A DNA stretch of 64,000 nucleotides. Source: Candidatus Zixiibacteriota bacterium (lineage in GTDB: Bacteria > Zixibacteria > MSB-5A5 > GN15 > FEB-12). Of the stretch, positions 1-64,000 are shown piece by piece. Numbering within the stretch: the stretch's first letter is position 1; the number at the start of each line of letters is the position of its first letter. Both the position numbers and the translations under genes were made by a program. The stretch is taken from assembly GCA_024280215.1 (NCBI GenBank), contig JAJRQO010000021.1, forward strand, positions 27,827-91,826, read 5' to 3'. The notes under the pieces are model-generated. The model searched no databases. It saw nothing but the letters and a program-made list of their open reading frames with translations, and was not told the origin of the DNA.

Positions 1-1250
1 AAACGCAGTTGCCCAAGAATTGATTCAGTTTTAAGTTTTGCATCAGAGATAATAAAGAGTGCATCGCCTGCTTCGGCTTTGGCGTGAGCTATCAATTTGT
101 CTTTGACCTCTTCGCCAATGAATTTCAGAATTGGTGATTTGTCGCCTGCTTCCGCTTTGAGAATATATGCGAGACCACCAGCACCATGCGATTTGGCAAT
201 TTCTGTCAGATTGTCAATCTGTTTGCGTGAATAAGAACCACCACCTTTGAGCATGATACCTTTGACAACTCCACCATTTTTTACATTGTCGGTAAATACT
301 TTGAAGTCGCAATCTTTGACAATATCAGAAAGGTCGATAAGTTCCATATCAAAACGCATATCAGGTTTGTCTATCCCCCATCTGTCCTTACATTCATTGT
401 AAGAGATTCGTGGGAACGGCGTTTTCAAATCATAATCAAGCATCTTTTTATAGAGGTCTTTCATAAGACCTTCCATGACCGCAAAGACATCATCGGGCGT
501 AACGTACGACATTTCCAAATCAATCTGGGTATGTTCTGGCTGACGGTCGGAACGGAGATCTTCATCACGAAGACAACGAGCGATTTGGAAATATTTGTCA
601 AAACCTGAAACCATCAAAATTTGTTTGTAGAGTTGTGGTGATTGTGGAAGTGCATAAAACTTTCCATTTTGCACACGACTCGGTACAACATAATCTCTGG
701 CACCTTCTGGAGTGGAACGAATCAATAGTGGTGTTTCGATTTCATAAAAATCAATTGAGTTTAGATAGTTTCTAATATACAGACACGCTTCATGACGCAT
801 CCGCATATTTCTCTGCATTGGAGTACGACGTAAATCTAAATATCTGTATTCCAAACGCAGTGCTTCGTTTGCTTTTGTTTCATCAGTTATTTCAAATGGA
901 GGTGTTTCCGATTCTGAGAGAATATAAAATTCGGTTACCTTCACTTCAATAGCCCCTGTCGGCATCGATTTATTGACCATACCATCAGGTCGACCGATTA
1001 CTTCACCTTTGATAGCGACGACAAATTCGTGTCTGACACGGCTCGCCTCGGTATGCATTTTTTCATCAATTTGCTCAGGGTCGATAACTATTTGAGTTTT
1101 TCCATATCTATCTCGTAAATCTATAAAAAAGACTCCACCTAAGTTGCGTTGTGATGCAACCCATCCGTTGAGTCTTACAATTTTTTTATTATCTTCAAGT
1201 CTTAATTCACCACAGGTGTGGGTTCGTTTTAATTCTGAAAAAGTTGGCAC
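1..1250 (-). CDS. aspS: Aspartyl-tRNA synthetase, N-terminal ~416 codons; 3' end lies beyond the window start
   Basis: Absent from the ORF track because no stop lies in the window. Manual minus-strand translation from GTG at 1250 gives VPTFSELKRTHTCGELRLEDNKKIVRLNGWVASQRNLGGVFFIDLRDRYGKTQIVIDPEQ..., the canonical AspRS OB-fold N-terminus. The frame stays open to position 1. Confidence 0.9.
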   Translation of the reverse strand, partial: MPTFSELKRTHTCGELRLEDNKKIVRLNGWVASQRNLGGVFFIDLRDRYGKTQIVIDPEQIDEKMHTEASRVRHEFVVAIKGEVIGRPDGMVNKSMPTGAIEVKVTEFYILSESETPPFEITDETKANEALRLEYRYLDLRRTPMQRNMRMRHEACLYIRNYLNSIDFYEIETPLLIRSTPEGARDYVVPSRVQNGKFYALPQSPQLYKQILMVSGFDKYFQIARCLRDEDLRSDRQPEHTQIDLEMSYVTPDDVFAVMEGLMKDLYKKMLDYDLKTPFPRISYNECKDRWGIDKPDMRFDMELIDLSDIVKDCDFKVFTDNVKNGGVVKGIMLKGGGSYSRKQIDNLTEIAKSHGAGGLAYILKAEAGDKSPILKFIGEEVKDKLIAHAKAEAGDALFIISDAKLKTESILGQLR

Positions 1251-1505
1251 AAAATCCTCTCTAACTATTTGTCTATTATATATATATCGGCATCTTTTTT
1301 ATGAGGTTCAGCCATATATATTTCTCTTTGGCAAAGGTATAGTATTTCTCAATAGATGTCAAGAAAGCGAAAAAACTGAAAAAAATCATTTCTTTCTATC
1401 AAAATGACTAAAAAAGCCATTGAAATTGACAATTACTTGACAAAAGTCTGATTTTATATCTTTTTAGGACATAATTGAACGGATAAAGAAGTCGATATTA
1501 CAACT

Positions 1506-2006
1506 ATGAACTTATCGCGCTATTTTAAAGAAGATTTAGTAAAACTCGAAATGTCCACCATAATCGAACCTCTTGAAGAAGATATGTCCGAGGCAAAATG
1601 GCGTCAGAGAGGAAAAGAACTTGTCTTGGATGAGTTAGTCACGCTGTTGGAGTCAGGTGTCCGAATCGGCAACCGTACAAAACTGCTATTGGATTATGTC
1701 AATCGGGAGAAAAAAGCGACAACAGGGATTGGGCATGGAATCGCTATTCCGCATGTTCGCTCAATGCAGGCAAAAGAGTTTTCGATTGCCTTTGCTCGTT
1801 CAACAGTAGGTTATGATTTTGATTCTCTTGACGGGGAACCATCCCATCTCTTTTTTATCATGGCTGCTCCCCCCTATGAAGATGATTTCTATTTAAAAGT
1901 ATATAAATCTCTTGCCGAGATGTTACAGTTTGATTCATTCCGTGAGGAACTGATGGGCATCCAACATACTGGCGAACTTATCCGCTGCATGCGCGCAATG
2001 GAGTAA
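1506..2006 (+). CDS. ptsN: PTS EIIA-type-2 domain protein, nitrogen-regulatory PtsN-like
   Basis: 166 aa. Contains the GIGHGIAIPHVR phospho-histidine motif typical of EIIA(Ntr)/fructose-mannitol family EIIA. Stand-alone, with no other PTS genes nearby. Confidence 0.85.
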   Translation: MNLSRYFKEDLVKLEMSTIIEPLEEDMSEAKWRQRGKELVLDELVTLLESGVRIGNRTKLLLDYVNREKKATTGIGHGIAIPHVRSMQAKEFSIAFARSTVGYDFDSLDGEPSHLFFIMAAPPYEDDFYLKVYKSLAEMLQFDSFREELMGIQHTGELIRCMRAME

Positions 2007-2197
2007 TAGAAAATTTCTCTCCACCAAAGACTTAATCAAATATTTTCCATCATAAAAGAATATTATGTTTTTATCTAAGTTTTGTAGCCCACTGCTTGGG
2101 GTGGGTTTCTATTCTTATAATGTAGTTATACTTAAAATGAATCGTAAAAGCATCCCAAGGGGTGTGCCACCCAACCGACAGAAAATTCACATTTCTT

Positions 2198-2225
2198 GTA
2201 GGGGCGTTACATGTAACGCCCCTAC
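2198..2225. repeat. Perfect 28-nt palindrome gtaggggcgttacatgtaacgcccctac
   Basis: Read directly; the reverse complement is identical. Belongs to the class of short intergenic hairpin repeats seen elsewhere in the window. Confidence 0.8.
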
Positions 2226-2240
2226 GCAGATTTCTGCATA

Positions 2241-2270
2241 AAAAAAGTCGGAACCACAGGGGTTCCGACC
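2241..2270 (-). terminator. Rho-independent terminator downstream of the M6 protease gene
   Basis: Stem gtcggaacc / ggttccgac (2248-2256 and 2262-2270) with a 5-nt loop. On the minus strand it is followed by a T7 run (complement of 2241-2247). Lies 35 nt past the stop at 2305. Confidence 0.8.
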
Positions 2271-2304
2271 TACGAAGATTATTATTTAAATGTTATAAAA
2301 CAAC

Positions 2305-5300
2305 TTATGGGCAGTTTGGTGGGTTGGCACCACTTTGGAACATATATGCGACCAAATAAACCAAGTCGGAAATATCAATATCACCAAGACCATCAACATT
2401 CGCTTCAAGCAGACATATCGGAGAAGTCCCATTCTGGAACATGTATGCGACCAAGAACACTAAATCAGCAATATCTATGCTATCATTATTATCCCCATCA
2501 ACATTTCCTCTGAAACCAATACAACATCCCCAGCTTCCTGTATTGAAAACAAACTGCTGTGATGACCATGTTGTATCACCTGCTATATCCGTAGCGAACA
2601 CTTTCCAGTAGTAAACCATATCAGTCGCAAGTGGACTGACTAAAGTAAACGATGAGTCAGTGCCTACTTCAAGAATGGTAGAACTACTAAACAAAGAATC
2701 TATATCATAGACTAAACTATACAAAACCGAATCACCTGGATCGGCATCTGTTGATACGTCCCAAGTAAATATCGGTATTGTTCCAACAGACTCTGCTGAG
2801 TCAGCAGGGAGTTGTAGACCAAATGCGGTTGGAGCTTGGTTTACCTGATTGACAAAAAATGATTCAACTGCAGAGTAATCTGATGATGCTGCACCATCGT
2901 TTACCCGTGACCGCCAGTAAAATTGAGCATCTTCGGTAAGTGGCACATCAACGGTCCATGAGGTCGTGCTGGCACCCTCGGCAACCAATGATGCCGATGT
3001 AACAAGTGATGATAATCCAAAATCATTATATACTTCAAATTCGTATGTCAGTACGTCGCCATTGCCATCGGAACCATTGTTAACCACAAGCGAAGGAGTG
3101 TTCGTATTCACTTGTATATCAGCAACAGGAGAAACTAACGACCCAAAAAGAGGAATTGCATTCATTGTAAATGTCGTCCTTCTCCAACCAGACCAATCGG
3201 TTCCATTGTAAACACGCATGCGAACAAAATAAGAAGCACCATCATCCAAAATCGCTCCAGCGTAGACGATAGAATCAATCGAGCCAGTTAGAATTCCAGA
3301 CTCCCACATATCATTGGCGTTAAAGCAAAGATTACCTGTACCTACCTGCACTTGATACTGAACCTGTGAGGCTCCTGTCGTATCAGAAACAGACCATCCA
3401 AAAATCGGCGTTGCTGAACTAACAGATGATGCAGAAATTTCTGATGGGAAACTAATAGAATCAACATACGGATTGGTCAATTGATTGACGGCACCGTAAT
3501 CGAAGAAAGTCATAATACGAGCAAGCACAGTATCTTGCGTAGCATAGCCTGACGATTCATAACTATTTGATATTCCTTCAAACCCAAAGCTTAACAAGAG
3601 TGATTTATAAGGACCATCATAACTAATCCCTAAGAGACCTCCAACTTGCAACTCAAATTCGGCATTTCCATCACCACCAAAAAGACTCATTGTTTCAGGG
3701 GCAGTTTGATTCGTCCATGAGTCATATCGCACTTTGAGTCCATCACCAATAACTGACCCCGAACTGCCATTTATGAGAGGAAATAATAAATCAGAGGTAT
3801 AGTCTGCTTTGAAATAATTTTGTAAAAAAGAAAGATCATCCACTGAAAGTTCTTCAGCAAGTGATTGTCCCGAAAGCATCATCCTGCCACCATTGTCCAT
3901 GAACCCTTTCATAGCAGTTACATCGGCAGCCGATAAAACATCGGCTCTGTCATCTCCACTTATCCAAATGACAATATTATAATTATCTAAATCAAATGAT
4001 GACGGAGAACCTAAAATAGATTTATCATAAATATCATGAGGAATCCGAAGGTTTCGGAGTGTATTTACTACATGCAAGTCCCATGCGGCACCATTGTCAT
4101 CATCAACAATCAACACTTCAGGAGTGCCTACATGAAGTTCATATCCAAATGTTATAGCACCTAATGGATTATCAGATGTTATATCTAAGAAAAATGAGTC
4201 GATACATGGATCAAATGTTGCTGGTATATCAAAAACGATAGGAATGACAGTATTGTTTCCAGAACCTCCATTGCCCAGCACAGTACCTATATTGACCGTT
4301 GGTGTTGTAAAGACAAAATCTGGATTTCCAGAAGACATAGTCGCTGTAACATTGTTAGCAGTCAGCCATAAATTATTAACTGTAAAGGTAAAAGTTATCG
4401 TCTCACCTAAATCAACAACTGAATTATTGTTACCATAGAGAACATCAGAAAATTCTGAAGTGGTAACGGAAAAACGAGGTGCTGAATATGAAACATCTAA
4501 ATTAGCATACATCAAAGAATCAGATGCCGAAATATCCCATACCAGAATATTGGTTGGGGCTCCAGAGTATTTATTAGAGTTCGGAAGCGAGATATTTGTA
4601 AATTCAGTTTGAGTAGCAGTAGACCAAACATCACCAGCATCTCCACTATTAGCATCATTTTCTAAATCAGATTTACCGTCTGCCTGTTCAATCCCAACAA
4701 GATAACGAGGTTCATTTGAATTACCCCATTGGGTTTCATCTATATGATAAATCAATAACCCTGAACCAGGGATTCCAAAATCATTTCCAGTTTGTTGTCT
4801 ATTTTCAACGATAAAATACTCTTGTCCAACAACGCCATTTTCCCATATACGATAAGCAACAGGGTTATAATAACTTGATGGAATTTCCTGATTGGTAAGA
4901 TTTGACGAGACATTGGTAAGGTTGATAAAGCCGAGTTCTTTTTTACACCATGCATCAAAAAATGCAGGATAACGTCCGCCAGAGTTCCAGCTTCCGCCCG
5001 CCATGAGCGACCATTTGCCAACCCCAGCAGAAGAATAATCGGTATCATACAAATCAGGTAACCCTAAGAAATGTCCATACTCATGAGAAAAAACACCCTG
5101 CGTAATAAGTCCACCCGAGCCTTCTTCTGGTTCGGTTGTATAGCTATTAATACTTATACCATCAAGGTTCATAGTATACGATGTTCCCCAGGCGTGTGAC
5201 CAAATATCAAAATCAGAACCTGTCGCTTCGGCACCTGGCCCAGCATGTACAATAAATACTCCATCGGCTGTACCATTACCATCATTATCAAACTGAGAAA

Positions 5301-5937
5301 AGTCTACAAATGGATCAGCTGCCGTAATAGCATCCTCTGCCATCCGTTGAGCATTGGTTGGATATGAACCGAAACCATTATTGCCATCGACATAATATGC
5401 GTAGGTTTGTGGAAGACGATACCATCCTGCCACAACACCCTCTAAGACAAAATTCCCATAAGAGTTTTCGTAATAAAATTCAGACATCGAATAATGGCTG
5501 TCGGTTGAGTCAAATGAAAATAAAAGATGTTCAAAGTCAGCAACAGTAGCCGAATAACCTCCGCTTGCAGCAGTCTTATCGGAGAAGTCTGCTAAAATAA
5601 CCACAACCCGAAATGTATCAATTGCATTTGCGTCGGTTGAAAATGATGCGGTAGCTTTAAGATTTACATCATTATGTGGTTGGCAAACGCCTTTTGCTTT
5701 AGCAGTTGCCATACGGTCTATAAATTTTTGTAGCTCACCAGATTCTCGAAGTTTTTCAACTAAATCAGGTGACATAGGAACCGCATGAACAGGACGATTG
5801 ATAAAGATTATAACAGTAAAAAGAATAACAAGTAGGAATGTTATTTTAGATAAAGTAAATTTTGATAAAACCAAGGGTAGGCCTCCAAGTTGTTTACGCA
5901 GAAAGTGTAGCATTTTAGATGACTCTGCAACATACAA
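2305..5937 (-). CDS. Secreted M6-family (immune inhibitor A-like) zinc metalloprotease with FN3/Ig-like repeats and a C-terminal Cys-framed dockerin-like module
   Basis: 1210 aa. HEYGHFLGLPDLYD zinc motif typical of peptidase M6. N-terminal hydrophobic signal/anchor. C-terminus has two EF-hand-like repeats: GNVDGDNNDSIDIADLVFLVAYMF and ANVDGLGDIDISDLVYLVAYMF. The true start may be the internal Met (MLHFLRK...). Confidence 0.85.
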   Translation of the reverse strand: MYVAESSKMLHFLRKQLGGLPLVLSKFTLSKITFLLVILFTVIIFINRPVHAVPMSPDLVEKLRESGELQKFIDRMATAKAKGVCQPHNDVNLKATASFSTDANAIDTFRVVVILADFSDKTAASGGYSATVADFEHLLFSFDSTDSHYSMSEFYYENSYGNFVLEGVVAGWYRLPQTYAYYVDGNNGFGSYPTNAQRMAEDAITAADPFVDFSQFDNDGNGTADGVFIVHAGPGAEATGSDFDIWSHAWGTSYTMNLDGISINSYTTEPEEGSGGLITQGVFSHEYGHFLGLPDLYDTDYSSAGVGKWSLMAGGSWNSGGRYPAFFDAWCKKELGFINLTNVSSNLTNQEIPSSYYNPVAYRIWENGVVGQEYFIVENRQQTGNDFGIPGSGLLIYHIDETQWGNSNEPRYLVGIEQADGKSDLENDANSGDAGDVWSTATQTEFTNISLPNSNKYSGAPTNILVWDISASDSLMYANLDVSYSAPRFSVTTSEFSDVLYGNNNSVVDLGETITFTFTVNNLWLTANNVTATMSSGNPDFVFTTPTVNIGTVLGNGGSGNNTVIPIVFDIPATFDPCIDSFFLDITSDNPLGAITFGYELHVGTPEVLIVDDDNGAAWDLHVVNTLRNLRIPHDIYDKSILGSPSSFDLDNYNIVIWISGDDRADVLSAADVTAMKGFMDNGGRMMLSGQSLAEELSVDDLSFLQNYFKADYTSDLLFPLINGSSGSVIGDGLKVRYDSWTNQTAPETMSLFGGDGNAEFELQVGGLLGISYDGPYKSLLLSFGFEGISNSYESSGYATQDTVLARIMTFFDYGAVNQLTNPYVDSISFPSEISASSVSSATPIFGWSVSDTTGASQVQYQVQVGTGNLCFNANDMWESGILTGSIDSIVYAGAILDDGASYFVRMRVYNGTDWSGWRRTTFTMNAIPLFGSLVSPVADIQVNTNTPSLVVNNGSDGNGDVLTYEFEVYNDFGLSSLVTSASLVAEGASTTSWTVDVPLTEDAQFYWRSRVNDGAASSDYSAVESFFVNQVNQAPTAFGLQLPADSAESVGTIPIFTWDVSTDADPGDSVLYSLVYDIDSLFSSSTILEVGTDSSFTLVSPLATDMVYYWKVFATDIAGDTTWSSQQFVFNTGSWGCCIGFRGNVDGDNNDSIDIADLVFLVAYMFQNGTSPICLLEANVDGLGDIDISDLVYLVAYMFQSGANPPNCP

Positions 5938-6045
5938 AAGATACGAGTTAAGTCAATATTTCAACAAGAGAAAACAGAATATGCGTTTTTTATCTTCTTT
6001 CTGTTTCTATCGGAATTTTTTTGTAAACCTTTGGGGTTTTGGATG

Positions 6046-6489
6046 TTAATTAAATAGTCGAAGTATTTTCACCCTTGAAGTCAATTTTGGTATTGGTCGA
6101 ATCTTGATATATCCATTCTGAGACCATGCTTTTTCACTGTTGATTGTCTCGCTATTGCCTCCTGAAGCTCCTAATTGGAATGATTCATCTAAGCAGATTA
6201 CGACATGATACGCTTTCCCTGAGCTGTTGAGATAGAAAAACAAGGCTCCCTCTTCAGCGATTTCAAGCTCTTTTTTTTCAGAAAAATATCGATATAAACC
6301 ATCAGCAGTAAAATCCTGATTTTCTTTACAAAGCCCAATTGATTTGAGGCATTCGATTACTAATCCTGAACAATCAAAGCCCGAAGGGTCATCACCGCCC
6401 CATTTGTAGGGTGTTCCAAGATATGAAAGTGCTGTATACATAAACCATTTGCGTGAATTTTGTTTCATACAAGACTGAGAAAAATACAA
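6046..6489 (-). CDS. NlpC/P60 (C40) family peptidase
   Basis: 147 aa. YLGTPYKWGGDDPSGFDCSGLV catalytic-Cys motif and a downstream His (AYHVVICLD). No obvious signal peptide. Confidence 0.8.
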   Translation of the reverse strand: MYFSQSCMKQNSRKWFMYTALSYLGTPYKWGGDDPSGFDCSGLVIECLKSIGLCKENQDFTADGLYRYFSEKKELEIAEEGALFFYLNSSGKAYHVVICLDESFQLGASGGNSETINSEKAWSQNGYIKIRPIPKLTSRVKILRLFN

Positions 6490-6518
6490 AATAGTGAATA
6501 GTTATATCGAATTTGTAA

Positions 6519-7316
6519 TTAGAAACATGAGCTCGGTTGAGCACCATTTGAGAAAAGAAAACTTACCAACAAAATCAAATCTGAGATATCAATATCCCCG
6601 TTACCATCAATATTTGCTTCTTCTCGACATTTTATTTCCATTCCATCATGAAACATAAAATCGACCAAAAAGACTAAATCTAAGAGATTAATCTCTTCAT
6701 TCATGTCGTGGTCAACATTCCCACGTTGACCACGACAACATTTTGGACCTATGACAAAACAATGAGGTCCATCCCATGATGGAATAATTACAACACCATC
6801 AAATTTCCACAACCAAAGCATACCAGGGGGAATCATCGCATTATCAATACAAATTGTTTTTCCTTGATGTTCCGATGGAATTAAAAACGAAAGAATTAAA
6901 CCAACATCAGAAAAATCAACTTGAGTACAATTAAAGAATGTTGCTCCACCATAACCGATAGTATCGGTTCCTTTGTTATCAACGGAAAAATCAAAAATTG
7001 TAGATAAAGCATCAAATTGTAATTCCCAGTCAAAGTTGACAGTATCCAAACGTAAATCAGTCCATGTCAGTGTTGAATCATAGTCCCCCGTTAAGTTTTC
7101 ACCATAAATCCTAAACCCAGATTGGATAATTTCGAGACAACCTAATTCTGCTGAGATTTCAAATTTCAAATGAAGCTTAACATTGAAATCAGAAAAAATT
7201 GTATCGGTACTATACAAACCTTCAACATGATCAACGCTAATACTTGGAGCATCAGCTTGACATATTGGGCTCAATAGGAGAAGTATACTTAGGACATATC
7301 GTTTCATTTTCACCAC
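6519..7316 (-). CDS. Secreted protein of unknown function with a C-terminal Cys-framed dockerin-like module
   Basis: 265 aa. Signal peptide MKRYVLSILLLLSPICQA. C-terminus CCRGQRGNVDHDMNEEINLLDLVFLVDFMF...ANIDGNGDIDISDLILLVSFLFSNGAQPSSCF is homologous to the tail of the M6 protease. Confidence 0.75.
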   Translation of the reverse strand: MVKMKRYVLSILLLLSPICQADAPSISVDHVEGLYSTDTIFSDFNVKLHLKFEISAELGCLEIIQSGFRIYGENLTGDYDSTLTWTDLRLDTVNFDWELQFDALSTIFDFSVDNKGTDTIGYGGATFFNCTQVDFSDVGLILSFLIPSEHQGKTICIDNAMIPPGMLWLWKFDGVVIIPSWDGPHCFVIGPKCCRGQRGNVDHDMNEEINLLDLVFLVDFMFHDGMEIKCREEANIDGNGDIDISDLILLVSFLFSNGAQPSSCF

Positions 7317-7349
7317 TTTGGTAAAGTAAAATACTTTTGTTACGAATTT

Positions 7350-8219
7350 TTATTTTTTTGATTGAACACTTGCTACATAAACACCAACTAAGACAAGAAA
7401 CCCACCAAGTGCGGCAAATGCTCCAAATGTTTCACCTAAGTATGGTACGGCAAGAACAGTTGTAGCGATTGGTTCTAAATAAAGAAAAAAGCCCGCTTTG
7501 GCAGCACCATGTTTTGCGACTCCCTCTTGCCAAAACCAATGAGCGACAACCAGACAAAAAACTCCAAGCATAGTCAAGGCTATCATCGGTTCTGCCGGAA
7601 GATTTATAAAAACTGACCAATCAGAGTTGAACAACATATAGCCAACTGTTATAACTGTCGCAGGGATAAACATAGCAAATGTCACCGCGATCGGATTATA
7701 TTTTCGTGAAATATCACGAGTCACGACAGTAAAGACTGCCCATGTATGAGCCGACACAAGTACCAGCCAATCGCCAACAGATGAAAGCCAATTGATATTT
7801 GCAAGGTTACCTTTTGAAACTAAAAGAACAATACCAACGGTTGCGATGATGATTCCATATATTGCCATGCGGCTAATTTTTTCATTTAAAAAGAGGAACG
7901 CCAATATCGCAAGTACCAATGGTGTGACAGAAATTATCCATCCTGTGTTAGTCGCTGAGGTAAATTGCAATCCAGTAATCTGAATAAAAAAATGAGCAGC
8001 GATAATAAGTCCACCTATCAAAACTCTCAGGTAATCTTTTTTATCAAATTGTAGTTTAATTTTTTTCTTTAAAATAACAAGATACAAAAATGGCAGACCA
8101 ATAATAAACCGTAGTCCCATCAGCTCGATAGGTGTGACATAGTCTAAAAGTATTTTTGTAAAGACAAATGACCATCCCCAAAAGAACACCGCCAACAGTA
8201 GCATGACCCTCTCACGCAT
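7350..8219 (-). CDS. EamA/DMT-family transporter
   Basis: 289 aa, about 10 hydrophobic helices arranged as two EamA-like halves. Its start overlaps the stop of the upstream paralog (TAATG on the minus strand at 8217-8221). Confidence 0.8.
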   Translation of the reverse strand: MRERVMLLLAVFFWGWSFVFTKILLDYVTPIELMGLRFIIGLPFLYLVILKKKIKLQFDKKDYLRVLIGGLIIAAHFFIQITGLQFTSATNTGWIISVTPLVLAILAFLFLNEKISRMAIYGIIIATVGIVLLVSKGNLANINWLSSVGDWLVLVSAHTWAVFTVVTRDISRKYNPIAVTFAMFIPATVITVGYMLFNSDWSVFINLPAEPMIALTMLGVFCLVVAHWFWQEGVAKHGAAKAGFFLYLEPIATTVLAVPYLGETFGAFAALGGFLVLVGVYVASVQSKK

Positions 8220-9154
8220 TAGGCATCATGCTCCATCAGTTTTGTTTTCCCACTCTTCTCAGCAATGAAAACCCCAACGGTAATAAAGATCGCTCCTAAA
8301 ATCAACCAGGCTGTAATTTGTTCAGATAAAATCACCCACGCCCCAACCATCGTGATAAGTGGTTCAACATAAAGATAAATTCCTACCTCTGAGGCATTTT
8401 GTCGAGCCAGCCCCTCTGACCATAACCAAAAAGCAATCGCCAAACAAAAGACACCAAGAAATATCAGACTTACGAGAGTATCAGTTTGGAGGGTCATAAA
8501 TTTTGAAACATCGGAAGTAAAAAAAGTATAAGGAACAAAAATCAGTCCCGCAAAGGTTGTCATCCAAAATGTTGTATAGAGTGGATCTGCAACAGCTCGA
8601 ATCTTCCGAATCCAAATCGTATAAGTAGCCCAAGTGACACATGAACCAAGCACGATATAATCGCCCCGTGAGTTTAGCCATTTTAGATTTTCAAATGAGC
8701 CATTTGCCATAAGGACAATAACCCCAAATGCAGCAACCATCAGTCCAATCGATTGCCTGAGAGTGAATTTCTCTTTTAAGACAATCCATCCTAAAATCGC
8801 TATAAAAATTGGAGCTGTTGTCAAGATCCATGCCGTATTTGATGCGGTCGTTTCTTGCATACCAACCGCCATTACCCAAAAATGAACAAATATGAGCAAT
8901 GCTCCGACAAGAATCTCAAAATGATTTTTCAATGGGAAAATATTGATTTTCTTAAAAAGTAAAATCCCTAATAGAGCAGGCACGGCAAGCAAAAACCGTA
9001 TTGAAATCATCTCAACAGGTTCAAGTTCACCCAAGACGATTTTAATCGCTATATATGACAATCCCCAGAAAATAACTGGGATCAGAAGATAAAGTGTTCC
9101 GCGGTTCATGTCGAAAAGTAATATATAGAAAGAAAAATGAAAGTAATTTTTCAA
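8219..9154 (-). CDS. EamA/DMT-family transporter (tandem paralog)
   Basis: 311 aa polytopic membrane protein similar in layout to 7350-8219. The true start may be the internal Met (MNRGTLYLL). Confidence 0.8.
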   Translation of the reverse strand: MKNYFHFSFYILLFDMNRGTLYLLIPVIFWGLSYIAIKIVLGELEPVEMISIRFLLAVPALLGILLFKKINIFPLKNHFEILVGALLIFVHFWVMAVGMQETTASNTAWILTTAPIFIAILGWIVLKEKFTLRQSIGLMVAAFGVIVLMANGSFENLKWLNSRGDYIVLGSCVTWATYTIWIRKIRAVADPLYTTFWMTTFAGLIFVPYTFFTSDVSKFMTLQTDTLVSLIFLGVFCLAIAFWLWSEGLARQNASEVGIYLYVEPLITMVGAWVILSEQITAWLILGAIFITVGVFIAEKSGKTKLMEHDA

Positions 9155-9176
9155 TAATAAACAAACGGAGATTATT

Positions 9177-9410
9177 ATGTCAGATGAAAAACTAATTCAA
9201 AAAATCGATGAATTCATTGAATTTCAAAAACGTCCATCTATATTTTTAAAACCAACATTAGTCATGCAAGACCATAAATGGTGTGCATGGTACGGTGAAT
9301 CAATTGACAATGGTATCGCTGGTTTCGGAAAAACTCCAACTGAAGCATATCATGACTTTGATATGAAATTCTATGACTACATTCCAAAACATGAAACTAT
9401 AAATGCATAA
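9177..9410 (+). CDS. Small hypothetical protein (77 aa), weak HicB/UPF0150-like motif
   Basis: GGAG Shine-Dalgarno 8 nt upstream and a strong terminator directly downstream. The motif GIAGFGKTPTEAYHDF resembles the G-x-G-x-T-x-x-EA signature of HicB-like folds. The family assignment is weak. Confidence 0.55.
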   Translation: MSDEKLIQKIDEFIEFQKRPSIFLKPTLVMQDHKWCAWYGESIDNGIAGFGKTPTEAYHDFDMKFYDYIPKHETINA

Positions 9411-9427
9411 AGATTTTTTTAACTATA

Positions 9428-9466
9428 AAGGGATTGAATCATTATGAATTCAATCCCTTTTTTTAT
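9428..9466 (+). terminator. Rho-independent terminator after the 77-aa ORF
   Basis: 12-bp stem aagggattgaat / attcaatccctt with an 8-nt loop, followed by a T-run. Confidence 0.85.
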
Positions 9467-9515
9467 TGAAAATATGTAGAGCTTATCATATCTTGCAAAA
9501 AAGAATGAGGTCTCT

Positions 9516-10691
9516 ATGAAAAGCACTATAACAAATCTGTTCTGTCCATCCTGCAATAAAGAATACAAACATACAATTCTTATCAATCTCTGTGAGTGCG
9601 GTCTGCCACTTTTAGTCAACTATGACTTAGAAAAAGCAAAAACAACTCTCACCAAAGAATCTCTCCCCCATCGGCAAAATTCAATGTGGCGATACACGGA
9701 AGTTCTGCCTGTATTAAAAACTGAAAACATCGTCACCCTTGGTGAGGGGATGACTCCGCTTCAGTCATCGGTCTCAATCGGTAATAAATATGGCGTCAAT
9801 AATTTATACTTCAAAGATGAATCGACTAACCCAACAGGTTCTTTCAAAGCGAGAGGTTTGGCGATGGCGGTCTCCAAGGCAAAAGAACTCGGAGTTAAGA
9901 AAATCATTATCCCAACCGCTGGCAATGCTGGCTCCGCCCTTGCCGCCTACTGTGCCAGAGCAAATATTAAATGCAAAGTCATCATGCCCGACTCTACTCC
10001 CGATGCATTTGCCATCGACGTCATATATCATGGTGGCGAGGTTGAAAAAGTTGCGGGCTCTATCAAAGATGCGGGAGTACGAGTGCATGAGCTTGTTGAA
10101 AATGAAAACTGGTTCGCTGTCTCAACGCTCAAAGAACCGTACCGTATCGAAGGTAAAAAAACGATGGGTTACGAACTTGCCGAACAACTCGACTTTGTTT
10201 TACCAGATGTTATCATCTATCCAACAGGTGGCGGGACAGGACTTATCGGTATGTGGAAAGCATTCGACGAGATGGAACAACTCAGGTGGATTGACAGCAG
10301 ACGCCCAAAGATGGTCTCGGTACAGTCTATAGGATGCGCCCCGATTGTCAAAGCGTTCAACGATGGAACAAATAACGCTGAACTTTGGGAGAACCCAACC
10401 ACTCACGCCGCTGGTCTTCGGGTACCTGGTGCGATTGGTGATTTTTTGATACTTGATGCGATACGAAAATCAAACGGGACAGCTTTGGCGGTATCAGAGG
10501 AGGCAATTTCAAACGGAACAAAAGATATGTCATGCCTTGAGGGTATCTTCCCAGCTCCTGAGGGTGGTGCATCGCTTGCTGCTTTTTATGAATTAGTGAA
10601 ATCTGAATTTATCAAACAAGATGATACGGTTGTAATTTTCAATACAGGAAGCGGATATAAATATTTGGATGTGCTAAAAGAACGGATATAA
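9516..10691 (+). CDS. thrC: Threonine synthase (PLP-dependent) with N-terminal Zn-ribbon
   Basis: 391 aa. CPSCN...CECG ribbon, PLP-lysine motif NPTGSFKARG, and a glycine loop GNAGSA. Confidence 0.85.
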   Translation: MKSTITNLFCPSCNKEYKHTILINLCECGLPLLVNYDLEKAKTTLTKESLPHRQNSMWRYTEVLPVLKTENIVTLGEGMTPLQSSVSIGNKYGVNNLYFKDESTNPTGSFKARGLAMAVSKAKELGVKKIIIPTAGNAGSALAAYCARANIKCKVIMPDSTPDAFAIDVIYHGGEVEKVAGSIKDAGVRVHELVENENWFAVSTLKEPYRIEGKKTMGYELAEQLDFVLPDVIIYPTGGGTGLIGMWKAFDEMEQLRWIDSRRPKMVSVQSIGCAPIVKAFNDGTNNAELWENPTTHAAGLRVPGAIGDFLILDAIRKSNGTALAVSEEAISNGTKDMSCLEGIFPAPEGGASLAAFYELVKSEFIKQDDTVVIFNTGSGYKYLDVLKERI

Positions 10692-10701
10692 AATAACAGA
10701 T

Positions 10702-11241
10702 TTACTTATCCCCAAATTTCTCGAGAAATATTCTAAACCTATCTATATTTTCTTGCAGAAGTTTACCTTGGTCAACTTTTGCACCTGATTTTGCCAATAC
10801 TAAAACATTGTTTCCTAAAGCTATTTCCCATAATTGTTGTTCTGTTATTTCATAGAAAAACTTACTTGTCTCGGAAATATATTGATTTCCTATTGAATAG
10901 ATTTTATTTTCAAAATAATCATTAGGTGTGAGTGAAATAAAATTACCATCGACAGAAAATATAATAGAATCTACTGCAAAACTTTTATTTGAAGCCATAC
11001 GAGAATATGTTTCATATACAACATAATAACGCTCATCCCCTACAACTTCAACTTTTTTCAGCAACATAATTTCATAAGATGGAGTATTATCATCATAAGA
11101 TATCTTAATATTTCTTGCGACATAATGAGGACCTGCTTGCTCTGCACTTGAAATTTTATCATAATCAGGAAGCGATGTAGAAACACAACCTCCAATTATA
11201 AAAATAAGCACTAAAAATAATAGTGTTTTGGCTTTAATCAT
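10702..11241 (-). CDS. Lipoprotein, unknown function
   Basis: 179 aa. Signal peptide with lipobox FIIGGC. Confidence 0.65.
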   Translation of the reverse strand: MIKAKTLLFLVLIFIIGGCVSTSLPDYDKISSAEQAGPHYVARNIKISYDDNTPSYEIMLLKKVEVVGDERYYVVYETYSRMASNKSFAVDSIIFSVDGNFISLTPNDYFENKIYSIGNQYISETSKFFYEITEQQLWEIALGNNVLVLAKSGAKVDQGKLLQENIDRFRIFLEKFGDK

Positions 11242-11272
11242 AGCAAAGTATATAATAATATCTGCTTTAGAA

Positions 11273-11309
11273 CAACAAAAAAGCCTCGCGAGACTTAACT
11301 ACGAGGCTT
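11273..11309 (-). terminator. Rho-independent terminator at the 3' end of the SRP RNA
   Basis: Stem aagcctcg / cgaggctt (11281-11288 and 11302-11309), followed on the minus strand by TTTTTTG. Confidence 0.8.
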
Positions 11310-11318
11310 TATATTTAT

Positions 11319-11457
11319 GTGACAGCCAGCTGGCTCCTACCGGGGAAACTCGCAACACACAGAAAAGAACTATTTACGGCTGCTACCTTCCAGTCCTGAC
11401 CGGGTTCACAGGTATCTGTTGTACAAGACCCAATTATCAATACTGCTCAACTGTCAC
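11319..11457 (-). ncRNA. ffs: Signal recognition particle RNA (small bacterial type)
   Basis: The minus strand reads ...CCCGGTCAGGACTGGAAGGTAGCAGCC..., matching the conserved helix-8 core of 4.5S RNA (GGUCAGG...GGAA tetraloop...AGCAGCC). Termini GTGACAG / CTGTCAC pair as a closing helix, and a terminator follows. Ends are uncertain by about 10 nt. Confidence 0.8.
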
Positions 11458-11530
11458 TATATCTATCTAAATTTCAAAGAACAATCTACACACACCCGAC
11501 CCATCTGTTGTAGGGCTGTCTTTCAAGTCC

Positions 11531-11606
11531 CTTCGACTCCGCTCAGGGTGACTTCAAAGACAACAACTTACTATCTGTCATGCTGAGCGGAGTCGAAGTA
11601 TGTTCA
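11531..11606 (+). repeat. Hairpin repeat, family 1, full copy
   Basis: Inverted arms cttcgactccgctcag (11531-11546) and ctgagcggagtcgaag (11583-11598). Clearly homologous to 36250-36324. The right arm recurs at 41556 and, reversed, at 44135. Confidence 0.85.
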
Positions 11607-11718
11607 TAAAACAAAATCTTTATCAACAGTCCCTTTAGCGAGGGGTAAAACCTTAAAGCAAATTGAAAGTAATACAGAATTAGCAATAGGTAAAGAAGTT
11701 TTTTAAATTTACCTCAAC

Positions 11719-12822
11719 TTATTTATTAGCATGAATTTGCCGTCTGAGACCTTTGATGTCACAGGCGTAGAAAATTCCATTTTCGATATACAACCCTTCG
11801 ATTTCTTCCCGAATCTCATAATCCTGATTGACCCCAAAGATTTTCCCATCATATAAAACCGCAATCGAATCTTTGACCGTATGCCCTACGATTATATTTG
11901 TAACATCATAATAGTCTAATAACAAATCAACTTCGGACATTGTCAGTTGTTTATATTTTTCCATATCATAATGATAACCACGATACCATATTGGTCCAAA
12001 TGAGCTGAATAAGTTTTTCAATGTTGTGTCTGCTTTGATAGAATCTCTTGGCATATCAATATTTGCCCGAATAGTTTCGTTGATAAACTCAAGAGAATAA
12101 TTATTGTGCATCATCTTTGGAGAAATCCCCGCATGCACAAACAGGATTCCGTTGATAACTTCAATTACATTTTTAGAACGAAGCCATCGACCTAAGACAG
12201 TATTAACTCCAAATAAATTCGAATATGAGCTATCACTATCTAAGAGTTCAGCAGTTTTTTGATACTTTTTATTGATATATCGCAAATCATTTTGTAACGG
12301 CATTATTTCATGATTACCCAGGAGATAATGTACTTTCCCACCGGCTTTTTCTGCCTCTTGTTCTAATCTGTATATCATCCATAATATCTCAGTGACTTTA
12401 TCTCCCCTATCGAGCATGTCACCATCGATGACAAGATGTCCATCCCCAAATGACCAATAAAGATTTGAGTCGACAATATGATTATTGATAAGAAGTTCAC
12501 AGAGATATTCGTATTCACCATGAATATCAGAAAAAACAAAAAGTTTGGATGCTTCATTATACTTATATTTTGATTGTACAAGAGGTGGCATTTTTATTGT
12601 ATATGAATGAGAACTAAAATCCCCAATATCATTTATAAAAGTAATTGAGTTATGTCCGTATTCTTTAAAGACATATACAGTATTTGTCAATACAAAGGAA
12701 ATTTCAATTGTTGTATCGTTTTCTATTGTGACATACGGACCATCTGGATAATTCATCATATGACCAGCTGTTGCAATAATAGAGAATTGTAATGTCAAAA
12801 TAAATACTAATAAATATTTCAT
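11719..12822 (-). CDS. Secreted PPP-family metallophosphoesterase
   Basis: 367 aa. Signal peptide. Motifs SDIHG, GDMLDRGD, GNHE and VHAG match the calcineurin-like phosphoesterase signature GDxHG / GDxxDRG / GNHE. Confidence 0.8.
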   Translation of the reverse strand: MKYLLVFILTLQFSIIATAGHMMNYPDGPYVTIENDTTIEISFVLTNTVYVFKEYGHNSITFINDIGDFSSHSYTIKMPPLVQSKYKYNEASKLFVFSDIHGEYEYLCELLINNHIVDSNLYWSFGDGHLVIDGDMLDRGDKVTEILWMIYRLEQEAEKAGGKVHYLLGNHEIMPLQNDLRYINKKYQKTAELLDSDSSYSNLFGVNTVLGRWLRSKNVIEVINGILFVHAGISPKMMHNNYSLEFINETIRANIDMPRDSIKADTTLKNLFSSFGPIWYRGYHYDMEKYKQLTMSEVDLLLDYYDVTNIIVGHTVKDSIAVLYDGKIFGVNQDYEIREEIEGLYIENGIFYACDIKGLRRQIHANK

Positions 12823-12832
12823 TTTATTTCCT

Positions 12833-13084
12833 CTACGGATGAATCATTTTCTGGACTATTGGTGTGAGACCTGAGAAGAAAAACTCAAACAAGACCTGTC
12901 CCGAAAAAGCAAACATGACCAGCGTTAAAAATGCTATAATAACAGCTTTACGGGCAGTTTTATTGCGGGCTTTACTGTCAAGCGACGAGGTCATCGTCAT
13001 AAATACAGGCATCACCCCGAGCGGATTTATCAGGGTAAAAAACGATGTGAAGCAAAGTAGCACAAATGTAAGTGTTTCTGACAT
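12833..13084 (-). pseudogene. MarC-family (UPF0056) membrane protein remnant, N-terminal ~70 residues only
   Basis: 83 aa. LINPLGVMPVFMTMT is the MarC N-terminal signature, but the family is about 200 aa. The ORF ends 10 nt before the next gene, so no room remains for the rest. Confidence 0.5.
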
Positions 13085-13176
13085 AAACGCATATTAGCAA
13101 ATAACAATCAAAAAGCAAAGGTTATTTAATCATGGGAAGAACAGTAGATATATGTCCCTCTAGAAATAACCATTCC

Positions 13177-13279
13177 TTAATAGTTGTGTCGGGTGCTTTC
13201 ATGCTTAGCATGATACACCTGACACGTAATAAATCTGTCAGTTCTCAATTCGCAAGCGAATAAGAAACTGACAGAACTT
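13177..13279 (+). repeat. Two-hairpin structured repeat, copy 1
   Basis: ttaatagttgtgtcgggtgctttcatgcttagcatgatacacctgacacgtaataaatctgtcagttctcaattcgcaagcgaataagaaactgacagaactt. Near-identical to copy 2 at 14356-14457 and homologous to the reversed copy at 62997-63104. Confidence 0.9.
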
Positions 13280-13308
13280 TAAAAGATTATAGTTTGGTTC
13301 TTAGTCAT

Positions 13309-14295
13309 TTATATCAAATCAGGCAAATATTTTAAGAACAATTCAAGAGTTTCATCCTTTAATGTGGTATGAATAGGAATATGTAATTTCTTACTTAATG
13401 CAATCTCTCTTTGTTTATAAGCATCAGTCATATTAGTTCCCATAGTAATTACAATTCCACTATCAATTTTTTCATGACTATTATAAGCTAATTCAATCTG
13501 ATCTAATGGGTCAAAAGCAGAAATTTCGTCAAACCACATTTTCACCTGAATCGCATTTCTATGCAATACACCAAGAGCATCATTTGAGTTACTTATGAAA
13601 TCAGCACCTTTTTCTTTTGGACCAGCGTGTTTTTCTACTTTATCATGACCATACAACATTTTTAGGACTTCAAAAATTGGAGCTTCAAATTCAGTGGCAT
13701 TATATTTATCTTTAAGTTCTTTTTCTAAGTGTAACTTAGACAGTTTTTTTATCTCAAATAATTTCTCTTGAATAGGAGTTGGTTGCGATAAATCTTCATT
13801 TCGTTTTAAAGTATTTACAATTTTATCAATATCGGACTTATAACCTCTGATATTCCAAAGCCGCATTGGTGTTTTCATAGTTCCACGTAAGAATGCAGAT
13901 ACATCTATATTGTGAGGATGTATAAATGAATCACCTGTAAGCAACTTAACTTCTAAGACATGTCCATAATCACCAGATTTATGATTACGTTTGAAACTAT
14001 ATCCTCCAGTAACTTCGGCGATTAACCACTTACCGTAATCAGGTAAATTTGGAGTAATTATAATATCTCCCACTTGAATACTGTCTAATTCATTAGGGTG
14101 CATTTTTCTATTCCCACGCCAACAAGCAATTTGGTCAGCATTTAAAAATTTCCCTGATTTATTACAACTCCGAATAGTATTCAAATCTTGGCTAACGTCA
14201 TATCCCCACCCTTGCCTTAATCGACCTTCTTTTAATTCAGAATAGAAATAATCCCTATTTTCAGAATCTGTTCTAAATGCCCAATAGTTGCCCAT
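13309..14295 (-). CDS. Mrr-type PD-(D/E)xK restriction endonuclease-like protein with an N-terminal PUA/EVE-like domain (COG4127-like architecture)
   Basis: 328 aa. C-terminal half: FEAPIFEVLKMLYG...KGADFISN...AIQVKMW fits the Mrr_cat pattern (FE..., G-D, Q-x-K). N-terminal half: YWAFRT...GRLRQGWGY...VGDIIITP...WLIAEVTG resembles PUA-like reader domains fused to such nucleases. The gene is visibly AT-richer than dnaX. Confidence 0.7.
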   Translation of the reverse strand: MGNYWAFRTDSENRDYFYSELKEGRLRQGWGYDVSQDLNTIRSCNKSGKFLNADQIACWRGNRKMHPNELDSIQVGDIIITPNLPDYGKWLIAEVTGGYSFKRNHKSGDYGHVLEVKLLTGDSFIHPHNIDVSAFLRGTMKTPMRLWNIRGYKSDIDKIVNTLKRNEDLSQPTPIQEKLFEIKKLSKLHLEKELKDKYNATEFEAPIFEVLKMLYGHDKVEKHAGPKEKGADFISNSNDALGVLHRNAIQVKMWFDEISAFDPLDQIELAYNSHEKIDSGIVITMGTNMTDAYKQREIALSKKLHIPIHTTLKDETLELFLKYLPDLI

Positions 14296-14355
14296 GAAAA
14301 TCTCCTATAAATTTAATTTAAGTGTCATATCTAATATACCACCATCACATCAAGA

Positions 14356-14457
14356 TTAATAGTTGTGTCGGGTGCTTTCATGCTTGCATGATACACCTGA
14401 CACTTAATAAATCAGTCAGTTCTCAATTCGCAAGCGAATAAGGAACTGACTGAACTT
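14356..14457 (+). repeat. Two-hairpin structured repeat, copy 2
   Basis: Direct repeat of copy 1. It differs by one indel in the hairpin-A loop and a compensatory pair in hairpin B (ctgtcag/ctgacag becomes cagtcag/ctgactg). Lies 73 nt upstream of the dnaX start. Confidence 0.9.
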
Positions 14458-14529
14458 CTATCTATTTTCAATCACATTTAATTAAATTATGATTTCCCAT
14501 CCACACTTTTTTTACTATATTAAAAGTCT

Positions 14530-16242
14530 ATGAGTTATGTCGTATTTGCAAGAAAATATCGCCCAATGTCGTTTGACGACGTTGTCGCACAAGAACATGT
14601 TACCAAAACCCTCCAAAACGGTATCAAAAACGACCGTATTGGACAGGGCTACCTTTTCTGTGGTCCTCGTGGTACGGGTAAAACGACCACCGCACGAATT
14701 TTAGCCAAAGCGATCAATTGTGCAGATGGTCCAGCCGTGAATCCATGTGGCAAATGCGATGCTTGTGAAGAAATCACCAAAGGTGTCTCACTTGATGTCC
14801 TTGAAATTGATGCTGCCTCAAATACTGGCGTTGATGATATCCGCACGATACGTGAAAATGTTCGCTACATGCCAACATCAGGACATAAACGAATTTATAT
14901 TATCGACGAAATCCACCGTCTCTCGGCATCGGCATTTGATGCACTGCTAAAGACTCTCGAAGAACCTCCACCGCATGTCATGTTTATCTTTGCGACAACT
15001 GAACCTCTCAAAGTTCCCGAGACAATTCTTTCACGAACTCAGCGATTTGATTTCAAATTAGTTTCTATCGATGACTTAGCAAAACATCTCAAAATGATAG
15101 CAGGTAAAGAAAAATTAGACATTTCAGAATCTGCCCTACGTCTTGTTGCCAGAAAAGCAAATGGCTCGGTGCGAGATTCTCTTTCGCTTTTAGACCAAAT
15201 TGCCGCTTTTGCCGATGGTGCTGTTTCTGAAGAAAAAGTTATCGAGGCTTTAGGCTTAGTTGACAAACAGCTGCTTTTTGATTTTGTCAATGCTATCTCA
15301 AATAAAGAAAAATTAACGACTCTGCAAATCATAAAAACTATTTTTGAAAATGGGGTCGACTCCAAAGATTTTGTCGCAGAACTGATGGAACATCTTCGGA
15401 TTCTTTTAGTCCTCACGACTGATAAATCTGCATCGGAACTTCTGAATGTCTCTGCCGATGATTTAACTGAGTATCAAAAACAAGCGGAGAACTATTCCGT
15501 CGGTGATATTATCCGTCTGATGAAAATCGGTTCGTCGATGAACAACGACCTCAAATTTTCGGGGCTTGATGAGCGACTTATCCTTGAGATGAATGCTGTT
15601 AAAATGGCAGAAATTGAATCTACAGTCAAATTTGAACAGGTCTTAGCATATCTCAAAAGAAACCCTGTTCACAATGTAAGTACTGCATCAACAAGCTCTA
15701 ATCAGGCTGAAAAAAAAAAGAGTATAATTAACCCTCCCAAAGTAACATTTGTAAAACCTCAAGCAGAACAAGCACCGCCTCCTACTCACCAACATGAAAC
15801 GAATTCCGAAGCATCACATAAGCCAGATGAATTTCCAAACAGGGTTACGCTCCCAATGCTTCAAACAGGTTGGAAAAAATTTCTCTCAGCTTTTCATAAA
15901 AAACGCCCGATGCTAGCATCACAACTTGGATTAGTACAGATAAACGATGTGACCAATTCGGTTGTCCAGTTTACCTACCCCGCATCTGGAGAAAATTCAA
16001 AACTTATTGTTGAAAAAAATGATAATATAAATTTAATTACAGAATCAATGAGTGAACATTTTCAGGCAAAACTGAGTATAAAGTTCACCTTAGATAAAAA
16101 CAACACCAGTTCACAACAAAGAACTGATGAAAAAGAAAACGCAAATGAGAAGCTCAATGAACTTGTTTCAAACTCAAGTAGGATTAAAAATCTTATTGAA
16201 AAAGTTGAAGGCACAGTCATTGGCATTAAAAAAGTGACATAG
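14530..16242 (+). CDS. dnaX: DNA polymerase III subunit gamma/tau
   Basis: 570 aa. Walker A GPRGTGKTT, Zn module CGKCDACEE, and the SRTQRF sensor motif. Followed by ybaB and recR as in the classic operon. Confidence 0.95.
   Translation: MSYVVFARKYRPMSFDDVVAQEHVTKTLQNGIKNDRIGQGYLFCGPRGTGKTTTARILAKAINCADGPAVNPCGKCDACEEITKGVSLDVLEIDAASNTGVDDIRTIRENVRYMPTSGHKRIYIIDEIHRLSASAFDALLKTLEEPPPHVMFIFATTEPLKVPETILSRTQRFDFKLVSIDDLAKHLKMIAGKEKLDISESALRLVARKANGSVRDSLSLLDQIAAFADGAVSEEKVIEALGLVDKQLLFDFVNAISNKEKLTTLQIIKTIFENGVDSKDFVAELMEHLRILLVLTTDKSASELLNVSADDLTEYQKQAENYSVGDIIRLMKIGSSMNNDLKFSGLDERLILEMNAVKMAEIESTVKFEQVLAYLKRNPVHNVSTASTSSNQAEKKKSIINPPKVTFVKPQAEQAPPPTHQHETNSEASHKPDEFPNRVTLPMLQTGWKKFLSAFHKKRPMLASQLGLVQINDVTNSVVQFTYPASGENSKLIVEKNDNINLITESMSEHFQAKLSIKFTLDKNNTSSQQRTDEKENANEKLNELVSNSSRIKNLIEKVEGTVIGIKKVT
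15710..15719 (+). other. A10 homopolymer in dnaX, a candidate frameshift or transcriptional-slippage site
   Basis: Codons 394-397 are GAA AAA AAA AAG. The -1 frame then reads GAG TAT AAT TAA and the +1 frame reads GTA TAA. Confidence 0.4.
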
Positions 16243-16276
16243 TTACTAAAATTGATTAATTTGAAGGAGTAGAAAA

Positions 16277-16606
16277 ATGGCTAAAGGCGGTGGAATGGGT
16301 AACATGATGAAACAAGTACAGCAGATGCAAGCAAAAATGGAAAAAATGCAGGCTGAACTTGAAGAAATGGAAATCGAAGCATCATCTGGTGGTGGTATGG
16401 TAACTGTTGTTTGTAATGGTAAGCAAGATGTACTTTCTATTACTTTGGATCCAGAAGTTGTCGATAAAGAAGATATAGAAATGCTACAGGATTTAATTGT
16501 TGCCGCTATCAAGCAAGCAAAAGAAAAAGCTGGTGATATACAATCTGAAAACATGTCACAAATTACTGGTGGAATGAATCTCCCTGGTATGAACCTGCCT
16601 TTTTAG
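16277..16606 (+). CDS. ybaB: Nucleoid-associated protein YbaB/EbfC
   Basis: 109 aa. MMKQVQQMQAKMEKMQAEL...SSGGGMVTV is typical of the family. GGAG Shine-Dalgarno upstream. Confidence 0.9.
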   Translation: MAKGGGMGNMMKQVQQMQAKMEKMQAELEEMEIEASSGGGMVTVVCNGKQDVLSITLDPEVVDKEDIEMLQDLIVAAIKQAKEKAGDIQSENMSQITGGMNLPGMNLPF

Positions 16607-16619
16607 GTTACAGGTATAG

Positions 16620-17219
16620 ATGTTTAAATCCGCAAGTTCTGTAGAAAGACTCGCTAACCGCTTAGCACGACTTCCTGGTATTGGTCGAAAATCTGCTAAT
16701 CGTTTGGCATTTCATATTTTAAAACTTACTAAAGAAGAAGCTTTTGAATTGGCTGATACAATTCGTGAGGTCAAAGATAAAGTTGGTTTTTGTACGGTCT
16801 GTAATAACATCTCCGAGACAGACCCATGTCAAATTTGCACTGACCCAAAACGTACAAAAAATATTATCTGTGTCGTAGAAGAAACTCCCGATGCGGCCGC
16901 TATTGATAAAGCTGAAAGTTTCAATGGCATGTTTCATATTTTAGGTGGTAAGCTCTCCCCTCTTGATGGTATCGGACCTGATGATTTAAAGATATCCGAA
17001 CTGTTAGCACGTATACATGACGGTGATATTACTGAGATAATTTTAGCAACGAATCCAAATGTCGAAGGTGAAGCGACTGCACTGTATTTATCAGGCCTGC
17101 TCAAACCGCTTGGATTAAAAGTAAGCCGAATAGCACGAGGTCTCCCTGTTGGTTCTGATTTAGAATACGCTGACTCGGCAACACTCTCACGAGCATTAGA
17201 AGGCCGTCAGGAATTTTAA
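16620..17219 (+). CDS. recR: Recombination protein RecR
   Basis: 199 aa. HhH motif LPGIGRKSANRLAF, Cys4 finger CTVCNN...CQIC, and a Toprim domain. Confidence 0.95.
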   Translation: MFKSASSVERLANRLARLPGIGRKSANRLAFHILKLTKEEAFELADTIREVKDKVGFCTVCNNISETDPCQICTDPKRTKNIICVVEETPDAAAIDKAESFNGMFHILGGKLSPLDGIGPDDLKISELLARIHDGDITEIILATNPNVEGEATALYLSGLLKPLGLKVSRIARGLPVGSDLEYADSATLSRALEGRQEF

Positions 17220-17223
17220 TAAC

Positions 17224-19221
17224 ATGACTATCTCATCTCAAAATGACAAGCAAGTCACAATCGGATTTGGGATAACGTTTGTATTTTTTCTTGCGATGAG
17301 AATATTAGGAACTAACCTTTTTGAGAACAATTGGTCCTTTACCCATCACTTGTATATTCCAATCTGGTACTACATCATTCCAATCGGTCTAACTACACTA
17401 TTTTATTTTATTACCAACAAAAAGAAGTCCCCTTTCGAAAGTATTCTTGAAACAAAGTTACAGAGCTACCTGTTATTCGGATTTTTCATTTTTCTCTTTA
17501 TTCTCTTCCAATTTGACTCTTTTCTCTATGGAGGGGGAAACTATAAGATAAATCAGATAGCCCAATCAGATAAAATCATTTATCAGTTTTATGAATTTGG
17601 AACAGTATTCTTTGTATCTCTTTTTTACAAACTACTCACCCTGTTTGAGATGAAAAACAATGCGGCAGGTGTTGTAAGTTGGAAGATGTATGCTTACCTC
17701 GGGATGATATTTGCCTTTGTAAGTTCTCTTTTACTTTCAAAAAAAATCAGCAATACGACTGAAAACAGATTTCTTGTTTTTATTGTCATCTTTTTAGGTC
17801 CACAGACACTTTCCTATTTTGGGTTCATCAATCAAACTTCACTCGTAACAGGTTTTATATATCTCTTCATCTATGTAGCTTTGAAATTTGAAAAGGAAAA
17901 AACATATAAGTCTTTAGGGCTCATGTGGGGATTAGCAATTCTGGCCAGCCTGACACATATCAGCATGCTTATTTTATTCCCTGCTCTTGTATTTGTAACT
18001 TTCAAAAAGTTTCTTAAACAGAAAAAAACAGCATTTATTCTTGGACTGAGTTCATATCTAATTATAACAGTCACTCTTTTTTGGGTGACATCGGTGCATT
18101 TTGAATATTCACAATCGATTCTCTTTTTAGGCAGTCATAATATGCAAGTTAGATATAATTTATTTTCGTTAAACCATATACTTGATTACCTGCAATTACT
18201 TTTTCTTTTTGTCCCACAAGTTGTAATGTTGAAGTTTTTGTTTTATAAAAACATAAAAGAGGTTTTGAACTCATTTCGGTTTCAATTACTTACACTTATC
18301 GTTTTTTCATCAAGCACTTTGATTTTTATTTTAGAACCGACTCATACTATAATATTAGATGCGCCGATGTTTGCCGTCTATCTATCCCCGATAGTAGTTA
18401 TGCTGGCAATGCTCATACAACAATCAAAACAACAATTAAAATATGTATGTGTATTTGCACTCTTTGTACCGCTCTTAACATTACCGAGCTATACTCATAT
18501 TGATATAGCGGAACAACAGGTTGGCGATTATATTGAAAAAAATCACTATTTTTACATAGAGGGTGCCACCGCTTTGCAAGATTCATACTTTCATTTGAAA
18601 AGTTTTGACAAGGCAAATAAATGGTATATTTCGCTCCCAAAAAAATCAAGAGACTATTTAGACCTTACTGCTGCGGGTGAATTTAACTACGCCAAGATGT
18701 ACTCTAAATCATTGCTGCTATATAATCAGCTCAAGACAAAAGCACCATATTGGGGCGAACCAAGATTTCATATAGCATCAATTCATATAGCTCAAAAAAG
18801 GTTCAAACTTGCTCGCCCAGAAATCGACACTTGTTTGCTGATTTCAGCTTATGAAAAAGAATACTTAAAATTGGATTATAAATATTATCTTGAAATGGGT
18901 GATTTCACCAAAGCAAAAGACCGAGTGTTATATGCTCTTTTATATCACCCCAATGATTTTGATATCAAAACAGATTTAGCTATTGTATATTATCGTCTAA
19001 AAGATATTACCAATGCCAAAAAGACTGCCTCAGAAGTAATTGCCCAAGACCCATCCCAAGCCTATGCATATTTAATTTTAGGATTTGTAGCAGAGATTCA
19101 AAAACAACCAACTGAAGCCATCAAAAACTTTAAACTATTTATCAAACAGGCTCCTGAAGAACCAGAGACCCCGGGTATTCGTAAACGATTAAATAATTTG
19201 ATTCTTCAGCAACAAAGTTAA
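17224..19221 (+). CDS. Polytopic membrane protein with C-terminal TPR repeats
   Basis: 665 aa. At least 10 hydrophobic helices in the first ~420 aa, and TPR-like repeats at the C-terminus. Starts 4 nt after recR. Confidence 0.6.
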   Translation: MTISSQNDKQVTIGFGITFVFFLAMRILGTNLFENNWSFTHHLYIPIWYYIIPIGLTTLFYFITNKKKSPFESILETKLQSYLLFGFFIFLFILFQFDSFLYGGGNYKINQIAQSDKIIYQFYEFGTVFFVSLFYKLLTLFEMKNNAAGVVSWKMYAYLGMIFAFVSSLLLSKKISNTTENRFLVFIVIFLGPQTLSYFGFINQTSLVTGFIYLFIYVALKFEKEKTYKSLGLMWGLAILASLTHISMLILFPALVFVTFKKFLKQKKTAFILGLSSYLIITVTLFWVTSVHFEYSQSILFLGSHNMQVRYNLFSLNHILDYLQLLFLFVPQVVMLKFLFYKNIKEVLNSFRFQLLTLIVFSSSTLIFILEPTHTIILDAPMFAVYLSPIVVMLAMLIQQSKQQLKYVCVFALFVPLLTLPSYTHIDIAEQQVGDYIEKNHYFYIEGATALQDSYFHLKSFDKANKWYISLPKKSRDYLDLTAAGEFNYAKMYSKSLLLYNQLKTKAPYWGEPRFHIASIHIAQKRFKLARPEIDTCLLISAYEKEYLKLDYKYYLEMGDFTKAKDRVLYALLYHPNDFDIKTDLAIVYYRLKDITNAKKTASEVIAQDPSQAYAYLILGFVAEIQKQPTEAIKNFKLFIKQAPEEPETPGIRKRLNNLILQQQS

Positions 19222-19224
19222 AAT

Positions 19225-20625
19225 TTAATACCTACTCTCAATACGAGCGAATCCGTCAAGAGCTGCAACTTTATATGCTTCAGAAAGTGTCGGATAATTC
19301 AATACAGTCTCCATGAAATAATCAAGTGTCCCCCCAAATGACATGACTGCTTGTCCAATATGAATTAACTCGGTAGCCCGTTCTCCAACAATATGCACAC
19401 CTAAAATCTTTTTTGTCTTAGGTTCAAAAATTAACTTGAGCATTCCGTCATGATCATTAATTATCTGTCCACGTGCCAATTCAAAATAACGAGCGATACC
19501 AATTTCATATTCTTGATTTTTCTCACTCAAAGATTCTTCAGTTTCGCCAACCATAGAGACCTCTGGAATAGTATAAATACCAATCGGAATAATACTATTG
19601 ATACGTGATCTATCATTTTCTTTAAAAGCATGAATCGCTGCAAGTCGCCCCTGGTCCATCGAAACTGAAGCAAGAGAAGGAAAACCAATCACATCGCCAA
19701 CAGCATAAATATTATCAACAGCAGTACGATACATCTCATCAACTTGAATAAGACCCCGACTATCGACTTCAATACTTAAATTTTCAAGCCCAATATTTTC
19801 AGTGTTACCGCTTCGACCAGCGGCAAAAAGTAGTCGGTCAGATGTTATCTTTCGACCAGATTCAGTTGTTGTAACAACTTGCTCATTGACAATTTCATGT
19901 GATTTATCGCCATCACCTAATATAAGATTTATTCGATATTTTCTCATCAAGTAGACAAGACTATCAGCAATTTCTCTATCTAAAAATGAAAGCAATCTGT
20001 CACGACTATCAATGATAGTCACTTTAGTTCCGATATGGGCAAAGATTGAAGCATACTCACAGCCAATCACTCCACCGCCAACAATCGTAAGTGAGCGTGG
20101 GATTGCATCAAGATTGAGAATCGATTCTCCATCATAGACGTAATGTTCGTCAAAATCGAGACGTTCAGGATGATATGGATGCGTCCCTGTAGAAATAATA
20201 ATTACTTTTCCTTTAAGTACTGATGTGTTGTTATCGTTGTCCGAGACAACTACGGTGTTCGGATCTGAAATCATCCCAGTCCCTTTTATAACTTCAATTC
20301 GGTAACGTGCCATATTTTGTTGAATCACGTCAATCTCTTGTTGGATAACTTGATCCTTGCGATACATAAGTTCTCGAATTGAAATATCAGACTTCACGCC
20401 ACCCACTAATCCATAAACCGAACGTTGACGCAGACCTGAAATATACAATACAGTTTCACGCAGTGTCTTTGAAGGAATCGTACCTGTATGAATACAAACA
20501 CCACCCTGCACCGAATGTCGCTCGACAATAGCAGTAGTTTTTCTCATACGTGCTGCTTCAATAGCAGCTTTTTCACCTGCAGGTCCCGAACCAATAACTA
20601 TTAAATCATATTCTTTAAAACTCAT
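19225..20625 (-). CDS. sthA: Soluble pyridine nucleotide transhydrogenase (Si-specific), flavoprotein disulfide reductase family
   Basis: 466 aa. GSGPAG FAD motif. GGVCIHTGTIPSK has Thr in place of the second redox Cys, as in SthA rather than lipoamide dehydrogenase. Confidence 0.8.
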   Translation of the reverse strand: MSFKEYDLIVIGSGPAGEKAAIEAARMRKTTAIVERHSVQGGVCIHTGTIPSKTLRETVLYISGLRQRSVYGLVGGVKSDISIRELMYRKDQVIQQEIDVIQQNMARYRIEVIKGTGMISDPNTVVVSDNDNNTSVLKGKVIIISTGTHPYHPERLDFDEHYVYDGESILNLDAIPRSLTIVGGGVIGCEYASIFAHIGTKVTIIDSRDRLLSFLDREIADSLVYLMRKYRINLILGDGDKSHEIVNEQVVTTTESGRKITSDRLLFAAGRSGNTENIGLENLSIEVDSRGLIQVDEMYRTAVDNIYAVGDVIGFPSLASVSMDQGRLAAIHAFKENDRSRINSIIPIGIYTIPEVSMVGETEESLSEKNQEYEIGIARYFELARGQIINDHDGMLKLIFEPKTKKILGVHIVGERATELIHIGQAVMSFGGTLDYFMETVLNYPTLSEAYKVAALDGFARIESRY

Positions 20626-20668
20626 AATCTATACCTCAAAAAGTTCTTCCTTGAATTGACTATATTAT

Positions 20669-21679
20669 TTAGATGTTTATAAAATCTTGTATTTGAGTTT
20701 GCATTGTAGCTAATCTCTCTTTTACTTTATCGACATTTTTAACAGCAGACCTGAGCGAACCAGAAGCTCTCTCCTGTAAATCGTTTAATTTTGAAACATG
20801 TTCATACAAATCATTGAGTAATTCGGAGAACTTCCTGCTATCCGATGTAATCCCTGCTTCACGATAGATAGCTGAAATCGACGCTAAGAAGCCATATAAA
20901 TGTCCTGGTGAGCTTGGAATAACTTTCTTCGAGAGTGAATAGCTAAAGAGCTGTTCCTGTTCATGAGACAGCAGATGAGTATAAATTCCTTCAGCAGGCA
21001 AGTACATAATCGCAAACTCAGTCGAGTTTTCATCGGGGCAGATATATTTTTCGCTGATCGCATCAATATGTTTTTTTACTGCTTGAGCAAATTCTTTTTC
21101 TAATTTAATTTTTATTGTTTCATCATATTCTGACAATAAGCGGTTAAAAGATTCAAGAGGAAATTTAGAATCTATCGGCAAAATACGTTCATTTAATTTT
21201 ACAATGGCATCAACACGAACATTACCTTTAAAACTATATTGGAAATCTAAAAGTGCATCAGGTAAAATTTCTCTCAATAAATTTTCAAGAAGAATTTCGC
21301 CAAACTGCCCTCTCATTTTTGGTGGTTTTAAAATATCAGATAATGACTGAATATTTTTCCCAATAGCTTCTAAGTTTGAAGTTTGATTAGATAGTTTACC
21401 TAACTTATTTTCAATCTCGTTGACAACCGCCAAACGTTTATCAATAACAGCGTTGCCCTCAGCAAGAGTTGTATGTAATGTATGATTTGCTTTATCAACA
21501 GTATCTTTGAGAGAAATAAGCCCTTCTAATTGCTTGGTCGTTATTTCACTCTTAAATTCAGCAAGAAGATGACTAAGTGATTCTTCAGATTTTTTATTTT
21601 TATCACGCAATAACAAAAGAGTTGTAATCACAATATTCACAACAACAGCGATTATTAAAACGAGCATCAACAAATCCAT
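20669..21679 (-). CDS. rmuC: DNA recombination protein RmuC
   Basis: 336 aa. N-terminal TM helix, a coiled coil, and a C-terminal nuclease-like core VDAIVKL...LPIDSKFPLE. Confidence 0.85.
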   Translation of the reverse strand: MDLLMLVLIIAVVVNIVITTLLLLRDKNKKSEESLSHLLAEFKSEITTKQLEGLISLKDTVDKANHTLHTTLAEGNAVIDKRLAVVNEIENKLGKLSNQTSNLEAIGKNIQSLSDILKPPKMRGQFGEILLENLLREILPDALLDFQYSFKGNVRVDAIVKLNERILPIDSKFPLESFNRLLSEYDETIKIKLEKEFAQAVKKHIDAISEKYICPDENSTEFAIMYLPAEGIYTHLLSHEQEQLFSYSLSKKVIPSSPGHLYGFLASISAIYREAGITSDSRKFSELLNDLYEHVSKLNDLQERASGSLRSAVKNVDKVKERLATMQTQIQDFINI

Positions 21680-21691
21680 GTAAGCTCTTTT

Positions 21692-23272
21692 TTAATTTGG
21701 TAAAATTACAAATTCTGTTTTCTTATTCAGTTTAGAAGATAAAACTTCTTTTTTGAATTTGAAATATAATTTATGATTTTTATCATCAAAATACGCATCT
21801 GATGGTTGTAAACTCCAAATATACTTAGCGATGAGATGGTTCGTGGCATAATCATACACGCCAACTTCATTACGGTCATATCGAACCCCAAAGCGATAAC
21901 CAGCGAATTCTGTTGCTACTTTGTACTGCTCTTCAAACAGTATAGAACGCTTCCCATCAAGAACTGCTTGATTCTCAAAAAGGATATTTCCCATGACAGT
22001 ATCATTTGCCATTGCGGAAATTTCAAAAGAATAAAATTCTTTATCTGCTTTAATAATCAGCCCATCAGCATTATAAATCTCTTCCCCCTTCTCAGAGAGT
22101 CCAGGTTGTAAATAAGAATGAGCAACAACGTTGTCAAGATAACTTCTGAAATCCGTTTGCAACTCCGCCCAATCACTTTTATTAACCGCTTGAGCAAAAC
22201 TCTGTTTGATTTCTTTTGCTGACAAAGAATTGAGTGAGTCAGCAGAACCACAGAAGTTTTTATACAATTCAAAATAGTTATCGACTCCAATTCTATCGAT
22301 TAAATAACCAGAAAAAAGTCCAGAAACTGAATAAGCAATATTTGAGGTCGCCACTTTTTGAAAGTCTGAAAAGGCAAGAATGGAGTCAATAGAGATAATA
22401 TCTTCGCTAATCAAAAACTCGCCAATAGATGCCAAAGTATTAGGTGCTTTCCCCCATCGCCCACCAAAATAAACAGCAGTACCTTCCCGTAAAATTGGAA
22501 GCGAATAGAGCGGTAACGATTTGAGTTTGATATTTGTCAGTAGATGAACTATTTCATGATGATGCGGGAAAAATGCTGAGATAATATCATTTGATGGCAT
22601 ATCATAAGTACCTTTTACAAGATGCCCTGTAATCTGTTCGACCTGCTTGTCTGACTCACAATAGAAATACTCAATTTTCTTTTCAGCAATTAGCTCTAAA
22701 ACATCGTCAGACAAGTTCATGTCTTTTGCCATTTTTTCGATAAAACGATCAGCTTCAGCAAGTCCAATCTCATTTAAATTAGATTCCAAGGTGCTATGAT
22801 ATCTGATATTAAAATATTTTGTCTGTTTTGTTTCCCAATCAATTGAGTAATAATTTTGAGGGAAGGTGAGCCAAAAATAATTATCAATGTTTCGCATATA
22901 GTAGGTATATTCTGTGAGGTTGCCATTTACTATTGATGAGTACAATAAATTTGAAAAACCTCTTGGCATTTTAGCAGTTTTTTTGGCAGGAGGTTGCAGA
23001 TGCTCACGCATAAGATCGATATCTTTTACTATCGGAGAATAACAATCAATTTTAAGAGGGATATTATCATACGTTATACCAAACCGTGCAGCTCTTTCTC
23101 GACATTCATCTGTCCAATGATAATAAGCTGACTCCGTATTGCCAGATACCAAAAGGTCAAAATATCCAGATAAAGTACCAATGTCACTATCTGCTTTCAA
23201 GGACGAAAAAGTTAATAAACAGACAAGACTTACAATAGTAATATATTTATATTTTAACATACCGAACTCCAT
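21692..23272 (-). CDS. Secreted protein with a peptidase-MA-like HExxH motif
   Basis: 526 aa. Signal peptide. HHEIVHLL followed by REGTAVYFGG resembles the Peptidase_MA_2 pattern (HExxH ... EG.A.Y). Separated from the PorV-like gene by a terminator. Confidence 0.55.
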   Translation of the reverse strand: MEFGMLKYKYITIVSLVCLLTFSSLKADSDIGTLSGYFDLLVSGNTESAYYHWTDECRERAARFGITYDNIPLKIDCYSPIVKDIDLMREHLQPPAKKTAKMPRGFSNLLYSSIVNGNLTEYTYYMRNIDNYFWLTFPQNYYSIDWETKQTKYFNIRYHSTLESNLNEIGLAEADRFIEKMAKDMNLSDDVLELIAEKKIEYFYCESDKQVEQITGHLVKGTYDMPSNDIISAFFPHHHEIVHLLTNIKLKSLPLYSLPILREGTAVYFGGRWGKAPNTLASIGEFLISEDIISIDSILAFSDFQKVATSNIAYSVSGLFSGYLIDRIGVDNYFELYKNFCGSADSLNSLSAKEIKQSFAQAVNKSDWAELQTDFRSYLDNVVAHSYLQPGLSEKGEEIYNADGLIIKADKEFYSFEISAMANDTVMGNILFENQAVLDGKRSILFEEQYKVATEFAGYRFGVRYDRNEVGVYDYATNHLIAKYIWSLQPSDAYFDDKNHKLYFKFKKEVLSSKLNKKTEFVILPN

Positions 23273-23326
23273 ATATAATTATCTAAATTTTCTTTCAGTT
23301 TATACAGTATACATCAAAAATAGCTC

Positions 23327-23355
23327 AAAAAAAACCCCTAATATCAGGGGTTTTT
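23327..23355 (-). terminator. Rho-independent terminator after the PorV-like gene
   Basis: Stem cccct / agggg flanked by A8 and T5. On the minus strand a T8 run follows the hairpin. Confidence 0.75.
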
Positions 23356-23377
23356 ATATAATTTAGTATACTCAAAT

Positions 23378-24367
23378 TTAAAAAGTAAATCCAAGTGAAA
23401 ATCTTTGAGTCGACGAAAGCCGACCAAAATCCTGCCAAGCATAGTCAATAAATAAGTTAGACTCTTCTCCTAATGATGTTTGTGTACCACCACCAAGGGT
23501 TAAACCTTGCTCATCATAATTTATTTTGTAACCACCTCTCAGGAAATATTTTCCATCAAAGGCAAACTGTGTACCAAAAGCACCCTGTTCTACATTATCA
23601 TTTGGATGTTTAAATTCAGATGACAAAGTTACGACTGCTTTATCATTGAGGTCAAAGTCATAGGCTAAACCTACTCGAAATGTCAATGGCAGTTCGTACG
23701 AGCTTGATTGCTTCGCAGATGAAACAGGAATTCCATTATCATCAATATACGAGAAGGCTAAATCAGAACCCGCAAATTTTAATTTTGGTCCCATATTAGA
23801 AATACTCATACCCATCCGCAATGATTTATATCCTGTTTGAAGCTGTGTACCAAAATCAAAAGCAATCCCAGACGAAGTCAGGTGGTGAATTTTTTCACCG
23901 ACATATTTGAATGTACCACCAAAGGCAACTTTTGCATTAAGTTGTCTGGCATAAGAGACCCCAATCGCAAAAGATGAAACCGAATAAAACTCACCAGAGC
24001 CATCTTGATTCTCAAAATTTGTTATCTCGATATCTTCCATAGAAAGAACTGTCGTTGAAAAGCCAAAAACACCTACATCTTCAAAATATTTTGCATATCC
24101 AAAATAATTGAGATTTACATCCAAAAGATAATTAACATTTGTAAAAACTGCTTGAGATTCTGTCACACCAACTAAACCAGCTGGATTCCAAAACATCGAA
24201 TATGCATCATTAACAAACGCAACAGATGCTTCACCGATTCCTTGATATCTGGAGCCAACTCCAATTTTTAAAAATTGTGCACCAGATGATCCGACTTTGC
24301 TAAATTCAGCAGAGACAGAACTAAAGATGAAGAGAAACATAACTAATATAAGAGCTATTTTTTTCAT
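23378..24367 (-). CDS. PorV/PorQ-family outer-membrane beta-barrel (T9SS-associated)
   Basis: 329 aa. Signal peptide. The N-terminal motif GSSGAQFLKIGVGSRYQGIGEASVAFVNDAYSMFWNPAGL matches the PorV/PorQ family signature. Ends in F. Confidence 0.75.
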   Translation of the reverse strand: MKKIALILVMFLFIFSSVSAEFSKVGSSGAQFLKIGVGSRYQGIGEASVAFVNDAYSMFWNPAGLVGVTESQAVFTNVNYLLDVNLNYFGYAKYFEDVGVFGFSTTVLSMEDIEITNFENQDGSGEFYSVSSFAIGVSYARQLNAKVAFGGTFKYVGEKIHHLTSSGIAFDFGTQLQTGYKSLRMGMSISNMGPKLKFAGSDLAFSYIDDNGIPVSSAKQSSSYELPLTFRVGLAYDFDLNDKAVVTLSSEFKHPNDNVEQGAFGTQFAFDGKYFLRGGYKINYDEQGLTLGGGTQTSLGEESNLFIDYAWQDFGRLSSTQRFSLGFTF

Positions 24368-24378
24368 TTTCTTATCCT

Positions 24379-27096
24379 CTACTTCACTACCGCAAATCGT
24401 CCGAGGAACTCACCGTATGGAGACTCGACATGATATAGGTAAACACCAGAAGCAACAAGTTGTGAATTCACTGAAAGTAAATCCCAGACAGCGTCTCCTC
24501 CAGTTTGGTTATGGTCAATAGTTTTCACTAAATCACCAGCAAGATTATATACTCTAATTGTACATTCATTCGGTAAGTTTGTAAAATGCAGAGCAGTATT
24601 TAAACTATGTGAACGCTCTACATCAGAATTATATGAGACAAAGTACGGATTAGGTACAACTTTAATATCTTTCATTTCATTACTTGCGGTTTGACTATTA
24701 ATCCCGTCAACTTTGAAAACAAATTGATCCTGCGGTCCGTTTAATGAAGCACCTTCGATAGTCACAACATCACCAACCTGAGGGTTGTATGTTTCATCAT
24801 CAAAAGCAAACATCCAACTATAATAATCAGGAAATGCTGACGCCATTGCTGTTCCATTTGAATCATACGGAACATTTATAATCAAAAGTAAGTCGTAATA
24901 ATCCCAAGCATCATTTTGAGCAAAGTCATAAGTCACAACAGAGACACGTTGATTGGTCGTTGTATTCCAAACTTCAAATGGAACCATATACTCAATAAAG
25001 CTGTTCGCATAAAGGTAAGCTCCGATTGAACCTGCGATAGATGAATCACCAGTATAACGAATTTCATAAGTTGAACGGAAATGCTCATGTCCAAAAACGA
25101 CGTCACCACTATAAAAAGACTCTAAACCAACACCATAAAATGTACTGGTATCAATAATAACCAAACTTGAATCACCTACTGTTTGTGTCATTGATCGAGG
25201 AACAACATCACCGTCATTGACGACAACCCGTAAACCATCGACGACTTCGTTAATTACAACATCATCATTATTTACAAGTGTTTGGTTAGCAAGTAATGTA
25301 TCAGAGGTTGTCGTATTGATTAAGTGCCAATATGTTTCATCTGGTCTGTCTTCAAATACAACAGCGTAATCACCATCAACCATATCATTCCAATCAAAAA
25401 CAATTGGGAAAATCTGACCATCCGATGGCACTTCCGTACCATTATATTCATGAGTCACAGTTGAAGCGGCATCATAAAATCCAGCTGGATTTGTACGTGG
25501 AGTCACTTTAATAACATTTGGTGATGAACCCGCAACACCAAATCCATTTTGAAGAGGGTCACTTCCAGTTAAGGTATCTCCCAAATCATAAGCAGAAATA
25601 CAATACCAATATTCAACTTCATTATATAATCCTGTATCTATATAAGAATGAGGAATCGGATCCCCAGGAGAAATTACAGAATAATTTGCTATTGTTAGAT
25701 AATCTTCATTAAGACAATTATTTGTATTGCTTTCATCAATGTCACCCCAAGTTTTACCAAGATCTTCAGATTTATACAATTTGTAACCTGAAAAATCAGA
25801 AATATTAGAAAGAGGATCAATAGAACTTTCAGCTACTTCGTTCCACTCGAGATATATTTTTCTGTCACCTGCACGAACCGAAAGGGTTGGAGTCTTTGGA
25901 GGCTCAGGACCTACATAAAAGGCATCATATAATGTTTGGACTGCTTCAGCATTTTGAACAAAATCAACTGAATCTTCAGCACCAATCAAGGCATAAACAA
26001 CACGTACTGTAGCACCTGCTTGTAAGTTAATTCCACGAACAGCTTGAATATAAAACTGATCAGTCGGAGCAAGAGGAGCATCATACTGTGCTGAATTTAT
26101 CATTGCAAATCGGCCAGGATCATCACTTGGAAGAACATCCCAGTCATCAGTACGAAATGCGGTCATTCCTACATTGTTAGGTGTCTCTAAAAGTTTTGTA
26201 CCCATGATTCCTGTTTTGGAAGCCCAGCCTGGGTCTTCACCCTGAACATCATATGTGTACGCCCAACCATTGGCGGTGTCATACACAACAGCATCTTCCA
26301 AACGTCCGTTATCACCTGTAATACTATAATAACCACCTACATCTAAATCGACATATAGTCCGAAGGCGAAGTCAGTATAATCATTTGTTGTTGTATTGGT
26401 AATATCCATAACTACAAACATAAAGTCTTCATTGTAACAATAATTCCACTGATATACAGAATGAGTTAATTCAAGCCCCATTAGTGAAGTACCCGATGCA
26501 GCATCATTAAAACGATAATATGAATCTTGTTCAGATGTTGGACCACCTGGAGTATTACTTGTTGCTAAGGTGTTATACTTTTCATTATAAACCCAATTAT
26601 TTGTTACTGCATCCCATACTCTCCAGCCATTTGCAGGACGACTTTCATTTATACCTATAGTATCTGTCAAATCATAATTATAATACCGAGTGGTATCTGT
26701 CGATAGATACATACGATATTCATCAACACCATCAACTGGCATTTGTATTGCTTGAAAATCATCAACTGAATTAGCGACCAAAGTATCACCATTAGGCATT
26801 GTTGCCCCCATCCAATATCTTATTTCCGCTAAATAACTATGTCCAGAATTACGTGGCCATTCTCCTGATGGTATTCCAAAATGAGAGTACCCACCAACAT
26901 ATCCATAGTTATCAACACTAGTAATAATATTGCCTCGGTCATGTATAATTTGATCAACAGTATTAGAAGCTGGTGCCAATGACAAACCATCATTGAGAAG
27001 TCCTGTTTTGACTGGCTCTTTTGCATTTGTAACTGAGACAAGTGTCAAAAGTAAAAGAATCGTTATGAGTATACTTATATATTTTTTCATTTTCAT
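24379..27096 (-). CDS. Large secreted protein with an FN3-like domain and a T9SS-type C-terminal sorting domain
   Basis: 905 aa. Signal peptide. The C-terminal ~90 aa (TIRVYNLAGDLVKTI...ASGVYLYHVESPYGEFLGRFAVVK) fits the Por-secretion/FlgD-Ig-like CTD pattern. No catalytic motif recognised. Confidence 0.7.
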   Translation of the reverse strand: MKMKKYISILITILLLLTLVSVTNAKEPVKTGLLNDGLSLAPASNTVDQIIHDRGNIITSVDNYGYVGGYSHFGIPSGEWPRNSGHSYLAEIRYWMGATMPNGDTLVANSVDDFQAIQMPVDGVDEYRMYLSTDTTRYYNYDLTDTIGINESRPANGWRVWDAVTNNWVYNEKYNTLATSNTPGGPTSEQDSYYRFNDAASGTSLMGLELTHSVYQWNYCYNEDFMFVVMDITNTTTNDYTDFAFGLYVDLDVGGYYSITGDNGRLEDAVVYDTANGWAYTYDVQGEDPGWASKTGIMGTKLLETPNNVGMTAFRTDDWDVLPSDDPGRFAMINSAQYDAPLAPTDQFYIQAVRGINLQAGATVRVVYALIGAEDSVDFVQNAEAVQTLYDAFYVGPEPPKTPTLSVRAGDRKIYLEWNEVAESSIDPLSNISDFSGYKLYKSEDLGKTWGDIDESNTNNCLNEDYLTIANYSVISPGDPIPHSYIDTGLYNEVEYWYCISAYDLGDTLTGSDPLQNGFGVAGSSPNVIKVTPRTNPAGFYDAASTVTHEYNGTEVPSDGQIFPIVFDWNDMVDGDYAVVFEDRPDETYWHLINTTTSDTLLANQTLVNNDDVVINEVVDGLRVVVNDGDVVPRSMTQTVGDSSLVIIDTSTFYGVGLESFYSGDVVFGHEHFRSTYEIRYTGDSSIAGSIGAYLYANSFIEYMVPFEVWNTTTNQRVSVVTYDFAQNDAWDYYDLLLIINVPYDSNGTAMASAFPDYYSWMFAFDDETYNPQVGDVVTIEGASLNGPQDQFVFKVDGINSQTASNEMKDIKVVPNPYFVSYNSDVERSHSLNTALHFTNLPNECTIRVYNLAGDLVKTIDHNQTGGDAVWDLLSVNSQLVASGVYLYHVESPYGEFLGRFAVVK

Positions 27097-27108
27097 ATCC
27101 TCTTCGGC

Positions 27109-29796
27109 TTAGAAGTTAAATTCTAACCCAGTACGGACAGTTCGGGGTCTTGAATAGTGTGAAGGATCTTTATCAAATAGCCTATCAAAATAGTCTACTT
27201 GCTCTTGTGTTACACCTGCGTTAAGATTTGGTGATACTGCTTGACCATCATAGTCAGGTCTTCCAGTATTGGTATAGACATCTATAATATTTCGTTTATC
27301 AAACAAGTTATCTACTTCTACGAAGAATGACATTTTGTTTCTATTTTTGTTAACGCTAAAGTGTTTTATAAATTTCATATCAACAGTATAGTTGGATGGT
27401 AGACGCCCCTCATTTCTGTCGCCAATTCGATTTTTTAGTGAATCAGTAATCGTATATGGCAACCCAGAGCCATAGTTACCTACAAACCCAATCCCCCAAT
27501 TAGTAGGGACTTGTACACCAAATAACTTCGTTTCATAGTTTTTAGGAACTCTAAAATCTATAACTGCTGTTAATGTATGACGTTGGTCATAATCAAGTGG
27601 AAATTCAGAGACTGGTGCGATAGTATCAACAGAAGATGTCAAGTAACTATAATAAGGTTCGTAGACACTTGAACCAATACCATTAGCTATCATATACCCA
27701 TAAGATAATGATGCATTCAACAAACCATTACCTGGCAATCTTTCAATCTGTACATCAATTCCCTTTGAAGAGCCATATGCTTCATTTTGAAAAGATGTGA
27801 TAACGTCTGTAGGTTTAGTTGAAAAACCAGGATTGATAGTTGTTACTAAATCCTGAATATCTTTTTGATAAACTGTTATATCAACACGAACATCTTCTGA
27901 AAGCAGGTGATTTAAACCAAGCTCATACGATGTTGTCCGTTCAGGTTTTAGATTTGGATTACCCAATAATGGGAATCCAGTACCAGTGGTATTACCTTCT
28001 AAATTAGTATACAAATAAGTAAATCGTGGTATTTGATAATATAAACCGTAGTTAAAATGCATCACAGAATATTCATTTATAGGGAATGACACACCAAAAC
28101 GAGGTGAAATATTCGAAGTACTATTTGCAGTTGTATAACCTATTGGTCCTCTTGACTCATCAAGATTCATATATGAAATATCATCATTGCGATAATCATA
28201 TCTTATTCCCAAGTTAATCACATAAAAATCGTATTCAATTTTATCCTGGGCGAACATTGAGAAATACAATGGTTTAGAATCATATTTTTCACCATACGGT
28301 TGATTATTGAAAAATTGTTTGAAATCCCAATCAATATCATAAGAACGATATTCAAAACCTGCCTTCAACTGATGACTTTTGTTTACCTGATTGACAACAC
28401 TCAGATGGAATGAATTATATTTTGATTCTCTGTTTCTATAGGTTGGATTATAATCATTGGCAGTTGTAAAACCAACTCTCTCGGATGGATTAGTATAGTC
28501 AATTATTGCTCTGTAATTTTCGTCTTGGATAGTTCCATTATAGACACCATTAGAATCTTCAGAATATCCAGCCCACTCACTCCAATGAGAATCAAAAAGA
28601 TGTTCAGGAGCTGATTTGGTATAAGTATAAAACTGGCTAAATCGTGCGGAGATAATCATTTTTTCGTTCATATAGTAGTTTCCTGAAAGACCAATGAGAT
28701 ATGCTTTTTTTTCAAAGACTGGAAGTCCATCAAGGTTGAAATCATAGGAAACACTATTTACATCACGATGTTCATACACTTCACCACCTGATTTAAAATA
28801 TGTAAGGTTTGAGACTAACCGCAATTTAGATGTAGGCTGTAGTGAAAATTTTGACGTTCCAGTATATGAAGCAACTCCACTATGGGGAAGAGAACCTGGG
28901 TCATGTAAATATTCGCCCGCAAATGAAAAGTTATTTGAACGCTCATTTAAATATGGTACAGGTCCAGAAAACAATAATGATGCTGACCGATTTCCATTTC
29001 TATTTAAACCTTCCCAATCGCCATTATACAAGTTGTACGAATGAGTCATGCCTTCATATAATTTGATAGAACCTTTATAGTCAGAACCACCCTCACGAGT
29101 AACAGCACTAACAACTCCAGACAATGCTTCACCATATTCAGCAGTATAACCACCAGATGTTAGAGAAAGTTCTGACAAAGCATTTGGCATAATCCGAATA
29201 CCAGAACTTGCAACAAATGGATCCTGAATTGAGAAACCATCAAAGTAATATGAAACTTGTCCTGATCTTCCTCCACGAACATGCAAACCTTCATCACGGC
29301 CTATTACAACACCTGGGTAATTTGTTAATACAGATTGTACTGATACAATATTAGGAAGTTGCTCTAATTTATCCGCAGTAAAAATCACTTTTGATGCGGT
29401 CAAATCTTTTTGAATAACGGGGTTATCAGCAAACACTTCAACCCGTTTTGCTAAATCAATTGTCTTTTCGTCTACTTCGAAATCGACAGGAGTAGTCAAG
29501 TCAACTAATACTCGCACTTCAATTTTAACCATAGTTTCAAAACCGACGGATGTAACAGACACATCATATTTACCACTTGGAATATTAATAATAAAATACT
29601 CCCCATCCATATCAGTTTGTGTTACAATATTCGTTCCTACTACACGAACAGTAGCCCCTACGACTGGTTCACTAAATTTAGAATCCAGAACAATTCCAGA
29701 AACTTTACCTGTTACACCAGCATTGATTTGAGAAGTTAAAAAACACAATAGTATAGGTACTATGTACAATGTTAACTTCTTAAATTGATTAATCAA
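27109..29796 (-). CDS. TonB-dependent outer-membrane receptor with N-terminal carboxypeptidase-regulatory-like domain
   Basis: 895 aa. CarbopepD_reg-like segment GKVSGIVLD...TDMDGEYFIINIPSGKYDVSV, a plug region, and a C-terminal barrel ending TGLEFNF. Confidence 0.85.
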   Translation of the reverse strand: MINQFKKLTLYIVPILLCFLTSQINAGVTGKVSGIVLDSKFSEPVVGATVRVVGTNIVTQTDMDGEYFIINIPSGKYDVSVTSVGFETMVKIEVRVLVDLTTPVDFEVDEKTIDLAKRVEVFADNPVIQKDLTASKVIFTADKLEQLPNIVSVQSVLTNYPGVVIGRDEGLHVRGGRSGQVSYYFDGFSIQDPFVASSGIRIMPNALSELSLTSGGYTAEYGEALSGVVSAVTREGGSDYKGSIKLYEGMTHSYNLYNGDWEGLNRNGNRSASLLFSGPVPYLNERSNNFSFAGEYLHDPGSLPHSGVASYTGTSKFSLQPTSKLRLVSNLTYFKSGGEVYEHRDVNSVSYDFNLDGLPVFEKKAYLIGLSGNYYMNEKMIISARFSQFYTYTKSAPEHLFDSHWSEWAGYSEDSNGVYNGTIQDENYRAIIDYTNPSERVGFTTANDYNPTYRNRESKYNSFHLSVVNQVNKSHQLKAGFEYRSYDIDWDFKQFFNNQPYGEKYDSKPLYFSMFAQDKIEYDFYVINLGIRYDYRNDDISYMNLDESRGPIGYTTANSTSNISPRFGVSFPINEYSVMHFNYGLYYQIPRFTYLYTNLEGNTTGTGFPLLGNPNLKPERTTSYELGLNHLLSEDVRVDITVYQKDIQDLVTTINPGFSTKPTDVITSFQNEAYGSSKGIDVQIERLPGNGLLNASLSYGYMIANGIGSSVYEPYYSYLTSSVDTIAPVSEFPLDYDQRHTLTAVIDFRVPKNYETKLFGVQVPTNWGIGFVGNYGSGLPYTITDSLKNRIGDRNEGRLPSNYTVDMKFIKHFSVNKNRNKMSFFVEVDNLFDKRNIIDVYTNTGRPDYDGQAVSPNLNAGVTQEQVDYFDRLFDKDPSHYSRPRTVRTGLEFNF

Positions 29797-30151
29797 TTTG
29801 AAGCCTCCAAGTTTTCACTATTAAACTTAGTCATATTTAATTCTTTTTATATTTATAATTACATATTCTTAATTCAATTAAATTGATTTAATGCTTATCA
29901 CGCATATCGGCGATGGCTAATATTACTTAACCCATCTTTTGATTTTTTTAAAATAAGAAAATTATACATGAGTTGTATTTCAAAAATATGCATACTTGCT
30001 AAGAATGATTGGTTTTGTATATACGATAGATCTACTTATTTCTTTGTCAAGTTTCACGATAAACACCCGATAGATAAAACGATATAAAGCTTTTCTGTAA
30101 AATAAATAGTTCTATAAGTAATACAACTGAGAATAATGGACAAATTGCATT

Positions 30152-31105
30152 TTGATTATTAGACTAACAAAAATTCTACTATTAATATCATGCATCCTCA
30201 TTTGTTATAATGATATTGTTTATGCCGACAAACATGATATTATCATTTTGTCTGGTGATGAACTTACATCAACAAAGCGAACAGTTAAAGGTGCTACTAA
30301 AATCATCAACATTGAACACCCTTTAACTAAATTCACAAACTTTTTAGTGAAGAAAAACTCAGATCAAAATTTATCAATTGTAGATTCGATTATTGCTATA
30401 CAACCAAAACTGATTATTACTATTGGTTCAAACGCAACAAAACTTGCCCAGGAAAATTTTGATAAAATACCGATTGTATTTTCATCCGTTAAATATCCAG
30501 TTCTATCTGGATTTGTAAACTCAGTTACTAACCCTGGACACAATATTACAGGGGCATCAATTGATATTCCTGTTAAAATACAATTTGAAAAATTCAAACA
30601 AATTATACCAAATTTAAAAAAAATTGGTGTCCTCTACACTCAAAATACTGAAAGTTTAATTCCTCAAGCAAAAATCATAGCAAAAGAACACAACTTAGAA
30701 TTGATTGCTCTTAAAGTAAGCCATGAAAAAGAACTGCCACTAATGCTTGATTCACTCACCTCTCAAGTTCAAGGCATTTGGTCTGTGGCTGATCATAATT
30801 TGTTTAAACAAAAATCTACGCGTTACATTCTGATAAATACACTAAGAAAAAGAATCCCATTTATGGGGTTCTCAAAATATGTTGTAGAATCGGGAGCATT
30901 GTTTGCCCTTGATTTTGATTATAAGGCCGTTGGAAGACAAGCTGGAAATATTGTTAATAAAATTTTGGATGGTAAGAAACCATCTGCGATTAAAGTCACT
31001 ACCGCAGATGTCATCTGGTTCCATTATAACGAAAAGACAGCCGAAAGAATTAACATTGTCATTCCTGATGAGTTAGCTGCTGTTGCGAAGGAGGTATATA
31101 GATGA
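30152..31105 (+). CDS. Periplasmic substrate-binding protein, ABC_sub_bind (PF04392-like) family
   Basis: 317 aa, TTG start, signal peptide. KIGVLYTQNTESLIPQAK...VQGIWSVADHNLF is typical of the family. Its stop overlaps the kinase start (ATGA). Confidence 0.7.
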   Translation: MIIRLTKILLLISCILICYNDIVYADKHDIIILSGDELTSTKRTVKGATKIINIEHPLTKFTNFLVKKNSDQNLSIVDSIIAIQPKLIITIGSNATKLAQENFDKIPIVFSSVKYPVLSGFVNSVTNPGHNITGASIDIPVKIQFEKFKQIIPNLKKIGVLYTQNTESLIPQAKIIAKEHNLELIALKVSHEKELPLMLDSLTSQVQGIWSVADHNLFKQKSTRYILINTLRKRIPFMGFSKYVVESGALFALDFDYKAVGRQAGNIVNKILDGKKPSAIKVTTADVIWFHYNEKTAERINIVIPDELAAVAKEVYR

Positions 31106-32823
31106 TACATATCCTCCTTAACATACTAAAACCAAACAGTCTGCGTTTAAAACTTGTTTTACCTGTTGCTGGCCTTCTCGTCGTTACTATTTTTGGTTTC
31201 AGCATGTATCTAACCAAAAAACAATCAGATGGTTTCCGTAACGAACTCGAAACCAGTGGCGAAGCAATGATTCGTATGCTCTCGACTTCGGTTGAAACTG
31301 GTATTCTTTTTGGTTCATCATACGAAATCGATGATGCCATGAAAATTCTAATTCCATTTAATAATATCGAGTATGCTGAGGTCATAAATTCTGACAATGA
31401 AATTTTAGCAAATATTGGTGAATGGAACGACAGTTTAATTATTTCACAAGTTAAAAGTGAAAAATCAATGAGTGAAGAAGACCGTAGCTTCTGTGAAAAC
31501 TTTTATGTTTATAATCAAGATGGTGAAGATTTCTTAATTATGCAATATCCCGTATTCTATGCTGAAGAAGAATTAAGTAGAGAAAACTTAGGATTAACTG
31601 GTGGTTTAGACAACATCGACGACGCAAATGCTAATTCAGAAATTATTGGTAATGTAAAAATTATCTTCTCTCTGGAAAATGTAAACAACGCCACAAGTGA
31701 AGCAAGAAATGCTGCCTTCATACTATCAATTATCATATCTGTGATAGCAATTATCATATTAGCATTCTTTGTCAGGTTAATTATCGCACCAATTAAAAAA
31801 ATGGTTGATGCAACTACGTTGATTAGTCAAGGTAATTTAAATCAGCAAATAAATATTAAACGAAACGATGAAATCGGTCAATTGGCAAAATCTTTTGACA
31901 TGATGGTTGACTCGCTCAAATTATCACGTTCGGAAATTGAAAATTACAATAAAACTCTTGAAGAGAAAATCATTGAACGTACGATTGAACTTGAGGATGC
32001 CCAAGCACAGCTTATTCAATCTGAAAAACTTGGAGCAATCGGACAACTTGCTGCTGGTGTAGCACATGAGTTGAATAATCCATTAGGTGGGATATTAGGA
32101 TACGCTCAATTTACACTTGAAAAACTCAAAAAGAGAGATATTGAATCTACTACACAAAAAGATTTAACAAGTTATACGAAATATCTAACTGATATTGAAA
32201 AACAAGCAAGACGTTGTAAAAACATTGTACAAAATTTACTTAGATTCTCTCGTTCCTCTAAAACTACTGAGTTTATTGATGTAAGCATTAATTCTGTCAT
32301 CGAAGATACATGTACATTTGTCGAACATCAATTACATATGAATCAGATGATTCTAAAAATTAACCTGGATGATAAACTACCGCTTATTCAGGCAAATGCT
32401 GGACAACTTCAACAAGTCTTTACAAATTTAATTATAAATGCAATGCATGCTTCAAAACCTGATACTGAGATTGAAGTTAAAACAAGATTTAGCCCACCAT
32501 TAGGTGAGTTCGATGGTGCTATAGAAATTTCTTGTATTGACCAAGGTTCAGGAATTGCATCCTCTGATATAAAGAAAATTTTTGAACCATTCTTTACGAC
32601 GAAAGATGTTGGAAAAGGTACTGGATTAGGACTTTCTGTAAGTTATGGAATTATTAAAGAACATGGTGGTGAGATTAAAGTTGATTCACAGATTGGAAAA
32701 GGCACTAATTTCACTATAATAATACCTCTTCAGAAACAATCCGAACAGACCGATATAAAAGATAGCGAATATATTAACAACTTTGAAGAAAACATGTCAC
32801 AAAAGATTGAAATTAAAAAATGA
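31102..32823 (+). CDS. Membrane sensor histidine kinase (periplasmic domain, HAMP, HisKA, HATPase_c)
   Basis: 573 aa. Two TM helices, HAMP (NDEIGQLAKSFDMMV), H-box AGVAHELNNPL, and N/G boxes. Confidence 0.9.
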   Translation: MIHILLNILKPNSLRLKLVLPVAGLLVVTIFGFSMYLTKKQSDGFRNELETSGEAMIRMLSTSVETGILFGSSYEIDDAMKILIPFNNIEYAEVINSDNEILANIGEWNDSLIISQVKSEKSMSEEDRSFCENFYVYNQDGEDFLIMQYPVFYAEEELSRENLGLTGGLDNIDDANANSEIIGNVKIIFSLENVNNATSEARNAAFILSIIISVIAIIILAFFVRLIIAPIKKMVDATTLISQGNLNQQINIKRNDEIGQLAKSFDMMVDSLKLSRSEIENYNKTLEEKIIERTIELEDAQAQLIQSEKLGAIGQLAAGVAHELNNPLGGILGYAQFTLEKLKKRDIESTTQKDLTSYTKYLTDIEKQARRCKNIVQNLLRFSRSSKTTEFIDVSINSVIEDTCTFVEHQLHMNQMILKINLDDKLPLIQANAGQLQQVFTNLIINAMHASKPDTEIEVKTRFSPPLGEFDGAIEISCIDQGSGIASSDIKKIFEPFFTTKDVGKGTGLGLSVSYGIIKEHGGEIKVDSQIGKGTNFTIIIPLQKQSEQTDIKDSEYINNFEENMSQKIEIKK

Positions 32824-33182
32824 GCAAAAAAACTATTTTAATAGTCGACGATGAAGAAGTAATCAGAGAATTCCTAACAGAAGTTCTCTCTGAAGAATTT
32901 TTTGTATCTACTGCGACTGACGGTGATGAGGCAATTGAACAACTGACCCACAAGCAATTTGACCTCGTCATTACAGATATGAAAATGGAAAGAGTCCAAG
33001 GTGAAGAAGTTGTTAAATTCACTAAAGAAACTTATCCAACTTCAGAAGTTATTGTTATTTCTGGTTATTCTAGTCTGTACAGCGTTGGACAAACAGTGAA
33101 TAGCGGTGCATTCGCATTTCTTTCAAAACCATTTAGTATTAAAGAGCTCATGAATACTGTTAATGAAGCTGTTGGAATGTAG
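32820..33182 (+). CDS. Single-domain response regulator (receiver only)
   Basis: 120 aa. ILIVDDEE, acceptor DLVITDMKM, LSKPF. Confidence 0.9.
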   Translation: MSKKTILIVDDEEVIREFLTEVLSEEFFVSTATDGDEAIEQLTHKQFDLVITDMKMERVQGEEVVKFTKETYPTSEVIVISGYSSLYSVGQTVNSGAFAFLSKPFSIKELMNTVNEAVGM

Positions 33183-33190
33183 GGGAAAAC

Positions 33191-33553
33191 ATGAGAATAT
33201 TAATAGTAGATGACTCCGAGATCATCCGAAATTTATTAGATGAATATCTCTCAGAACTTGGTCATCAAATAGAGTTTGCAGTAAACGGTCAAGAGGGTGT
33301 CGATAAAGCTTTAGAAAATAATTACGATATCATTTTCTGTGATATTCACATGCCTCGTAAAAATGGATACCTTGTTTTTAAAGAAATCAGAAAAGAAAAG
33401 AATGAACAAATTTTTATTATGACAGATTCTCTACCAGATTCTTTAGCTGAACAAGCTGAAAGTGAAGGTGCATGGTGTGTACTGACAAAACCGTTTGACT
33501 TAGATGAAATAAATAATATTTTAAATACAATTATTGAAAGAATACAGAACTAA
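33191..33553 (+). CDS. Single-domain response regulator (receiver only)
   Basis: 120 aa. ILIVDDSE, DIIFCDIHMP, LTKPF. Confidence 0.9.
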   Translation: MRILIVDDSEIIRNLLDEYLSELGHQIEFAVNGQEGVDKALENNYDIIFCDIHMPRKNGYLVFKEIRKEKNEQIFIMTDSLPDSLAEQAESEGAWCVLTKPFDLDEINNILNTIIERIQN

Positions 33554-35239
33554 ATGAGCTCTGAAAATAAAAATATTACTATCATGGTTGCTGATGACGA
33601 AGAGGTTGTTCTCTCTTTAGTCAGAGATACATTAGAAGATGAAGGATTTAACATAATCACCTCACTCGATAGTTATGAATGTCTTGCGGAATTCGACAAA
33701 CAACATATAGACATTCTAATTTCAGATATCAGAATGCCAAAGATGAACGGCATTGAACTTGTAAAAAAAGCAAAACTGAAACAACCAAATCTTGTCGTTG
33801 TTTTTATGACTGGCTATGCAAACTTAAATTCGGCTAAAGAAGCGATTACTCAAGGGGCATCTGACTATATCCTCAAACCATTTGAATTGATTGAAATGAG
33901 AAATGCGGTTGAAAAAGCCGTCGCTCAATTACAAAAAGAATCTAATTCTAAAAACTCTGACGAACAGCTTGACCATTTAAGTAACTTAAACGAAATGCAT
34001 TTAGTTGGCGATAAATCATCGCAAATTAAAATGTCATTAAAATTTACGGTCACACACTCAAAAGCTAAACATGGCTCATTTCTATACTGGAATAGCGACC
34101 AAACTGAATTTAAAATGATTTCTATCAATGGAGATCAAATTGTTGAAAAAGATTTACCAACTGATATTTTAAATAATGTTGTTTCTGCAACAGATTTTTC
34201 AGAATTAGAACAACCAAAAATTATTAATTCACTATATCAACATCCATTTTTAAAAAGTAATTCAACTGAAGCTCGTGAATTTGTGGTACCTTGCTGGTAT
34301 TCAGATGATTCACCAATGGTAATGGTGCGTGTGAATCGCTCATTACTTTTATATGGAATTTTAATGATTAACGCACCTGTTGAATCAACAACAATGATTA
34401 AATCAAATTTGAAATTTCTTTCTATCACCGCTCAACAATTAGCTTTATCACTTGAAAATATTGACTTATTAGAAAAATCACAATCTGCGTATCATAAACT
34501 TAAAGAATTACAAGATGAAACAATTCAACTTGAAAAGATGGCTACCAAAGGTGAGATGTCTGCTGAAATCGGACATGAATTAAATAATTTCTTAGGTGTA
34601 GTTGCGGGAAGCTTGTCGCTTCTGGATTATCAAATTAAACAAAAGAAATATGACAAGTTAGATAAACATTTAATCGCTATGCATGACAATATTGGAAAAA
34701 TAAAAAAATTCACCAGTAATTTAATGGAATTACGTCCAATTTCCACTAAGAACGAAATTATGTTCTTCAATAAATTGCTTACAGAAGTAATAGATTATCT
34801 AAAACCACAAAAAAGATATCAAGGTGTTACGATCAATTTTAAGCCATGTCAGCAACAAATTCCGTTCCATGCTGATACGCTTCATATCCAACAACTTCTT
34901 TACAATTTATTTAACAATGCTGCCGATGCAATGCTTGATACGACGGAAAAACAAATCAATGTAACCTCAAGTATTGATACAGATAAAAACAGATTTGAAA
35001 TTTCTATAAGCGATACAGGTGAGGGAATTTCTCAAGATAATATAGAAAAAGCCTTTTCGGAAAAATTCACAACCAAAAAAACAGGACATGGTTTTGGATT
35101 ATTAGTTTGTAAAAGAATCATCGAAAGCCACCAAGGGGAATTACATATAGATTCGACAGTTGGTCTTGGTACCACAATCTCTATAGAATTCCCACTCGCA
35201 AATTCATCAACACTTCAAGAGCTTGAATTAATTTCTTAA
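33554..35239 (+). CDS. Hybrid receiver / GAF-like / histidine kinase
   Basis: 561 aa. N-terminal REC (VADDEE, DILISDIRMP, KPF), a central uncharacterised region, H-box EIGHELNNFL, and HATPase motifs (NNAADAM, DTGEGI, GHGFGL). Confidence 0.85.
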   Translation: MSSENKNITIMVADDEEVVLSLVRDTLEDEGFNIITSLDSYECLAEFDKQHIDILISDIRMPKMNGIELVKKAKLKQPNLVVVFMTGYANLNSAKEAITQGASDYILKPFELIEMRNAVEKAVAQLQKESNSKNSDEQLDHLSNLNEMHLVGDKSSQIKMSLKFTVTHSKAKHGSFLYWNSDQTEFKMISINGDQIVEKDLPTDILNNVVSATDFSELEQPKIINSLYQHPFLKSNSTEAREFVVPCWYSDDSPMVMVRVNRSLLLYGILMINAPVESTTMIKSNLKFLSITAQQLALSLENIDLLEKSQSAYHKLKELQDETIQLEKMATKGEMSAEIGHELNNFLGVVAGSLSLLDYQIKQKKYDKLDKHLIAMHDNIGKIKKFTSNLMELRPISTKNEIMFFNKLLTEVIDYLKPQKRYQGVTINFKPCQQQIPFHADTLHIQQLLYNLFNNAADAMLDTTEKQINVTSSIDTDKNRFEISISDTGEGISQDNIEKAFSEKFTTKKTGHGFGLLVCKRIIESHQGELHIDSTVGLGTTISIEFPLANSSTLQELELIS

Positions 35240-35811
35240 AATTTACGACTTCCTCGTTGAGTCAACTCTTCCCCTTTAGCACACATCGGACAATCAGCGA
35301 CTTCCCAACTGTCAGCATCAACTGAAGTTAAAGCATAAAACGGATAATCAAATTTTACTTTACCGTTAGATCTATCAAGCATAAGTCCAATCCCGACAAT
35401 TTCCGCTTCATATTTATTACATAATTCAATCACTTCAAAAATCGAACGTCCCGTAGTCAAGACATCATCAACGATTACAACTTTTTGACCTTTTTCAAGT
35501 GAGAAACCACGTTTAAAAACCCGTCCTCCCTCATCACCTGCTTCAGCATAAATTGATTCAATCCCCATATAGCGAGCAACATCATAAGCTATAATAATTC
35601 CACCAGTAGTAGGTCCGACAATAGTTACAGGGTTTGCCTCTTTAAATTGGTTCGCCATCTGCTCACACATTTTTGTACAAATTTCAGGCTGTTTTAAAAG
35701 CGTAAATTTTTCATAATAAACATCTGAATGTCTGCCAGAAGTTAGTTTAAAATGTCCTGTCAATAAGGCATTGGAATCTTTAAATAATTGTAAAATTTCA
35801 TTTGAGTTCAT
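35236..35811 (-). CDS. pyrE: Orotate phosphoribosyltransferase
   Basis: 191 aa. PRPP-binding motif VVIVDDVLTTGRS. Confidence 0.9.
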   Translation of the reverse strand: MNSNEILQLFKDSNALLTGHFKLTSGRHSDVYYEKFTLLKQPEICTKMCEQMANQFKEANPVTIVGPTTGGIIIAYDVARYMGIESIYAEAGDEGGRVFKRGFSLEKGQKVVIVDDVLTTGRSIFEVIELCNKYEAEIVGIGLMLDRSNGKVKFDYPFYALTSVDADSWEVADCPMCAKGEELTQRGSRKF

Positions 35812-36179
35812 TTTTCCTCCGAAAATATTGCTACCGCTGCAGCAACTGATTTTTCATGGGTTATAGAAATAAAACATGTTGCCTTCACTTTGTCCAAAAT
35901 TTCATCAGATAAACAAAGTTCAGGTTGACCAGTCGAGTCGTTTACTATTTGAATCTCTGGCAATGTTGGTTTGTCTGTAAGAAATTTCCCTAAGGCTTTT
36001 ATGACTGCTTCTTTAGCAGCAAACCGACCAGAGAGAAATTGTGCTTTATCTTTTCGTTTTTCATACTGTTGAATTTCAAGGGAACCTAAAATACGATTAA
36101 CAAACCGTTCTCCGTATTTATCAACATCTGCTTTGATTCTACTGATTTCTACAACATCTAATCCGATTGATTTTATCAT
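35808..36179 (-). CDS. acpS: Holo-[acyl-carrier-protein] synthase
   Basis: 123 aa. GLDVVEISRI ... FAAKEAVIKA. Confidence 0.9.
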   Translation of the reverse strand: MIKSIGLDVVEISRIKADVDKYGERFVNRILGSLEIQQYEKRKDKAQFLSGRFAAKEAVIKALGKFLTDKPTLPEIQIVNDSTGQPELCLSDEILDKVKATCFISITHEKSVAAAVAIFSEEK

Positions 36180-36249
36180 CTTTTATCAACTTTTATCGTT
36201 CTATCAATTCAATATTCTTTTTGTTAAAATTATAACTTTTATTCAAACC

Positions 36250-36324
36250 TTTCGACTCCGCTAAGATTGACTTGAATAAGAATAACTATAATCTGTCAAA
36301 CTGAGCGGAGTCGAAGTATGCTCA
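36250..36324 (+). repeat. Hairpin repeat, family 1, full copy
   Basis: ttcgactccgctaag ... ctgagcggagtcgaagtatgctc. Homologous along its length to 11531-11606. Confidence 0.85.
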
Positions 36325-36437
36325 AAGTATAGATATTCTTCCAACAACTCCGCATCCAACATATAATAAAAACTACAATTTATCAATAGATAGAATTAAA
36401 AGTTGCAATTGTAACAAAATAATTATATTTTATAACA

Positions 36438-36607
36438 GGAGAGAATGATGCAATTTGAAATTCTCTAACACTTAATTAATGAAGGTCGCCTCTTTTGTGG
36501 TGCGTTCTCGCCGTAATCCTTTTGGTAGCGAAACTATAAACATAAAAGTGACTTTAAATCCTTTACCTTATTCGTAAGGGAGTTTTTCAAATAGCAGACC
36601 TCTCTCC
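36438..36607 (+). ncRNA. Candidate structured small RNA (6S-like long closing helix; identity unverified)
   Basis: A sigma70-like promoter lies upstream (TTGCAA 36403-36408, then TATTTT at a 17-nt spacer or TATATT at 15 nt). The 5' GGAGAGA..AUUUGAAA can pair with the 3' UUUCAAAU..UCUCUCC. There is an internal CCUUA-UUCG-UAAGG tetraloop hairpin. An intrinsic terminator follows immediately, and no plus-strand gene lies downstream. Confidence 0.4.
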
Positions 36608-36610
36608 AAT

Positions 36611-36640
36611 AAAAAAACCCGCTTTTAGCGGGTTTTTTGT
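36611..36640. terminator. Bidirectional intrinsic terminator (rho on minus, candidate sRNA on plus)
   Basis: aaaaaaaaCCCGCttttaGCGGGtttttt: an A-run and a T-run flank a GC stem. Confidence 0.8.
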
Positions 36641-36659
36641 AGATATCGTCTAAATCTGA

Positions 36660-37913
36660 TTAGTCTTTCATAGAAGCTAAGAAACGCTTATTATTTTTTG
36701 TTTTCTTAACTCTATCTTGTAAGAACTCCATCGCCTCTATCGGATTCATTTCAGCTAAGAATTTTCGTAAAATCCAGATTTTACTAAGGGTTTCCTCTTC
36801 TAAGAGCAATTCTTCTTTACGAGTCGAAGAACGGTTGATATCAATTGCTGGATACACTCGTCTATCGGCTAAGCGACGGTCTAAAACAAGCTCCATATTA
36901 CCAGTACCTTTGAACTCTTCAAAAATCACTTCGTCCATACGTGAACCAGTTTCAATAAGAGCAGTTGCTATAATTGTCAAAGAGCCACCCTCTTCAATAT
37001 TACGAGCAGCACCAAAGAAACGTTTTGGTTTATGTAATGCGTTAGAATCAACACCTCCAGATAGAATCTTTCCAGAATGAGGAACGACCGAGTTATGAGC
37101 TCGAGCCAAACGAGTAATTGAATCAAGCAAAATCACAACATCTTTGCCACGTTCAGTCAAACGTTTTGATTTCTCTAATACCATATTGGCAACTTGCACA
37201 TGTCGTTCAGCGGGTTCATCAAATGTCGATGAAACCACTTCACCATTTACAGAGCGCTTCATATCGGTCACTTCTTCAGGACGTTCATCGATAAGAAGTA
37301 CAATCATAATTACTTCAGGATGATTAGTTGTAATCGCCTGTGCTATTTTTTGAAGCACGATAGTTTTACCTGCTTTAGGAGGAGAAGTAATCAAGGCTCT
37401 CTGCCCTTTTCCAATTGGGCTCATTAAGTCAATAATACGAGTAGTCAATTCTTCAGAATTTGTCTCCAAAACAAACATATCATCTGGGTATAGTGGAGTC
37501 AGATTATCAAACATCGTTTTATGCTTAGATGCATTGGGATGGTCATAGGTAACCGCTTCAATTTTCAATAAAGCAAAATAACGTTCATTATCTTTTGGAG
37601 GTCGTACTTGTCCAGAGATAATATCACCTGTCTTTAAATCGAACCGTTTAATTTGTGATGGGGAGACATAGATATCATCTTGACCAGGTAAATAGTTGTA
37701 TCCTGGGGAACGCAAAAATCCGTATCCCTCTTCTAAAATCTCTAAAACTCCTTCTGCCAAAATCACTGATTCACCTGCAGAAGATTGTTCCATAATTTTA
37801 TAAATCAATTCCGATTTGCGTAATCCAGAGACACCAGGGATATCCATACCCTCGGCAATTTTTAGCAAATCAGCAATTGTTTTAGTCTTTAAATCAGCTA
37901 ACTCAGCAGCCAT
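36660..37913 (-). CDS. rho: Transcription termination factor Rho
   Basis: 417 aa. Rho N-terminal domain, RNA-binding OB fold, and Walker A PPKAGKT. Confidence 0.95.
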
Positions 37914-37943
37914 TTCTTATCCTTTATATTCATTTGTAAAATA

Positions 37944-38297
37944 TTATTCATCTTTTAATTCTTCAACTGGGGCATCACCCCATAATTTTTCTAATGCATA
38001 AAATGAGCGTACTGGCTCTTTGAAAATATGAACCACAACGTCAACATAATCGAGTAAAACCCAACTTCCCGTATCCATCCCTTCACGATGATAAGGCTTC
38101 ATACCATCATCAAGTAACTCATCATAAATCGCGTTGCTAATCGCTTTGACATGCACATCGGCATCACCAGAGACAATGACAAAATAATCACAAATTGATG
38201 AAATCTCATCCATCTTGAGTATTTTGACATCAAAACCTCTTTTTCCCAACGCTATTTGCCCTGCTTTACGGGCTGTTTCTAATGCTAATTTTGCCAC
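37944..38297 (-). CDS. rsfS: Ribosomal silencing factor RsfS (iojap-like)
   Basis: 117 aa. DYFVIVSG ... WVLLDY..VVVHIF ... YALEKLW. Confidence 0.9.
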   Translation of the reverse strand: MAKLALETARKAGQIALGKRGFDVKILKMDEISSICDYFVIVSGDADVHVKAISNAIYDELLDDGMKPYHREGMDTGSWVLLDYVDVVVHIFKEPVRSFYALEKLWGDAPVEELKDE

Positions 38298-38304
38298 AAT
38301 ATTT

Positions 38305-38790
38305 TTACTCTAACTCCTTTGATTGTACAAGTAGTGTTTCGATAACAGAGTCTTTTCCAATTACAATTGTTGCATTGAGATGATTTTTATTCTGCTTTAA
38401 CTCACTATATTGTATTTTTTCGCTATCTATATGTAAGATCTCAGCTAACTCTTTTATAGCATGAGAATCTTTTATTCTACTAATTATAAATGTTTCCTTA
38501 GAGGGTTGCATTGTAAATCGTGTTAGTTTTACAATATCGATTTCCATATCAGGCAATTCTAATGACTTTAAATATACCGAAAGGCTTTCTTCTGTATTAT
38601 TCTCTGCTCCAGCATTCAATATTTCTATTCGTAAATTATAAGTCGGTCCAGTCGTTTCTTTAGCTATACCTTGAGTGAGCTGAACTGAAAATGAGACAAT
38701 AAATATCAAGACAATAATCGCAGTAGCAATTAAACAGAATTCAAAGAATCGCCTCATGTGAGGTTTTTTAGTATGTTTTTTTTTGGACAC
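38305..38790 (-). CDS. Membrane-anchored hypothetical protein (possible LytR_C-like domain)
   Basis: 161 aa. A basic N-terminus, one TM helix, then a soluble domain. An A9 tract lies in codons 3-5. The family assignment is weak. Confidence 0.55.
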   Translation of the reverse strand: MSKKKHTKKPHMRRFFEFCLIATAIIVLIFIVSFSVQLTQGIAKETTGPTYNLRIEILNAGAENNTEESLSVYLKSLELPDMEIDIVKLTRFTMQPSKETFIISRIKDSHAIKELAEILHIDSEKIQYSELKQNKNHLNATIVIGKDSVIETLLVQSKELE

Positions 38791-38887
38791 CAGTTTTAAC
38801 TTAATTTATTTTTTTGTTTGGAAATTTTTTCAAAGTGAAATTATGCGGGAGGGATTAAATATTTTTCTTCTTTCTAACAGTCCTTTC

Positions 38888-39367
38888 TTATCGACGCAGA
38901 AATGAATCATGTAAACGGCTACCAGGAGAATAATATGGAGTGCCGTATAAGTTATTACCTTTATATGATTGCATACTAATAGATACTTTAAAATTTTCAG
39001 ATGGATGATAGTCTAACATAAAGCTCGGTAAAATATCAGTCTTATTATTTGCATCGCCCCACATAGCGGTTGGGTCATGAGCAACGCCAACATTTAAGGC
39101 GAGAGACAATTTCGATGAAATTTCATAGAACATTGATGTATTCCAGATGCCTAATGAATTTGAACTTGTTCCACCAGAAAAATAATTAACAGAGTAACTA
39201 TGTGACCATTTTATCCGTGAAAAATCTAACAATGAAAATGGAGTTGCTGCAGGTTTCAATACATGAGAAGGGGAGTTTTGAACTCTATCAATAGATGCAT
39301 TTTCTACAAGCTGTGCTTGTGTTGTCACAGCAGATAAAAATAAAATCATAATTAGAATTTTTTTCAT
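38888..39367 (-). CDS. Small secreted/outer-membrane protein, unknown function
   Basis: 159 aa. Signal peptide MKKILIMILFLSAVTTQAQ and an alternating beta-strand-like pattern. Confidence 0.6.
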   Translation of the reverse strand: MKKILIMILFLSAVTTQAQLVENASIDRVQNSPSHVLKPAATPFSLLDFSRIKWSHSYSVNYFSGGTSSNSLGIWNTSMFYEISSKLSLALNVGVAHDPTAMWGDANNKTDILPSFMLDYHPSENFKVSISMQSYKGNNLYGTPYYSPGSRLHDSFLRR

Positions 39368-39540
39368 AATTTGAATACCCTTTAACTCATTAAACCTTAT
39401 GGAAGACTCAAAGTCTTCTCTTTAAATGTAGTCGTTTTCAACAACAAGGTCAATAAAAAACCTCTAATTCTTTTATCGACCGAACTTATTCATTCTTTTA
39501 TACTTATAACGTTTAAAACGACCAAAAAGATTAATAAAAA

Positions 39541-40278
39541 TTACATTCTATCTTTAAATTTTTCTGATAAATAAGCTAATTGCTCAACAGAATTGATACC
39601 CTCGCCCTCATCTGGGTCATCAGCGACCACAATCGAGACAGGCATATCATTGTCGTACATAACTTTAACACAATCAGTCAGATAATACTCACCTTGAGAA
39701 TTATCCGTTCCGATCTTTGTGAGCGATTCAAAAAGAACAGAATTTTCAAAACAAAATGTCCCTGTATTGATCTCTGTCACTTTGAGTTGCTCTTCGGTGG
39801 CATCTTTTGCTTCAACTATTTCCTGCAAATTCGACGTCCCCGTTTCACGTATAATCCGCCCATACCCTTTTGGCTCTTCAATAATTGCTGACAAACAAGA
39901 TGCCTTAGCATCGGTCTGTTCTAATACATCGATCAATCGTTGGATTGTCCCCGAACTCAAAAATGGTACATCACCTAATGCAATTAGCGTGTTTCCATCA
40001 AAATCAGCCAGTGCATCTTTTGCCATCATAACCGCATGACCAGTTCCATTCTGCTCATGTTGCCAGACAAATTCAACTGGGTACGATGCTAATGATTGTT
40101 CGACCATTTCCCCTTTGAATCCGATAACGACTATAATTTTATCAAAATGAAGTTTTTGAAGTGTCTCAACTACATACTGAATCATCGGCTTACCCTTGAT
40201 TTCGTGCAAAACCTTTGGTAAATCCGATTTCATACGAGTGCCTTTTCCAGCAGCTAAAATGACTGCGGCTTTTTTCAT
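39541..40278 (-). CDS. GlmU-like sugar-1-phosphate uridylyltransferase, N-terminal domain only
   Basis: 245 aa. AAVILAAGKGTRMKSDLPKVLH matches the GlmU N-terminus. The protein ends at the inter-domain linker and has no hexapeptide-repeat acetyltransferase domain. Confidence 0.75.
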   Translation of the reverse strand: MKKAAVILAAGKGTRMKSDLPKVLHEIKGKPMIQYVVETLQKLHFDKIIVVIGFKGEMVEQSLASYPVEFVWQHEQNGTGHAVMMAKDALADFDGNTLIALGDVPFLSSGTIQRLIDVLEQTDAKASCLSAIIEEPKGYGRIIRETGTSNLQEIVEAKDATEEQLKVTEINTGTFCFENSVLFESLTKIGTDNSQGEYYLTDCVKVMYDNDMPVSIVVADDPDEGEGINSVEQLAYLSEKFKDRM

Positions 40279-40305
40279 ACTAAAAATCCCCTGTCTATTT
40301 ATATT

Positions 40306-40659
40306 TTATAATGAAATTTCTTTATTGTCGGCGTCAACATGCACAAATGATGGCTTGAAACCTTCAAGTTCATCTGTGTGAAATTGACCATACGAGATAA
40401 TAATAATCAAATCGCCTTTACATCCCTTACGAGCAGCAGCACCATTAAGGGCAATCGTACCTGAACCAGCGGGTGCTTCAATCACATATGTTTCCAACCG
40501 TTCGCCATTATTGATATTGACAATAGCGACTTTTTCAAACTCAACCAAATTGGCTGCTTCCATCAAAGACTTATCAATAGATACCGAACCGACATAATTA
40601 AGGTCAGCATCGGTAATTGTACAGCGATGTATTTTTGATTTACAGACAGTTATTAACAT
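40306..40659 (-). CDS. panD: Aspartate 1-decarboxylase
   Basis: 117 aa. KSKIHRCTITDADLNYVGSVSID contains the Gly-Ser self-processing site. Confidence 0.95.
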   Translation of the reverse strand: MLITVCKSKIHRCTITDADLNYVGSVSIDKSLMEAANLVEFEKVAIVNINNGERLETYVIEAPAGSGTIALNGAAARKGCKGDLIIIISYGQFHTDELEGFKPSFVHVDADNKEISL

Positions 40660-40820
40660 AATTTCAATCTCATATTTTCTTTATTCAGCGGTGAATATAG
40701 TCAAATCTTCTCAAATGGCAAGTTGAATAATCATCATTATCTTTTTTTCTTCTTCTACTTATAACCATTTATTGCTCAAAATGTTGCAGAAAATCGGGAT
40801 TTTATCGTACACGTTAGGTT

Positions 40821-40854
40821 GGGTCCTGATTTCGCTTCAGCGAAATTGTGACCC
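40821..40854. repeat. Nested hairpin GGGTC-ctg-ATTTCGC-ttca-GCGAAAT-tgt-GACCC
   Basis: Read directly. Lies just downstream of the NUDIX gene stop. No U-tract on either strand. Confidence 0.5.
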
Positions 40855-40862
40855 GACCATCA

Positions 40863-41342
40863 TTAGGCTTTTATCTGAACCCAGTTGCGAGCAGGAAATA
40901 TCTCAAGCTCCTCAGAAATATTATCAAGTGCTGTCGAAAGGTTTTTCCAACTGACCCGATGTTTTGCCTTAGAAACCGATAGCCACCGAAACTCAGAATT
41001 CTCATCTGATAACACAACCTTGGCATCATCTTCTACCACGGCAATAATCAGCGGAAGTATCCAAATCGAGTCATATTCAGGTTCATAAAATTGAATAAGA
41101 TGTTCGGTCGCCCAAAGCGATTTTGCCGTTAATTGTGTCTCTTCATTTAATTCACGCACCGCAACCTGTGCAACCGTTTCTTCCCCTTGTTTACCACCCG
41201 TCATAAATCCCCAAAAGCCACCGTATGATTCTTTTTCAGCTCTTTTGAGAATCAAGTATTGCCAACCATCGTAAGTTTTTTTGACGACGAGAACATTAAC
41301 CCCTGGAGATTCTATTTTAATATGTGTCGACTTTGCATTCAT
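40863..41342 (-). CDS. NUDIX hydrolase
   Basis: 159 aa. Nudix box GGKQGEETVAQVAVRELNEETQL. Confidence 0.85.
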   Translation of the reverse strand: MNAKSTHIKIESPGVNVLVVKKTYDGWQYLILKRAEKESYGGFWGFMTGGKQGEETVAQVAVRELNEETQLTAKSLWATEHLIQFYEPEYDSIWILPLIIAVVEDDAKVVLSDENSEFRWLSVSKAKHRVSWKNLSTALDNISEELEIFPARNWVQIKA

Positions 41343-41429
41343 TTAATAATCCTAAAAATCTTTCTATTATCTTTACGGTGGATATGTAACAAAAGATTGA
41401 AAAAAGTCAATATATATTTATTGTAATAG

Positions 41430-41760
41430 AATCCTTGTAGGTCGGTGTTCCGATTCAAAAGAATATAATTGCGAGAAACCCGACAACTTTTGAATATATC
41501 TTACTTCTCCCCGAACTCCTCTCCGCCAAAGGCGGAGTCCAGTCTCTTATAATAAGTCATACTGAGCTTGTCGAAGTATGCTCCAACCACCAGTCATTGC
41601 GAGGCAACTTGTTGCCGTGGCAATCTCATCTTTGTCATACCTGTCATCCCAGCGTAGGATGGGAACGAGTCTTTTCATAATTGTAAAAGACCCGACATCT
41701 TTTGCATATACCATTCCCTCTCCCGTACTCCTTTCCTGCGGAGGCAGGAATCCAGACTTT
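41430..41760. repeat. Array of different short hairpin repeats (left flank of the membrane-protein gene)
   Basis: Includes a family 1 half-copy (41556-41585), the family 2 hairpin gtcattgcgaggcaacttgttgccgtggcaatctc (41593-41627), gtcatcccagcgtaggatgggaac, and the family 3 hairpin ctttcctgcggaggcaggaatccag (41731-41755). The track ORF 41547-41858 is an artefact of these repeats. Confidence 0.85.
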
Positions 41761-41944
41761 TTATAGTTGACAATCAATTCAATATATTCGTTTATAAAAT
41801 ATAAGATTATATTTAATAATGGAGAGGAACTACTCGGGGCACCTGTGTAATAAGTCAAATAGGGGAAAGTAAATTGATTTTAGTATAACATTTTCGTATC
41901 GTTATATAGAGTTTTACGAAACTTCAACTCTTATTGGAGCATAT

Positions 41945-42847
41945 ATGATTGAAACATTGTTTATTATATCAAATATAATATTTTTCTTTAGTATTCTAAA
42001 GATAGAATTTTCAAAGATACTTTATTATCAACTACTAATTTTTGTTTGGTCGATATTAAATATCGGAGGGTTATATCTTTCAATTAATGCTATAGATGCC
42101 TCAAATCCATTTATATTGTTCTATTCTATTAAACTGCCATTATATGGATGTATCCTTTTTGTAATTGCAATATTCGTTTTGGGTTCTATAAATAAACACA
42201 AAATATTACGACTATTGAGTGTTTATTTTATAGTTGGAGGGTTTATGCTCTTAAGATATTTGCCCGGCATGGGCTCCCTTGTAGAACAAGACGTTGAACC
42301 TCTATTAAGTATTCCTTATATGTTTTCATTAGTAATTCCATTTATAATATGTCTCTTAGTACCTATGGGATTTACTAATATACTACAATTAGGTTACTTT
42401 AAAAAAAAATTCCTACCAAAAATTAAAACAGCGAATGGCAATATAAAATATATTGTCATTTGTGCCTTGTTGTATTTTACTATTCATATTTTCTTTAACT
42501 ACTTAAAAGAAGATTTTTTGATATATTTCAATTATAATCAATCAATTTTAAAGCAATTTATGCATGTTTCGCTAATTACATTTTATCTTATTGTTTTAGA
42601 TCATTTTGTGTTTATAGGACTAGCAAAATATATTATGGACGAAATATTTGAAGGAGATGATACAACTTACTATGAAATAATATTATATGCATTTATATAT
42701 GTGGGATTCCATTTTGCTGATTATAATGCCTATGCAATTATTGAAACATTTTTGTTTGCTCTAATTTATGGGTATCTTTACTTAAAAACTAAAACTTTGT
42801 TTTATGGAATTATTTTAGCTTCACTTACTTTGATATTTTTTGGTTAA
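41945..42847 (+). CDS. Polytopic membrane protein, unknown family (weak CPBP/Abi-like resemblance)
   Basis: 300 aa, about 8 hydrophobic helices, very AT-rich. It is the only plus-strand gene between 35236 and 53561. The C-terminal region (DEIFEG ... GFHF) only loosely recalls CPBP motifs. Contains an A9 tract at 42400-42408. Confidence 0.6.
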   Translation: MIETLFIISNIIFFFSILKIEFSKILYYQLLIFVWSILNIGGLYLSINAIDASNPFILFYSIKLPLYGCILFVIAIFVLGSINKHKILRLLSVYFIVGGFMLLRYLPGMGSLVEQDVEPLLSIPYMFSLVIPFIICLLVPMGFTNILQLGYFKKKFLPKIKTANGNIKYIVICALLYFTIHIFFNYLKEDFLIYFNYNQSILKQFMHVSLITFYLIVLDHFVFIGLAKYIMDEIFEGDDTTYYEIILYAFIYVGFHFADYNAYAIIETFLFALIYGYLYLKTKTLFYGIILASLTLIFFG

Positions 42848-42897
42848 TAATTTATTTTTTTACTAATTATATTCATATTAAACTTTTAAAAAATTAT

Positions 42898-43257
42898 TGT
42901 GGACGACAGATGTCCTCGTCTGCCCAACACACATTCACTACAACTCCTCACCACTTTCAAATCACACCTGCACCAATATGAACCCGATTATTTTCACAAT
43001 ACTAAGACCACAATTCCCCGAGACAGGACACCTATATCTGTCTCTTGGAGTGGAGGAAGTAAAAATAAAACCACGTTAATGACCGAAACAAACCAATTTT
43101 GCTATAACACAAAGCATGCTATATGATTACAACAAAAAATTGCTTTCTTACTGGATTCCTGCTTTCGCAGGAAAGGAGTTCGGAAGGTTGTGTTTGTTTA
43201 AAAGATGAGATTGCCACGACAACAAGTCACAATGAGACAAGTTGTCTCGCAATGACA
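42898..43257. repeat. Array of short hairpin repeats (right flank of the membrane-protein gene)
   Basis: Includes gagacag..ctgtctc (43019-43043), family 3 ctggattcctgctttcgcaggaaag (43151-43175) and family 2 in reverse orientation (43207-43255). The order and orientation mirror the left array. Confidence 0.85.
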
Positions 43258-43261
43258 GAAC

Positions 43262-44107
43262 CTACATCAATTTCGCATTGTCAATAAGGCGGACATTATG
43301 GAGCCTGACCGCAAGCGAACAGATTGTATTTTTCTTGATAATTTTAGTAGGAGCAAGAGTTTCAAAATCTGTAAATGCAATGTAATCAATCTTGGCAGTT
43401 TTGCATGTCGCCTTAATAACAGTTTTCATCTCTTTTTTTATTAGCTTACAATCTTTGATATTTTCTTTGACCATCTGCTTCGCTTTTTTTAAAGCATGAG
43501 ACAAACAGAGTGCTTCGATTCGTTGTGATGCGTCGAAATATTTATTACGTGAAGACATCGCCAAGCCATCTTTTTCTCGAACAGTCGGAGCTATAAGATA
43601 TTTGATAGGATAGTTCAAATCAGTCGTCATTTTTTTAAGCACCATCGCCTGTTGGAAATCTTTCATTCCAAAAACGACCACGTCAGGACGGGTTATATTA
43701 AAAAGTTTTGCAACAATAGTTGTAACACCCCTAAAATGCAAAGGGCGAGATTTTCCCTCAAGCGTTTGTGTTAGCGACTCAACATTGACGTATGTTTCAT
43801 AACCATCGGGATATATATCTTCAGGCTTCGGTACAAAGACAATCGTCCCACCCGCATCTTTAATTTTTCGAATATCCCCTTTCTCATCACGAGGATACTT
43901 TGACAGATCTTCCCCTTCGGCAAACTGGGTCGGATTGACAAAAATCGTCGTAATGACAACATTTGATTTTTTCAAGGTAGTCTTAATCAGCGAAAGATGC
44001 CCGTCATGCAAAAACCCCATAGTCGGAACCAGTCCGATAGTGAGACCATCAGCGACAAGCTGTCGAGAAAGCGATTGCATTTTTTTTATAGAGCGGATTA
44101 TTTTCAT
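43262..44107 (-). CDS. panC: Pantoate--beta-alanine ligase
   Basis: 281 aa. GLVPTMGFLHDGHLSLI HIGH-type motif. Confidence 0.95.
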   Translation of the reverse strand: MKIIRSIKKMQSLSRQLVADGLTIGLVPTMGFLHDGHLSLIKTTLKKSNVVITTIFVNPTQFAEGEDLSKYPRDEKGDIRKIKDAGGTIVFVPKPEDIYPDGYETYVNVESLTQTLEGKSRPLHFRGVTTIVAKLFNITRPDVVVFGMKDFQQAMVLKKMTTDLNYPIKYLIAPTVREKDGLAMSSRNKYFDASQRIEALCLSHALKKAKQMVKENIKDCKLIKKEMKTVIKATCKTAKIDYIAFTDFETLAPTKIIKKNTICSLAVRLHNVRLIDNAKLM

Positions 44108-44134
44108 GTGGTAATTGAATTTCCTAAATTAATT

Positions 44135-44166
44135 GGAGCATACTTCGACAAGCTCAGCATGACTGG
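44135..44166 (-). repeat. Hairpin repeat, family 1, half-copy (reverse orientation)
   Basis: The reverse complement ccagtcatgctgagcttgtcgaagtatgctcc matches 41556-41585. Confidence 0.8.
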
Positions 44167-44168
44167 TT

Positions 44169-45251
44169 TCAATCTTCTTGTGGTTCTTCATCTTCGATTT
44201 TGTAGCCGTCTTTGATATAGCGAATAACGGCATAACCTCTCGCCTGCCCAACAGCTATAATCGTCAGAAAATATCCGATTATCGAAGCAAAGATGACAAA
44301 AATCATAAATGCCATCAAATATTCAGGCATCGTATGAGATGAATACTTGGCATATTTGGTGAGGGAAAAAGAAAAATCTACTGATGGGAAAAGTTGGAAG
44401 GTATGAAATGTTACATCTGATTTTAATGGCAACAACGACAACGATTTTTTTATCATCGTTTTCACCTCTTCACCACCGCTTAAAGATGTACTCCATGCGA
44501 TAAACTGCACCGAACGGTAACAGACATAGGCATAGACAAACGATGAAACTTTCCCGGTAACTAATGCCAATAACGTATAGCCACCCCACCGAAATGGTTG
44601 CCGTATAATAGTCGCAAATGTTTCCAGTATAGATTGGAAGGCTTCACCCTTTTTCTCAGCAGCAGTAACTGTCGGAAGCAAAATGATAGAGATAAGAAAA
44701 ACCACAATAATAAAAAGTGTCAGAATTGCGATTAAGAAATTTGGAATCACAAAAAGAAGTGCGTAAATCCATTCACCGATATATGGTATTCTCGCCACCA
44801 AACCAATCAGAGTAAATAGGAGTATTATAAATCCAATAAAACTAATAATCCCAAGCTCGGCTAACAGAATTTGTTTAAATCGTCTGAATCCTTTTCTAAT
44901 GGCATGATGTGGTTTCATGAATTTATTCCCACGAATCGCTTCGATTTCTAAAATCGAAACCGCATAAAAACCGAGCATCAACATAAGTAGTGAAATTATC
45001 GCACCGACAACAAAAACAATTTGCGCTACAATGCTCGCAAAGAATAATTTATAGAATGGGAAAAATGTATAGACCGAAAAAATCGTTTTTATTTTCTCTC
45101 CATTGATAGAAAATGTAGCATAGGTAAAAATATTATAAAGAGCTAATGACAATAACAGAAAAAATGTCATGACCAATATTTTTTTAGCAGACAACGCTTC
45201 AATAGGTGCTTTGAAAACATCTACGAAATTATAATGTAATTTTCTTTCCAT
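44169..45251 (-). CDS. Polytopic membrane protein, unknown function
   Basis: 360 aa, about 8 hydrophobic helices, and an acidic C-terminal tail. Confidence 0.6.
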   Translation of the reverse strand: MERKLHYNFVDVFKAPIEALSAKKILVMTFFLLLSLALYNIFTYATFSINGEKIKTIFSVYTFFPFYKLFFASIVAQIVFVVGAIISLLMLMLGFYAVSILEIEAIRGNKFMKPHHAIRKGFRRFKQILLAELGIISFIGFIILLFTLIGLVARIPYIGEWIYALLFVIPNFLIAILTLFIIVVFLISIILLPTVTAAEKKGEAFQSILETFATIIRQPFRWGGYTLLALVTGKVSSFVYAYVCYRSVQFIAWSTSLSGGEEVKTMIKKSLSLLPLKSDVTFHTFQLFPSVDFSFSLTKYAKYSSHTMPEYLMAFMIFVIFASIIGYFLTIIAVGQARGYAVIRYIKDGYKIEDEEPQED

Positions 45252-45328
45252 ATTTTCAATCTCTCTTTTTGGCTTCCTAAAGTCAAGTTAAAGATACAGC
45301 TCTTATACAGGGGAATTTGCTTTTGGTT

Positions 45329-46327
45329 CTACACATGGAATTCGACAATATCTTTATAGCCAAGGACAAAATCTGGTTGAACTTTCTGCCCGTCAAATTT
45401 CCCCTCACCCCATACTTTGGCAAATTTTAACTTTTCGGCTATATCCCTATGGAGAGCATAAGCGGCGTCAGAGACAGTACCATTCACAGGGATGATAATC
45501 GGGTCTTTATAGTCGGGGTCATGACCAATCGGCTTGGTATAAATCCGCATTTTACCCGTCGCTTCAAAAAGAACAACCTGCAGTTGCACAAGCGACTCTT
45601 CATCTAAAATAGATGTAGCCACAATTTTAAAATCTGGAAACAGTTTGGCAAGTTCAACCTGTTTGGTTCCATCTTCATCTTCAAATGATTTATGGGCACA
45701 GATAACTGTATTTTTATAAGAGAATTTTGGGTCGTCCGCTTTTTCTAAATTATCTTTTTTTAGTAGGACTCTTTTTTCTTCTAAAGCATTTAATATAAAT
45801 TCGACATCAGCAACCATTGTCTCCGATGCTAAGTCAGCAACAAGAAGGACAATATCAGCATTGCGAATAAGCGAATTCATGTATGACTCAAAGAGGTCAG
45901 GAGAAATCGGCGGAGTATCTATCAGTTGCAGTTGTACGGTATCATTGAGTGCCATACCAGTCAATGGTTCTCGTGTAGAATATGGATAATCAGCAACTAA
46001 AGGCTTAGCATGCGTCATTGCATCGACAAGTGAAGATTTGCCCGCATTGGGAGCTCCGATAATAATAATCTGCGCGGCACCCTCTTTTTCAACATGGTCA
46101 TGTGTCGGTGCATTCTTAGCTCCATGCACTTTTTCACCACCACCAGCAATAAGTTTTTTGAGTTTGGAGATTTTAGTTTTCATCTCCGCTTGGAGTTTGT
46201 ACGTCCCTTTATGCTTTGGCATAATACGATGCAGCTCTTCAGCCATGCGAAGTTTTTCGTTGATATCTTGTTCTTCTTTAAAAGCTCGTTCAAGCTCGTA
46301 GTATTGAGGAGGTAGATTTGCAGGCAT
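45329..46327 (-). CDS. OBG-HflX-like GTPase with C-terminal TGS domain (DRG/Rbg-type architecture)
   Basis: 332 aa. N-terminal helical region with KGTYKLQAEMKTKISKLKK, G1 GAPNAGKSS, G3 DTPP, and a TGS-like C-terminus. Confidence 0.7.
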   Translation of the reverse strand: MPANLPPQYYELERAFKEEQDINEKLRMAEELHRIMPKHKGTYKLQAEMKTKISKLKKLIAGGGEKVHGAKNAPTHDHVEKEGAAQIIIIGAPNAGKSSLVDAMTHAKPLVADYPYSTREPLTGMALNDTVQLQLIDTPPISPDLFESYMNSLIRNADIVLLVADLASETMVADVEFILNALEEKRVLLKKDNLEKADDPKFSYKNTVICAHKSFEDEDGTKQVELAKLFPDFKIVATSILDEESLVQLQVVLFEATGKMRIYTKPIGHDPDYKDPIIIPVNGTVSDAAYALHRDIAEKLKFAKVWGEGKFDGQKVQPDFVLGYKDIVEFHV

Positions 46328-46328
46328 C

Positions 46329-47486
46329 TTATTTTTTATTCTTTTTGATAATAGTTTTTATTTGGCTACAGATTATGTCGACATCTTTTAGAGTAAGTGA
46401 CGGATATAACGGAAGCGTCACTATTCGTTTCCATGCTTGGGCAGTTTGTGGATACTCTTCAGGGTTCATCTCAAAAGCGGCTTGGTAGTAAGTGAATTCA
46501 AAAATTGGTTTATAATGTACACCACACTCTACTCCGAGTGCATCCATCTCTTTGATAAACTCATCACGTTCGATATTTAAACTTTTGAGATTAAGTTTTA
46601 TTATAAACAAATGCCACCCGTGGGTGGAGTCATCTGATATTTTTGGAAGGGTAATCTGTTCAGAATGGTCTGAAAGATTTTCTATATACCGTTCTACGAT
46701 TTTAACACGCTTTGTTTGTTCTTTTTCATACACCGTCGCCTGCCCTAAACCAACAGCCGCATGAAGTTCCGACATATTTGCTTTGATTCCCGTAGTGGCA
46801 ACATCGTATTCCCAGCTATTTTTTTCTTTACGTTCGGATGCCGACGATGTCATTCCATGTCGTGAAAGAATTTTGACAGCATCTGCAATCATCTTATGCT
46901 GAGTCAAGACAATGCCCCCCTCTCCACAGATAAGGTTTTTGGTCGCATGGAATGAAATAACCGAGGCGTCAACATGATGAACGATTGACTTTCCTTTGTA
47001 AGATGAACCTATCGCATGGGCGGAATCTGAAATAAGTGGAAGTTTATATTCAGTGCAAATTTTATTTATCGCATCATAGTTGCATGGTAAGCCAGCAATA
47101 TCAACAGTGATGATAGCTTTTGTGTTTATACGTACTTTCCGATACACATCTTCGGGATCAATATTTAAACTACTATCAATATCAGCAAAAACGGGTGTCG
47201 CCCCCACAGCAATAATTGCCTCGATGGTTGCGACAAAAGTAAACGGGGTCGTGATAACCTCGTCACCATATCCAATTCCTAATGCCATAAGGACCAATTG
47301 AAGCCCATCGGTTGCCGAGCTTACTGAAACTCCATAGGGAGAATCTGTCAGAGATAAAATTTTCTTTTCAAAATCTTTAGTCATTTTTCCAGGTGACAAC
47401 CAACCAGTCTCAAGCACTTTGGTTGCATTGCTGATTGCCTGTTTGGAGAGTTGTATGTCAAAGAGAGGGATTTTACTGTTTTTCAT
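46329..47486 (-). CDS. DegT/DnrJ/EryC1/StrS-family sugar aminotransferase
   Basis: 385 aa. PLP-lysine context SFHATKNL. Confidence 0.85.
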   Translation of the reverse strand: MKNSKIPLFDIQLSKQAISNATKVLETGWLSPGKMTKDFEKKILSLTDSPYGVSVSSATDGLQLVLMALGIGYGDEVITTPFTFVATIEAIIAVGATPVFADIDSSLNIDPEDVYRKVRINTKAIITVDIAGLPCNYDAINKICTEYKLPLISDSAHAIGSSYKGKSIVHHVDASVISFHATKNLICGEGGIVLTQHKMIADAVKILSRHGMTSSASERKEKNSWEYDVATTGIKANMSELHAAVGLGQATVYEKEQTKRVKIVERYIENLSDHSEQITLPKISDDSTHGWHLFIIKLNLKSLNIERDEFIKEMDALGVECGVHYKPIFEFTYYQAAFEMNPEEYPQTAQAWKRIVTLPLYPSLTLKDVDIICSQIKTIIKKNKK

Positions 47487-49020
47487 TTTTTTTCACAAAT
47501 TCAAAAAATTGTTGTATCAATTCATTCTGCCTTAAAATATACAAACTCAACAAATAAATAACAACTAAAACGAACCCTGAACCAATGAGATACAAAACTA
47601 TATTGAGATATGATTGCTCAAAAGATACTGAGATTAAATATTTATCTATCATATAAAGCAAGTACCCCGAAGAGATTCCAGCAAAAATCAAACTTACAAA
47701 TGTCGCCAGAAATTGTTTCTTATCTTGCATCTTTGTTTTTAGCATCAGAAAGAGAATCATCGCAACTGCAAAGAAAAGATGTGCTGTTGCGGTAGCAACT
47801 GAAATGCCGGCGTATCCAAAAGTATTTGACAAAAGTGTATTCAAAACAAATTTCAAGGCAAACGCACCCACGACAAAAAGAAGTACAGTCCTCCCCCATC
47901 CTCCTGAATAACATGCCCGCATCGAGGTTGAGATAACAAAAAGTGAGACAATCGAAATTACATAAGGGCGTAGAGTTGTCGCGGTCAATTCGACCGAGTG
48001 AGCGTCAAATTGTCCTCGGTGAAACAGAAGATAAACTATTTGCTCGGCATGTAAAAAGAAAAATGTTGCAATTGGAATCGCAATAAAAACCGCCGAAAGA
48101 ATTGCTTTTTTATAGAATGCTTGAAAACGATGTAGTTGGTCGGTCTCAGATGATTCAGAAAACAATGGAAAAACAACCGCACCAATGGCAAACCCTATAA
48201 TAGAATCTGGCAATTGCACGATAACCTGCGAATAGTTCAATGCTGAAATCACTCCCTCGCCAAATGATGGAGCGATGAAACGATCAAGCAGAAAATATGA
48301 ACGGTTTATCAGTTCGATAAGAACAACAACACCAGCGGTTTTAAATAGTGCTTGAGAATGTTCGGTTATAAATTTTGGTGTATAGTTATTAAATGGTTTA
48401 TACAACATAATTTTTGAAAGTAAAAATAGATTTTGGAAGAACAACCCTGCTATGACACCGATAATAATTGCACCGACTGAAAACGATTCATATAAAAAGT
48501 AAATTGAAGCTATGCAAAACAGATTGTAAGCGATAAATCCACCAGCTGGAAAGATGAATATTTTTTTGACATTTAAAAATGCCCGCATGAACGCTTCGGT
48601 TGTACCAAGTAAAATCATCACCGATGAAAGACGACTATACAACACAACTTGTGAAAATTGTTCAGTTATTAATTGCGAACCCCAAATTTTCATTATATAA
48701 GGAGAACCAAAAATTATAATAAGCATCAACACAAAAGATGACAATAATATAAGATTTAACGGTGGGTAAATTGCATTCCAATTTGTATCGTTGCCCAACT
48801 CTTGTTGTTTGGATAAAAAAGGAACAAAAAAGTATATCGAGGCAAAATTAATAACTCCGTACGCTAAGGCTGGAAGCATAACAGCAATAAGATATATATC
48901 ATAGTCAGCTGTTGTACCAAAGATGTCAGCAATAACCATTTCACGAACAAATCCAAGTAGTCGGGAGATGAGAATTATGATTGCTACGGAAAATATTGTT
49001 TTAGAAATTCGTGAGGACAT
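47473..49020 (-). CDS. murJ: Lipid II flippase MurJ/MviN family
   Basis: 515 aa, about 14 TM helices. N-terminal SRLLGFVREMVIADIFG is typical of MurJ. Confidence 0.85.
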   Translation of the reverse strand: MSSRISKTIFSVAIIILISRLLGFVREMVIADIFGTTADYDIYLIAVMLPALAYGVINFASIYFFVPFLSKQQELGNDTNWNAIYPPLNLILLSSFVLMLIIIFGSPYIMKIWGSQLITEQFSQVVLYSRLSSVMILLGTTEAFMRAFLNVKKIFIFPAGGFIAYNLFCIASIYFLYESFSVGAIIIGVIAGLFFQNLFLLSKIMLYKPFNNYTPKFITEHSQALFKTAGVVVLIELINRSYFLLDRFIAPSFGEGVISALNYSQVIVQLPDSIIGFAIGAVVFPLFSESSETDQLHRFQAFYKKAILSAVFIAIPIATFFFLHAEQIVYLLFHRGQFDAHSVELTATTLRPYVISIVSLFVISTSMRACYSGGWGRTVLLFVVGAFALKFVLNTLLSNTFGYAGISVATATAHLFFAVAMILFLMLKTKMQDKKQFLATFVSLIFAGISSGYLLYMIDKYLISVSFEQSYLNIVLYLIGSGFVLVVIYLLSLYILRQNELIQQFFEFVKKNEKQ

Positions 49021-49047
49021 ATATGTTCAAATCATTTTTAAATTAAT

Positions 49048-49079
49048 AAGAAAAAAGGAGTCTAAAAAAAGACTCCTTT
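49048..49079 (-). terminator. Rho-independent terminator between the second DegT gene and murJ
   Basis: Stem aaggagtc / gactcctt, followed by a T-run on the minus strand. Confidence 0.7.
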
Positions 49080-49097
49080 CATAGTTGAAACTATAAC

Positions 49098-50204
49098 CTA
49101 CGAGACCGCATTTTTTACCGCTTCAATAACAATCTGTTGTTCATCTGGTGTCATTTCAGGATAAATTGGAATGGACAAAACGGTGTCTGCCGCTTGGTTG
49201 GTCATTGGTAAATCCTCAGGTTTATAGCCTAAGTCAGCAAAACATTCCTGCTTATGAAATGGTACTGGATAGTAAATATCAGAACCAATTTTAGCTTCTC
49301 TTAGTTTTGCGGCTACTTCATCACGGTTCTCAATTGCAATGGTGTACTGATTATAAATATGAAAATCAGAATAGTCCATAACTTTTGGCGTTGTGATAGC
49401 AGAGGTGTCGGCAAAAGCATCGTCATAAATTTTTGCATGTTCGATTCTTTTTTCTGACCATTTTTGCAGATGAGGCATCTTAACAAGAAGTATCGCAGCT
49501 TGAATAGACGCTAAGCGAGAATTAAAACCGATAATTTTATGATAGTATTTTGGCTTAGCACCATGATTACGAAGGATGGTCAGAAGTTCGACATTTTCAT
49601 CAATGTTAGTTGTAATGATTCCACCATCACCACCCGCTCCAAGATTTTTGGACGGGTAAAATGAAAAGCAACCGTAGTCGCCCATCGAACCAGCAGCTTT
49701 ACCTTTATACTTCGCACCAATTGCCTGAGCCGCATCTTCAATAACTTTGAGGTTATGCTTTTTGGCAATTTCTAAAATCGGATCCATATCAGCAACCTGC
49801 CCAAAAAGATGCACAGGGATAATTGCTTTTGTTTTATCTGTGATAGCAGCTTCTATAAGTTTTGGGTCGATATTATAAGAATCTTTTTCGATGTCGATAA
49901 AAACTGGTGTTGCACCAAGACGTGAGATTGTTCCCGCTGTCGCAAAGAATGAAAAATCAGTTGTAATCACTTCATCACCAGCTCTAACGCCAGCGGCAAA
50001 AAGAGCAAGAAGAAGTGCATCAGTTCCCGAAGCAACACCACGTGAGTATGCCACACCAGAAAGAGTTGCAATTTGTTTTTCAAGTTCGGTTACTTCTGGT
50101 CCTAATATAAACCAGCCATGATCTAATACATTTAAAACCGCTTTGTTCATATCTTCTTTGAGATATGCATACTGGCGGGATAGATCTAAAAGAGGTACTG
50201 ACAT
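49098..50204 (-). CDS. DegT/DnrJ/EryC1/StrS-family sugar aminotransferase
   Basis: 368 aa. PLP-lysine context SFYPSKNLGA. Confidence 0.9.
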   Translation of the reverse strand: MSVPLLDLSRQYAYLKEDMNKAVLNVLDHGWFILGPEVTELEKQIATLSGVAYSRGVASGTDALLLALFAAGVRAGDEVITTDFSFFATAGTISRLGATPVFIDIEKDSYNIDPKLIEAAITDKTKAIIPVHLFGQVADMDPILEIAKKHNLKVIEDAAQAIGAKYKGKAAGSMGDYGCFSFYPSKNLGAGGDGGIITTNIDENVELLTILRNHGAKPKYYHKIIGFNSRLASIQAAILLVKMPHLQKWSEKRIEHAKIYDDAFADTSAITTPKVMDYSDFHIYNQYTIAIENRDEVAAKLREAKIGSDIYYPVPFHKQECFADLGYKPEDLPMTNQAADTVLSIPIYPEMTPDEQQIVIEAVKNAVS

Positions 50205-50218
50205 TTTATTTTAATCCT

Positions 50219-50980
50219 TTATTCGTCATTCCAACCCTGGTTTTCCAGAAGTTGATCTTGTGGTACATCACGTAAAACTTTTGCTGGCATTCCAGCCACT
50301 ATTTTTTTTGATGGGACATCTCTTGAAACTAAGGCACCTGCGGCAACCAAAGAATCTTCTTCGATAGTTTTCCCCGGCAAAATTGTTGAATTAACCCCGA
50401 TTCGAGCACCTTTCTCAATGATGACACCCTTGAAATTTTCAAATCGCTCTTTGGTTCTTCCAACAAAATTATCATTGGAAGTAGCCACACACGGTGCGAC
50501 AAAAACTCTATCAGCGACCTCTGAGTAAGCAGTAATATAGACATTCGTTTCGAGCTTGACATATTTACCGATATTACAGAAATTTTCTATTGCAACACCA
50601 CGTCCGACAATAGTTTTTTTGCCAACCGTAACATTTTCTCTTACCGTTGCTAAGTCAGCGACCAATACTTTTTCGCCGATTGTACATCCACGATAAATAA
50701 TAACAGAGGTTCCAATTATACAATCTGAAGCAATCGTACATGGCGGTAGTTCTTCATCTTTGGTCACAGCAGAGTTTGCTGCTTTCATAGGGCGTTTACC
50801 AATGACAGTATTGTCGTCGATTCGAACATTGTTTCCAATGGTACTGTTTTCATGAATAACAACATGATGTCCGATTTGGCATCCTGCTCCAATTGTCACA
50901 TCTTTACATATGACACAAAATTCACCAAGTGAACTGTCTGAAGATATTTGCGCCGAACTATCTATATGAGATGTTGCCAT
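50219..50980 (-). CDS. Hexapeptide-repeat (left-handed beta-helix) sugar N-acetyltransferase
   Basis: 253 aa with repeated [LIV]-G-x-x-x-x hexads throughout. Adjacent to the aminotransferase. Confidence 0.8.
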   Translation of the reverse strand: MATSHIDSSAQISSDSSLGEFCVICKDVTIGAGCQIGHHVVIHENSTIGNNVRIDDNTVIGKRPMKAANSAVTKDEELPPCTIASDCIIGTSVIIYRGCTIGEKVLVADLATVRENVTVGKKTIVGRGVAIENFCNIGKYVKLETNVYITAYSEVADRVFVAPCVATSNDNFVGRTKERFENFKGVIIEKGARIGVNSTILPGKTIEEDSLVAAGALVSRDVPSKKIVAGMPAKVLRDVPQDQLLENQGWNDE

Positions 50981-51030
50981 AAACCTATCCTTTATAATTT
51001 CTTCATTATACTATTACAAAAATAAATTGT

Positions 51031-52230
51031 TCATTTCTTTTTTGTCACACCTGGAAGCCATCCAAAATATGCTGAGAGAAAATGAATCGCTCTATTGTAA
51101 TCATCTGGAGATTTTTTTTCAAGCTTTCTAAAATATTCCAAAAGCACTGCGAGGAAAATCGCAAAGAAAAACGAACCCGCCACCGAACCCAGTACTATGA
51201 AAGTTCTTTTTGGTCGACTTTTTATTTGCGGAACATCAGCCTTATCTAAGACCGAAAGGGTCGGCATTTTTTCAAACTCTTTCATTTTCGCCTGTTCTCG
51301 TTGTTCGAGCAAAACTTGGTAAAGTGCTTCAGAGACTTTGACCTTGCTAAATAATTTTTCATACTCACCTTTGAGAGATGGTATCGATGCCACAGGTAAT
51401 GAGAAGAAAGAACTATCAGCGTTTGAAGTTTCAAGACTATAGAGTTGATCTTTTATAATCTCTTTTTGTCTTTGTAAATCAACCAGCTTGGCATTGTTAG
51501 CACCAAGGGAGATTTCACTCATCTTCACTTTAAGCTCAAGCTCCGCAAGTTTTATTTTGAGTTGGATCGCTTGGTCGATTGCCAGTCTGGTTTGTTCATC
51601 AAAATCAACTGTTTTATATTTCATTTGAAATGCCTGTAAAGCAAAACGAGCGGAGTCTAAATCAGTCAAAACCTGAGCAAATCTACTTTCTACAAAATCT
51701 TTTGTCTGACTTATTCTGTCTGCGATAATCCCACGATTGACTTCATCAAGTGCTTCGACAAAGGTATTGGTAATATCGGCTGCCATTTGTGGACTTTTAT
51801 CCTCGACAGAAACCGACAACAGCCCTTCTTCGGTTACTCGAATTATAGTATGATACATAAGTGCATCATAGGTCTCTTCAAAAGTCTGCGTCATATAGTA
51901 TTCGTGTAAGTTGAACTTATCAATAACTTTTTTAGTAACACTTTTACTTTTTAACATCCGAGCATAGAGATCATTAGGAGTTGTTAGCACAGGAAGATTA
52001 AGTCCTGAAGTAATTGAAAATGCTTCCGAGAACCTTGATGAACCAGCTAAAGCAGATGAAATATTTTTAGGTGGTAATAAAAGAGCTTCTGTCTTGTACC
52101 ACAATGGGAGTGTCATGGCAATAACAACAGATACAATCGTCGCCAGCAAAACTATGCTTATTATAAGAGTTCTTCTTTTTGCTAAAACTTCTAAAAAGAG
52201 CCATACATTTGATGTCTGTTCTTGATTCAT
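51031..52230 (-). CDS. Polysaccharide co-polymerase / chain-length determinant (Wzz-like, no kinase domain)
   Basis: 399 aa. N- and C-terminal TM helices flank a coiled-coil periplasmic region, with a Wzz-type N-terminus. Confidence 0.75.
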   Translation of the reverse strand: MNQEQTSNVWLFLEVLAKRRTLIISIVLLATIVSVVIAMTLPLWYKTEALLLPPKNISSALAGSSRFSEAFSITSGLNLPVLTTPNDLYARMLKSKSVTKKVIDKFNLHEYYMTQTFEETYDALMYHTIIRVTEEGLLSVSVEDKSPQMAADITNTFVEALDEVNRGIIADRISQTKDFVESRFAQVLTDLDSARFALQAFQMKYKTVDFDEQTRLAIDQAIQLKIKLAELELKVKMSEISLGANNAKLVDLQRQKEIIKDQLYSLETSNADSSFFSLPVASIPSLKGEYEKLFSKVKVSEALYQVLLEQREQAKMKEFEKMPTLSVLDKADVPQIKSRPKRTFIVLGSVAGSFFFAIFLAVLLEYFRKLEKKSPDDYNRAIHFLSAYFGWLPGVTKKK

Positions 52231-53561
52231 TTTAACTCCTCTTTCACTTGGATAATAATTTCGGCACCATCGGGAACTAAAACTCCAGAGTGTACAACAC
52301 TTGTACTTTTTGAAATAGGGTTAAAGATTTGAACTTCATCTTTATTAGAAGTAGGTAAAAAACCACCCGCAGATTTAATATAAAACAAAACATCTTTTTT
52401 AAATTGATATGGGAAGTAACCCGGATTTAAAACCGAACCAGAAACTTTCACAAATCCTACCTGCCATGGAACAAAAATAGAATCATTGACTTCAAGAAGT
52501 ATTGAAGACTGCGAAACATTATCATATGGAATTGAGATTGGATATCTCACAATCGATTTTTCTCCATGAGAATCAACCAATGGTTTACGAAAAACAGTTA
52601 TTGAATTTTTGTTCGCATCGGTAAGAACGCCACCAGCCAGACGAAGTAAATCATCTAAAGATAGCGATGCGTTATAAGCATAAACGCCTTGATTTGAAAC
52701 AGCACCAAAAAGTTTTACTTGTTGTGTATTCTGAGAGACTGATGACTTCACGACAAGAACGTCTTTTGCTTGAATATTGTTATTATCTATTCTTTTATTA
52801 CCTCGAATTATTTGAACATCTGACATAGTCGTAAAATTTTTAAACTTTCCTGCCAGCTGAATCATCATAGCTAAATCATCCCCCTCTTGTAATTCTATTT
52901 CACGAGGAGAATTTACATCACCAACAATATGAATTGTCTCAGAGGATTTACTTGGAACTTCAATTGCTTTCCCAGCATAAAGATAAGGGTTAGAAAAAAC
53001 ATCACCAAGATATTTTGCTTTATCTAAATCAACAGGGAGAACTTTATTCTCAGAAATAAATTTGATATTTCTTGTTGAACCATTTTCTAAAAGACCTCCA
53101 GCTTTGGTAATTAAATCTGAAACACGGTCAGTAGTTAGTCCTCGATAGATACCTGGCTTCTTGACAGAGCCAAAAACCGCTATTGAAACTTGTCTGGGTT
53201 CGGTAATCGACACTTCAATTTGAGAATCATTATACAATTCTTTTAAAGTCTCTGTAAGTTTATTCTTGGCGTATGCCAAAGTTTGGTTTTGAAGATTAAT
53301 CAGCCCAATTGTCTCATGAACAATTTTCCCTTCAGGATCAACCGTAAGGCTTACTGGTTCTATTTGAGAATGTATAAAAGTGACTAACAATTTATCCCCT
53401 GGACGAATCAAATAAAGTTCTGGATTTACAGGGGTGTCAAAAAGATTGACATCTTCTTCCGCTTGTACAAAAACGGCAAAAAAGAGTATAAAAACAATAC
53501 TACATATAAGTATATTTTTCATCTGTTTCCTATGTTTTCTCATTAAAAACAAGGATAGCAA
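52227..53561 (-). CDS. Polysaccharide export protein (Wza-like, Poly_export plus SLBB repeats)
   Basis: 444 aa. Signal peptide, PGDKLLVTF motif, and repeated SLBB-like segments. Confidence 0.75.
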   Translation of the reverse strand: MLSLFLMRKHRKQMKNILICSIVFILFFAVFVQAEEDVNLFDTPVNPELYLIRPGDKLLVTFIHSQIEPVSLTVDPEGKIVHETIGLINLQNQTLAYAKNKLTETLKELYNDSQIEVSITEPRQVSIAVFGSVKKPGIYRGLTTDRVSDLITKAGGLLENGSTRNIKFISENKVLPVDLDKAKYLGDVFSNPYLYAGKAIEVPSKSSETIHIVGDVNSPREIELQEGDDLAMMIQLAGKFKNFTTMSDVQIIRGNKRIDNNNIQAKDVLVVKSSVSQNTQQVKLFGAVSNQGVYAYNASLSLDDLLRLAGGVLTDANKNSITVFRKPLVDSHGEKSIVRYPISIPYDNVSQSSILLEVNDSIFVPWQVGFVKVSGSVLNPGYFPYQFKKDVLFYIKSAGGFLPTSNKDEVQIFNPISKSTSVVHSGVLVPDGAEIIIQVKEELK

Positions 53562-53705
53562 AATGGCTCTTCAAAGTCAATCTCAATTACATAGTTATTT
53601 CGCTCGTTTTAACTGAAAAAAGTGTTCTGGGAAAGAATATTTAAATACCATAATTCAAATAAATAAACTACATTAGAGACTTAACTATTAAACGAATAAA
53701 ACTAT

Positions 53706-54812
53706 ATGAAAAAATTCTCATACCTACAAAGCAAAGATTTTTATGTTCCTACTCTCCTATTTTTGATTTTTATAATTACTTCATTTACAATTTTAAATAC
53801 AGGTGATTATAAATACTATTCAATGCAAAGGATGTTAATTCAATGGGATGGGCAACACTATCTCTCTATTGCACGTGATGGTTATGAAAAATATCCGTGT
53901 CAGTATTCACCGAACAATGTGTGTGGCAATGTTGGCTGGTTTCCATTTTATCCGCTCGTAGGTTCACTTTTGGCGGTTTTACCAATTCCTATAAATCAAA
54001 TAATGATTGGCTTGAGCTGGTTGTCATTTTGGCTGGCTTTGCTATTGTTATATCGGTTTACAAAAAAATTATATTCCGAAAAAATAGCTCTATGGACGAT
54101 AGTTGCTTTAATGTTGTTTCCGACATCTTTTTATTACTTAACGGCATTTCCATATTCAATGTATTTACTTTTGACAATGTTGATATTCACATTTTTATTC
54201 GAGAGAAAATATCTCTACCTCATACCGCTTTCGGCAATGCTTGCCGTCACCTATCCATCAGGAATTGTAATAGCCCTACCAATGATGTTCACTCTCTGGC
54301 AGGAAAGAAAGATCGCTACTCTCAAAGAAAAACTGTTCTTAGCATCTTCTCTTATTGCAATAGGAGTTGGTTTGACCTCGTATTGTTTATATAACTATGT
54401 TGTCTTTGATGATTTTTTCTTATACAATCATTTTCAGGCACAATCATACTTTGCCCATAAAGCGACATTTCCACTCATAACTCTCTATGAAACCCTTACA
54501 GTCCTTCCATTGACTCATATCATTTCTTTGACAATTACATTTACAATAGCGTTGCTGGTTCTCTTTTATCAGAGAAATCAAGATATACGATTACAACTTT
54601 TCATGTTTGGAATTCTACTCTTCACGCCAACGGCAGGAACAACTGATTGCTATTATCGACATATAATTGTCGCCTTTCCTCTCTTTATAATGATAGGAAA
54701 TGCAATTGAATCAAAACGTAAAAAATATCTGATAGGCATTTATATTGCCATATCTATTTTATTGGCTGGTTATCTCTACTTGCCACTCTACAAGTGGGGC
54801 AACTTAATGTAG
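53706..54812 (+). CDS. GT-C-type membrane glycosyltransferase-like protein (PIG-V-like mannosyltransferase motif)
   Basis: 368 aa, at least 9 TM helices. The motif WDGQHYLSIARDGYE in the first loop is characteristic of this family. Confidence 0.55.
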   Translation: MKKFSYLQSKDFYVPTLLFLIFIITSFTILNTGDYKYYSMQRMLIQWDGQHYLSIARDGYEKYPCQYSPNNVCGNVGWFPFYPLVGSLLAVLPIPINQIMIGLSWLSFWLALLLLYRFTKKLYSEKIALWTIVALMLFPTSFYYLTAFPYSMYLLLTMLIFTFLFERKYLYLIPLSAMLAVTYPSGIVIALPMMFTLWQERKIATLKEKLFLASSLIAIGVGLTSYCLYNYVVFDDFFLYNHFQAQSYFAHKATFPLITLYETLTVLPLTHIISLTITFTIALLVLFYQRNQDIRLQLFMFGILLFTPTAGTTDCYYRHIIVAFPLFIMIGNAIESKRKKYLIGIYIAISILLAGYLYLPLYKWGNLM

Positions 54813-54814
54813 CT

Positions 54815-55246
54815 TTATTTCAAGAATGTAAGTCTTCTGAGGGTGTCACCATTTATATGTTCGAGTATAATAATGTCTCCATCTGTAAGAAAATCAGCTT
54901 TGAATACTCCTTTAGGGATATTGAGCGTATCACAATTATTATAAGAAATCTCCCCAACAGAGAAGCTGACAGTATTAGTCCAAAAGTTATCAACAAGTCC
55001 AGAGTGATTACAAAAATTAACTTCTCCTTCTGAAATATCATAAAAACGAAGTGAATATGAGACGTTGTTGATTAAGGTCATTTCGACGGAATCTCTACGA
55101 CGAGTCCCAATATTCCCCGCATCATTATTACTGACAAATAGCCCTCGAAAAGTTTTTATATCTCGATCCTCATTACCATCGGTTATAGTGTGACTACAAC
55201 CAAATAAAAACAAAGCTGCCATAGTTATAAAACATTTTTGAAGCAT
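54815..55246 (-). CDS. Lipoprotein, unknown function (paralog of 55300-55794)
   Basis: 143 aa. Lipobox LFLFGC. Shares YSL.F......V.FC.HSG....F......F....[16 protein letters not shown] with its neighbour. Confidence 0.7.
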   Translation of the reverse strand: MLQKCFITMAALFLFGCSHTITDGNEDRDIKTFRGLFVSNNDAGNIGTRRRDSVEMTLINNVSYSLRFYDISEGEVNFCNHSGLVDNFWTNTVSFSVGEISYNNCDTLNIPKGVFKADFLTDGDIIILEHINGDTLRRLTFLK

Positions 55247-55299
55247 TGCAATCTCCTGAGTTTAAAAAAGAGACGAAATAGAATTTCAAAATGTTTAAA

Positions 55300-55794
55300 C
55301 TATTGTAAAAACTTTATAATATATAAAGAATCATAATCTGTTCCAGCAATATCTTTACCAGAAACATTTTTATAAATCCAAACGGTGTCACCATGATTGA
55401 TAAAATCAGCGACAAAAGTCCCACGAGGAACATTTAACGTATCGCAATTATTATATGAAATCGAGGTTGGATCAAATGACGCTTTTCCTGTCCCAAAGTC
55501 TAAAATAGTTCCACTATGGTCACAGAAATCAACAATATCAAGAGAATCAGCCTGAAAGAATTGCAATGAATAGGTCGTGTTACGAACAACTGAAAACCGT
55601 ATCGAATCTATTTTAGCTAACTCTTCGACTAACAACGAATCGCGTATCATGTAAGTACCAACAAAATCCTCATTTGAGGGGCCTAAGTTGCTTTGATTAT
55701 CCGGACAACCAATAAGTAGAAAAGAACTAAGTAGTACTACCAGAAAAACCAGACATGTACATTTATTTAGAGACATTGACTTCATCGGCTTCAT
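55300..55794 (-). CDS. Lipoprotein, unknown function (paralog of 54815-55246)
   Basis: 164 aa. Lipobox FLLIGC. Its 5' end overlaps the last codons of pyrG. Confidence 0.7.
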
Positions 55795-57430
55795 TCTTTT
55801 TTTTATTCTCAGGTTTGCTCTCTTTATAGGTAACGGCTGCCTTCACAAAATCTCTAAATAATGGATGAGGTTCTGTAGGTCGAGATTTTAACTCAGGATG
55901 ATACTGTACCCCAACAAACCAAGGATGGACTTTGATTTCAACAATTTCGACCAAACGTTCATCTGGAGAAACTCCTGCCATCATTAATCCATTATCAGTT
56001 AACATTTCACGATAGGAGTTATTTAATTCATAACGGTGACGATGACGTTCGGAGACATCTGTTTTCCCATAAGCGATTTCTGACTTTGAACCTTTAATAA
56101 CGGTACATGGATAAGCACCTAAACGCATCGTACCACCTAAGTCGGTGACACCTTCTTGGTCAGCCATCAAATGAATGACAGGATGTTTTAAGTCACGATA
56201 GAATTCATAGGAATGAGCATCATCAAGTCCACATACATTTCGAGCATACTCAATAACAGCACATTGCATACCAAGACAGATTCCAAAGAATGGAATATTA
56301 TTTTCACGTACATATTTGATAGCTTCAATTTTTCCCTCTACCCCACGTTCGCCAAAACCACCAGGAATCAGCAGACCGTCAAGGTCATGAAGGAATTTTT
56401 CGGCACCATGTTTTTTTATCTCTTCCGATGAAACCCAGATTAAATCAACTTCTGCTTTTGAGGTTACCCCCGCATGCACAAACGATTCGATAATTGATTT
56501 ATATGCATCTTTAAGATGAACATATTTTCCACAGATACCAATTTTGATATGTTTTTGAGGATTGATAATGGTCTCAACCATTTTTTCCCATTCAACAATA
56601 TTAGGCTCAGGTAATTCCCACCCAAAATGGTCACAAACTATTTTGTCTGCTCCTTGTGCATGAAGATTAAGAGGTACACCATATATAGTTGAAACATCTT
56701 CAGCAGTTATTACCGCATTCATCGGAACTGAGCAGAACAATGAAATTTTCTTTCGCATATCATCATCGATAGCTTTCTCTGAACGACATAACAACATGTC
56801 AGGTTGAATACCGATTCCACGAAGTTCTTTCACCGAATGCTGAGTAGGTTTTGTCTTGAGTTCTCCTGCAGTTCGAATATAAGGAACCAATGTCACATGA
56901 AGATACATAACATGGTCACGACCTTCTTCAAGCCCCATTTGACGAATAGCTTCTAAAAATGGAAGTGATTCTATATCACCAACTGTCCCACCGATTTCTA
57001 CAATTGTAACATCGGGCGGATTTTCAGTTTTTTCAAACCGTTTAATACGGTTTTTAATTTCTTCTGTAATGTGCGGGATAACCTGCACCGTGGCACCTAA
57101 ATAATCCCCTCGTCGTTCACGTGTAATAACTGTATTGTACACTTGTCCCGATGTGAGATTATGATCTTTTGTAAGTGATGCCGATAAAAACCGTTCGTAA
57201 TGTCCTAAGTCCAAATCTGTCTCGGAACCATCGTCGGTGACATAGACCTCGCCATGTTGAAATGGGTTCATTGTACCAGGGTCAACATTGATGTACGGAT
57301 CACATTTGAGATTTACGACTGAAAGACCACGACTCTTTAAGAGTAGTCCTATTGATGATGCTGAGATACCTTTGCCAAGCGATGAAACTACGCCACCAGT
57401 GACAAATATATATTTTGTTTTCTTAGCCAT
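55763..57430 (-). CDS. pyrG: CTP synthase
   Basis: 555 aa. [17 protein letters not shown]-terminus and the glutamine amidotransferase active site GICLGMQ. Confidence 0.95.
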
Positions 57431-57437
57431 GATATAC

Positions 57438-58175
57438 CTATCTATATTTTTTCTCTATTTTTTTCATTTCTTCTAATGTATCAATTGATACAGGTCTAAT
57501 CTTTGTTTTGAAAACACGGATTTTTTCACCATTTTCTATAATTCGTAACTGCTCAAGAGACTCTGCTTTTTCAAGCTCAGAACGCTTCCAAGATGCAAAT
57601 CGAAGTAGTGATGAACGCCTATATAAGTATATACCTATATGATGATAAAATGTAAACTGACTTGTCACATTTTTCTTCTTTGCCTTTTGCAAATATGGAA
57701 GAACAGAACGTGAGAAGAATATCGCATCAGAGTTTTTATCTAAAACAACTTTCACATTGTTTGGATCAATAAGTTCCGCATCTGAGTTGATTGTATTCGC
57801 CATCGTTGCAAACTCTATCTTCCGTTCAGCTTTGAATTTTTGAACCAGCTTATCTATTGTCTGAATTTTGAGACCAAAGTTATCCCCTTGGATATTTAAA
57901 ATAATATCGCCACCAATCTTTTGGGCTACTTCTGCTGCTCTATCTGAACCAGTTTTATGTTTTAGAGAAGTTCTGATAGTTTCTGCTCCAAATGTTGATG
58001 CCGCATCTATAATTTCTTTATCGGATGTAGCTATCACCAATCGGTCAATTTCTTTTGATTTTGATAATTCAGCATACAAATGTGCGATAAGCGGCTTCCC
58101 TAAAAACGGATAAAGCACTTTTCTTGGGAATCGTTTTGAATCCAACCGAGCAGGAATAACAGCAGTTATACGCAT
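57438..58175 (-). CDS. kdsB: 3-deoxy-manno-octulosonate cytidylyltransferase
   Basis: 245 aa. [17 protein letters not shown] and IQGDN motifs. Confidence 0.9.
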
Positions 58176-58423
58176 AACAACACCAATGTGATATAACCCA
58201 ACATCGTCTGATATTTATTATGAATTGAGTCTGAATAGCGAAGCCAAGAGAGTGGATGTGTGAAGTTTATTTGTTGTCTCTGTTTACGACATCCTATCGG
58301 CATAGGCTATGATACAGAGAAGAACTCAGAGAGTCAAGTAGAAAAGAAAAAGGAGTAACACTCAATCGGACAATGCGTTAAGGTCAAACAGGATAATTAT
58401 TATAGAAAATCTCGGTTACATCT

Positions 58424-58452
58424 TTGCTATTTGCAGAAAATTGTTGTATATT
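58424..58452 (+). promoter_or_regulatory. Sigma70-like promoter for the receiver-like gene
   Basis: TTGCTA (58424-58429), a 17-nt spacer, then TATATT (58447-58452). About 70 nt upstream of the ATG at 58525. Confidence 0.45.
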
Positions 58453-58524
58453 AAAAACTGAAGCTGGCAGGTTACAATTGTGTAACTACTTAAATAGTAT
58501 AATCTTAGGGATGGGCTTAGGCTT

Positions 58525-58893
58525 ATGAACAAAAAGGTAATTATCGCCGCCAACAATATGATTTTTACGTCCAAGATTATGACTCTTCTTGACGGAATGG
58601 ATGCCGAAGGAATTAAGGCTATTCGTTCAGATGATATTTTTTCTAAAGCTCAAGAGATAAAACCGGACTTAATTATTATCGACCTTAATTTAAATGGTAT
58701 TGAAGCACCATCGTTAATTAACAAGTTACGATCTTATGGTGCCACTCAGTCAATTCCGATTGTCTGTTATTCTCCTCATGTTTTAAAAGAACAGATGAAA
58801 GCTGCGAAAACAGCTGGAGCAACAGAGGTTCTTCCTAATTCGAAGATGACCTCTCGGATGAATAATATTTTAAGCAAATATATTGAAAATTAG
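58525..58893 (+). CDS. Atypical single-domain receiver (acidic pocket not conserved)
   Basis: 122 aa with a REC-like layout. IIIDLNL retains the acceptor Asp, but the N-terminal DD pair is replaced (VIIAANNM). Confidence 0.65.
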   Translation: MNKKVIIAANNMIFTSKIMTLLDGMDAEGIKAIRSDDIFSKAQEIKPDLIIIDLNLNGIEAPSLINKLRSYGATQSIPIVCYSPHVLKEQMKAAKTAGATEVLPNSKMTSRMNNILSKYIEN

Positions 58894-58952
58894 TCGATGA
58901 TTTTAAAAAAAATTGTAACCGGTTACTTGCAAAAGTAGCCGGTTTTTTATTT

Positions 58953-60527
58953 TTGCGGGAGCAAGTTGTGAAACAGATTTTCTTTTTTCTTTTACTTTTT
59001 TTTATAATAACAACCATACCAATCAATGCCTCAGAAATACAATCAATATTACAAAAATCAGTAGGTGGGAAAAAGGCTGTCGAACGAATCCGCTCTCTCA
59101 AATCTATCTATATGAGTGGTACTGTAAATATGAATGGCGTCCTCGGTACTTTCGAATACAAGTCTAAACTCCCTGATAAATTTCACCTCGCCCTCAAATT
59201 TCCAAGTTTTAGTATGGAACAGGGATACGACGGAACTACCGCTTGGCAACAAGATTTAACAGGTCAAAAGACAGAGCTAACTGGAACTGAAAAAAACGAA
59301 GTTATCAAAACTATCTATTTGAATTCGTACAAATATCTCTTCGATGATACTATTCCTAATAAAAATTATTTAGGTAAATCCTATGTTGGCGAAAAAATAT
59401 ATGAACAGATCCTCTTCTTTCCAACGATACGTGACACGATTCATGCATTTTTTGACGTTACAACTGGAAACAGAACTATAAGTAAATCAAAACAGGATTT
59501 GTTCGAAGTAGTTTCGTATGATTCTCTGTTTCAAACAGTTGATGATATCAACTTTCCATTTTACTCTCAGTCAGTAATTAAAGAAATGAATTTTACATTT
59601 TATCAATTAGTTGATTCTGTTCTTTTCGATGTAGACTTTCCTGATTCTATCTTCTTGTTTCAAAAAAGGAATGATGCCAATTATCGGTTTCCTGCAAAAA
59701 ATAAACTCACTATTAAAATCGAATTTCAGAACAATCATATTTTTGTTCCAGTTACAATAAGTGGTACAAGAAAAGTGTATATGCTTTTAGATTCAGGAGC
59801 TGGGGCAAGTATCATAAATAAAAAAATTGCAGATGAAATAATTTTTGACTCGATTGGAACTATGCCCGCGATTGGAGTCTCAGGTACAGCGAGAACGAAG
59901 CTAATCCGAACTGATTCCATGCAAATCGGAGATTTAAAACTGTATAAACAAATCGCAGGGTCAATGGATTTACAAAACATCATGCGAAGAAAAATAAATA
60001 AAGTTGAGTTTGGAGGAATTTTAGGTAATGACTTCCTCTCACAATTCCCTATCTTAATTGATTACCAAAAAAAAGAACTGACAATTTATAACCCAAAAAA
60101 CCACCAAGCACAATCTGGTGGTAATAAAATTAATTTTGAGTACTACATGCTCATTCCTACAATAGAATGCAAGGTCGGGTCAGCAAAAGGGACATTTATT
60201 GTCGATTTAGGTAATTCTTTTGGGCTCATTCTTCACGATAATTTTGTCAAAGAACATAACTTGAAAGAAATAATTACAATCGATATAGAGTCAAAACAAC
60301 TTATAGGTGGCATTGGAGGAGCAAGTGTTGGACAGACTGCTGTAGTTGATTCATTTCTGATTGGAGATGAAATCCTATTAGATGAAAAAGTTACTATTCT
60401 ATCACCTGGCGAAGGAATTGTCGGCTCAACAGAAATTGCTGGAAATATTGGCAATCGATTGTTAAAAAAATACAAAGTTTATTTAAATTTCAGCAAAAAC
60501 GAAATTATTTTATACAAATATGAATAA
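58953..60527 (+). CDS. Secreted protein with two retropepsin-like aspartic protease motifs
   Basis: 524 aa. Signal peptide. LLDSGAGASIIN (D-S-G) and a second FIVDLGNSFGL (D-L-G) are consistent with a single-chain pseudo-dimeric retropepsin fold. The N-terminal ~250 aa is uncharacterised. The start codon is uncertain. Confidence 0.6.
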   Translation: MREQVVKQIFFFLLLFFIITTIPINASEIQSILQKSVGGKKAVERIRSLKSIYMSGTVNMNGVLGTFEYKSKLPDKFHLALKFPSFSMEQGYDGTTAWQQDLTGQKTELTGTEKNEVIKTIYLNSYKYLFDDTIPNKNYLGKSYVGEKIYEQILFFPTIRDTIHAFFDVTTGNRTISKSKQDLFEVVSYDSLFQTVDDINFPFYSQSVIKEMNFTFYQLVDSVLFDVDFPDSIFLFQKRNDANYRFPAKNKLTIKIEFQNNHIFVPVTISGTRKVYMLLDSGAGASIINKKIADEIIFDSIGTMPAIGVSGTARTKLIRTDSMQIGDLKLYKQIAGSMDLQNIMRRKINKVEFGGILGNDFLSQFPILIDYQKKELTIYNPKNHQAQSGGNKINFEYYMLIPTIECKVGSAKGTFIVDLGNSFGLILHDNFVKEHNLKEIITIDIESKQLIGGIGGASVGQTAVVDSFLIGDEILLDEKVTILSPGEGIVGSTEIAGNIGNRLLKKYKVYLNFSKNEIILYKYE

Positions 60528-60574
60528 ACTACTCGTTATTTTGTGATATTTTTCTCAAATCAACTTTATTGAGG

Positions 60575-60602
60575 TTGACATCAGCACTTGCAAAAGTATA
60601 CT
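60575..60602 (+). promoter_or_regulatory. Sigma70-like promoter upstream of the OMP-gap unit
   Basis: TTGACA (60575-60580), a 16-nt spacer, then TATACT (60597-60602). Confidence 0.5.
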
Positions 60603-60636
60603 TTAGCCTAAGACATTTTAAATATAGAGGATTCAA

Positions 60637-61338
60637 TTGAAAAAAATAATAATTCTAACTTTGTTCTCAGTCCTTTTACTCACATCATTTAGTTTTGCTG
60701 AAACAGAGATTACACTTTTGAAAAGTAAAAAACATCAACTTGGTGTCAGATTGGGTACATGGAGCAACAGTGGCGGGACTCATCCTGAGACAGCTGTAGA
60801 TTCTTCATCTAATCCCCCAACAGACTCTCTAATATTGTCGATACAGGATGTAAACTTTTTCCTTGAGGGATATTACGCTTACAACATTTTCTCTAATTTT
60901 TATAGTGAGATTTCTTTTGGAATGGTTAATCGTGGAAATATACAGTTTTACCAAGGCAGTACAATTGATTTTAGCAATATTCTTATCTACACTGTTCTGC
61001 TTCAAGTGAAATACTACCCTCTTCTCTCATCAACAAGTAAATTCCAACCATTTATTGGAGCTGGAGGTGGCTTGTATCTCGGCAAACAAGATATCCAGTT
61101 CACAAATGATATTTATGCACGATATTATCGAATTCGAGGAGAGAGTGAAACAGATTTTAACTATACTCTTTCGGGAGGTTTTGACTGGAAGTTTAACAAT
61201 ACATTTTCACTTGATGTACAGACAAAATATATGCCGATAACATTTTCTGATTATTTAATTGGCGAAAAAGATTATTCAGCAACGACTATTACAATTGGAT
61301 TTAAATATAATTATAATAATAACAAGAAGAATAAATAA
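60637..61338 (+). CDS. Outer-membrane beta-barrel protein (OmpW/porin-like)
   Basis: 233 aa. Signal peptide, alternating beta-strand pattern, and an aromatic-rich C-terminal strand before a basic tail. Confidence 0.6.
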   Translation: MKKIIILTLFSVLLLTSFSFAETEITLLKSKKHQLGVRLGTWSNSGGTHPETAVDSSSNPPTDSLILSIQDVNFFLEGYYAYNIFSNFYSEISFGMVNRGNIQFYQGSTIDFSNILIYTVLLQVKYYPLLSSTSKFQPFIGAGGGLYLGKQDIQFTNDIYARYYRIRGESETDFNYTLSGGFDWKFNNTFSLDVQTKYMPITFSDYLIGEKDYSATTITIGFKYNYNNNKKNK

Positions 61339-61353
61339 AGTTTTGGAGAAATT

Positions 61354-62340
61354 ATGAAAGTCGGAATTAATGGTTTTGGTCGAATTGGAAGACTCGTTTT
61401 AAGAGCCGCAAAAAACACAGACATCGAAATTGTTGGTATCAATGATTTAACAGATGCAAAAACTCTTGCCTATCTTTTGAAATATGATTCTGTCCACGGA
61501 AAATTCCCTGGTGATGTGTCAGTAGACGGCAACAACATCGTTGTCGACGGCAAAAAAATTCCTATCACAGCAGAAAAAGACCCAGCAAATCTTAAATGGG
61601 GTGCACTTGGTGTTGACATTGTTATGGAATGTACTGGTTTCTTCCGTACCAAAGAATCCGCATCTGCACATATCAAAGCGGGTGCCAAAAAAGTTATCAT
61701 CTCTGCCCCAGCAAAAGACCATGATGGTACTTTTATTCCTGGTATAAACTGTAGCAACTACGATAAAACTAAACATGATGTTATCTCTATCGGTTCCTGC
61801 ACCACTAACTGTTTAGCACCTGTAGCTAAAGTCCTGATGGATAACTGGGGAATTGAAAAAGGTTTCATGACTACTATTCATGCCTATACATCTGACCAAC
61901 GTCTGCTCGATGCACCGCATTCAGATTTACGTCGGGCTCGTTCGGCTGCACTCTCTATGATTCCTACAACAACTGGTGCTGCCAAAGCTATCGCCGAAGT
62001 TATTCCTGCCTTAAAAGGTAAAATGGATGGTTGTGCGATTCGTGTTCCTACCCCAGATGGTTCTATTGTTGATTTAGCTATTATCCTTGAAAAAGAAGCA
62101 ACTGTTGATGAAATCAACGCTGCTGTCAAAGCTGCTGCAACAACTGGTTCGCTCTCCAATACATTAGAGTATTGTGATGATCCTATTGTCTCTATTGACA
62201 TTGTTGGTAATACACATGGTTCGATATTTGATTCAGGCATGACAGCAACACAGGGAACATTTGTAAAAGTCTTTATGTGGTATGACAATGAATACGGTTT
62301 CTCCAATCGAATGATTGACATGGCCCTCATGATGCTGTAA
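61354..62340 (+). CDS. gap: Type I glyceraldehyde-3-phosphate dehydrogenase
   Basis: 328 aa. INGFGRIGR and the active site SCTTNCLAP. Confidence 0.95.
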   Translation: MKVGINGFGRIGRLVLRAAKNTDIEIVGINDLTDAKTLAYLLKYDSVHGKFPGDVSVDGNNIVVDGKKIPITAEKDPANLKWGALGVDIVMECTGFFRTKESASAHIKAGAKKVIISAPAKDHDGTFIPGINCSNYDKTKHDVISIGSCTTNCLAPVAKVLMDNWGIEKGFMTTIHAYTSDQRLLDAPHSDLRRARSAALSMIPTTTGAAKAIAEVIPALKGKMDGCAIRVPTPDGSIVDLAIILEKEATVDEINAAVKAAATTGSLSNTLEYCDDPIVSIDIVGNTHGSIFDSGMTATQGTFVKVFMWYDNEYGFSNRMIDMALMML

Positions 62341-62373
62341 GCGAATGTATCGTATATAACTTCTAAACTTTGT

Positions 62374-62402
62374 AAGGCGGAACCCTTTAGTAGTTCCGCC
62401 TT
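62374..62402 (+). terminator. Hairpin terminator after gap
   Basis: 10-bp stem aaggcggaac / gttccgcctt. The U-tract is imperfect (aatatttg). Confidence 0.6.
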
Positions 62403-62422
62403 AATATTTGAAAACAAAAACA

Positions 62423-62941
62423 TTAATTAGTTTTCCTATAATACTGCCCATGATCACCATCAACAATTATTGAAAATACATCCCCTTCATAATAAATAGA
62501 ATAGTAACAATCTGAGGGCTTTGAACTAAGGTCTTCTCCTAACCATTCTAATAGTTTGGCACTATCTCCATTACTTGTATGTAAGTTGTATACTACTGAT
62601 TCTGACCATTCTGGAGAGCGTCTTGAAAAACTATTCAATTGAATATGATAATCTCCAATAGCAACTGTACCTAGTTTCCATTTTCCTTTATCAACAACAA
62701 CAGAGTCAGTATAGTGATATATTCTTTCCCAAGAAAAATCTGATTTAATTACTAATAATTCTTGATCTTTATGTGTGGGCGTATATGTACCTGTAACATT
62801 ATTCAAATCAATTGGCTTAGAAATCCAATAATCAACACAACCAAAACAAAATAAGATTATAAGTACATTAACAAAATAAAGTAAATATAGTCTTGAATTC
62901 AATATTTTCTCCTCACTTTTGAATATGTTAATACTTAACAT
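62423..62941 (-). CDS. Orphan lipoprotein, unknown function
   Basis: The track ORF runs to 63049, but its first 36 codons read through the structured repeat. The internal Met at 62941 gives MLSINIF...LIILFCFGCVD, a signal peptide with a lipobox. The gene is AT-rich and antisense to the flanking gap and pgk. Confidence 0.6.
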   Translation of the reverse strand: MLSINIFKSEEKILNSRLYLLYFVNVLIILFCFGCVDYWISKPIDLNNVTGTYTPTHKDQELLVIKSDFSWERIYHYTDSVVVDKGKWKLGTVAIGDYHIQLNSFSRRSPEWSESVVYNLHTSNGDSAKLLEWLGEDLSSKPSDCYYSIYYEGDVFSIIVDGDHGQYYRKTN

Positions 62942-62996
62942 ATTTTCTATAAATTTACAACCCTTAAATCTTACATATTGACTTTCCGCATTGCAT

Positions 62997-63104
62997 GTTC
63001 TGTCAGTTCCTGATTTTGATTCATCAAAATTGTGAACTGACAGAGTCACTATATGTCAGGTGTATCATGCTAAAGCATGAAAGCACCCGACACAACTATT
63101 TAAT
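62997..63104 (-). repeat. Two-hairpin structured repeat, copy 3 (reverse orientation)
   Basis: The reverse complement is ttaaatagttgtgtcgggtgctttcatgctttagcatgatacacctgaca...ctgtcagttcacaattttgatgaatcaaaatcaggaactgacagaac. Hairpin A is nearly identical to copies 1 and 2. The hairpin B outer stem is conserved, and its interior is replaced by a different palindrome. Confidence 0.85.
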
Positions 63105-63210
63105 ACTACCAATATCCTTACAAATCATATATTGACTTTCAATATAATATTTGCCTTATTGAATGGCTGATAATTATAGTTGTTTATATACAGATTTAAG
63201 GAACTAAAAT

Positions 63211-64000
63211 ATGAATAAAGTTACTGTTGATAATATCAATTTTCGGTCTCGAAAAGTTCTCGTAAGGGTCGACTTTAATGTCCCACTCGACGACAACCAA
63301 AAGATAACCGATGACCGTCGAATCAAATCTGCTCTCCCGACTATTAAAAAAATCATCTCCGATGGTGGGATTGTCATTGCTGTCTCGCATCTTGGCAGAC
63401 CAAAGGGGAAACATGTTACCGAACTCTCTCTTCGTCCATGTGCAGTACGACTCGCGGAACTGCTCGGACAAAAAGTACATTTCGCCGACGACTGTATCGG
63501 ACCGGAAGCATCAAACCACATTGACAATCTTAATGACGGCGAAATTATTCTACTTGAGAATCTTCGGTTCCATAAAGAAGAAACCGACAACGATTCCGAG
63601 TTCGCACAAAAGCTCGCATCACTCGCTGATATTTTTGTCAACGATGCCTTTGGAACTGCTCATAGAGCTCACGCCTCGACAGAGGGTGTCACCAAGTTTT
63701 TCAACCAATCAGTTGCGGGTTATTTGATTCAGAAAGAACTCGAATTTATCGGCACCGCCCTTGCCTCTCCTCGTCGTCCCTTTGCAGCAATTTTGGGTGG
63801 AGCAAAAATCTCTGGCAAAATCGACGTCATCGAAAACTTACTCGACAAAGTCGACATGCTTTTCATCGGCGGTGGCATGGTCTTTACCTTTGCCAAAGCA
63901 ATGGGATACTCAATCGGCAACTCACTTCTTGAAGCAGACAAAGTTGAGTTCGCAAAAGAACTTATTGAAAAAATACAAAAATCAGATGTTAAACTTTTCT
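63211..64000 (+). CDS. pgk: Phosphoglycerate kinase, N-terminal ~263 codons; continues beyond the window end
   Basis: Absent from the ORF track because no stop lies in the window. Manual translation from ATG 63211 gives [28 protein letters not shown]...SHLGRPKG...[17 protein letters not shown]...[11 protein letters not shown]. The four track ORFs in 63196-63941 are off-frame or antisense artefacts. Confidence 0.92.

Follow-up and report, generated by a model that had tools for sequence, protein, structure and literature searches.

It is rather probable that the segment at 41426-43256 of the window, by which we mean the whole 64-kb stretch of DNA analysed here, represents an accessory insert, specific to this lineage and located in a hypervariable gap, in which a stand-alone gene (ORF300) is flanked by mosaic arrays of hairpins predicted to form in single-stranded DNA. 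The arrangement would follow the pattern of the NIME and minimal mobile elements of Neisseria, and as a whole the segment would be neither a transposon nor an invertible switch, the two readings put forward in the initial annotation of this DNA.

An insert between panC and the NUDIX gene

ORF300 (41945-42847, plus strand) was confirmed as the sole plus-strand gene in 18 kb, all other long ORFs between 35236 and 53561 being on the minus strand as first described; a further ORF at 41547-41858 was discounted as spurious because it overlies a hairpin array. The genes at 35.2-53.6 kb are all housekeeping or envelope genes. The placement of ORF300 between panC and a NUDIX-panD pair was likewise confirmed by Pfam matches of its neighbours. 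On one side lies panC, encoding pantoate-beta-alanine ligase (43262-44107, minus strand; Pantoate_ligase, E 3.5e-96), and on the other a NUDIX hydrolase gene (40863-41342, minus strand; NUDIX, E 1.3e-12), whose position just downstream of panC is conserved in relatives, with panD nearby (Asp_decarbox, E 3.7e-48). The order memb360-panC-NUDIX-panD, memb360 encoding a 360-aa membrane protein, is found in seven related Zixibacteria MAGs (L003, L004, L005, L007, L008, L013, and L014) with a panC-NUDIX gap of 10-154 bp; the same gap in the window measures about 1.9 kb, including an insert of 1.83 kb.

The closest relative, L001, carries a different insert of 4.9 kb at the same spot, its cargo being a 454-aa and an 805-aa gene unrelated to ORF300, and L004 carries a 5.4-kb insert one gap further on. 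Hairpin arrays are present in every one of these inserts. When 41343-43261 was compared with L001 by blastn, the sole match was that of 41381-41423 to L001:15646-15688 (81% over 43 nt), a conserved promoter-like stretch upstream of the NUDIX gene on the minus strand, which marks the left limit of the insert at about 41426. The comparison of the panC-panD interval among relatives, recommended at the outset, identified ORF300 and its flanks as a lineage-specific insertion into an otherwise contiguous panC-NUDIX-panD cluster, a set of vitamin-B5 genes that is normally compact. Neither tRNA genes as integration sites in the window nor Rfam matches at the locus (at gathering thresholds or E<=5) were found. 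The panC, ORF300, and memb360 products were singletons in a collection of 15 billion proteins, and conspecific contigs were not found.

In Neisseria, mosaic repeat arrays flank variable genes in NIMEs and minimal mobile elements (PMC1797815; Saunders & Snyder 2002). The locus resembles them in its mosaic arrays of different short repeats including hairpin units (dRS3/RS arrays in NIMEs), which flank variable genes, many of them for cell-envelope proteins, and in its conserved flanking genes, since panC and the NUDIX gene enclose ORF300 in the window, other cargo in L001, and nothing in the seven relatives. It differs from them in belonging to another phylum and an AT-rich genome, and in that the two cargo states and the empty one were observed across species-level distances, not among strains.

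Mirrored hairpin modules around ORF300

On the plus strand, the outer left array (41437-41542) consists of half a REP with a GTAG head, GTAGGTCGGTGTTCCGA (41437-41453), and a unit A (41465-41542) that ends in an E-type hairpin, CTCCGCC-AAA-GGCGGAG, and TCCAG (-8.1 kcal/mol, z -3.9). A head of the form GTAGGTCGG..TTCCGA recurs at L004:11343 and, as a full palindrome, at 2270-2296 of the window. Further in, still on the plus strand, repeat searches, shuffles, and folding delimited module B (GTCATACTGAGCTTGTCGAAGTATGC, 41555-41586), with a GTCAT head; module C (41593-41633), in which GTCATTGCGAG and GTGGCAATCTCATCTTT enclose the inner hairpin GGCAAC-TT-GTTGCC; and unit E (41677-41755), whose end is an NTS-like hairpin, ACTCCTTTCCTGC-GGAG-GCAGGAATCCAG (41727-41755). 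Between C and E lies module D (41634-41670), GTCATACC followed by GTCATCCCAGCGTAGGATGGGAAC, a weak hairpin (-4.8 kcal/mol) with a GTCAT head and no partner on the right side. Part of unit E is a direct repeat (D1) of unit A (41465-41533 and 41677-41745, 71%). The AT-rich 5' region of ORF300 (41756-41944, plus strand) contains promoter-like hexamers, including TTGACA at 41767-41772, which are consensus matches only, scans for promoters and terminators having performed no better than shuffles.

Downstream of ORF300, two decayed REP-like hairpins were judged by eye in 42899-43044, GTGGACGACAGATGTCCTCGTCTGCCC (42899-42925) and GAGACAG-N11-CTGTCTC (43020-43044), and these resemble, again by eye, GTGGGCGGCAGACGCCCTCGTCTGCCCC of L082 and GGCAGACCTATGTGTCTGCC of L001. 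The minus strand then carries the inverted copies E' (43151-43186; -7.1 kcal/mol, z -3.8), C' with an extended inner stem (43199-43256; -8.6 kcal/mol, z -2.8), and, beyond panC, B' (44133-44164). Three inverted-repeat pairs of 27-36 nt, complementary at 89-97%, bracket ORF300 in this way, namely B/B' (41555-41586 and 44133-44164, 32 nt, 97%), C/C' (41607-41633 and 43201-43227, 27 nt, 96%, plus 41593-41612 and 43237-43256, 20 nt, 95%), and E/E' (41720-41755 and 43151-43186, 36 nt, 89%). Pair alignments together with dinucleotide shuffles of the window, in which 0 matches were expected for each module, bore out the earlier description of the flanks as imperfect inverted repeats with mirrored module order, kept stems, and differing loops (GGAG in E, GAAA in E'), and a further module said to be mirrored at 41556 and 44135 proved to be B/B'. 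Moreover, the inverted orientation is genuine, since the flanks of the modules are not palindromic.

For single-stranded DNA, folding predicts hairpins in C, C', E, E', and unit A (z -1.8 to -3.9, energies from -7 to -8.6 kcal/mol); module B folds weakly and B' gives no fold, which counts against the accessory-insert explanation. The C and E modules have no further copy in the 64 kb beyond this locus, and C' has about 16 extra nt in its inner stem relative to C. Both share an inner core, CAACTTGT, that occurs in no other C-family module of any locus examined. The similarity is limited to separate modules of 27-57 nt, and the DNA between them is unrelated on the left and the right (C and E are spaced by 93 nt vs 18 nt). 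In L001 the order of a C-tail fragment and an E-like module is reversed, and elsewhere other members of the module families, which are ubiquitous, appear in varying order and orientation. Since B' sits beyond panC in the memb360-panC spacer, and the orthologous spacer of L001 is without a module, the modules appear to insert individually. Each mirrored pair is two copies of one short hairpin module placed heads outward, not a contiguous terminal repeat. The chance of three nested head-outward pairs is roughly 0.02-0.1 by our own estimate, and this, too, weighs against the accessory-insert explanation.

These observations bear on both readings proposed initially. Of a passenger-carrying non-autonomous element, the lineage-specific insertion, the atypical gene, and the reality of the inverted repeats are supported; a role of the repeats as terminal inverted repeats of a single discrete element is not. 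A transposon or MITE bounded by terminal inverted repeats is disfavoured because the left edge of the insert at about 41426 lies outside B and C, similarity is found only in separate modules, and no target-site duplication is present (the flanks of C and C' are CACCA and AGAAC). A multi-copy transposon is likewise not supported, as there is no second copy in the window and the same ends are not found around the ORF300 homologues of L085 and L082. An invertible, phase-variable segment, flipped at 41.6-43.3 kb by a site-specific recombinase acting on the inverted repeats, is extremely improbable. Repeats of 27-36 nt around a single gene on the opposite strand would suit such a switch, but no transposase or recombinase is encoded within +/-10 kb of the locus, the repeats are generic dispersed modules, and the three pairs are nested with one of them spanning panC. 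Furthermore, inversion would have no obvious output, since the promoter-like region and the whole of ORF300 both lie inside the repeats. The invertible segment is hence not supported.

The right-hand modules could instead be read at the RNA level. REPs of E. coli stabilise upstream mRNA, and C' and B' begin 5 nt past the stop codon of panC and 4 nt past that of memb360, respectively, both in the forward sense for those transcripts, with TCTTTT following the tail of C'. The arrays might then act mainly as terminators, mRNA-stabilising 3' hairpins, or insulators, kept after the operon was split and transcription became convergent for ORF300 and panC and divergent for the NUDIX gene and ORF300. 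As the main role we consider this unlikely, given that the terminator scan found nothing at the C' and B' sites, that the B-family copies at 11577 and 36295 run antisense to the genes beside them, that no plus-strand gene precedes the left array (B, C, D, and E), and that Ssn-type repeats of Neisseria are bound as DNA, not RNA (PMC11893778). An RNA-level role is compatible with the accessory-insert explanation and can coexist with it.

ORF300 and its protein family

ORF300 encodes a 300-aa polytopic membrane protein and has the lowest G+C of the 57 genes of the window (25.1% vs a mean of 36.2%, z -2.9). Hydrophobic residues make up 59% of the protein (z +3.4) and GC1 and GC2 are both reduced (z -2.2), whereas the GC3 of 0.196, although low, is no outlier (z -1.4, rank 4 of 57). 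Much of the low G+C therefore results from amino-acid composition. It is also largely a property of the family, since homologues of ORF300 similarly lie about 5-10 G+C points below their own contigs (one of them only about 1 point). The G+C and codon check that had been suggested for this "compositionally foreign" gene consequently left it atypical, with amino-acid composition explaining much of the difference, and the case for a recent foreign origin from G+C alone is weakened. In the homologue on L082, GC3 is truly low.

An exhaustive HMMER search retrieved about 33 full-length remote homologues, while a word-based search returned only ORF300 itself. The Rce1-like family PF02517 matches 12 of 23 members of the ORF300 family (best E 7.3e-9), in agreement with the suggested CPBP/Abi relationship; ORF300 itself scores 19.9 bits, below the gathering cut-off of 22.4, and over profile positions 38-86 only. 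It is similar to CPBP/Rce1 proteins (Abi, PF02517) in being polytopic and helical and in a C-terminal third that aligns with the Rce1-like core (...GFH...G..YLYLKT.SL.YGI...). Unlike these proteins, it lacks catalytic residues when the motifs (EExxxR, FxxxH, and HxxxN) are read by eye in the alignment. ORF300 retains one Glu (YYEII) and the GFHF His, but its motif 1 lacks the second Glu as well as the Arg, and the His/Asn of motif 3 is replaced (LASL); LHSL is kept in a few homologues. The AlphaFold model is all-helical with a pLDDT of 88. A sequence search of solved structures gave only designed transmembrane proteins (E about 0.2), and NCBIfam returned nothing for ORF300. From the alignments we take ORF300 to be a divergent and probably catalytically degenerate member of the CPBP/Rce1-like family, and possibly an immunity-type or substrate-binding protein.

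The homologues occupy unrelated genomic contexts without a conserved neighbourhood, and no bacteriocin or partner gene lies near ORF300. Members of the family also occur without the paired repeats, which partly bears out one of the grounds for refutation named in the initial annotation. The homologue of L085, the one with fully readable flanks, has none, and in L082 just one side of the homologue bears an array; on the short contigs L081, L084, and L087 the flanks are not long enough for a judgement. A second 300-aa ORF on L082 was considered as a paralogue and rejected (hhalign probability 0.1).

Repeat families in other genomes and the Neisseria model

The C pattern, GTCATTGCGAG-hairpin-GGCAATCTC, was found on contigs of 30-66% G+C, 13 of them viral (IMG/VR) and at least 120 from metagenomes. 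Across its 219 distinct modules the outer helix is conserved and the inner segment takes 210 distinct forms, and in 177 of the 219 the fold is more stable than in versions with shuffled inner segments. The core of the B family, CTGAGC-N3-5-TCGAAG with covarying flanking stems, occurs on many unrelated contigs in addition to positions 11577 and 36295 of the window. When E was aligned by hand with the Neisseria NTS consensus (PMC11893778), 23 of 28 positions were identical; of the five mismatches, two pair with each other as a compensatory change in the stem. An E-type stem with a GTCAT head was found in L089 and L110, and a canonical NTS is present in the array beside the ORF300 homologue of L082.

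In Neisseria, the NTS/SRM hairpin repeats are associated with the GIY-YIG single-strand nuclease SsnA (Nat Commun 2025;16:2388, PMC11893778), in an SRM-ssn-SRM architecture and with clusters around non-essential membrane-protein genes (PMC11893778). The modules of the window are likewise imperfect palindromes with a direction, 28-57 nt long, that run from a GTCAT head through a stem-loop to an ATC(Y) tail; they too lie between genes and cluster about a non-essential membrane-protein gene, giving a repeat-gene-repeat layout. B, C, C', and D bear the GTCAT head, and the SRM-type form (an imperfect palindrome of 20-50 nt with a 5' GTCAT head and a 3' ATC tail) is thus represented; module B resembles NTSvar (GTCATACT...AGTAT). 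On the other hand, E, E', and A combine the NTS stem and tail with a CTCCT head in place of CGTCA, and C contains an additional internal loop, while its inner hairpin varies. The published degenerate SRM consensus, HGTCWYN(0-2)YYVSBRHN(0-5)WNVSBRGN(0-2)RNCYNB, had 0 matches on both strands of the window (shuffle mean 0.06), which weighs against the accessory-insert explanation; the pattern does find a canonical NTS in L082, L068, and L094. A simple finder for GTCAY-headed hairpins was too crude for modules with internal loops.

The arrays share with REP/BIME/REPIN sequences the palindromes just after stop codons, the inverted doublets, the mosaic clusters, and GTAG-headed REP fragments. They differ in that the three mirrored pairs begin with GTCAT or CTCCT, GTAG heads in the window being restricted to accessory fragments (41437-41453 and 2190-2296), and in that the window has no RAYT gene. 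L082 has a RAYT-like gene flanked by inverted GTAGGGCAGAACC REPs, and the Zixibacteria contig L011 has part of such a gene. Y1-transposase genes were not found in the window, and in the Zixibacteria loci around panC only the partial one at the end of L011 was found. The module families are cross-phylum and comprise Ssn-related GTCAT-headed modules (B, C, and D), NTS-like modules with variant heads (A and E), and decayed GTAG-headed REPs.

Single-domain GIY-YIG genes of about 95 aa (PF01541, E 1e-14 to 1e-16) lie directly between C modules on four metagenome contigs (L115, L145, L149, and L217), an association seen for the C family; in two of the four loci, L145 and L217, the modules are heads outward. 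In the 64-kb window and the Zixibacteria loci around panC, no GIY-YIG gene was detected with regular expressions, an approximate YhbQ query, or an HMM built from the four metagenome genes. For the window, the lack of both GIY-YIG and Y1-transposase genes is a further point against the accessory-insert explanation and a difference from the Neisseria units, in which ssn adjoins the repeats. Among close C pairs (<150 nt), 37 are heads outward, 42 direct, and 5 heads inward, and among gene-scale pairs (600-3000 nt) heads-outward orientation was seen in 2 of 30, one of the two being this locus.

The rarity of gene-scale head-outward pairs leaves room for a unit-element origin, in which 41593-43256, between the C heads, would be a non-autonomous cassette derived from an SRM-ssn-SRM unit, its nuclease gene replaced by ORF300 and the whole moved in trans. 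C and C' point their heads outward, precisely the arrangement seen around the GIY-YIG genes of L145 and L217, and the right end lies directly against the stop codon of panC. The enclosed gene, encoded on the opposite strand, is the poorest in G+C of the window and is missing from relatives. NTS-ssnA-NTS has been noted to resemble an insertion sequence (PMC11893778), and a head-outward C pair of L137 encloses several accessory-looking genes. The same 2 of 30 also argues against such a cassette, as do the missing target-site duplication, the lack of a second copy in the window, the inserted DNA with unit A and module B that reaches about 170 nt further left than C, and the homologues in unrelated contexts with absent (L085) or one-sided (L082) repeats; Ssn units are, moreover, not known to transpose. 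We regard this origin as quite improbable, and the broader proposal, that the C-bounded segment is a passenger-carrying derivative which would make Ssn GIY-YIG nucleases and their repeats a cargo-capturing mobile system working via single-strand hairpins, as very doubtful. If it were true, the locus would be the first example of such a cargo cassette, and in an uncultured phylum.

Under the accessory-insert explanation, the modules would multiply singly and over short distances, as each copy in a pair has the other for its nearest relative. According to the Neisseria model of NIMEs and minimal mobile elements, the arrays would then supply short portable homology, through which array-flanked genes may be gained, swapped, or lost. 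If the genome encodes an Ssn-type nuclease, head-outward repeats could let either strand of incoming DNA be cut 5' of the gene, and such cutting would limit gene replacement by transformation, as in the NTS-gene-NTS model (PMC11893778). These functional statements are all made by analogy with Neisseria, where SsnA needs for cleavage the GTCA head that E, E', and A are without, a last point against this explanation.

The locus is probably a variable site of a familiar, ordinary kind, and it cautions that mirrored repeats around a lone gene, if they come from dispersed hairpin families, are by themselves no sign of a transposon or a switch. It extends the Neisseria pattern, oriented hairpin arrays around accessory envelope genes between conserved genes, to an AT-rich genome of the uncultured Zixibacteria. 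The C class is a very widespread repeat class that the published Ssn-related consensus misses, and its occurrence around small GIY-YIG genes in four metagenome contigs offers a lead for cataloguing pairs of Ssn nucleases and targets. In addition, it may help to explain spurious 'hypothetical proteins' and assembly breaks in MAGs.

Accessory DNA between panC and panD

The best relatives of the panC protein came from Candidatus Zixibacteria MAGs (81% identity in L001), in which the gene order is memb360 (a 360-aa membrane-protein gene), panC, NUDIX, panD, GlmU-like and omp; the proteins encoded in the window itself are singletons and derive from a single 179,522-bp NCBI contig. The initial annotation proposed that this cluster is interrupted, and indeed panC and NUDIX are only 10-154 bp apart in seven relatives (L003, L004, L005, L007, L008, L013, and L014) as compared to 1,919 bp in the window. 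Within the window gap only 41381-41423, beside NUDIX, is conserved with L001, indicating lineage-specific DNA from ~41426 to 43256. In L001, the closest relative, this gap is occupied by other DNA, a 4.9-kb insert (10847-15725) with 454-aa and 805-aa genes and a hairpin array between them. The 5.4-kb insert of L004 lies in the next gap, that of NUDIX and panD (11336-16701), and starts with hairpin modules that include a decayed NTS (the Neisseria hairpin repeat) and a C-like unit. The three inserts make this stretch of the cluster a place where cargo has been gained repeatedly, in every case together with hairpin arrays. The 454-aa membrane protein of L001 is pentapeptide-repeat-like by eye and the 805-aa protein is repeat-rich with an apparent signal peptide, while L004 carries a 208-aa ORF, dockerin-like by eye, and several overlapping ORFs with the appearance of fragments of a broken large gene.

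The window cargo, ORF300 (41945-42847), encodes a 300-aa membrane protein and was confirmed to be alone on the plus strand in the interval 35.2-53.6 kb, its neighbours being panC, the NUDIX gene and panD. The foreign composition ascribed to it was supported in part: its G+C of 25.1% against a window mean of 36.2% (z -2.9) is the lowest of 57 ORFs, but its GC3, although low, is no outlier (rank 4/57), and much of the low G+C is due to the 59% hydrophobic residues. An exhaustive HMMER search gave ~33 full-length homologues of ~300 aa (22-35% identity), with G+C mostly ~5-10 points under that of their own contigs (just ~1 point in one case). A suggested CPBP/Abi affiliation applies to 12 of 23 family members, which match the Rce1-like PF02517 (best E 7.3e-9), but ORF300 itself falls slightly under the cut-off. 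By eye, its catalytic motifs retain one Glu and the motif-2 His but have lost the Arg, the other Glu and the His/Asn of motif 3. AlphaFold predicts an all-helical structure with good confidence (pLDDT 88), for which the best PDB match, Rce1, is not significant (E 0.87). The neighbourhood of the homologues is not conserved; the one on L082 occupies the uvrC-xseA interval and has a hairpin array (780 bp) only at its 3' side, and the one on L085 lies among kinase and lactamase genes without modules. The closest relative of ORF300 (L101:140-470; 60-69% identity across the C-terminal ~85 aa) is what remains of a truncated copy and immediately follows a REP hairpin, GGCAGAACC...GGTTCTGCC.

Hairpin modules flanking ORF300

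The mirrored repeats described earlier for this region were recovered by a repeat search of the window as three inverted pairs. B (41555-41586) and B' (44133-44164) are 97% complementary over 32 nt; C and C' pair in two parts (41607-41633 with 43201-43227, 27 nt, 96%; 41593-41612 with 43237-43256, 20 nt, 95%), C' having ~16 additional nt in the inner stem; and E (41720-41755) and E' (43151-43186) are 89% complementary over 36 nt, their loops being GGAG and GAAA, respectively. In dinucleotide shuffles of the window, B, C and E had no chance matches, and no further copies of C and E were found across the 64 kb. As the module flanks are asymmetric, the inverted orientation is genuine and not a side-effect of palindromy. 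In folding calculations for single-stranded DNA, hairpins form in C, C', E, E' and a third E-type unit, unit A (41465-41542), marginally in B and not in B'. Two ORFs of 103 and 62 aa (41547-41858, minus; 41578-41766, plus) lie wholly over the array and are of the type of spurious 'hypothetical proteins' that repeats yield in automatic annotation.

The reading of these repeats as terminal repeats of one element did not hold; they are separate modules. Similarity between the flanks is confined to the modules, C and E being separated by unrelated stretches of 93 nt (left) and 18 nt (right), and a GTAG-headed half REP (41437-41453), unit A and module D have no right partner. B' lies beyond panC, 4 nt past the memb360 stop codon, and the corresponding L001 spacer is without a module, thus B' arrived independently of ORF300. 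L001 moreover has a C-tail fragment (AAAAGATGAGATTGCCA) followed by an E-like module, the reverse of the window right-flank order. No target-site duplication was present at the C heads (the head being the directional 5' end of a module; GTCAT, CTCCT or GTAG), and no transposase, integrase or invertase gene was found within +/-10 kb, where the genes are PRTase, ACPS, rho, RsfS, GlmU-like, panD, NUDIX, panC, GTPase, DegT, MurJ, hexapeptide transferase, Wzz and polysaccharide exporter.

The genome carries dispersed hairpin repeats, as indicated by B-family doublets at 11529-11606 and 36248-36324 (CTTCGACTCCGCTCAG ... GTCATGCTGAGCGGAGTCGAAGTATG; inverted arms 24 nt apart), one adjoining the SRP RNA gene and the other upstream of rho, and by GTAG-headed REP-like palindromes between convergent genes at 2090-2296 (GTAGGGGCGTTACATGTAACGCCCCTAC; GTAGGTCGGAACCCCTGTGGTTCCGAC). 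A further hairpin, GGTTGGGTC...GATTTCGCTTCAGCGAAATT...GACCCGACC, occupies the panD-NUDIX spacer directly downstream of NUDIX (40836-40862), and the densest arrays are in the panC-NUDIX gap. The bacterial small SRP RNA (11335-11435, minus, 67 bits) is the sole Rfam family in the window. Elsewhere, a low-G+C, Mrr_cat restriction-endonuclease-like gene (13309-14295) is flanked by two direct copies of a ~100-nt two-hairpin element (13177-13279 and 14356-14457; 94-100% identical, 1178-1179 bp apart), an arrangement that resembles a further small cassette or MITE-type insertion; a third copy is partial and inverted (63028-63100), and the adjacent ORF 12833-13084 spans only the first 65 of 203 MarC positions.

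Relation to Ssn-type and REP repeats

The dRS3 repeats of Neisseria belong to an oriented hairpin of 28 nt, NTS (CGTCATTCCCGCGMAVGCGGGAATCYRG), to which the SRM (Ssn-related motif) hairpins found across phyla are related; these repeats flank ssnA, a small single-domain GIY-YIG gene whose product cleaves them solely as single-stranded DNA, cluster around non-essential membrane-protein genes and reduce integration of transforming DNA (PMC11893778). Module E agrees with NTS in 23 of 28 positions, and of the five mismatches two make up a compensatory stem pair, but its head is CTCCT where NTS has CGTCA; module B resembles NTSvar. The published degenerate SRM consensus had no match in the 64-kb window and identified a canonical NTS in the array beside the ORF300 homologue on L082. 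The same 488-kb contig encodes a 167-aa RAYT-like Y1_Tnp between inverted GTAG-headed REPs (GTAGGGCAGAACCCTTTAGCGGTTCTGCC / GGCAGAACCACTAAAGGGTTCTGCCCTAC; L082:16140-16760), and the Zixibacteria contig L011 a partial RAYT-like Y1 transposase, indicating that the arrays mix two kinds of hairpin repeat. Hairpin arrays on L082 also adjoin an apparent tRNA gene (by eye) at ~15.1 kb.

A scan for C-family modules (GTCATTGCGAG-N(8-38)-GGCAATCTCATC) matched 13 contigs in IMG/VR and at least 120 in metagenomes, with a G+C of 30-66% among the matches listed. Among these, 219 distinct modules had 210 different inner segments and 177 of the 219 folded better than inner-shuffled controls, and the conserved outer helix ATTGC/GCAAT covaries as ATCGC/GCGAT and ACTGC/GCAGT; C modules are a structure-constrained hairpin family. 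In four of 133 C-selected loci listed (L115, L145, L149, and L217), C modules sit immediately on either side of a ~95-aa single-domain GIY-YIG gene (PF01541, E 1e-14 to 1e-16). The modules have heads outward in L145 and L217, and the downstream one in L145 overlaps the stop codon. The enclosed nuclease genes identify the C family as an Ssn-type repeat class outside the published SRM consensus. C modules also recur along IMG/VR contigs classed as viral, as up to ~ten direct copies between genes (L095/L098, counted in L095), as head-outward doublets about every 2 kb (L096) and, in the case of one module, inside a 352-aa ORF (L090).

Origin of the mirror symmetry

Among the matches listed, adjacent C pairs spaced <150 nt were direct in 42 cases, heads-outward in 37 and heads-inward in five, compared to 21, two (one being the window locus) and seven at 600-3000 nt. 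Heads-outward is therefore the usual doublet form of the family, also seen around two ssn genes, and not a general mode of bracketing genes. The only other gene-scale head-outward pair listed (L137:428-2424) encloses what by eye resemble a short lipoprotein ORF, a BrnT/BrnA toxin-antitoxin pair and a membrane protein of the ICMT type. Pure chance is an unlikely source of three nested head-outward pairs (probability roughly 0.02-0.1, our estimate), and a cassette origin of the ORF300 segment, with the repeats moving together with the gene, is also improbable. The nearest relative of each paired window module is its own inverted partner, and the inner core CAACTTGT occurs in C and C' alone among all fetched modules; this closeness in sequence points to local copying, and we read the nested pairs as local, orientation-biased duplication of single modules.

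In summary, both the insertion and its inverted repeats are genuine, and the locus fits best as a case in Zixibacteria of an already described arrangement, in which hairpin arrays of the Ssn-related/REP-like kind, resembling the neisserial intergenic mosaic elements (NIME), surround an accessory envelope gene at a variable site of the minimal-mobile-element type (PMC1797815; PMC11893778). As to mechanism, we infer by analogy that the modules would spread singly, one at a time, that cargo would be exchanged through the portable homology of the arrays, and that an Ssn nuclease, if this genome encodes one, may cleave incoming single strands at the flanks.

What the first reader, a model, noticed from the sequence alone, without database searches (positions are those of the whole stretch)
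62423..63104. Third copy of the two-hairpin element accompanies an antisense orphan gene that splits gap from pgk
gap (61354-62340, plus) and pgk (63211 onward, plus) are normally adjacent and co-transcribed. Here they are separated by an AT-rich minus-strand lipoprotein gene and a reversed copy of the 13177/14356 repeat. My hand count gave about 30% G+C in one line of the insert, against about 50% in one gap line. In copy 3, hairpin A is almost identical to the other copies. Hairpin B keeps the outer stem CTGTCAGTTC/GAACTGACAG, but its interior is a different palindrome (ATTTTGA-tgaa-TCAAAAT instead of ATTCGC-aa-GCGAAT). So the structure is preserved while the sequence is replaced. In two of three copies the element lies 56-73 nt upstream of, and co-oriented with, the next gene (dnaX and this lipoprotein). 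The annotated 208-aa ORF is inflated because it reads through the repeat. This is independent support that the element marks insertion points of accessory genes inside conserved operons.
Basis: partly seen in the sequence, partly recalled or inferred. Interest (0 to 1): 0.6.

Follow-up and report, generated by a model that had tools for sequence, protein, structure and literature searches.

The report
REP doublet left by a RAYT transposase
The two-hairpin repeat between gap and pgk is one copy of a small palindromic repeat family (a REP doublet, like the BIME/REPIN elements of E. coli and Pseudomonas) whose own transposase gene occupies this same spot in a sister Zixibacteria genome, so it is an ordinary kind of bacterial repeat seen in a new phylum, not a new RNA or gene-insertion signal.

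Summary
A ~105-nt element with two hairpins occurs three times in the window: 13177-13279 (+), 14356-14457 (+) and 62997-63104 (-). The third copy lies between an AT-rich minus-strand ORFan and the pgk promoter.

The element is best read as a REP doublet of the BIME/REPIN type.
- It consists of two 38-45-nt imperfect stem-loops in inverse orientation.
- The outer arms are invariant and GTT "feet" sit on both outer sides.
- A stem mismatch is conserved, and the inner stems covary.

In a sister population (GAPDH 88% identical) the same gap-pgk spacer reads pgk | doublet | solo hairpin A | 161-aa RAYT | doublet | gap. That RAYT passes the NCBIfam REP_Tyr_transpos model, and its best solved relative is E. 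coli TnpA-REP (4ER8). Window copy 3 is the positional ortholog of the doublet upstream of that RAYT. In the window an ORFan sits where the RAYT sits there.

gap and pgk are 23 bp apart in a distant Zixibacteria genome, so the split is real, but it predates this ORFan. The spacer is a hypervariable hot spot with different cargo in each relative, and so is marC-dnaX. Empty marC-dnaX sites, and other cargo at that site, carry no element. This is a new member of a known kind.

The parts
62997..63104 (-). REP doublet, copy 3. It has a 5' GTT foot, hairpin A (63093-63053), a linker, hairpin B (63043-63000) and a 3' AAC foot. It is the positional ortholog of the doublet upstream of the RAYT gene in L133 and of the decayed copy in L120.
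   Evidence: (117.8 bits).
13177..13279 (+). REP doublet, copy 1. It lies 3' of the Mrr-like gene and converges on it. It sits between the marC remnant and the Mrr-like gene.
   Evidence: 131 bits. One search shows it is 95% identical to copy 2 over 103 nt, with the repeat confined to the element.
14356..14457 (+). REP doublet, copy 2. It lies between the 5' end of the Mrr-like gene and dnaX, and ends 71 nt before the dnaX ATG. It carries a compensatory T-A to A-T change in the outer stem of hairpin B.
   Evidence: 127 bits.
40817..40858 (-). Diverged solo hairpin of the B type (GGTCGGGTC aca ATTTCGC tga AGCGAAAT cag GACCCAACC). It lies just after the stop codon of a 159-aa ORF (not searched against Pfam).
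   Evidence: (24.4 bits, E 2e-4). The interior closely matches hairpin B, while the outer stem differs.
62423..62902 (-). ORFan of 159 aa counted from TTG 62902, which has a GAGGAG ribosome-binding site. It has a hydrophobic N-terminus with a weak lipobox-like FGC. It is held as 208 aa from GTG 63049 in the protein collection. It occupies the position where the RAYT gene lies in the sister genome.
   Evidence: no Pfam hit; only a self hit; no nucleotide similarity elsewhere; GC3 0.16.
62372..62404 (+). Hairpin after gap (GTAAGGCGGAACCCTTTAGTAGTTCCGCC). It resembles a second REP family (GTAGGGCAGAACC..GGTTCTGCC) that flanks the other RAYT type in L123.
   Evidence: A direct sequence match was found only to L108 4379-4411; the link to the L123 family is by inspection.
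63130..63210 (+). pgk promoter and leader region, conserved in relatives whatever the cargo. It contains TTGACTTTCAATATAATATTTGCCTTATT.
   Evidence: (91% identity to L120, 83% to L123).
13309..14295 (-). Accessory gene of 328 aa with an Mrr-type restriction endonuclease domain. It is bracketed by doublet copies 1 and 2 in direct orientation.
   Evidence: PF04471, 23.8 bits against a cut-off of 21; weak PADLOC PDC-S02 hits; the same gene plus doublet next to marC in L091.
61354..62340 (+). gap (type I GAPDH).
63211..64000 (+). pgk, cut off by the end of the window.
   Evidence: and (PGK in the orthologous loci).

Best explanation
The element is a REP doublet of the BIME/REPIN kind. It consists of two 38-45-nt imperfect palindromes, hairpin A and hairpin B, with B being an inverted relative of A. 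It is the cognate repeat of a REP-associated tyrosine transposase (RAYT, an HUH/Y1 enzyme).

Inferred mechanism, by analogy with E. coli TnpA-REP. When the DNA is single-stranded, each hairpin folds. The RAYT then recognises the invariant outer stem, the conserved stem mismatch and the conserved GTT at the hairpin foot. It cuts and rejoins next to the hairpin. This copies or moves doublets into extragenic DNA and makes their borders breakpoints for rearrangement.

Copy 3 in the window is the surviving upstream flank of a RAYT locus that settled between gap and pgk in an ancestor of this subclade. The RAYT, the solo hairpin and the second doublet have since been replaced by an AT-rich ORFan. 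Copies 1 and 2 bracket an Mrr-type accessory gene in a second hot spot, marC-dnaX.

Shown here: the repeat family, its fold and covariation, its mirror symmetry, its position on both sides of a RAYT gene in a sister genome, and the positional orthology of copy 3.

Inferred: that this RAYT acts on these hairpins, and that the element has moved.
For: 1. RAYT association. In L128/L133 (GAPDH 88% identical to the window) the gap-pgk spacer reads:
- the pgk promoter;
- a doublet at L133 2848-2968 (69.5 bits);
- a solo hairpin A at about 2985-3027;
- a 161-aa ORF at 3068-3553;
- a doublet at 3586-3708 (110 bits);
- other repeats, then gap.
All these parts are co-oriented.

2. Identity of that ORF. 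It has the HUH motif (HIH) and the Tyr motif (YIHKNPV). It scores 95.9 bits on NCBIfam NF047646 'REP-associated tyrosine transposase' (cut-off 80) and fails the IS200 model (20 against 55). Its only PDB match is 4ER8, TnpA-REP, at E 8e-11.

3. Positional orthology. The pgk leader, promoter and doublet align between the window, L133 and L120. Similarity ends at the doublet's 3' end.

4. REP anatomy.
- The stem-loops are 38-45 nt long.
- The outer stems are invariant: 8 of the 10 hairpin-A pairs never vary.
- A G.T mismatch is kept in hairpin A in 8 of 9 copies.
- It is mirrored as A.C in hairpin B in 3 of 9 copies (L002, L108, L128). The reverse complement of B therefore has the same TGTCGG...CTGACA asymmetry as A.
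- The outer heads are GTTGTGTCGG and, on the other strand, GTTCTGTCGG.
- The reverse strand of every doublet also matches the model, at 45-61 bits.

5. Structure is selected. 95.3% of cells are paired, and 6 pairs have changes on both sides (0 of 500 shuffles reach this). All slid registers fall to 26-40% paired. The interior palindromes are replaced wholesale but always pair.

6. Location. All 11 copies or part-copies are extragenic. Solo and decayed hairpins exist (window 40817-40858, L120 9900-10022, L133 2985-3027), as expected for REP families.

7. Definitions taken from the literature. BIMEs are two REPs in inverse orientation with a linker. REPs are 35-40-nt stem-loops with stem mismatches and a conserved 5' tetranucleotide. 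RAYTs are flanked by BIMEs (PMC3479197). REPIN spacers vary but keep the hairpin (PMC3337134).
Against: - No RAYT gene lies in the 64-kb window (tblastn). The rest of this genome could not be scanned, so a cognate enzyme in this organism is not shown.
- Copy number is unknown and looks low. There are 3 doublets and 1 solo hairpin in 64 kb, but none in about 47 kb of the relatives' marC-dnaX loci. Only 2 hits each came from two MAGs, in a genome scan that was cut short. The JGI metagenome and IMG/VR scans gave none. Classical REPs number in the hundreds.
- The conserved foot is GTT, not GTAG.
- Six of nine copies, including the three in the window, have lost the mirrored mismatch in hairpin B. 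Their inverse orientation is therefore inferred from relatives.
- No clean insertion or excision polymorphism of a lone doublet was found, so mobility is not demonstrated.
- Two unrelated RAYT types (27% identical) have occupied the same spacer. The doublet in L120 abuts a remnant of the other type. This turnover is more like an insertion sequence than the textbook single-locus RAYT.
Confidence: 0.75

Rival explanations
1. The doublets are the ends of a cargo-carrying mobile unit (doublet-cargo-doublet), or serve as a cassette exchange site. A Y1/HUH enzyme cuts at the same point in two co-oriented doublets and moves or swaps whatever lies between or beside them. This would explain why accessory genes sit next to the element.
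For: - The doublet-X-doublet architecture in direct orientation is seen three times: Mrr in the window, the RAYT in L133, and the 642-aa ORFan in L120.
- Similarity between relatives ends exactly at GACAGAAC, with different cargo beyond it.
- At the orthologous groEL-proximal locus, L002 and L108 carry different genes to the right of the doublet.
- The neighbours of all copies are accessory: an Mrr-like gene, DUF3800, a protein with an RHS-like YYGARYYD motif, surface-protein paralogs and ORFans.
Against: - The Mrr module is at the same marC site in the only other genome that has it (L091), so no movement is seen.
- Empty sites have no resident doublet, and other cargos at both hot spots lack doublets.
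- Gene orientation relative to the doublet is inconsistent.
- No target duplication or conserved target sequence was found at the junctions.
- No integrase or transposase is nearby in the window.
Confidence: 0.12
2. The unit in L133 is an ordinary autonomous IS200/IS605-type insertion sequence. The lone doublets are then its miniature derivatives (PATE/MITE-like), rather than a domesticated RAYT/REP system.
For: - The protein hits Pfam Y1_Tnp.
- Hairpin-bearing ends flank the gene.
- RAYT genes turn over at this locus, and a truncated remnant exists in L120.
- The repeat copy number looks low.
Against: - The NCBIfam IS200 equivalog fails (20 bits against a cut-off of 55) while the RAYT equivalog passes.
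- The best solved relative is TnpA-REP, not an IS608- or ISDra2-type TnpA.
- Both ends are the same full doublet rather than distinct left and right ends.
- The gene sits at a syntenic chromosomal position in two independent assemblies.
Confidence: 0.08
3. The element is a structured RNA: a 5' leader or riboswitch-like regulator of the downstream gene, or a small RNA gene.
For: - The fold is strong and the inner stems covary.
- The G.U pair in hairpin A is tolerated in RNA.
- Three copies lie upstream of and co-oriented with a gene: dnaX, the ORFan, and the L003 378-aa ORF with an RHS-like motif.
Against: - Four copies at three independent positions instead lie tail to tail with the 3' end of the neighbouring gene.
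- The genes downstream are unrelated to each other.
- In three copies hairpin B has an A.C mismatch on the strand where hairpin A has G.U. In those copies neither strand gives all-standard pairs.
- The dnaX leader is conserved in relatives without the element.
- There is no Rfam match, even at E up to 1.
- Consensus promoter-like matches are no more frequent than in shuffled sequence.
Confidence: 0.03
4. Its main role is as a bidirectional transcription terminator or insulator that separates acquired genes from gap, pgk and dnaX.
For: - It has stable GC-containing hairpins on both strands.
- It lies between convergent or divergent genes.
- REPs are reported to be important in mRNA turnover and Integration Host Factor recruitment, and the GI doublets of P. 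fluorescens may have been co-opted for transcription attenuation (PMC3479197, PMC3337134).
Against: - No T-run follows either hairpin on either strand, and the terminator scan finds none in either region.
- gap has its own separate hairpin at 62372-62404.
- This role would not explain the invariant outer-stem sequence, the conserved mismatch or the RAYT linkage. At most it is a side effect.
Confidence: 0.02

Closest known systems
E. coli BIMEs (paired REP/iREP) and their RAYT, TnpA-REP (PDB 4ER8; PMC3479197)
   Same: - Two stem-loops of about 40 nt in inverse orientation, joined by a short linker.
- Mismatched bases in the stems.
- A short conserved sequence at the hairpin foot.
- Extragenic location.
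- The transposase gene is flanked on both sides by the doublets.
- The enzyme has HUH and Tyr motifs and is the best PDB match.
   Different: - The foot is GTT rather than GTAG.
- The stems have a different sequence (TGTCGG...CTGACA).
- Each hairpin carries an extra inner stem that covaries or is swapped.
- The copy number appears far lower.
- The host is a Zixibacteria lineage. No paper in the searched library mentions both Zixibacteria and repetitive extragenic sequences.
- The RAYT is missing from the window.
REPINs of Pseudomonas fluorescens and their RAYTs (PMC3116915, PMC3337134, PMC5581495)
   Same: [quoted passage not shown]
- A variable internal part that always keeps a hairpin.
- Solo REPs that look like decaying remnants.
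- A RAYT flanked by the doublets.
   Different: - A classical REPIN folds mainly as one long hairpin, with REP pairing to REP. Here each REP folds on its own. The end-to-end pairing appears only as an alternative fold in L108.
- Two different RAYT types have occupied the same spacer in related genomes.
IS200/IS605 insertion sequences and their palindrome-associated miniature derivatives
   Same: A Y1 HUH enzyme, subterminal imperfect hairpins, and action on single-stranded DNA.
   Different: - The protein fails the IS200 equivalog model.
- Both flanks carry the same full doublet instead of distinct left and right ends.
- No multi-copy transposase was seen.
Integron attC sites and gene cassettes
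   Same: Folded imperfect palindromes at the borders of variable, promoter-poor accessory genes, with array-like alternation of element and gene in L120.
   Different: - There is no integrase.
- There are no R''/R' core sites (RYYYAAC/GTTRRRY).
- There are two hairpins rather than one.
- Gene orientation is inconsistent.
- Empty sites lack the element.

Membership tests
REP (repetitive extragenic palindrome) | A stem-loop of about 35-40 nt with mismatched bases in the stem (PMC3479197). | tested here: met
   Hairpin A is 38-41 nt and hairpin B 36-47 nt. The G.T mismatch in A is kept in 8 of 9 copies, and each hairpin has an internal loop.
REP (repetitive extragenic palindrome) | Located in extragenic DNA. 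| tested here: met
   All window copies and all copies in L002, L003, L091, L108, L120, L128 and L133 lie between ORFs. The 208-aa ORF overlaps copy 3 only because its start was called too far upstream.
REP (repetitive extragenic palindrome) | High copy number dispersed through the genome. | tested here: inconclusive
   The 64-kb window has 3 doublets and 1 solo hairpin. Relatives have 2-3 in the gap-pgk spacer. There are none in about 47 kb of the marC-dnaX loci. No whole genome could be scanned.
REP (repetitive extragenic palindrome) | A conserved short sequence 5' to the hairpin foot (GTAG in E. coli). | tested here: inconclusive
   An invariant GTT precedes hairpin A in the first seven copies, and an invariant AAC (GTT on the other strand) follows hairpin B. 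The position is analogous, but the sequence is not GTAG.
BIME / REPIN (REP doublet) | [quoted passage not shown] | tested here: met
   In L002, L108 and L128a the mismatch in B is the mirror image of the one in A, and the outer heads are GTTGTGTCGG and GTTCTGTCGG. The reverse strand of each doublet matches the doublet model at 45-61 bits. In the window copies B is fully paired at that position, so its orientation rests on homology.
BIME / REPIN (REP doublet) | The variable internal part keeps a hairpin (PMC3337134). | tested here: met
   At least six different interior palindromes were found in hairpin B, and all of them pair. Two interior types occur in hairpin A, with compensatory changes.
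BIME / REPIN (REP doublet) | Flanks a RAYT gene. | tested here: met
   Met in L133/L128: doublets lie upstream of the RAYT start (with the solo hairpin between) and 32 nt after the RAYT stop. Not met in the window itself, which has no RAYT in 64 kb.
BIME / REPIN (REP doublet) | Mobility of the doublet (excision or insertion events). | not testable with these tools
   Only large presence/absence differences tied up with cargo changes were seen. No clean polymorphism of a lone doublet was found.
RAYT (REP-associated tyrosine transposase) | A protein of about 150-190 aa with HUH and catalytic Tyr motifs that passes the family model. | tested here: met
   The L128/L133 protein is 161 aa, with HIH and YIHKNPV. 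NF047646 scores 95.9 bits (cut-off 80). The best PDB match is 4ER8, E 8e-11.
RAYT (REP-associated tyrosine transposase) | A single, syntenic locus per genome. | tested here: inconclusive
   The gene has the same gap-pgk position in two assemblies. However, a second RAYT type sits in the same spacer in L123 and as a remnant in L120. Whole genomes were not scanned.
IS200/IS605 insertion sequence | The transposase passes the IS200 family model. | tested here: not met
   NF033573 scores 20 bits against a cut-off of 55.
Integron attC | R''/R' core sites and an adjacent IntI integrase. | tested here: not met
   The ends read GTTGTGT / ACAGAAC, which do not fit GTTRRRY / RYYYAAC (direct reading). No recombinase domain appears in the gene calls and Pfam marks of the related loci. 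The window's own ORFs were not screened for integrases.
Known RNA family (Rfam 15) | A match to any covariance model. | tested here: not met
   There is no match at gathering thresholds across the window apart from SRP RNA, and none at E up to 1 on 62900-63220.

The most novel reading that the evidence does not exclude
The doublets are not just passengers. Together with a RAYT they would form a gene-swapping device. The enzyme would cut at the fixed 3' foot (GACAGAAC) of co-oriented doublets. Any DNA next to or between doublets (an Mrr nuclease, ORFans, the RAYT itself) could then be excised, replaced or captured. That would create integron-like hot spots inside core operons such as gap-pgk and upstream of dnaX.
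Probability: 0.12. Interest if true: 0.75.

Novelty: new member of a known kind. Interest (0 to 1): 0.35.

Why it matters
- It removes a tempting false lead. The element is not a new riboswitch-like RNA or a new insertion signal.
- It points to an apparently undescribed REP/RAYT system in Zixibacteria, a phylum known almost only from metagenomes. No paper in the searched library mentions Zixibacteria together with repetitive extragenic sequences.
- It corrects an over-long gene call.
- It shows two small hot spots of genome plasticity, gap-pgk and marC-dnaX. There, RAYTs, several palindromic repeat families and orphan or defence-type genes replace one another between close relatives.
- The sharp breakpoints at the doublet foot give a concrete, testable hint that RAYT/REP systems can shape accessory gene turnover.

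Tried and rejected
- **Genome-collection scan** with the hairpin-A pattern.
- **Metagenome and IMG/VR scans** with a stricter two-hairpin pattern. The two metagenome hits were heptamer noise and IMG/VR gave none.
- **Exact look-ups of the window's own proteins**, to recover the source contig. They were not on record, so the rest of this genome could not be scanned for a RAYT or for more copies.
- **Rfam**, at gathering and permissive thresholds: nothing.
- **Terminator and promoter scans**: no terminator-like site, and promoter-like matches at the background level.
- **attC reading:** the core sites do not fit.
- **LexA-box reading of CTGT...ACAG / GAAC...GTTC:** the spacing is wrong, so it was dropped on inspection.
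- **Target-site duplication or a fixed target next to the doublets:** none is visible in nine junction pairs.
- **Remnant of either RAYT type in the window spacer:** none by tblastn.
- **A possible collapsed solo hairpin A** at window 62921-62945. The idea comes from the alignment, but the evidence is too weak to claim it.
- **Structure prediction, fold search and the representative-protein search** were not used. The sequence models already classified the transposase, and the ORFan has no relatives from which to build an alignment.
Full report
**1. The observation**

The region was read directly together with the two earlier copies.
- A 25-nt core occurs exactly three times in the window, at 13181 (+), 14360 (+) and 63098 (-). 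None is expected by chance. A gapped hairpin-A pattern gives the same three sites.
- The copies align over about 105 nt.
- Hairpin A is GTGTCGGGTG-ctt-TCATGC-loop-GCATGA-ta-CACCTGACAC.
- Hairpin B is CTGTCAGTTC-interior palindrome-GAACTGACAG.
- All copies fold into the two hairpins as RNA (z about -7.5) and as single-stranded DNA on either strand.
- The insert is AT-rich. The ORFan is 30% G+C with GC3 of 16%. gap is 41%, and the window overall is 36%.
- The 208-aa ORF from GTG 63049 reads through hairpin B. TTG 62902 with a GAGGAG site, or ATG 62941, is the more likely start. The 208-aa form is the one held in the protein collection, from NCBI.

**2. Host and relatives**

GAPDH and DnaX place the window in Zixibacteria. 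True homologs of the element were found in two other Zixibacteria MAGs: L002 and L003 (JAJRSF01), and L091 and L108 (CALCCW01).

The other hits of that scan were unrelated palindromes built from GGTGTCR heptamers. Scans of JGI metagenomes and IMG/VR gave no true copy.

A covariance model built from seven copies found no further full copy in the window. It did find a diverged solo hairpin of the B type at 40817-40858.

**3. Structure and symmetry**

On nine full copies, 95.3% of cells pair, and six pairs show changes on both sides (0 of 500 shuffles reach this). Slid registers drop to 26-40% paired.

The variation is all in the inner stems. The outer stems are invariant in sequence, which points to sequence-specific recognition as well as folding.

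Hairpin A keeps a G.T mismatch in 8 of 9 copies. In L002, L108 and L128a hairpin B carries the mirror-image A.C mismatch. The reverse complement of B then reads GTTCTGTCGG...CTGACAG, against GTTGTGTCGG...CTGACAC for A.

The reverse strand of each doublet also matches the doublet model at 45-61 bits. A conserved GTT sits outside each hairpin foot. The element is therefore two related imperfect palindromes in inverse orientation.

**4. Synteny at gap-pgk**

| Locus | GAPDH identity to window | Content between gap and pgk |
|---|---|---|
| L131 (CP070674) | 77% | 23-bp spacer; gap-pgk-tpi-secG |
| L120 | 95% | 101-aa ORF, a full doublet, a 642-aa ORFan, a decayed doublet |
| L121 | 91% | a 92-aa ORF that begins with a duplicated gap N-terminus; no doublet |
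| L123 | 84% | a 134-aa ORF and a RAYT flanked by GTAGGGCAGAACC-type REPs; no doublet |
| L130 | 88% | a 133-aa ORF, then the contig ends |
| L128 / L133 | 88% | two doublets and a solo hairpin A around a RAYT (details below) |

L131 shows the ancestral state. Closer relatives all have an expanded and different spacer.

The L128/L133 spacer, reconstructed from two assemblies, reads in order:
- pgk and its promoter;
- a doublet (69.5 bits);
- a solo hairpin A;
- a 161-aa gene;
- a doublet (110 bits);
- other repeats, a hairpin followed by a T-run, then gap.

The 161-aa protein has HIH and YIHKNPV. It passes the NCBIfam equivalog for REP-associated tyrosine transposase (95.9 bits, cut-off 80) and fails the IS200 model. 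It matches only E. coli TnpA-REP (4ER8) among solved structures.

**5. Positional orthology of copy 3**

The pgk-proximal side was aligned between the window, L133 and L120.
- The pgk leader and promoter region are conserved. BLAST gives 91% identity to L120 and 83% to L123.
- The doublet follows at the same place and in the same orientation in all three.
- Similarity stops at its 3' end, GACAGAAC.
- Beyond that point lie the ORFan (window), the solo hairpin plus RAYT (L133), or the 642-aa ORFan (L120).

The window's ORFan has no protein relative other than itself and no nucleotide similarity to any fetched locus.

Copy 3 is therefore an old resident of this spot, namely the upstream flank of a RAYT locus, and the gene beside it has been exchanged. 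In L120 the full doublet abuts a 26-codon remnant of the other (L123-type) RAYT. This shows repeated turnover.

**6. The other two copies**

Copies 1 and 2 are 95% identical over 103 nt, and the repeat is confined to the element. They bracket a 328-aa gene with an Mrr-type nuclease domain. This module lies between a marC remnant and dnaX.

| Locus | State of the marC-dnaX site |
|---|---|
| L091 | the same marC-doublet-Mrr junction; the Mrr gene is cut by an IS3-type element |
| L125 | marC and dnaX 157 bp apart; other small repeats, no doublet |
| L126 | marC and dnaX 221 bp apart; other small repeats, no doublet |
| L127 (same assembly as L120) | a different three-gene cargo; no doublet |

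marC-dnaX is thus a second hot spot. The doublet is neither a resident attachment site there nor a requirement for insertion.

**7. Explanation and rivals**

These features match the published definitions:
- REPs are 35-40-nt stem-loops with stem mismatches and a conserved 5' tetranucleotide.
- BIMEs are two REPs in inverse orientation with a linker.
- RAYTs are flanked by BIMEs (PMC3479197).
- REPIN internal parts vary but keep a hairpin, and solo REPs are decaying remnants (PMC3337134).
- Some RAYT groups go with only modest repeat numbers (PMC5581495).

I therefore read the element as a REP doublet cognate to the L128-type RAYT. The hairpins would fold in single-stranded DNA, and the enzyme would recognise the outer stem, the mismatch and the GTT foot. 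That this enzyme acts on these hairpins, and that the doublets have moved, is inference.

- **RNA leader.** This is disfavoured. The orientation to neighbouring genes is mixed and the downstream genes are unrelated. In three copies the mismatches leave neither strand fully paired. The dnaX leader is conserved without the element. Rfam finds nothing.
- **Terminator.** This lacks T-runs and would not explain the invariant stems.
- **attC-type site.** This fails on core sequence and on the empty-site test.
- **Ordinary IS200-type insertion sequence.** This is weakened by the family models.
- **Cargo swapping by the RAYT.** Doublet-cargo-doublet modules and the sharp breakpoints at the doublet foot could reflect RAYT-driven cargo swapping. 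This reading is not excluded. It is kept as the novel case.

**8. Verdict**

The element itself is a member of a known class (REP/BIME/REPIN with a RAYT) in a phylum where none seems to have been described.

The limits are these:
- No whole genome could be scanned.
- Copy number is unknown.
- No RAYT lies in the window.
- Mobility is not shown.

Noticed in passing
L001, L005-L117 (most loci), e.g. L037 765-813, L072 4297-4400: Many Planctomycetota, Gemmatimonadota, Acidobacteriota and Pyrinomonadaceae MAGs carry intergenic palindromes built from tandem GGTGTCR heptamers (for example GGTGTCAGGTGTCGGGTGTCAG...CTGACACCCGACACCTGACACC). Several occur per genome. They swamped the pattern scan. Their arm sequence overlaps the outer stem of hairpin A only because the search pattern required it.
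   Followed up: no
window 12833-13084 (-): marC is an 83-aa in-frame remnant: the N-terminal ~66 residues are joined to the last ~17. It is 211 aa in L091, L125, L126 and L127. The deletion end points share an EFF motif.
   Followed up: partly
L123 7600-8097 (-); L120 7420-7497 (-); window 62372-62404: A second RAYT type (165 aa, 27% identical to the L128 type, NF047646 119.5 bits) sits in the same gap-pgk spacer in L123. It is flanked by GTAGGGCAGAACC..GGTTCTGCC REPs. A 26-codon remnant of it abuts the doublet in L120. The hairpin after gap in the window resembles this REP family by inspection; its one direct sequence match is L108 4379-4411. The L123 REP itself matches L120 and L130.
   Followed up: partly
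window 11519-11585; L120 7761-7825; L123 8160-8270; L126 6836-6870; L091 6961-7021: Another intergenic repeat family (TTTCAAGTCCCTTCGAC...CTCAGGGTGACTTGAAA...CTGTCATGCTG...GTCGAAGTATG) is scattered through the same hot spots. One copy lies next to the SRP RNA gene in the window.
   Followed up: partly
window 2197-2226 and 2245-2271; L108 4559-4585: A further pair of REP-like hairpins lies between two ORFs: TGTAGGGGCGTTACATGTAACGCCCCTACG and AAGTCGGAACCACAGGGGTTCCGACCT. The second recurs directly upstream of the doublet in L108.
   Followed up: partly
L108 6161-6243; L002 4108-4130: A different two-hairpin unit (CAGTCAGGAAtccTTTCCTGACTG plus CGTCGGGAAaggGTTCCCGACG) lies between the DUF3800 gene and groEL in L108. 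Its first hairpin also sits just 5' of the doublet in L002. The palindromic repeats of these genomes cluster together.
   Followed up: no
L121 1278-1556: The 92-aa ORF between gap and pgk begins with an exact-looking duplicate of the gap start (MKVGINGFGRIG) and then diverges. This is a trace of a local duplication or recombination.
   Followed up: no
L091 2524-3716: An IS3-family element (two overlapping transposase ORFs) has cut off the 5' end of the Mrr-like gene in the CALCCW01 MAG.
   Followed up: no
L127 4008-6665: The closest relative carries a three-gene cargo between marC and dnaX in place of the Mrr module: a SoxA/TsdA-like cytochrome c, a metallophosphoesterase and a CCP_MauG peroxidase. 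In that assembly dnaX is called as 407 aa, and ybaB-recR is called as one fused 314-aa product.
   Followed up: no
window 11335-11435 (-): Bacterial small SRP RNA (Rfam RF00169, 67 bits). It is the only Rfam match in the window.
   Followed up: no
L131 7802-8299: In the complete genome CP070674, where gap-pgk-tpi-secG is intact, a third RAYT type (165 aa) lies downstream of secG. Inverted GGTACCCCACCGCTTGCGGTGGGATC-type sequences lie on both sides of it, and an unannotated, tRNA-like stretch precedes it.
   Followed up: no
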